Virus record (IMG/VR): IMGVR_UViG_2778261530_000010
Length of the DNA stretch: 30,951 nt
Strand: one strand, 5' to 3'
From: a virus
Taxonomy: Duplodnaviria; Heunggongvirae; Uroviricota; Caudoviricetes
Below the pieces are notes generated by a model. The model did not search any database. It was not told where the DNA came from and was given only the letters and a program-made list of their open reading frames with translations. The position numbers were made by a program, and so were the translations under genes. Shown here in pieces: positions 1-30,951 of the stretch. The first letter of the stretch is position 1. The number at the start of each line of letters is the position of its first letter.

Positions 1-2526
1 TCAGGGTACCGGTCGTCGTCGCTGGCGAGTGGGCGAAAAGCTGCAAATGAAACAGCACTGCCCGCACCCGGACCTGTTACAGGTCGATCCGTTCGAAGCC
101 ATCATCAACGCGCGTTTTGTACCGTTTCTCCACTCCCCCTGCGCAGCATCCATCTGTTGCCAGTAGCGGCGATTCTCATTCAGTTTCCGGTTCAGACTGT
201 CTGTCAGCGTCTGTTCAGCCTTCCGGTATGCGTCAGAACCATACGAGCCTTTCTGCTTACTGTCCCGTTCAAGTTGCTCCAGCTGTTGCTGGTACTGCTG
301 TCGTAGACGCAACTGCGACTGGTACCGCTGCCGTTGCTGATCGCCCATTCCTGCCATGGCAACGTCCAGATCGTGTTGCTGACGCTGTGCGCGCTCTTCC
401 TCAGCCAGTTGACTGGTCAGCTGAATGGTCTTTTTCTTCAGGTCATTGAGGGCAGTCTGCTTCTGCAGCTCCTGCTGTTTTGCATCCAGCAGCGTCAGTG
501 CCTGAATCAGCTCATCCTTGTGAGCCAGTACACTTTTTTCATCTGCTGTCAGTTTTTTACCGGCTAAATCGCTGATACGCTGCTGAAGGGCCAGAAGCTG
601 TTTATGCGCTTCTGTCATCCTTTCAGTAGCCATGCCCGCTGACTGTCTGGCGGCGGCAATCTGTCCCTCCACCTGCGCCTGTTGCTGGCTGTACTGCAGT
701 AATAGCCGGGTGGCCTCATCATTACGGGTGGCAGGCGTTTTTTTCTTAATGGCTTTTTCGTAACGTTCATTTTCACGCTGTATCGCTGCGTCCCTGACCG
801 CCTGATCGGCGTACTGCATGGCATTAATACGCGCAATTTCACGCTGATGTCGTGCTGCTTCCGTTTCGTTCATCCGGTTCAGCGCGGCATTTTCAGCATT
901 CCGGCGTTTCTGCTGCTCCTGATAATTTCGCTCAGCCTGCTCTTTTGCATCCTGCAAATCCTGCTGGCGTTTTCGCTCTTGCAGCGCATCCAGTTGTTGC
1001 TGATCGTATTCCCCCGTGGTGGACGCCTTAGTCCACGGAAATTTCTTCGCCCGCTGAATTTTTTCCTGCAGCGACGCAATCTGCGCATCAAGGGAATCTT
1101 CCCGACCAATGTTCATAGCCGCATCCCAGAACTGCTTCCACCAGTCAGACAAGGTTTGCAGCGTACTGCCCAGCGCATTGAGGTTATTATCAATATCCGA
1201 CGTACGTTTACCGGTTTCCTCTGCCAGTGCAGACATGGCTATCCGGGCTGCGTCACTGGTGCGCCCCTGCTCTCCGAGCACACGGATCTGTTCAAGCTGG
1301 GTGGCTGTCAGAAAATGCAGTTCATCATCCAGCGCCTTCGCAGCACTGACCGGATCATCCTTCAGCCGTTTAAACTGACTGATGGTGTCACTGACAGACT
1401 GCCCTACCGAGCGTTCCATCTGTGCGGCAGCTTTCGCCACCATACCAATATCGTTACCGTGAAATGCACCGCTCCCCACTACCTGCGCCAGTGACCCCGC
1501 CATGGCATGTTGCGTGATGCCATTACCGGAAAGATTTTTACTGAGCGCCCACAACTGCCCGGCTGTCACACCGGCATAGTGTCCGGTGAGCTCAAGCTGC
1601 CGGTTAAAGGCTTCGCCTTCTTCCTGCCCCTCCATCCAGGCTTTACCCAGACCAATAACCGCAGCAGTGATCCCTCCGATAACTCCCCCCACCGCCAGGC
1701 CTTTCGGAGTCATTAATTTATCAATCCAGCCGGCACGGTTAGCCAGGGTGATCCCGGAGCCACGAAGCGCACCGAAATTACCTCGCGCCAGCTCACCAAT
1801 CATGACCCCCAGCTCCCGACGGGCTGCCGCACTTTTCAGTCCCAGCGAATGTGTGGTGTTTCCGGCTTTCTCCATTTTACGGATGTACACCTCCGCGGCA
1901 CTGCTGCACCCAAGTTGTGCCGCCTTTGCCCGAAGCAGTTCCGTCGTGGTCATTTTCTGGCGACTTGTCTGTTCTTTCAGCTGACGAATAAATGCGGTTT
2001 TCTGGCGGGTGGCCGTTTCCTCTGCCTGTGTCAGAACGCGGGTTTTCGCTGTCACCTCAGAAATCAGGGCCAGATAATCCTGCTGAGCAATCCCGCCACT
2101 GTTTCTGGCCTGTCGGATCTGCTGCTGAATACGCTGTAACTCCTGCAGCCCCGCACTGGCCTGTTTTACGCTGTCGATCTGACGATAAAATGCGGCAGCC
2201 ATCTTATCCTGCGCCGCAGCCAGCGCAGCCGCCTGAACCTGCTCCTCCCGCATCTGACGACTCAGGGCCTCCATCCGCAGGCGCGCCCTTTCCACATCTT
2301 CCGCCAGCGAAACATGCCCCTGCGCATGCTTCACCACGGCCTGAGTCTGTATCACCGTCGCGCTGGCAGCCTGTTTCTGACTTTCCTCAAACCGTTTCAT
2401 ACGGGCTTCGGCCCGCTCCGCCTCCCTTGCTGTACCATTCAGCAGATTTTTTACACGCGGAAGCTGCTCTTTAAAATCGGCGGTATCAATGCTTAAATCA
2501 ATGACAAGGTCAGCAATCTGGTCCAA
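1..2526 (-). CDS. H: Tail tape measure protein (lambda gpH-like), complete 841 aa
   Basis: ORF translation starts MDQIADLVIDLSIDTADFKEQ, matching the lambda gpH N-terminus from memory; long coiled-coil Q/A/R-rich body; lies directly downstream of G/T in lambda gene order; TGA stop is at 1-3. Confidence 0.88.
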   Translation of the reverse strand: MDQIADLVIDLSIDTADFKEQLPRVKNLLNGTAREAERAEARMKRFEESQKQAASATVIQTQAVVKHAQGHVSLAEDVERARLRMEALSRQMREEQVQAAALAAAQDKMAAAFYRQIDSVKQASAGLQELQRIQQQIRQARNSGGIAQQDYLALISEVTAKTRVLTQAEETATRQKTAFIRQLKEQTSRQKMTTTELLRAKAAQLGCSSAAEVYIRKMEKAGNTTHSLGLKSAAARRELGVMIGELARGNFGALRGSGITLANRAGWIDKLMTPKGLAVGGVIGGITAAVIGLGKAWMEGQEEGEAFNRQLELTGHYAGVTAGQLWALSKNLSGNGITQHAMAGSLAQVVGSGAFHGNDIGMVAKAAAQMERSVGQSVSDTISQFKRLKDDPVSAAKALDDELHFLTATQLEQIRVLGEQGRTSDAARIAMSALAEETGKRTSDIDNNLNALGSTLQTLSDWWKQFWDAAMNIGREDSLDAQIASLQEKIQRAKKFPWTKASTTGEYDQQQLDALQERKRQQDLQDAKEQAERNYQEQQKRRNAENAALNRMNETEAARHQREIARINAMQYADQAVRDAAIQRENERYEKAIKKKTPATRNDEATRLLLQYSQQQAQVEGQIAAARQSAGMATERMTEAHKQLLALQQRISDLAGKKLTADEKSVLAHKDELIQALTLLDAKQQELQKQTALNDLKKKTIQLTSQLAEEERAQRQQHDLDVAMAGMGDQQRQRYQSQLRLRQQYQQQLEQLERDSKQKGSYGSDAYRKAEQTLTDSLNRKLNENRRYWQQMDAAQGEWRNGTKRALMMASNGSTCNRSGCGQCCFICSFSPTRQRRRPVP

Positions 2527-2863
2527 ATCTCATTCCTCCCGATATACCTTCCCCCAGATGCATCAGCTCTTCATCCGTGCGTTCAGGGATCACCCTGTCA
2601 TCCGTAACCAGACTGAAATCATCCGCCGGAATACGTTCACCGGACACCATCTGAACCATCAGCGACTTCAGTGTGGAAATCTGTGCATCCAGCCAGATAT
2701 CCCCGAAACTCTGCTTCCGGAAGAAATCCCCCCATTCGCCCAGTTCTGACGCTGACATTTCTGATAACATCCGCCGCCAGTCTGCCCGCCGGAACTCACG
2801 GGCAAGCTGCATCACAAACTGCATCTCCCGCGTCAGGACTTTTCCGGTGTCAGAGGAACCTGT
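2510..2863 (-). CDS. T: Tail assembly chaperone T-frame segment, expected to be expressed only as a G-T fusion by programmed -1 frameshift
   Basis: The -1 frame relative to G is open from 2863 down to the stop at 2510 and overlaps the G 3' end; its position between G and H matches the lambda G/GT arrangement. Confidence 0.7.
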   Translation of the reverse strand, partial: TGSSDTGKVLTREMQFVMQLAREFRRADWRRMLSEMSASELGEWGDFFRKQSFGDIWLDAQISTLKSLMVQMVSGERIPADDFSLVTDDRVIPERTDEELMHLGEGISGGMRFGPDC

Positions 2864-3222
2864 TCACCGTTCTGAACATCACCGGTGGAGACCGGCATAC
2901 CACTCAGGGATAAAACCAGACTGCCCCCGTCGCCAAGCGCGTCATAAGACCAGGTGTTTTTTACATCCTCATTCAGCGCATCCACATCCTGTGACGGGTC
3001 CGTATTCCACATTGACCGGGAAACCAGCCAGGCGTTGATATCCATCCCCATACGCAGAAATTCAATCTGACGTTCAGCCACCGGCATGGCATCATCCAGG
3101 GCGTCAAACTCAGCCGTCCGTTTCTGGACAAACGACAGATATTCCACCCGCTGCAGCCCGGACAGTTCTGTCATAACCACAGACTGATCACCGTAATTAA
3201 ATGTGTCCTGTTTCAGAAACAT
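2833..3222 (-). CDS. G: Tail assembly chaperone gpG
   Basis: Translation MFLKQDTFNYGDQSVVMTELSGLQRVEYL resembles lambda gpG; ATG at 3220-3222 is preceded by GGAGAAGG; the ORF-track start at 3243 is a TTG inside the upstream terminator hairpin. Confidence 0.82.
   Translation of the reverse strand: MFLKQDTFNYGDQSVVMTELSGLQRVEYLSFVQKRTAEFDALDDAMPVAERQIEFLRMGMDINAWLVSRSMWNTDPSQDVDALNEDVKNTWSYDALGDGGSLVLSLSGMPVSTGDVQNGEQVPLTPEKS
2839..2845 (-). other. Candidate -1 ribosomal frameshift site, mRNA heptamer GGAAAAG (A_AAG type), 4 nt upstream of the G stop
   Basis: Minus-strand mRNA reads ACA CCG GAA AAG TCC TGA in the G frame; slipping back one base at GAA-AAG enters the open T frame (GGA AAA GTC ...). 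Confidence 0.5.
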
Positions 3223-3241
3223 AACCTTCTCCGCAAACAAC

Positions 3242-3264
3242 AAAAAAACCCCGGCATACCGGGG
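3242..3264 (-). terminator. Intrinsic terminator-like hairpin immediately after the major tail gene V
   Basis: Minus strand reads CCCCGG-UAUG-CCGGGG followed by UUUUUUU (plus strand AAAAAAA CCCCGGCATACCGGGG). Confidence 0.6.
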
Positions 3265-3282
3265 TACAAACAGACCGTCTGA

Positions 3283-4023
3283 TTAACCACCATTAACGGT
3301 AATACTGGCCACTGCGACCTGTGCGCCACCCGCTGTCATCCCGACAATCGAGGTGCTTCCCGCTTTCACACCTTTCACCGTGGCCACCATGCCACTCAGT
3401 GTAACCGTGGCGATCTCAGGAGAGGATGACGCCACACTCACCGTTTTATCAGATGCATCTTCCGGTACTGTGCTGAATGTCAGCGTCGTCGTTGCCCCCA
3501 CCCTGACACTGGCAGATGCCGGTGCCACCGTCAGACCGGTCACGCTAACAAGCCCGGTGCCTTCCTCTGCCAGATACGGACGTCCCACACCGCTGATTTT
3601 CACAGTGCGGGTCATCACCTCTTTAGAGGTAACAGTTTTCCCCAGCGAGCTCAGCCAGCCACGGAAAACATCAACAGTGCCGTTGGGATATTTGATACGA
3701 AACGCACAGACTTCACCAGAGTCGAACAACTGAACCAGTTTTTTCTGCCCGCTGTCACCCGGACGCCAGGCCAGCGTCGCCGAAGTATCACCGACGGATT
3801 TTTGCCCCTGGGTTGTCGTTTTCCAGTCAGCATTTTCATCATCGAGATAATCGTCATCTTCCGCATCTGCAGTCATTTCGCCCGGCTGTAAATCCTTCAC
3901 CATCGCAAGACGCAGCCAGTCAGTATCTGACAACGGAGCCGCAAAGGCGTCCCCTTTGCCGGTATACATCCAGAACGTCGTCCCCGCGCCCTTCGTTTTT
4001 TCCAGTGGATTCGGTGTTGGCAT
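3283..4023 (-). CDS. V: Major tail tube protein gpV with C-terminal Ig-like (Big_2-type) domain
   Basis: MPTPNPLEKTKGAGTTFWMY... and YPNGTVDVFRGW resemble lambda gpV; ATG at 4021-4023 has AAGGAG 6 nt upstream; length 246 aa as in lambda. Confidence 0.9.
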   Translation of the reverse strand: MPTPNPLEKTKGAGTTFWMYTGKGDAFAAPLSDTDWLRLAMVKDLQPGEMTADAEDDDYLDDENADWKTTTQGQKSVGDTSATLAWRPGDSGQKKLVQLFDSGEVCAFRIKYPNGTVDVFRGWLSSLGKTVTSKEVMTRTVKISGVGRPYLAEEGTGLVSVTGLTVAPASASVRVGATTTLTFSTVPEDASDKTVSVASSSPEIATVTLSGMVATVKGVKAGSTSIVGMTAGGAQVAVASITVNGG

Positions 4024-4037
4024 TACCATCTCCTTGT

Positions 4038-4439
4038 TCAATTTGTATATGTGATCTGATACGTGATTTCCGCCATCGCCCAGGTGGCCATCTCGTTATC
4101 ACGCTGATAGTTAAATCCCTGCGGGATCATGGTATCGATAAGATCTGAAAGTGCCGGAATATCTGTCAGAGCCGGGTAAATAATGTCATCCATCCACGTA
4201 TCCAGTTCTGTATCCGGTGCCTGCGCCCGGATAAAGACCGCGACATGCAGAACCGCCTGCCAGTCAGCCTCATCCACCATTTTTCCGGTGTACTGCGCAT
4301 CGCTCAGCCATACCGCCACGGCGGGCAGTTCCTGCGCATCAATAAAAGCAGGAAGTCCATCGAACAGGACGGTATTCTCCCTGCACGTCGCTTTCAGGCA
4401 CGACAATACGGCCTGACGAATTTGTGTGTGTCGGTTCAT
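4038..4439 (-). CDS. U: Tail tube terminator protein gpU
   Basis: Translation FDGLPAFIDAQELPAVAVWL...DIPALSDLI resembles lambda gpU; ATGA start/stop overlap with Z. Confidence 0.88.
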   Translation of the reverse strand: MNRHTQIRQAVLSCLKATCRENTVLFDGLPAFIDAQELPAVAVWLSDAQYTGKMVDEADWQAVLHVAVFIRAQAPDTELDTWMDDIIYPALTDIPALSDLIDTMIPQGFNYQRDNEMATWAMAEITYQITYTN

Positions 4440-5014
4440 CGGGTCAGATATAACCTCAGTTGTTGTTTCAGGGCATACCCCAGCTGTTTCGGCATCTCGT
4501 TATCAATGACGCTTTTACGGGCATCCTCAAATGCCAGTGTCAGCGGACCGGACAGCGGAATTTTCACCACATCAATGGGGTAACGATTTTTGCCGTCAAT
4601 ACGCCGCATCACATGCCAGCGACCGTTCGCCAGTTGCTGAATAAAGGCATTCCGGAAGAGATATTTTCCCACTTTCAGCACACTGCCACGGTAATGTAAC
4701 CTGCCACCACGCCGGGTCATTCTGACCTGTGCAGCCCCCAGTTTTATGGCGGGCAGGTTGCCGCGATTTACGCGAATACGGGCATACATTTTTCCGTCCG
4801 GGCTGGCTTTAAGTACCCTGACACGCTCACGCACCAGTTTCAGGGGGATCCCCTTCACCTGGTTATCACCAGCCACAGTATTCTGCGCGACCAGCCGTGT
4901 GGCGACAGAGACAACCTTTGCCGCCACACGGTTCATCGCCCATGCGCTGGCCTGTGGCACCATACGGGTATCAAGGATGTCCAGATTACGGATGGCGTTT
5001 TCAAGACCTTTCAT
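4436..5014 (-). CDS. Z: Tail completion protein gpZ
   Basis: MKGLENAIRNLD...NRYPIDVVKIP...LGYALKQQLR resembles lambda gpZ; internal ATG at 5012-5014 chosen by alignment with the lambda N-terminus. Confidence 0.82.
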   Translation of the reverse strand: MKGLENAIRNLDILDTRMVPQASAWAMNRVAAKVVSVATRLVAQNTVAGDNQVKGIPLKLVRERVRVLKASPDGKMYARIRVNRGNLPAIKLGAAQVRMTRRGGRLHYRGSVLKVGKYLFRNAFIQQLANGRWHVMRRIDGKNRYPIDVVKIPLSGPLTLAFEDARKSVIDNEMPKQLGYALKQQLRLYLTR

Positions 5015-5375
5015 AATATCGCCCCGTACTGATATCACCCCGGGAACTGTCACACCGTTGCAGGCGGATATAACAGCATCCCCTGTCGTCCGGAGTAATG
5101 CGATCCACCCGAAAAAGATCCCCACCAACCTCCAGCGTATCCAGACGGCGCAGTCCCGTAATATCTGCTGTTTTCACAAACAAAGACGGTGAAGAATCTT
5201 CAAACCGTACTCCTCCGGCAACGAACGAAATTTTTTCAGGATCATCAAAAACACCCCTGAGTGTTTTTCCTTCAAGCTGACCGGACGTAATTACCGCCGT
5301 AATCCCCATATGACAAAGAATGACCTCGTCAGCCATGGCGACGGCGGCATCAAACGGATTATCGAAATCTGCCAC
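5001..5375 (-). CDS. FII: Head-tail connector protein gpFII
   Basis: MADFDNPFDAAVAMADEVI...GVFDDPE resembles lambda gpFII; the start codon appears to be GTG at 5373-5375 with a GGGGGAAAG upstream. Confidence 0.88.
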   Translation of the reverse strand: MADFDNPFDAAVAMADEVILCHMGITAVITSGQLEGKTLRGVFDDPEKISFVAGGVRFEDSSPSLFVKTADITGLRRLDTLEVGGDLFRVDRITPDDRGCCYIRLQRCDSSRGDISTGRYYERS

Positions 5376-5388
5376 CTTTCCCCCACAT

Positions 5389-5769
5389 TCAACACATTTT
5401 CACGAGGCCACTTTCTGCCATGCTGGCTGCCACCACAGCAGATACACGAAACACTTCTCCCGGACGTACAAATGCCACGGGGTTATCCCGTGTGGCGTGG
5501 AGTGCATTGACATGTAACATCACCACAGCTTTGACCATGACCATATCCACAGAATTTCGGTTCTCACTCTCCCCACGTTCGGATCGTGTTTCGTTTTTTT
5601 GTTGTGGTTCTTCATCATCCTTATACAGGCCGTCTGAACCATCACTTAATTCTTCTTCCCACTCCGCCAGACGTTGTTCAAGATCAGCTTTAGAGCCTGA
5701 AATATCGGCATCGCGCCCGAGTACTGCCGCCAGCTCCTGAAGACGCGCTGTTATTTCTTCTTTTGTCAT
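5389..5769 (-). CDS. FI: Head completion / DNA packaging protein gpFI
   Basis: MTKEEITARLQEL... and C-terminal HATRDNPVAFVRPG..FRVSA resemble lambda gpFI; ATG at 5767-5769 preceded by AGGAGA. Confidence 0.85.
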   Translation of the reverse strand: MTKEEITARLQELAAVLGRDADISGSKADLEQRLAEWEEELSDGSDGLYKDDEEPQQKNETRSERGESENRNSVDMVMVKAVVMLHVNALHATRDNPVAFVRPGEVFRVSAVVAASMAESGLVKMC

Positions 5770-5790
5770 CACATCTCTCCTGTGCGATAA

Positions 5791-5814
5791 AGAAAAAGGC
5801 GGGAATATCCCGCC
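5791..5814 (-). terminator. Intrinsic terminator-like hairpin between major capsid gene E and FI
   Basis: Minus strand reads AGGCGGGA-UAUU-CCCGCC followed by UUUUUCUUU. Confidence 0.5.
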
Positions 5815-5819
5815 TGACC

Positions 5820-6848
5820 TTATTTCACCTGAACCACCACAAATGCGTCCGGATCCGGCAACACCATCAACGGCGCAGACTGCGTCATGGTATATTCGCA
5901 CCCCGGGTCCCCCACCTCTAACCAGTGTTTCGGATAACGAATTGCAGAGGTGATCCCTTCACTCAGCGCCTGGTTATCCTGGATTGCGCCATAACAACGG
6001 ACACCCTCCACCTGAGTGTTTCCAAGAATCAGTGTGCCTTCCGGCAGATAACGCTGCTCATCCCCGTTTTCATCAACATACGTTGTTTTCGCCACCATGA
6101 TGGCCAGATCACCGTAATAACCTTTAAAAGAAACCACGGACCCCAGATCTTTCAGCGCGGTTTCCAGTTCAGATTTTGAGCCACGGCGGGTATCCAGTTT
6201 TTCACGAAACAGTTTAAAACCGTTCAGCATACGCCAGACAGTACCGTCCATAATCGCAATATTGATGGTACCGGAAGCAAAATCGCAGTACGCATCCAGA
6301 TCATGCGTCGGATCAAAGGTGTCAGTATTCTGTTTTGACCATTCGCGTCCCCCTGCCTGCGTAATGTTATTGGCGGCAGAACGTCCAAAATCCACTTCCA
6401 CCGTCTCAAACTGTTCACCGCTCATGGTGTACTTACCCTGCAGAACAGCGCTGACCGCCTGCATTTCTTCCACCTGCACAATCGCCTGTTCTTCCTGTTT
6501 CAGGTTGTCAGTCAGAATACGCAGGCGACGGTAGGCCGGGTCATTAAGACGGGCCGGATCTTCCCCCGGAAGACGCTCCACCGCCTGCTGATAATCCAGC
6601 CGGTGTTTTGGTTTAACATAGCCGGGGCGTAACACGCGGGTTTCACCACCACGACTGCGCAGTACCTTACCTGACACAACCGGAGACACATATGCCGCAA
6701 CCGGTGTTTTTCCGGTGATTTTATCCAGCATCACTTCCTGAGTATGGAAAGTGACCGTACGACGAAAAAACAGCTCCAGAAACAGCGCACGGAATTTCAC
6801 TTTCTGCTCGGTGTAGCCGAGCAACTGACGCGTGGTAAATAACCCCAT
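5820..6848 (-). CDS. E: Major capsid protein gpE
   Basis: Motifs YVSPVVSG, PGYVKPKH, VQVEEMQAVSAVLQGKYTM and SAPLMVLPDPD resemble lambda gpE; ATG at 6846-6848 preceded by AAAGGAAAG. Confidence 0.92.
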   Translation of the reverse strand: MGLFTTRQLLGYTEQKVKFRALFLELFFRRTVTFHTQEVMLDKITGKTPVAAYVSPVVSGKVLRSRGGETRVLRPGYVKPKHRLDYQQAVERLPGEDPARLNDPAYRRLRILTDNLKQEEQAIVQVEEMQAVSAVLQGKYTMSGEQFETVEVDFGRSAANNITQAGGREWSKQNTDTFDPTHDLDAYCDFASGTINIAIMDGTVWRMLNGFKLFREKLDTRRGSKSELETALKDLGSVVSFKGYYGDLAIMVAKTTYVDENGDEQRYLPEGTLILGNTQVEGVRCYGAIQDNQALSEGITSAIRYPKHWLEVGDPGCEYTMTQSAPLMVLPDPDAFVVVQVK

Positions 6849-6861
6849 AATTGACTTTCCT

Positions 6862-6899
6862 TTAAAAACACAAACGGGCCGCATCACGACCCGTTTTTT
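6862..6899. terminator. Bidirectional terminator-like hairpin between decoration gene D and capsid gene E
   Basis: Plus strand ACGGGCCGCATCACGACCCGT is flanked by an A-run on the left and TTTTTT on the right; on the minus strand the stem is followed by UUGUGUUUUU. Confidence 0.45.
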
Positions 6900-6917
6900 C
6901 AGTTAATCACTTCACCA

Positions 6918-7253
6918 TCAGGCGTGGCTGATGGCACTTCCCACAAACGCGTTGGCTTTTTTCACCGCATCCACCGAATCCGGCCAGACCAGCGATTCGG
7001 TGGCAAACGTACCGCTTTTGTAGTACGTCAGTGTGGGCTCGGTCCCGGCCAGCGCCAGTACCAGCACCCCCACAGCCGTTCCGGCTTTCTGACCATCCCA
7101 TGCCACCAGTTTTCCGCTGGCGTCATCCAGCATCAGTGGCGTCAGTGAAGGCGTGGCAACACTGATACCACTGGTACCTGTTGCGGTATATACCGGATCG
7201 CTTCCGGCAAAAATGCGCCCGTCCGCGCGCTTTTCTGTGGTGGTTTTAATCAT
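6918..7253 (-). CDS. D: Head decoration protein gpD
   Basis: TPLMLDDASGKLVAWDG and YYKSGTF resemble lambda gpD; ATG at 7251-7253 preceded by AGGAGA. Confidence 0.9.
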   Translation of the reverse strand: MIKTTTEKRADGRIFAGSDPVYTATGTSGISVATPSLTPLMLDDASGKLVAWDGQKAGTAVGVLVLALAGTEPTLTYYKSGTFATESLVWPDSVDAVKKANAFVGSAISHA

Positions 7254-7293
7254 TTTCTCAGTCTCCTGATTTATCTGAATCACGGATCCCCGC

Positions 7294-8910
7294 TTACGGC
7301 ATACTCATCAGCAGTTCTTCTTCCCCGTTCCCGGCAGTTCCGCCACCGGAAACGGCACTGGCGGCATGCTGTGCCATGAAGCGCTCAAAAAGTGTTACCT
7401 GTGACGGTTGCGATACTGATGGCGCAGCTGCCAGCAGCGTTTTCGCCTGCTCCACTGTCATTCCAGGTTGTTCAGCCAGCGCCTGTGCCAGTTTTTCGCG
7501 TCCTTTTGCTTCCGGCAACGCAATAATTTGATCGCCGGTACTTGCCGTACCGGTTGCCGGTGCCGCTACCAGTAGCATTTTCGCCTGTTCCACCGTCATT
7601 CCCGGCTGTTCAGCCAGCGCCTGTGCGAGTTGTTCACGCCCTTTTGCTTCCGGAAGTGCCATAATCTGCTCGCCGGTACTTGCCGCACCGGAAACCGGTG
7701 CCGCTGCCAGTAACGTTTTCGCCTGCTCCACCGTCATTCCCGGCTGTTCAGCCAGCGTCCGTGCCAGTTGTTCACGCCCTTTTGCTTCCAGAAGTGCCAT
7801 AATCTGATCGCCTGTGCTGTCAGTACCGGCAACCGGTGCTGCCGCCAGTAATGTTTTTGCCTGCTCAACTGACATTCCCTGCTGACCTGCCAGCATCTGC
7901 GCCAGTTTTTCGCGTCCTTTCGCCTCCTGACAATTCAGGATCCCCATCACGCGCTGATTTTCCCGGGACACCGCTTCAGCAACGGTGAGATTTTTTGTTG
8001 TCATCGTATTCTCCTGTGTAACAGAGTCGTTCAGAGCAGAAACCATTACATCAACGGCATCTGCAGCATTAATCAGTTGATCAGCCAGGCCTGTATCAAT
8101 GCCTGCCTGACCGTCATAAACGGCAGCCTCGGTATTCATCACCGCCTCTGAACTCAGCCCCGTATAAAGCGCCATCTTGTCGACAAACATCCGGCGGGCC
8201 TCATCAATACGGCGCTGAAAATCCGCACGCACACCTGTCGGCAACGCCTGAATACTGTTGCCGTCAACCTTGTGCTGCCCGGAGTAAATCAGCGTGATAT
8301 CCACGCCTTCCTGTGCCAGTTGTTTCTCGTAACTGGTGTGCGCCATCATCACACCAATCGAACCAATTTTTGCCGTCTGCGTGACCAGCCGACGCGTACA
8401 GGCCGCCGCCAGCAACATGGCGGCTGAACAGGCCATGTCATTACACAGCGCCCACACGGGCTTCTGTTCCCGCAGACGGTAAATCATGTCAGCACAGTCA
8501 AACGCCCCGGCAGCCTGACCACCCGGACTGTCGATATCCAGTAAAATGCCGCGTACATCCGGGTCGTTCACCGCTGACTTAAGACGGGCAGTCAGACCGT
8601 CATAACCGGTCATACCGGAATATGGCCGCAGGGTACCCATTTTATGTACCAACGTGCCGCTCACCGGCAGAATGGCAATACCATTTTTCACCTGGTAACT
8701 CTTTACCGGACGCGGACCACCAGTCATATAATCGGTAACCGCCAGCTGCATACCATCGGCATCAAGCTGAACGGCCTGCTGCGGAACGGCAAGGCTGCCC
8801 GCCCCCATCTCCTTACCCAGTGCGCAAAAGAAAACCCGCGCATAGGCGGGTTCCAGTAAAAGCGGCTCATTAAATGCCATCGCGGCAATATGTGATAAAT
8901 TACAGCGCAT
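7294..8910 (-). CDS. C: Prohead protease/scaffold gpC (S49/ClpP-like peptidase) with a C-terminal Nu3-like scaffold region containing four tandem repeats
   Basis: AAMAFNEPLLLEPAYARVFFCAL, PVSGTL, PYSGMTGYDG and ALCNDMACSAA resemble lambda gpC; the start overlaps the portal stop. Confidence 0.9.
   Translation of the reverse strand: MRCNLSHIAAMAFNEPLLLEPAYARVFFCALGKEMGAGSLAVPQQAVQLDADGMQLAVTDYMTGGPRPVKSYQVKNGIAILPVSGTLVHKMGTLRPYSGMTGYDGLTARLKSAVNDPDVRGILLDIDSPGGQAAGAFDCADMIYRLREQKPVWALCNDMACSAAMLLAAACTRRLVTQTAKIGSIGVMMAHTSYEKQLAQEGVDITLIYSGQHKVDGNSIQALPTGVRADFQRRIDEARRMFVDKMALYTGLSSEAVMNTEAAVYDGQAGIDTGLADQLINAADAVDVMVSALNDSVTQENTMTTKNLTVAEAVSRENQRVMGILNCQEAKGREKLAQMLAGQQGMSVEQAKTLLAAAPVAGTDSTGDQIMALLEAKGREQLARTLAEQPGMTVEQAKTLLAAAPVSGAASTGEQIMALPEAKGREQLAQALAEQPGMTVEQAKMLLVAAPATGTASTGDQIIALPEAKGREKLAQALAEQPGMTVEQAKTLLAAAPSVSQPSQVTLFERFMAQHAASAVSGGGTAGNGEEELLMSMP
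7437..7930 (-). repeat. Four tandem in-frame coding repeats of about 123 bp (41 aa) inside gpC/Nu3
   Basis: The DNA unit GTTTTCGCCTGCTCCACCGTCATTCCCGGCTGTTCAGCCAGCG... recurs four times; the protein shows four copies of EAKGRE(K/Q)LAQ.LAEQPGMTVEQAKTLLAAAP....TGDQI.AL. Confidence 0.85.

Positions 8911-30951: not shown

What the first reader, a model, noticed from the sequence alone, without database searches (positions are those of the whole stretch)
2833..2863. G/GT programmed -1 frameshift with a non-lambda slippery sequence
The T frame is open only from 2863 and has no SD-bearing start of its own, so T must be made as a G-T fusion as in lambda. The only A_AAG-type slippery motif in the overlap is GGAAAAG (mRNA), 4 nt before the G stop, rather than lambda's GGGAAAG. 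P-site re-pairing would need a G-U pair, so efficiency may differ from lambda.
Basis: partly seen in the sequence, partly recalled or inferred. Interest (0 to 1): 0.45.

Follow-up and report, generated by a model that had tools for sequence, protein, structure and literature searches.

The report
Lambda-type G/GT tail chaperone frameshift site
This is an ordinary E. coli prophage copy of the phage lambda G/GT tail-assembly frameshift; its slip sequence GGAAAAG differs from lambda's by one base, but phage N15's record already marks that sequence as the slip site and most sampled relatives share it.

Summary
On the minus strand, gene G (3222..2833, Pfam PF06894) ends ...CCG GAA AAG UCC UGA. The T reading frame (PF06223) is the -1 frame. 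It is open only from 2863 and runs to 2510.

The only in-phase slippery motif in the 31-nt overlap is G_GAA_AAG (2845..2839). It lies at the position homologous, residue for residue, to lambda's G_GGA_AAG. T-frame protein similarity to lambda and N15 starts at the first codon after the slip.

The heptamer is a sharp island of conservation in 22 diverged lineages. G_GAA_AAG is the majority state. It occurs in N15 (annotated as the slippery sequence in GenBank), Gifsy-1/-2, Fels-1, cdtI, mEp460 and many Enterobacterales prophages. Lambda's G_GGA_AAG occurs in two nested clades.

I found no conserved stimulatory RNA structure or upstream Shine-Dalgarno (SD) sequence.

It is not conserved in relatives.

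Best explanation: low-level -1 frameshifting yields a 237-aa GT fusion.

It is already known in kind and of low interest. One wrinkle: in-vitro work used G GAA AAG as a poorly slipping sequence.

The parts
2833..3222 (-). Gene G, tail assembly chaperone, 129 aa, 14.4 kDa. ATG at 3222, stop TGA at 2835..2833.
   Evidence: PF06894 E 1.2e-37. RefSeq annotates the same CDS as gpG in strain C5. Translation.
2839..2845 (-). Slippery heptamer G_GAA_AAG. In the zero frame, GAA is in the P site and AAG in the A site. After a -1 slip these read GGA and AAA.
   Evidence: Sequence. Positions 1 and 3-6 are invariant in 22 diverged lineages, position 0 is G in 21 of 22, and position 2 is A or G. Homologous to lambda G_GGA_AAG and identical to the annotated N15 slippery sequence.
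2833..2863 (-). The 31-nt G/T overlap, from the first open T-frame base to the G stop. Any shift that joins G to T must occur inside it.
   Evidence: The T-frame stop TGA is at 2866..2864 and the G stop at 2835..2833.
2510..2839 (-). T-frame segment decoded after the slip: 109 aa, VLTREMQF...RFGPDC, stop at 2512..2510. Base 2839 is read twice.
   Evidence: Translation. PF06223 E 1.5e-13. 38% identity to lambda T and 39% to N15 gp15, collinear from residue 1.
2510..3222 (-). Predicted GT fusion: join 3222..2839 with 2839..2513, 237 aa, 26.9 kDa. Junction ...VPLTPEK|VLTREMQF...
   Evidence: Constructed. This exact fusion is absent from the 15-billion protein collection, whereas stand-alone T is present as 104-aa and 100-aa forms.
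2825..2829 (-). SD-like GGGAG inside the T frame, formed by codons CGG GAG (Arg-Glu). It lies 0 nt from ATG 2824, 9 nt from GTG 2815 and 12 nt from ATG 2812.
   Evidence: Duplex energies. It is not conserved: GGGAA in the mEp460 group, absent in Gifsy-2 and lambda.
2810..2824 (-). Candidate internal starts for a stand-alone T: ATG 2824..2822 (the RefSeq annotation pipeline's choice), GTG 2815..2813, ATG 2812..2810.
   Evidence: RefSeq starts T at 2824. Other annotations start at 2812, giving the 100-aa form. The two ATG (Met) positions are Leu, Arg or other residues in relatives, and the GTG codon is GTC in the mEp460 group.
1..2526 (-). Tape measure protein gene, cut by the window edge. TTG start at 2526 overlaps the end of T by 17 nt, with SD GGGAGG 8 nt upstream.
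   Evidence: PF06791 and PF24622. RefSeq annotation. SD duplex -10.3 kcal/mol.
3283..4023 (-). Tail tube protein gene (lambda V homologue with a C-terminal Big_2 domain), immediately upstream of G.
   Evidence: PF16461 E 2.8e-66 and PF02368. RefSeq annotation.

Best explanation
This is the lambda-type tail assembly chaperone recoding site of an E. coli prophage.

Most ribosomes translating G read CCG GAA AAG UCC and terminate at UGA, giving the 129-aa G chaperone. A small fraction slips back one base when GAA (tRNA-Glu) and AAG (tRNA-Lys) occupy the P and A sites.

- tRNA-Lys re-pairs perfectly with AAA.
- tRNA-Glu (anticodon mnm5s2U-U-C) re-pairs with GGA through G-C, a middle-position G-U, and A-U.

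Translation then continues in the T frame from GUC (2839..2837) to the stop at 2512..2510. The product is a 237-aa G-T fusion with junction ...TPEK|VLTRE....

By analogy with lambda, the G domains of G and GT coat the tape measure protein, and the T domain recruits the tail tube protein. The G:GT ratio is set by the slip frequency.

Shown here: the frame geometry, the homology, the positional identity of the slip site with lambda and N15, and its conservation.

Inferred: that the slip occurs, its rate, that both tRNAs slip together, and the protein functions.
For: 1. Gene identity and order are tube - G (PF06894) - T (PF06223) - tape measure.
2. T is in the -1 frame with a 25-64-nt overlap in every relative examined (84 loci, 28). 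The conserved heptamer/T-frame junction was found in 205 of the 214 loci fetched.
3. Across 22 lineages with G identity down to about 30%, the heptamer is a 7-nt island of near-complete conservation. The region upstream of it is poorly conserved, mostly at or below about 1 bit.
4. T-frame protein similarity (K[VA][LFIV]xxE.xF..[KR]LARE) begins immediately at the slip-site Lys and is collinear with lambda T and N15 gp15.
5. The Met codons at 2824 and 2812 are not conserved.
6. The N15 record annotates the identical GGAAAAG as the -1 slippery sequence. The Gifsy-1 and Gifsy-2 records describe their T homologues as frameshift products.
7. Heptamer position 1 is G through five different preceding amino acids (CCG, GCG, ACG, CUG, GUG). 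A rough chance estimate is 0.0065. This points to selection on P-site re-pairing and so to a two-tRNA slip.
8. A_AAG is by far the most shift-prone tetramer in E. coli (PMC4066793). Natural sites with imperfect P-site re-pairing are known: G_CGA_AAG in IS1222 and A_CGA_AAG in Bacillus cdd (PMC5009743).
Against: There is no experimental evidence for this prophage or, in what I could read, for any G_GAA_AAG phage.

In a reconstituted E. coli system, AUG GAA AAG gave mainly zero-frame product and was described as unfavourable for slippage (PMC6924986).

The A_AAG tetramer alone is near background without a stimulator (PMC4066793). I found no conserved stimulator: the alignment fold scores -1.36 kcal/mol with 34 of 200 column shuffles as good, and the window fold has z = -1.37.

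This phage has an SD-like GGGAG 9 nt before GTG 2815, so some stand-alone T cannot be excluded.

The Morganella relative has A_GAA_AAG, where the P-site tRNA cannot re-pair at position 1. The two-tRNA requirement is therefore not absolute.
Confidence: 0.88

Rival explanations
1. T is translated on its own from an internal start (GTG 2815 or ATG 2812, using GGGAG at 2829..2825; or ATG 2824 as RefSeq annotates). No frameshift is needed.
For: GGGAG pairs with the anti-SD at -7.4 kcal/mol and lies 9 nt from GTG 2815 and 12 nt from ATG 2812. This is comparable to G's own ribosome-binding site. Public annotation lists T as a stand-alone 104-aa or 100-aa protein on about 1000 contigs each.
Against: ATG 2824 has 0-nt spacing to the SD.

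The annotated start differs between records (104 aa against 100 aa), as expected for an ORF without a real start.

The motif and the starts are not conserved:
- The mEp460 group has GGGAA and GTC.
- Gifsy-1 and Fels-1 have CTG in place of ATG 2824.
- Gifsy-2 and lambda lack both the SD and the Met codons.

T-frame amino-acid conservation extends upstream of all three starts, right to the heptamer. GGGAG is explained by the conserved Arg-Glu codons. In lambda the functional product is the fusion (Levin 1993 and Xu 2013, as cited in PMC5009743).
Confidence: 0.06
2. The frameshift occurs, but by a single-tRNA slip. tRNA-Lys alone moves from AAG to AAA, either in the A site or in the P site while the A site awaits UCC. 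Heptamer positions 1-3 play no role. The protein product is identical.
For: A_AAG alone supports -1 shifting in E. coli (PMC4066793; PMC5009743). Middle-position G-U re-pairing is disfavoured in the P site (PMC6787027; PMC6924986). The Morganella relative uses A_GAA_AAG followed directly by UAA, where tRNA-Glu cannot re-pair at position 1.
Against: Position 1 is G in 21 of 22 lineages despite five different amino acids in the preceding codon. Position 3 is restricted to A or G, the two bases that keep GGR in the -1 frame. The tetramer alone is near background without a stimulator, and none is conserved here.
Confidence: 0.2
3. The shift into T arises from RNA polymerase slippage on the A4 run, or T is an untranslated remnant.
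For: None specific. The site does contain a short A run.
Against: As far as I know, transcriptional slippage needs much longer homopolymer runs; I did not verify this in a paper here. Four A residues are not a known slippage template. T is intact and keeps its length. It also shows amino-acid conservation with low-information third codon positions across lineages down to about 38% identity, so it is translated.
Confidence: 0.01

Closest known systems
Phage lambda G/GT programmed -1 frameshift (G_GGA_AAG)
   Same: Same gene families (PF06894, PF06223). Same gene order between the tube and tape measure genes. Same -1 direction. Same A-site codon AAG to AAA. The slip site is at the homologous residue (Lys), and T similarity starts at the next codon. 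No conserved stimulatory structure was detected.
   Different: Heptamer position 3 is A, not G. The P-site tRNA is therefore tRNA-Glu re-pairing to GGA with a middle G-U, instead of tRNA-Gly re-pairing to GGG with a wobble-position change. The G stop is 1 codon after the heptamer, against 5 in lambda. T is shorter: 109 aa after the slip against 144 aa. G is only 30% identical.
Phage N15 gene 14/15 frameshift (GenBank NC_001901, misc_feature 'slippery sequence for -1 translational frameshift')
   Same: Identical heptamer GGAAAAG in the same phase (GCG GAA AAG) at the same position. The T part is 39% identical and collinear from residue 1.
   Different: The preceding codon is GCG (Ala), not CCG (Pro). 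N15 has five codons between the heptamer and the G stop. N15 belongs to the lambda-like subclade of the T tree, and the window to the cdtI/mEp460/Gifsy subclade.
cdtI / mEp460 / Gifsy-1 / Gifsy-2 / Fels-1 G-T junctions
   Same: The junction CCGGAAAAG(T/C)CCTGA is the same in all of them and differs at one base only. G ends in TPEKS or TPEKP. The overlap is 25-31 nt. The Gifsy records already describe T as a frameshift product.
   Different: G protein identity is 50-68% and T 59-75%. Internal Met/SD features differ. In most of these records no joined CDS is annotated.
A_AAG sites with imperfect P-site re-pairing (IS1222 G_CGA_AAG; Bacillus subtilis cdd A_CGA_AAG) and E. coli dnaX A_AAA_AAG
   Same: They rely on tRNA-Lys slipping from AAG to AAA in bacteria that have a single tRNA-Lys (PMC5009743; PMC4066793).
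   Different: dnaX and the IS elements use an upstream SD and/or a downstream hairpin or pseudoknot. None is conserved here. Here the P-site tRNA keeps two Watson-Crick pairs plus one G-U pair.

Membership tests
Lambda-type G/GT tail assembly chaperone frameshift (conserved tail assembly chaperone frameshift of long-tailed phages, Xu et al. 2004) | Two overlapping ORFs lie between the major tail (tube) gene and the tape measure gene. | tested here: met
   The order is V homologue 4023..3283, G 3222..2833, T frame 2863..2510, tape measure from 2526.
Lambda-type G/GT tail assembly chaperone frameshift (conserved tail assembly chaperone frameshift of long-tailed phages, Xu et al. 2004) | The upstream ORF is homologous to lambda gpG. 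| tested here: met
   PF06894 E 1.2e-37 over residues 1-119. 30% identity to lambda G in the alignment.
Lambda-type G/GT tail assembly chaperone frameshift (conserved tail assembly chaperone frameshift of long-tailed phages, Xu et al. 2004) | The downstream ORF is homologous to lambda gpT. | tested here: met
   PF06223 E 1.5e-13. BLASTP against lambda T gives E 2e-23 and 38% identity.
Lambda-type G/GT tail assembly chaperone frameshift (conserved tail assembly chaperone frameshift of long-tailed phages, Xu et al. 2004) | The downstream ORF is in the -1 frame and lacks a conserved initiation site of its own. | tested here: met
   The -1 relationship holds in all relatives examined. The Met codons at 2824 and 2812 and the GGGAG are not conserved. 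Caveat: this phage does have a plausible SD plus GTG 2815.
Lambda-type G/GT tail assembly chaperone frameshift (conserved tail assembly chaperone frameshift of long-tailed phages, Xu et al. 2004) | A conserved slippery sequence lies in the overlap, near the 3' end of G. | tested here: met
   G_GAA_AAG at 2845..2839. It is a conservation island and is positionally homologous to lambda's site.
Lambda-type G/GT tail assembly chaperone frameshift (conserved tail assembly chaperone frameshift of long-tailed phages, Xu et al. 2004) | A G-T fusion protein is made at a few percent of G and is required for tail assembly. | not testable with these tools
   This needs protein analysis and genetics. Only lambda data are cited (PMC5009743).
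Canonical X_XXY_YYZ slippery heptamer | Positions 1-3 are identical and positions 4-6 are identical, so both tRNAs keep their non-wobble pairs after the slip. | tested here: not met
   Positions 1-3 are G, G, A, so the P-site tRNA-Glu would need a G-U at the middle position (PMC6924986). The site works like a heptamer site but is not a canonical one.
Stimulated bacterial -1 frameshift signals (dnaX, IS3/IS911 type) | An internal SD about 10 nt upstream and/or a stable hairpin or pseudoknot 5-9 nt downstream. | tested here: not met
   No SD lies upstream in the window. Downstream fold z = -1.37. No consensus structure in 22 lineages, with alifold at -1.36 kcal/mol and 34 of 200 shuffles as good.

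The most novel reading that the evidence does not exclude
G_GAA_AAG, treated in vitro as a poorly slipping sequence, is the commonest and possibly ancestral natural slip site of lambda-family G/T genes in the lineages sampled. Two readings follow:
- These phages run tail assembly at a distinctly lower GT:G ratio than lambda.
- In vivo, a middle-position G-U re-pairing by the hypermodified tRNA-Glu is tolerated far better than current models assume, or an unrecognised context element compensates.

The repeated A/G exchange at heptamer position 3 would then be an evolutionary dial for the G:GT ratio.
Probability: 0.25. Interest if true: 0.4.

Novelty: already known. Interest (0 to 1): 0.15.

Why it matters
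There are three mainly practical points.

1. **Annotation.** RefSeq and most phage records annotate T of this widespread prophage family as a stand-alone 104-aa or 100-aa protein. The predicted 237-aa fusion is absent from a 15-billion protein collection. DNA similar to this G-T region occurs in 1669 of 5426 complete E. coli genomes. The relatives whose junctions I read carry this heptamer. A joined CDS at G_GAA_AAG would probably correct many records.

2. **Distribution of the heptamer.** G_GAA_AAG, not lambda's G_GGA_AAG, is the majority state in the sampled family. Lambda's heptamer sits in two nested clades. I could not read Xu et al. 2004, so this may already be stated there.

3. **A natural test case.** Two heptamers differing by one base sit at the same site in homologous genes. 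Lambda tail assembly is known to depend on the G:GT ratio. This allows a direct test of how much a middle-position P-site G-U costs in vivo.

Tried and rejected
- **Downstream stimulatory RNA structure.** Folding 99 nt after the heptamer gave z = -1.37. RNAalifold on 22 lineages gave -1.36 kcal/mol, no better than column shuffles. Lambda, N15, Trabulsiella and related lineages share a hairpin about 34 nt downstream, in the LAREFGRPDWR codons. It is absent in the window clade and lies too far for a usual stimulator. Rejected as a conserved element.
- **Upstream internal SD.** A GAGG lies about 10 nt upstream in the mEp460 group only, and none is present in the window. Rejected.
- **Proximity of the stop codon as a stimulator.** Both heptamers occur with 1-codon and 5-codon spacers, so there is no correlation.
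- **Other slip sites in the overlap.** None of the other in-phase heptamers can re-pair.
- **Enrichment of GGAAAAG in the window.** None: 6 found against 5.3 expected.
- **Literature.** Full-text searches for GGAAAAG with frameshift, phage and tail terms returned no phage paper naming this heptamer. Xu et al. 2004 (Mol Cell) and Ravin et al. 2000 are not in the library, so I could not check whether they list it. The PRFect supplement held nothing relevant.
- **Second viral-contig scan with the G alignment.** It returned only the same close relatives and added no diversity.
- **Transcriptional slippage and the pseudogene reading.** Both rejected (see rival explanations).

Full report
**What is in the sequence**

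The genes around the finding lie on the minus strand.
- Gene G starts at ATG 3222 and ends at TGA 2835..2833 (129 aa).
- The frame one base back from G is closed by TGA at 2866..2864. It is then open from 2863 to the stop at 2512..2510.
- In the zero frame, G ends CAG GUU CCU CUG ACA CCG GAA AAG UCC UGA.
- The heptamer G_GAA_AAG occupies 2845..2839. One codon (UCC) separates it from the stop.
- No other in-phase heptamer in the 31-nt overlap offers any re-pairing.

The string GGAAAAG is not enriched in the window: 6 found against 5.3 expected. Judged from the window's own long ORFs, an in-phase G_GRA_AAG within nine codon positions has a chance of about 0.004, and any in-phase A_AAG about 0.03.

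**Gene identity and origin**

- G matches Pfam PF06894, the lambda tail assembly chaperone G (E 1.2e-37).
- The T frame matches PF06223, minor tail protein T (E 1.5e-13).
- The upstream gene is a lambda-type tail tube protein with a Big_2 domain.
- The downstream gene is a tape measure protein.

The stretch 2400..3400 is 99.9% identical to prophages in the bovine E. coli strains C5 and NS-NP030. It is 60-80% identical to prophage regions in most of the 1669 (of 5426) complete E. coli genomes that match. Among sequenced phages the nearest are mEp460, cdtI and their relatives at about 75% DNA identity, followed by Gifsy-1 and Fels-1.

RefSeq annotates T as a separate CDS starting at ATG 2824. 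Other records start it four codons later. The exact 237-aa fusion is absent from a 15-billion protein collection, while the 104-aa and 100-aa stand-alone forms are each seen on about 1000 contigs.

**Comparative evidence for the frameshift**

In 84 related loci with G identity of 52-100%, T is always in the -1 frame and overlaps G by 25-31 nt. The junction CCGGAAAAG(T/C)CCTGA is invariant apart from that one base.

A search of one genome per species brought in more distant relatives:
- Citrobacter, Serratia, Superficieibacter, Morganella and Symbiopectobacterium;
- Xenorhabdus, Buttiauxella, Atlantibacter and Pluralibacter;
- Phytobacter, Trabulsiella and E. albertii.

Over all 214 fetched loci, many of them redundant, 205 have the junction: 184 with GGAAAAG, 20 with GGGAAAG and 1 with AGAAAAG.

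I anchored 22 representative lineages on the heptamer.
- Positions 1 and 3-6 are invariant, position 0 is G in 21 of 22, and position 2 is A or G.
- The 30 nt upstream, which encode the variable C-terminus of G, mostly carry about 1 bit or less.
- The sequence downstream shows conservation with low-information third codon positions in the T frame.

T-frame protein similarity begins at the codon after the slip-site Lys:
- window: K|VLTREMQFVMQLAREFRRADWRRML
- lambda: K|VFDGELSFALKLAREMGRPDWRAML
- N15: K|ALASELKFAMKLAREFGRPDWRAML

It is collinear, with no offset. Lambda's annotated T CDS starts at the last G of its heptamer, the base equivalent to 2839 here.

The Met codons at 2824 and 2812 are Leu, Arg or other residues in lambda, Gifsy-1, Gifsy-2, Fels-1 and others. 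They are therefore ordinary internal residues, not conserved starts.

**Is the heptamer unusual?**

It differs from lambda's by one base at position 3: GGGAAAG in lambda, GGAAAAG here. It is not novel.
- The GenBank record of phage N15 carries a misc_feature 'slippery sequence for -1 translational frameshift' whose seven bases are GGAAAAG, in the phase GCG GAA AAG.
- The Gifsy-1 and Gifsy-2 records describe their T homologues as frameshift products.
- In neighbour-joining trees of both G and T, G_GAA_AAG is the majority state. G_GGA_AAG appears in two separate nested clades: lambda with E. albertii, and Serratia with Symbiopectobacterium. In this sample lambda looks like the derived state, with at least two interconversions.
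- Both heptamers occur with 1-codon and 5-codon spacers to the G stop.
- Morganella has A_GAA_AAG followed directly by UAA.

**Mechanism**

The A-site event, tRNA-Lys moving from AAG to AAA, is the classic bacterial slip. A_AAG is by far the most shift-prone tetramer in E. coli, at 5.6% with a strong pseudoknot but near background without one (PMC4066793).

After the slip, the P-site tRNA-Glu keeps G-C at position 1 and A-U at position 3, but needs a G-U in the middle.

Heptamer position 1 is a synonymous third-codon position in G. It stays G through Pro, Ala, Thr, Leu and Val codons. A rough chance estimate is 0.0065, assuming independence. This suggests selection for P-site re-pairing and so for a two-tRNA slip. 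The Morganella site shows the requirement is not absolute. A single-tRNA slip gives the same protein and remains a live sub-hypothesis.

I found no conserved stimulator.
- The window's downstream fold has z = -1.37.
- The consensus fold of 22 lineages is -1.36 kcal/mol, matched by 34 of 200 column shuffles.
- There is no upstream SD in the window.

From my own recollection of Levin et al. 1993, which I could not read, lambda's site needs no stimulator either. If so, this absence fits.

**Efficiency**

In a reconstituted E. coli system, Peng et al. used AUG GAA AAG as the sequence 'unfavorable for slippage' because of the second-position mismatch. They saw mainly zero-frame product, whereas G GGA AAG slipped readily when EF-G was limiting (PMC6924986).

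The thermodynamic model of Bock et al. gives these values (PMC6787027):
- about +5.1 kJ/mol for a first-position P-site A-U to G-U change;
- -2.9 kJ/mol for the A-site AAG to AAA change;
- about +3.8 kJ/mol for the A to G wobble change with mnm5U. I assume E. coli's GGA-reading tRNA-Gly carries this wobble base; the paper does not say so. If it does, lambda's own heptamer pays this cost.

On that crude arithmetic the two heptamers need not differ much. That is my inference, and a middle-position mismatch may well cost more.

**Rival: independent initiation of T**

- It abuts ATG 2824 and is unusable for that codon.
- It lies 9 nt from GTG 2815 and 12 nt from ATG 2812.
- Its anti-SD duplex is -7.4 kcal/mol, against -6.6 for G's own start.

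A minor stand-alone T of about 11.5 kDa cannot be excluded for this phage. However, the motif simply encodes the conserved Arg-Glu. It degrades to GGGAA, with GTC replacing GTG, in the mEp460 group. It is absent in Gifsy-2 and lambda. T-frame conservation also runs upstream of all three candidate starts. I put this rival at about 6% as the sole source of T.

**Verdict**

This is an ordinary member of the lambda G/GT recoding system, carrying the N15-type heptamer that most sampled relatives share.

The predicted products are G (129 aa, 14.4 kDa) and GT (237 aa, 26.9 kDa, junction TPEK|VLTRE).

Novelty is low. What remains useful is the annotation gap and a natural one-base heptamer pair for measuring the in-vivo cost of a middle-position P-site G-U.

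Noticed in passing
window 3248..3265 (-), T-run to about 3238: An intrinsic-terminator-like hairpin (ACCCCGGTATGCCGGGGT followed by TTTTTTTGTTG) lies between the tail tube gene and G. mEp460, Ayreon and N15 annotate a terminator at the same intergenic position. It may attenuate transcription after the abundant tube protein gene.
   Followed up: partly
window 2510..2540 (-): The tape measure gene starts at TTG 2526 and overlaps the last 17 nt of T. A strong GGGAGG lies 8 nt upstream, with a duplex of -10.3 kcal/mol, the best SD in the neighbourhood. This suggests translational coupling of the tape measure protein to T-frame or G-frame traffic.
   Followed up: partly
window 2810..2824 (-); RefSeq WP_001161001.1 and cluster members: Public annotation gives T two different starts (104 aa from ATG 2824, 100 aa from ATG 2812), each on about 1000 contigs. 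It never gives the joined G-T CDS. This is a systematic annotation gap for this prophage family.
   Followed up: yes
L100 (Morganella morganii H1r), heptamer at locus position 1596-1602 (+ strand): The junction reads GCA GAA AAG UAA. The heptamer is A_GAA_AAG with the stop codon immediately after it. tRNA-Glu cannot re-pair at position 1, so this looks like a pure A_AAG slip next to a stop.
   Followed up: no
L111-L123 (genome-contig hits): Fourteen loci, counting lambda's own record, share a 177-nt junction sequence identical to phage lambda. The others most likely include low-coverage contigs filed under unrelated organisms (Chromatiales, Neobacillus, Pseudomonas, Kitasatospora, Shewanella, Leeuwenhoekiella and others). 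I did not list the members of this group. This is most likely lambda DNA contamination of those assemblies.
   Followed up: partly
L103 (Symbiopectobacterium MAG): T is truncated to 79 aa after the slip, against about 110 aa in its close relatives. This prophage copy is probably decaying.
   Followed up: no
L086, L134, L099, L106, L110, L127, L128, about 34 nt downstream of the heptamer: The lambda/N15/Trabulsiella subclade shares a stable hairpin (GGCGCGUGAGUUCGGUCGCCCGGACUGGCGUGCC-like) within the LAREFGRPDWRA codons. It is absent in the window clade. Its distance from the slip site argues against a classic stimulator. I did not test it for covariation.
   Followed up: partly

Follow-up and report, generated by a model that had tools for sequence, protein, structure and literature searches.

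Three hairpins of the intrinsic-terminator type are located at the 3′ ends of the head decoration (D), major capsid (E) and major tail tube (V) genes in the late operon of a lambda-like E. coli prophage, on its coding strand. Our best explanation, to which we give even chances of being correct, is that these hairpins protect the three messages and stop unmodified RNA polymerase, and are mostly read through by polymerase modified by the late antiterminator Q. The window analysed is the whole stretch of 30,951 nt (IMGVR_UViG_2778261530_000010), whose late operon is encoded on the minus strand. D, E and V encode the three proteins present in most copies in lambda-type virions (about 400, 415 and 190, respectively). 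The genes and RNA elements concerned are the following.

19156..19503, minus strand: Q, late antiterminator gene (Pfam PF06530, E 6.7e-46)
19056..19080, minus strand: tR′-like intrinsic terminator just 3′ of Q, a 10-bp stem and UUUUUUAUG
6918..7283, minus strand: D, head decoration gene (Pfam PF02924, E 8.6e-22), start GTG 7283 or ATG 7253
6894..6899, minus strand: A-run (AAAAAA) 5′ of the D/E hairpin; the three 3′-most A form the outer A-U pairs
6872..6896, minus strand: D/E hairpin, AAACGGGUCGU-GAU-GCGGCCCGUUU, 11-bp stem (6 G-C, 2 G.U, 3 A-U), 3-nt loop, then GUGUUUUU
6861..6871, minus strand: U-rich tail following the D/E stem, GUGUUUUUAAA, continuous with the ribosome-binding site of E, AAGGAAAG (6855-6862)
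5820..6848, minus strand: E, major capsid gene (Pfam PF03864, E 4.9e-65), ATG 6848-6846, stop TAA 5822-5820
5797..5815, minus strand: E/FI hairpin, AGGCGGGA-UAU-UCCCGCCU, 8-bp stem (6 G-C), 3-nt loop
5788..5796, minus strand: U-rich tail of the E/FI hairpin, UUUUCUUUA; FI ribosome-binding site GGAGAG at 5775-5780
5769-5767, minus strand: ATG of FI (Pfam PF14000)
3283..4023, minus strand: V, major tail tube gene (Pfam PF16461, E 2.6e-66, and Big_2), stop TAA 3285-3283
3248..3265, minus strand: V/G hairpin, ACCCCGG-UAUG-CCGGGGU, 7-bp stem (6 G-C), 4-nt loop, then UUUUUUGUUG
3236..3247, minus strand: U-rich tail of the V/G hairpin, UUUUUUGUUGUU; G ribosome-binding site GGAGAAGG at 3225-3232
3222-3220, minus strand: ATG of G (Pfam PF06894)

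Of the two possible D starts, the ATG was chosen by PGAP in the identical NS-NP030 copy. The hairpins begin 21 nt (D/E), 4 nt (E/FI) and 17 nt (V/G) past the stop codon of the preceding gene; all three are noncoding, in sense orientation and 23-27 nt ahead of the next ATG. Their GC-rich stems fall within the dimensions of intrinsic terminators (about 5-14 bp, with a loop of 3-8 nt) and are followed by the U-tracts GUGUUUUU (D/E), UUUUCUUU (E/FI) and UUUUUUG (V/G), with 8, 8 and 9 T, respectively, in the 10 nt past the G-C core. The D/E U-tail is broken by two G. Folding energies calculated for the hairpins alone were -15.5 (D/E), -13.8 (E/FI) and -12.8 kcal/mol (V/G), and folds of the three whole spacers gave z-scores of -2.4 to -3.0 vs. 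dinucleotide shuffles. No Rfam family reached its gathering score in the window, and the sole weak match within 3100-7000 was to an irrelevant snoRNA model (E = 0.5).

The first-pass annotation had claimed hairpins with U-tracts 3′ of D, E and V, and all three were recovered at the coordinates it gave, on the minus strand; folding energies and conservation in related phages (see below), which it had named as checks, both bear this out. The U/A runs that it described on both sides of the D hairpin are likewise present, as the AAAAAA run upstream and the U-rich tail downstream. On the plus strand the A-run reads as a UUUUUU tail, giving the element the shape of a bidirectional terminator, with a weaker hairpin in that direction (-10.4 kcal/mol vs. 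-15.5 on the coding strand); the G.U pairs account for the difference.

Downstream of Q and the tR′-like terminator come the holin and endolysin genes and the Nu1-to-H string, every one of them on the minus strand. A Q-family gene followed by a strong terminator is, then, located upstream of the lysis and virion genes and co-oriented with them, as in a Q-antiterminated lambdoid late operon. The tR′-like terminator is built like the D/E, E/FI and V/G hairpins and serves as a comparator within the window. Because the window encodes the Q antiterminator followed by this terminator, the Q product is expected, by analogy with the Q read-through model of lambdoid late transcription (PMC7547250), to make the late polymerase resistant to terminators.

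A strict scan of the minus strand of positions 1-15500 (minima of 7 bp, 6 G-C pairs and 5 T in 8) returned exactly three sites in the 15.5 kb, those after D, E and V. Dinucleotide shuffles (n = 300) gave a mean of 0.073 sites, and three or more sites were seen in 0/300. A looser scan returned 21 terminator-like sites vs. 16.1 ± 3.7, which is no excess overall; the D/E, E/FI and V/G hairpins were its top-ranked matches. The spacers that hold the hairpins (D-E 69, E-FI 50 and V-G 60 nt) are the longest from Nu1 to H, the remaining junctions of this region overlapping or measuring at most 14 nt, except C-D (10 or 40 nt for the two possible D starts). Related loci have the same arrangement, with median spacers of 67 (D-E), 50 (E-FI) and 60 nt (V-G), and of -4 to 11 nt for FI-FII, FII-Z, Z-U and U-V. 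In one of these loci, a complete prophage with an identical head-tail module (L309), strong sites at Nu1-J junctions were found only after D, E, V and J; there was also one weaker terminator-like site within the portal gene and one after lom. From Nu1 to I no comparable junction hairpin follows any low-copy gene.

Conservation was assessed in about 300 related loci, counting distinct spacers. The hairpin was present in 48/53 D-E spacers, at least 43/45 E-FI spacers and 15/20 V-G spacers, and all 48 of the D-E hairpins had at least 5 T in the 10 nt past the G-C core. For comparison, 17% of random 60-nt windows of the same loci contained a hairpin and 2.4% a hairpin with a T-tract. The taxa represented were Escherichia, Kluyvera, Enterobacter, Citrobacter, Klebsiella, Serratia, Buttiauxella, Erwinia, an Aeromonadaceae genome and Methylorubrum, and hairpins of unrelated sequence recur at the same junctions in distant taxa. 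The A-rich 5′ flank of the D/E hairpin appears to be lineage-specific, since only 17/48 variants have one.

Covariation was examined in a structure-blind MAFFT alignment of 27 diverse D-E spacers. In this alignment 93.8% of cells pair, vs. 28-60% in slid controls, and 33 double-change cells were counted vs. 10.2 ± 3.4 in shuffles, none of 500 of which reached 33. Double changes affect 6 of 9 pairs at D/E, and one pair is U.G in 9/27 sequences. Covariation at E/FI is limited to one covarying pair per lineage: in lambda-type hairpins the closing pair changes from U-A to C-G three times. Another lineage has GGGAGC/GCUCCC vs. GGGGGC/GCCCCC. V/G varies little, with only 6 distinct cores. Taken as comparative sequence evidence, these results indicate that the D/E hairpin is an RNA structure under selection, and so probably are the E/FI and V/G hairpins.

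The constraint differs among sites and lineages. The E/FI U-tract is absent in 6/43 variants (e.g., L056 and L171) and also in the Methylorubrum locus (L216), and because it is sometimes lost, hairpin and U-tract are not equally constrained at every site. The V-G hairpin is shared by the tail lineage of the window and a Providencia phage, whereas the V-G spacers of lambda, phi80 and Stx phages (10-16 nt) leave no room for it. Among the D-E spacers compared, those of Providencia alcalifaciens prophages have no D hairpin. As the V hairpin is dispensable in the former phages and the D hairpin absent in the latter, the element is not essential. The first-pass statement that a hairpin follows each high-copy gene is accurate for the window but does not extend to lambda, phi80 and Stx phages after V.

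The layout is already known: lambda has it, and the records of HK97, mEp460 and Ayreon carry terminator annotations of this kind. The finding is in this respect an ordinary one. It has been visible in lambda since the sequence was determined, was annotated in HK97-era records and opens no new question. Lambda has hairpins at D-E (about 6098-6127) and E-FI (7163-7180) of the same orientation and build, in a Q-dependent late operon; both are unannotated in its record. The lambda D-E hairpin aligns with that of the window, a GCGGC(C) 3′ arm and the U-tract being common to both, whereas the E-FI hairpins could not be aligned between the two lineages and the lambda V-G spacer is only 15 nt, so that there is no third hairpin. 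In HK97 (NC_002167), putative stem-loop terminators, none experimentally characterised according to the record, are annotated after the major head gene 5 (5192-5213) and the major tail gene (7443-7462) of a lambdoid late operon, and they fold stably (-21.1 and -15.6 kcal/mol, respectively). HK97 differs, however, in having unrelated genes (an HK97-type head, with no D or E), unrelated hairpin sequences, a tail-gene hairpin without a U-tract and more annotated terminators at other junctions. An element homologous to the V/G hairpin is annotated after the V homologue of mEp460 (JQ182728, 'rho-independent terminator') and Ayreon (MF807953, 'terminator'), which share with the window an 86-88% identical V protein, the CCCCGG/CCGGGG core, a 4-nt loop and a U-tract. 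Their closing pair is G-C, not A-U, and their loop is UUAU, not UAUG; both phages have a fused protease/scaffold/capsid head module with no separate D and E genes, and a terminator is annotated also after the capsid-fusion gene.

In T7, the incompletely efficient terminator T-phi lies right after the major capsid gene 10; the capsid message is the most abundant, and downstream genes rely on read-through. Unlike the window hairpins, T-phi is a terminator for T7 RNA polymerase and involves no antiterminator, and its function has been shown experimentally. The cip-cel cellulosome operon also encodes a multi-subunit assembly and has intergenic stem-loops ending its most expressed cistrons (PMC4423207), but these are not described as terminators, the host and its RNases are different, and both the processing sites and the transcript ratios of that operon have been measured. 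A long conjugation operon resembles the window in that polymerase, once modified at the start of the operon, passes several internal intrinsic terminators (PMC8955417). It differs in being carried by a Gram-positive plasmid, in its antitermination mechanism and in having terminators that are not tied to high-copy genes.

With regard to function, we infer that in lytic growth Q-modified polymerase would pass the three hairpins, as at the tR′-like terminator, and one long late transcript would persist. The hairpins would fold behind the polymerase and block 3′-to-5′ exonucleases after cleavage further downstream, and a minority of transcripts may in addition terminate at them. The D, E and V coding segments would then outlive the low-copy segments that follow, which would add modestly to the effect of translational control. 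Polymerase without the Q modification (in the prophage state, or from internal or read-in starts) would terminate at the hairpins. As in stabilising hairpins, a stable stem-loop ends the more abundant cistron at D, E and V. Stem-loops ending highly expressed cistrons set subunit ratios via selective RNA processing and stabilisation elsewhere (PMC4423207), and terminators have been studied as enhancers of upstream mRNA stability (PMC11696848). A U-tract would be superfluous for a pure exonuclease block, but after D and V this tract is strongly conserved; selection therefore probably acts also for real termination or for another role that needs U. The earlier classification of the elements as partial terminators or RNA-stabilising structures is reasonable in view of the terminator features, the sense orientation and the conserved structure and U-tract, but the stoichiometry-setting role assigned to them is doubtful given Q and the tR′-like terminator. 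Sampson et al. reportedly found in 1988 (PNAS) that the large differences in yield among lambda late proteins arise mainly from translation initiation. As the ratios would be set mainly at that level, the contribution of the hairpins is probably small.

An unlikely though serious alternative, one of the two put forward in the first-pass annotation, is that the hairpins are leaky terminators, with a fixed fraction of polymerase stopping at each, so that genes past D, E and V get progressively fewer transcripts and low-copy output is lowered. Full terminator anatomy at all three sites and a U-tract conserved far above background agree with this, as the U-tract is required for termination and dispensable for a mere exonuclease block. 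Weak terminators with substantial read-through also balance expression in other phages, T7 included (PMC9163698). The operon is, however, driven by the Q antiterminator, whose job is overriding terminators (PMC7547250), and a ribosome terminating 4 nt ahead of the E hairpin, on a gene that is heavily translated, would presumably cover its 5′ arm and hinder folding. Furthermore, E, encoding the most abundant protein, is downstream of the D terminator, and three modest steps are too small for the 30-fold to >100-fold differences between E, D or V and their neighbours. A step-down of late transcription is less likely than 3′-end protection combined with a stop for unmodified polymerase.

It is rather improbable that the hairpins act as insulators only, stopping non-antiterminated polymerase (past tR′, from internal starts or entering from outside) in the lysogen or in stray transcription, with no lytic dosage role. 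Multiple internal terminators combined with processive antitermination do suppress spurious transcription in long operons (PMC8955417), the terminator anatomy and U-tract are conserved, and the D/E element could also halt antisense transcription. Yet insulation does not account for sites that follow exactly three high-copy genes and none of about ten other Nu1-J junctions; a terminator after D, E or V cannot prevent expression of D, E or V, and the antisense-terminator shape is limited to the one lineage with the A-rich flank (17/48 variants).

We see only a slim chance that the hairpin and U-tail are translation devices acting on the ribosome-binding site 10-15 nt downstream, either as a U-rich enhancer for E or through Shine-Dalgarno (SD) pairing that throttles FI and G. 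The distance from G-C core to next ATG is held at 18-29 nt in most lineages, and the minimum-energy folds predicted for the V/G and E/FI spacers include base pairs between U-tract and SD, which also occur as a second helix with three double-change pairs (alignment A6). The same pairing is absent from the E/FI centroid and the D/E fold, and as U-runs pair weakly (A-U, G.U) with any purine-rich SD it may be unavoidable rather than selected; the conserved GC-rich stem is left unexplained. Similarly slender is the prospect of a coupled module, in which the hairpin would stabilise the upstream high-copy cistron and the U-tract would pair with the downstream SD, throttling FI and G; hairpin, U-tract and ribosome-binding site, at their conserved spacing, would together set the ratio on either side of a junction independently of termination. 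Finally, chance palindromes or module-boundary recombination scars without RNA function are highly improbable: one relative (L144) does have a mosaic breakpoint inside the V/G hairpin loop, and hairpin sequence types vary by lineage and are not all alignable, but the shuffles, the compensatory changes and sense-strand G.U pairs, which mark selection on RNA pairing, and the recurrence of unrelated hairpins at the same junctions all argue against it.

For annotation, the D-E, E-FI and V-G spacers are to be regarded as regulatory and not as missed genes. The finding is also of use in engineering lambda-type display or packaging systems. The D-E hairpin family, with its clear covariation, provides a clean and testable set. 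If the hairpins tune messages, they would be a natural case of terminators retained within an antiterminated operon, and would play a small part in making hundreds of copies of three proteins vs. few of their neighbours from one transcript.

The window is a lambda-like E. coli prophage whose 3000-7300 region is 100% identical to a prophage of the bovine strain NS-NP030, and related sequence was found in 2,430 E. coli records. The late genes lie on the minus strand. D, E, FI, V and G, as well as FII, Z, U and T, were assigned by Pfam, and A, W, B, the protease C and the tape measure H by lambda gene order, with the NS-NP030 copy annotated alike. A holin and a GH108 endolysin (minus) are encoded upstream of the head-tail genes. 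The features considered here are as follows:

19156-19503, minus strand, Q antiterminator (PF06530), upstream of the virion genes
19080-19056, minus strand, strong intrinsic terminator 76 nt past the Q stop codon, stem AAACCCGCCG-CCACC-UGGCGGGUUU followed by UUUUAUG
17638-18985, minus strand, ArtAB-type toxin pair, upstream of the head-tail genes
13801-14972, minus strand, IS3-family element (HTH_Tnp_1 in orfA, rve integrase core in orfB)
12569-13135, minus strand, terminase small subunit Nu1 (lambda gene order and NS-NP030 annotation)
6918-7283, minus strand, D, head decoration
6896-6872, minus strand, D/E hairpin stem AAACGGGUCGU-GAU-GCGGCCCGUUU, tail GUGUUUUU
5820-6848, minus strand, E, major capsid
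5815-5797, minus strand, E/FI hairpin stem AGGCGGGA-UAU-UCCCGCCU, tail UUUUCUUUA
5389-5769, minus strand, FI
3283-4023, minus strand, V, major tail tube
3265-3248, minus strand, V/G hairpin stem ACCCCGG-UAUG-CCGGGGU, tail UUUUUUGUUG
2833-3222, minus strand, G

The terminator at 19056-19080 is likely the equivalent of tR'. Q and this terminator are adjoined on the downstream side by the toxin pair, a pertussis-like AB5 toxin with an ArtA-like A subunit (18197-18985; match to ArtA of PDB 4z9c, E 1.7e-126) and an ArtB-like B subunit (17638-18063; matches to ArtB of 5whu, E 1.1e-65, and to 4z9c_B, E 1.9e-52); in Stx phages the same position is occupied by the Stx genes. The IS3-family element has inserted into the late operon, with the lysis genes on one side and Nu1 on the other, and may exert a polar effect on expression of the virion genes. 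The complete NS-NP030 prophage (NZ_AP024126) carries a head-tail module identical to that of the window; compared with window 13000-30951, its Q, lysis cassette and early region differ and both ArtAB and the IS element are absent, so that the head-tail module has clearly been exchanged. The D frame ends with three in-frame stops inside 18 nt (6903-6920, minus): TGA at 6920-6918, TGA at 6914-6912 and TAA at 6905-6903.

The first-pass annotation had placed hairpins with U-tracts after D, E and V, and this observation is confirmed and statistically solid: on the coding strand, all three spacers hold a GC-rich stem followed by a U-rich run. The three hairpins rank top among the terminator-like matches of the built-in terminator scan, but in that scan terminator-like sites are overall not in excess over shuffles. 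A strict scan (stems of 7 bp or more with 6 or more G-C pairs, and 5 or more T in 8) of the coding strand of 1-15500 returned these three sites and no others, with a mean of 0.073 sites in dinucleotide shuffles and three sites in 0 of 300. Because the strict and not the built-in scan supports an excess, the significance claim is made for the strict scan. Isolated hairpins had folding energies of -15.5 (D/E), -13.8 (E/FI) and -12.8 (V/G) kcal/mol, and whole-spacer folds gave z-scores from -2.4 to -3.0. The spacers themselves (69, 50 and 60 nt for D/E, E/FI and V/G) are the long ones of the gene string, the remaining junctions being mostly overlapping or at most 14 nt. By all sequence tests, the anatomy of the hairpins is that of an intrinsic terminator. 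No Rfam family reached its gathering threshold, and a permissive search over 3100-7000 likewise gave no relevant match.

To follow the hairpins in relatives, we gathered 80 IMG/VR loci surrounding an E homologue and 160 surrounding a V homologue, plus 59 E-family loci from species-representative genomes. Many of the latter look like lambda control-DNA contamination: short contigs in unrelated assemblies (L175-L190, L205-L213, L218, L221 and L222; the assemblies include those of Neobacillus, Kitasatospora, Bradyrhizobium, Paenibacillus, Prevotella and Akkermansia) match the query at about 59% identity, the figure for lambda's own E protein, and where flanks are present their D-E and E-FI spacers merge with those of lambda upon de-duplication. 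Hairpins and T counts were scored by a core-anchored measure (T in the 10 nt past the G-C core). Conservation in related phages, a check suggested with the original observation, was evident at each junction. Hairpins occurred in 48 of 53 distinct D-E spacers (at least 5 T in 48/48), in 43 of 45 E-FI spacers (at least 6 T in 33, at most 4 T in 6) and in 15 of 20 V-G spacers (at least 5 T in 15/15, at least 6 T in 14), compared with 17% of random 60-nt windows, or 2.4% for a hairpin with at least 6 T. The two E-FI spacers failing the contiguous-stem rule have a hairpin visible by eye, and the five hairpin-less V-G spacers are lambda-type and 15 nt long. Median spacers across loci were 67 (D-E), 50 (E-FI) and 60 nt (V-G), with -4 to 11 nt at FI-FII, FII-Z, Z-U and U-V. 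Hairpins after D and E were seen in Kluyvera, Enterobacter, Citrobacter, Klebsiella, Trabulsiella, Serratia, Buttiauxella and Erwinia and in one Aeromonadaceae genome; in Methylorubrum, a hairpin without U-tract follows an E homologue of 29% identity.

Some of these spacers also show possible signs of rearrangement. The E-FI hairpin of locus L042 has GGCGGGAAUAUCCCGCC in place of GGCGGGAUAUUCCCGCC, the exact reverse complement, like a flipped palindrome. At V-G of locus L144, a mosaic breakpoint falls in the hairpin loop, about 29 nt past the V stop, with the 5′ arm kept and unrelated sequence beyond, and in locus L153 the sequence switches right behind the G start codon; these two switches hint that V-G spacers may serve as recombination joints.

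Evidence for selection on RNA pairing came from aligning 27 diverse D-E spacers without regard to structure, which brings the hairpins into register. Paired cells amounted to 93.8%, against just 28-60% in slid controls; both sides had changed at 6 of 9 pairs, and the 33 double-change cells (10.2 +/- 3.4 in shuffles) were reached by 0 of 500 shuffles. A single alignment of all E-FI spacers gave no consensus structure, the lineage hairpins being out of register: they form several lineage-specific sequence types that are not jointly alignable. Aligned lineage by lineage, lambda-type E-FI spacers showed the closing pair U-A replaced by C-G three times, and in another lineage GGGGGC/GCCCCC substitutes for GGGAGC/GCUCCC. 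G.U pairs are common and greatly strengthen the coding-strand stem (D/E, -15.5 vs. -10.4 kcal/mol on the opposite strand), so that selection acts on the sense RNA and not on a DNA palindrome. A DNA cruciform or antisense RNA was rejected on the same grounds.

From Nu1 to J of the NS-NP030 prophage, strong terminator-like sites at gene junctions occur only after D, E, V and J, with one weaker site within the portal gene; further ones lie past the endolysin and on the flanks of lom. The post-endolysin hairpin (27094-27115 of the NS-NP030 locus, minus; AAAGGUCGC-UGUG-GCGGCCUUU) is very similar to the hairpin that a Buttiauxella prophage has at D-E, AAAGGUCGCC-AGGUG-CGGCCUUU. Lambda V, used as query for a wider V-G comparison, retrieved only lambda copies at 98-100%, and the V-G junction of five diverse phage records was examined manually. 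The V-G gap is 4-16 nt in lambda, phi80, PhiR12_2_star, an Stx2a phage and Vibrio phage K279, and in Providencia phage PSTCR8lys this junction carries a hairpin with U-tract that is unrelated; the V hairpin is lineage-specific. No D hairpin is present in prophages of Providencia alcalifaciens. Since some lineages do without the V or the D hairpin, the elements are common and selected, yet dispensable.

Elements of this kind are known already, and related phages have them annotated. Lambda has its own D-E (AAAGGCCGC-CUGU-GCGGCUUUUUUU) and E-FI (AUGGCCC-UUCG-GGGCCAU) hairpins, both unannotated in its record. The HK97 reference record lists a 'putative terminator' right after the major head gene and another right after the major tail gene, and the mEp460 and Ayreon records have a terminator at the V-G junction homologous to that of the window ('rho-independent' in mEp460) and a second one behind the capsid gene. 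Full-text literature searches turned up no publication dealing with the D-E, E-FI or V-G hairpins, and several phage genome papers are silent on them.

As for function, a translational role, one of the less likely readings, would fit predicted folds of E/FI (5775-5797, minus) and V/G (3225-3248, minus), in which the following gene has its Shine-Dalgarno sequence paired to the U-tract, and one lineage-wise spacer alignment (A6), where this second helix has three pairs changed on both sides; yet such pairing may be an unavoidable by-product of U-rich facing purine-rich sequence. The hairpins had also been proposed to be partial terminators or RNA stabilisers that set stoichiometry. This proposal is partly supported: terminator anatomy and the conserved U-tract speak for it, and U-tract conservation argues that termination itself may be under selection. 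A step-down of late transcription, one of the two options offered there, is possible but less likely, as it is opposed by Q, E itself comes after the D terminator, the hairpin behind E starts 4 nt past a heavily used stop codon, and lambda late-protein ratios are mainly fixed at translation initiation.

Since the operon starts with Q and a tR'-like terminator built like the three hairpins, and in lambdoid phages Q-modified polymerase passes tR' into the late genes (PMC7547250), we favour a dual role, in which the hairpins would stabilise mRNA and stop polymerase lacking Q. Late polymerase would pass them mostly without stopping; in the message they would act as 3′ exonuclease barriers and occasional end points, and the D, E and V segments would live longer. 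Where abundant cistrons end in stem-loops, these are known to set subunit ratios via selective processing and stabilisation (PMC4423207), and in long operons spurious transcription is suppressed by internal terminators acting together with antitermination (PMC8955417). Polymerase without the Q modification would, in turn, halt at the hairpins.

Follow-up and report, generated by a model that had tools for sequence, protein, structure and literature searches.

A phage 21-type tandem repeat with four units in a lambda gpC-type prohead protease/scaffold gene

The prohead protease/scaffold gene and its neighbours

The window (the whole stretch of DNA analysed, 30,951 nt in length; IMG/VR record IMGVR_UViG_2778261530_000010) belongs to a lambda-like prophage and carries lambda-type head genes on the minus strand. 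The genes and protein regions that surround the repeat are as follows.

8900–10423, minus strand: lambda-family portal gene, directly upstream of the gpC-like gene (Pfam PF05136, E = 7.9e-95; RefSeq annotation of the homologous locus)
7294–8910, minus strand: gpC-like prohead protease/scaffold gene, 1617 bp, 538 aa (open reading frame list, Pfam and PHROG)
8041–8475, minus strand: S49 (SppA-like) peptidase domain, aa 146–290 (Pfam)
7297–7398, minus strand: non-repeated C-terminal tail, aa 505–538, ...FERFMAQH...LLMSMP (sequence comparison)
6918–7253, minus strand: gpD-like head decoration gene, directly downstream of the gpC-like gene (Pfam PF02924, E = 8.6e-22; annotation of the homologous locus)
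5820–6848, minus strand: gpE-like major capsid protein gene (Pfam PF03864, E = 5.6e-65; 58.7% identity to lambda gpE)

The gene at 7294–8910 is a lambda gpC-type prohead protease/scaffold gene. This is based on the S49 domain, on the portal and gpD/gpE genes that flank it and on the gene order in E. coli KS-NP019. The protein matches Pfam PF01343 Peptidase_S49 over aa 146–290 (E = 3.1e-32) and the PHROG family phrog_53, head maturation protease (E = 5.9e-217). The peptidase domain lies in the N-terminal two-thirds of the 538 aa protein and is followed by the scaffold tail. Proteolysis of the protein itself and of the scaffold within the prohead is a putative assignment that follows from the S49 match. 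The start of the gene and the end of the portal gene share 11 nt. The KS-NP019 chromosome is 99.9% identical, and its lambdoid prophage has the order terminase, head-tail joining protein, portal, S49 peptidase, decoration protein, major capsid protein and FI, with the gpC-like gene annotated as 'S49 family peptidase'. The order portal, protease, gpD/gpE is also found in annotated homologous prophages. The gpE-like protein is the presumed partner of the scaffold. The non-repeated C-terminal tail is shared, as a conserved sequence, with the homologues of phage 21 and Gifsy-1; in the homologue alignment its residues F508 and M512 are invariant and P538 is nearly so.

Anatomy of the repeat array

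The scaffold part of the protein contains four complete in-frame units with a period of 138 bp (46 aa), which together make an array of 552 bp (7399–7950). Numbered from the N-terminal side, these are:

7813–7950, minus strand: repeat unit 1, aa 321–366; counterpart of the phage 21 Tri1 box, 85% core identity
7675–7812, minus strand: repeat unit 2, aa 367–412; 91% nucleotide identity to unit 3
7537–7674, minus strand: repeat unit 3, aa 413–458
7399–7536, minus strand: repeat unit 4, aa 459–504

Several measures agree on the repeat. Tandem Repeats Finder reports 7427–7927 with a period of 138, 3.6 copies, 84% matches and a score of 638, and a separate repeat search finds 234-nt copies at 138/138 spacing over 7421–7930. 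Self-identity of the gene at a lag of 138 is 84% over 372 nt, while 500 codon shuffles peak at 40.6% (z ∼50). A profile of the unit matches each of the four copies with an i-Evalue of ∼1e-30. The original prediction was made from the sequence alone, and it placed four tandem in-frame copies in the scaffold part of a gpC-type protease gene. Its count, its approximate location and its identification of the gene all hold, the last through the S49 domain and the position between lambda-type portal and gpD/gpE genes. Its dimensions need revision: it gave a period of 123 bp (41 aa) and a span of 494 bp. A folded core makes up ∼40 aa of each unit, and a linker of 6 aa is added to it.

The copies had also been described as near-identical. 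Pairwise identity between units is 58–91% at the nucleotide level and 63–80% at the protein level, with units 2 and 3 the closest pair, and 25 of the 46 columns are invariant among the four. Residues kept in all units include I4, E9, A10, G12, R13, A17, L20, A21, A31, L35 and P39. The linkers of ∼6 aa are rich in Ala, Gly, Ser and Thr. Codon differences between units 2 and 3 comprise three synonymous and nine non-synonymous changes; in the other unit pairs, 13–16 codons are changed synonymously only. The copies are diverged yet selectively maintained.

A putative nested scaffold start

The phage 21 and lambda proteases overlap a shorter scaffold gene read in the same frame, and the elements of such a gene are also present here:

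7294–8004, minus strand: nested in-frame Nu3/gp6-like scaffold open reading frame, 236 aa from Met303 (ATG at 8004–8002); putative start
8011–8015, minus strand: Shine-Dalgarno-like AGGAG, which precedes the internal ATG at 8004–8002 by 6 nt

In 113 of 115 homologues the ENQRVM motif is preceded, 12 or 14 residues earlier, by a methionine, which is Met303 in the present protein. All eight loci examined have AGGAG(G) a few nucleotides upstream of this internal methionine. In phage 21, gene 6 is annotated to start at the homologous residue and has a ribosome-binding site of its own. Since both the methionine and the AGGAG are conserved and correspond to the gene 6 start, it is likely that a 236 aa Nu3/gp6-like scaffold, consisting of the four units and the conserved tail, is made from Met303.

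The module in phage 21, lambda and other phages

The closest parallel is with genes 5 and 6 of phage 21 (M81255.1 and OL657228.1), homologues of lambda C and Nu3, which also form a pair of S49 protease and nested scaffold gene. The repeat begins at an equivalent position (...ENQRVMGIL.CQEAKGRE...) and is built of the same module; with the unit profile, the EAKGRE...GMTVEQAK..LAAAP module is found in tandem at equivalent positions in the scaffold tail. Unit 1 is 85% identical to Tri1, and the putative internal start with its candidate ribosome-binding site corresponds to that of phage 21. Repeats of the module were already marked in phage 21 in the early 1990s: the head-operon record M81255.1 marks repeat regions in genes 5 and 6 as 'Tri1 box', 'Tri box' and 'Tri3 box', labelled 'function unknown'. 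Phage 21 differs in having three units, where the present protein has four. Its boxes are 50–58% alike, whereas units 2–4 here are 84–87% alike, and the latter show 55–63% identity to Tri2 and Tri3, which is below their mutual value. The linkers also differ, as here they give a uniform period of 46 aa. The high similarity of units 2–4 indicates that the array is young or has been homogenised. The locus thus carries a phage 21-type repeat with one unit more than phage 21 and with downstream units that are younger and more homogeneous. It is a real but fairly ordinary variant.

Lambda gpC and gpNu3 (J02459.1, 4418–5737 and 5132–5737) likewise pair an S49 prohead protease with a scaffold gene nested in the same frame, and the gene order portal, C, D, E is the same. 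Lambda has one homologous module, located after a long non-repeated stretch. The unit profile finds it once, at aa 364–404 of gpC (i-Evalue 1.9e-17), as against three matches in phage 21 gp5 and four in the present protein; the original prediction, which gave a single such stretch for lambda C/Nu3, was right on this point. Its figure of ∼120 aa for the gain in length is not borne out. At 538 aa versus 439 aa, the protein exceeds lambda gpC by 99 aa; three extra units add 138 aa, but the linker before unit 1 is shorter than that of lambda. Lambda differs further in the annotated start of Nu3, which is further upstream within the protease region (gpC aa 239) and gives a protein of 201 aa, and in the major capsid proteins, which are only 58.7% identical.

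Protease/scaffold genes of Gifsy-1 (STM2605) and of the PhiR12 type also have tandem modules in the scaffold tail, in these cases three, and their proteins are ∼58–60% identical to the present one. The best-matching deposited phage genomes include no four-unit allele; they have at most three units (phage 21, PhiR12 and Gifsy-1 have three). PHROG scaffold and protease families each show four matching stretches in the tail, the scaffold ones being phrog_8399 'head scaffolding protein' and phrog_8940 'capsid assembly protein'.

The distribution of the module is wider. A unit-profile search of 1.84 billion representative proteins gave 500 hits at E ≤1e-3. Among the best 150 of these 500, 131 have one copy, 14 have two and five have three; a single copy typically lies ∼43 aa from the C-terminus of S49 proteases of 400–550 aa, or in short proteins of scaffold size. 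With one copy in most hits, a single module would seem to be the common and probably the ancestral state. Arrays are typical of the enterobacterial 21/Gifsy-like group; a few duplications, apparently independent, occur elsewhere. An open-access paper on the Tri boxes, on the function of the module or on variation in its copy number was not found.

Predicted fold of the unit

An AlphaFold2 (AF2) model of a single unit, made with an alignment of 91 sequences, has a pLDDT of ∼90 for residues 1–40 and of ∼54 for the last six residues, which form the linker. It shows a short helix at residues 2–5, a turn at 8–10 and helices at 14–22 and 28–37. In the full-length model the repeats appear as four helical beads with a pLDDT of 70–80, connected by low-confidence linkers at 360–364, 406–410, 453–456 and 499–505; the pTM of 0.43 makes the geometry between domains unreliable. 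Each unit is therefore predicted to fold by itself as a helical domain of ∼40 aa, followed by a disordered linker of ∼6 aa.

A PDB sequence search gave matches to SppA structures on the protease domain only (3rst and 4kwb, aa 76–289, E ∼3e-16) and none on the repeat. To our knowledge, neither Nu3 nor the gpC tail has a solved structure. A Pfam scan of the open reading frames gave no family over the module. Matches in the tail to Peptidase_C23, Bac_DNA_binding, T2SSK and DUF732 were sub-threshold and of zero stretch, and were discounted as noise due to a small helical motif present in four copies.

Assembly and nucleic acid-level readings

Tandem repeats of 138 bp are a recognised problem for short-read assemblers, and the original prediction had allowed for an assembly collapse or expansion. 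A three-unit cluster of 196 members (P0004) comes from Logan short-read assemblies only and could itself be a collapse. That the four copies of the window are a misassembled repeat has, however, a negligible probability. Nucleotide divergence of 9–42% among the copies makes each unit uniquely placeable in an assembly, and a search of 5426 complete E. coli genomes finds the same colinear four-unit scaffold segment of 720 bp in 94 of them, with 84–100% identity. The entire 1617-bp gene is found in 105 complete E. coli genomes. Four-unit proteins of 538 aa form large clusters of 826, 470 and 153 member sequences, and four-unit proteins are also on record from E. albertii, E. marmotae, Citrobacter and Salmonella. 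Such conservation suggests that phages with the four-unit allele may produce virions. For annotation, the repeat is genuine, yet it is of a kind that short reads may collapse, and three-unit versions known from short reads only call for caution.

A second reading places the function in the nucleic acid: the units would be repeated binding sites for a protein, an array of promoters or terminators, or structured RNA that falls within the coding sequence. In one phage 21 record the homologous gene carries two features labelled 'CII binding site', but these are bare pattern matches (ttgynnnnnnttgy). Conservation lies at the protein level, and synonymous sites are strongly diverged between units, which makes this reading highly improbable. 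Within 6800–9000 no promoter-like sites were found, and all terminator-like sites are outside the repeats; an Rfam search gave no match near the gathering score. Within the array, the open reading frame list has no antisense frame of at least 60 aa, and there is no Chi site. In effect, an assembly artefact is ruled out, and so is an element at the DNA or RNA level.

Selection and copy-number dynamics

Each unit was compared with its counterpart in orthologous four-unit genes from three complete genomes (L005, L006 and L007). The dN/dS values are 0.05–0.07 for unit 1, 0.11–0.20 for unit 2, 0.23–0.26 for unit 3 and 0.09–0.13 for unit 4, and dS in the units is 0.4–0.75. As dN/dS is 0.05–0.26 in every unit, each copy is under purifying selection and maintained as protein.

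The number of units is variable. Among the best 120 homologues, two have two units, 74 have three, 40 have four and two have five. Thus copy number is a variable of the family and not a defining constant. The recombinational change in copy number foreseen in the original prediction is evident from these relatives and from a three-unit allele in a complete genome, that of PapRG-04-4. This allele is 1479 bp long, and its middle unit has the front of unit 2 and the back of unit 3, which is the mark of an unequal crossover between the two most similar units. Cluster P0004 has a similar three-unit allele. The five-unit alleles (P0001 and P0002) contain two identical units of 43 aa. STEC309 has a copy of unit 1 in the place of unit 2, indicative of gene conversion.

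A comparison with strain TW10690 reveals where the divergence lies. Identity is 96–99.5% in the regions of the terminase, portal, protease domain, gpD and gpE, and only 80–88% in the units; dS is 0.4–0.7 in the units versus 0.09 in the protease domain. The scaffold segment is a local hotspot of divergence, and this fits either an exchange of the segment or conversion among the paralogous units.

The three-unit allele of PapRG-04-4 adjoins a portal, gpD and gpE that are 99.6%, 99.1% and 99.7% identical, respectively, to the proteins of the window. This suggests that the same capsid partners tolerate three or four units, at least to the extent that both are carried. A strict geometric need for four units is therefore argued against, and a tight coupling between copy number and capsid partners was rejected on the same grounds. 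The fourth copy may be dispensable or redundant.

Possible role of the modules

How scaffolds and proteases of the lambda type are held in the procapsid is still poorly defined. The repeat is a protein-level array of four predicted helical modules in the tail of the gpC-type protein, which would be present in the nested scaffold as well, and it probably has a multivalent role in targeting scaffold and protease to the procapsid interior. Each module would be an independent unit that holds scaffold and protease on the inner side of the assembling shell. Its partner would be the major capsid protein, possibly the portal or other scaffold chains, and several modules per chain would provide multivalent binding. 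The S49 protease would then degrade the scaffold after assembly. The invariant charged EAKGRE loop is a candidate interface. The array itself arose by unequal crossover and by gene conversion among its units, and it continues to change in these ways. The lambda interaction map has Nu3–E, Nu3–Nu3, Nu3–C and Nu3–B contacts, with Nu3–E obtained by yeast two-hybrid (PMC3224144). Anchoring of scaffold and protease by the module, to the inside of the growing shell or to the portal initiator, is the most economical reading, because Nu3 is reported to contact E, itself, C and B and the protease shares the scaffold's C-terminal portion. We infer the binding partner and the effect of carrying four copies.

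The scaffold of phage P22 offers a functional analogy only. A small helix-turn-helix near its C-terminus binds the coat protein (PMC11922011), and this element occurs once. The phage lacks a protease and recycles its scaffold instead of degrading it (PMC8508860). Between the module and the P22 coat-binding domain no structural or sequence similarity was detectable.

Perhaps the module does not bind the capsid protein but is a domain for self-association of the scaffold or for recruitment of the portal, with the copies strengthening or replacing oligomerisation or building an initiator complex of portal, protease and scaffold. Lambda Nu3 is reported to form multimers and to be needed for portal incorporation, and C to interact with B (PMC3224144); the conserved non-repeated tail (FERFM...LLMSMP) could then be the real capsid-binding element. 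This is an unlikely alternative; the yeast two-hybrid data also include the Nu3–E pair (PMC3224144). It is also conceivable, and quite doubtful, that the expansion was near neutral and that extra units are redundant spacer with no function of their own, kept only because the scaffold is in any case degraded. One unit is enough for lambda, close relatives have three, four and five, and a three-unit allele is found beside the same portal, gpD and gpE. Such a spacer would not be expected to show dN/dS of 0.05–0.26 in each unit despite a dS of 0.4–0.75, nor to keep the conserved residues in all four units, nor to retain four units across lineages that are 84–100% identical, in the 94 complete genomes.

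The reading as a multivalent interior-targeting array can be extended, and the extension is speculative. The ∼40 aa module may be an uncurated and structurally unsolved 'procapsid-interior targeting' domain of hundreds of S49 protease/scaffold lineages, one that has neither a Pfam family nor a PDB relative. Its copy number, from one to five, would serve as an evolvable dial of valency, by which unequal crossover rapidly retunes the stoichiometry or affinity between scaffold and capsid, e.g. after a mosaic exchange of capsid genes. If true, this could explain the divergence hotspot in the scaffold segment, which has 80–88% identity between flanks of 97–99.5%. The natural alleles with one, three, four and five copies, some of them beside identical capsid genes, are a ready series in which the partner of the module and the significance of its valency in T=7 head assembly can be approached.

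Divergence and signs of concerted evolution in the scaffold units

The scaffold segment of the protease/scaffold gene is a local divergence hotspot, as seen when window 7294–8013 is compared with the corresponding locus of E. coli TW10690. The tandem scaffold units display 80–88% identity between the two; identity in the flanks is 97–99.5% for the terminase, portal, protease-domain and gpE sequences and 96% for gpD. At synonymous positions, dS is 0.4–0.7 in the units versus 0.09 in the protease domain. Mosaic replacement of the scaffold segment alone could have produced the hotspot, as could gene conversion between paralogous units.

Unit sequences in three relatives show signs of concerted evolution. 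In E. coli STEC309 (L007, 3001–4617), the protein sequence of unit 2 is identical to that of unit 1. All four units are nearly identical in the homologous protein P0042, and 2/3 units are identical in P0041, from Cronobacter.

Other homologues have unusual architectures. P0044 (E. coli, 657 aa) matches the unit six times, apparently through duplication of a block. P0066 and P0068 (551 aa), which are phage 21-like alleles, contain an internal duplication that is out of register ('GMTEMTVEKARPIL'), and P0043 (610 aa) and P0122 (270 aa) are fusions with unrelated sequence at the N- or C-terminal side. Assembly or gene-calling errors may account for some of these relatives.

In the phage 21 record (OL657228.1), two features are marked inside the scaffold gene:

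1209–1222, putative CII binding site
1443–1456, putative CII binding site

Both are marked solely by the pattern ttgynnnnnnttgy, and no evidence in favour of either site was found.

Gene junctions

Two features are found at the borders of head genes:

8900–8910, 11-nt overlap between the portal gene end and the protease gene start
6872–6896, minus strand, strong terminator-like hairpin with an 11-bp stem (6 G-C pairs) and a T-run after it

The overlap is similarly annotated in homologous prophages and is consistent with translational coupling of the portal and protease genes. The hairpin is located within the short gap from the gpD-like stop (6918) to the gpE-like start (6848). In this position between the decoration and capsid genes it might act as a partial terminator or stabilise the mRNA.

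Chi sites

Chi sites (GCTGGTGG) are absent from the head genes and all fall in one part of the window:

16969–29224, nine Chi sites

Shuffling gives an expectation of 1.2 sites, and the highest value among 100 shuffles is 5. The sites are confined to 16.9–29.2 kb, a picture reminiscent of the Chi-rich lambdoid phages that PMC12315714 describes.
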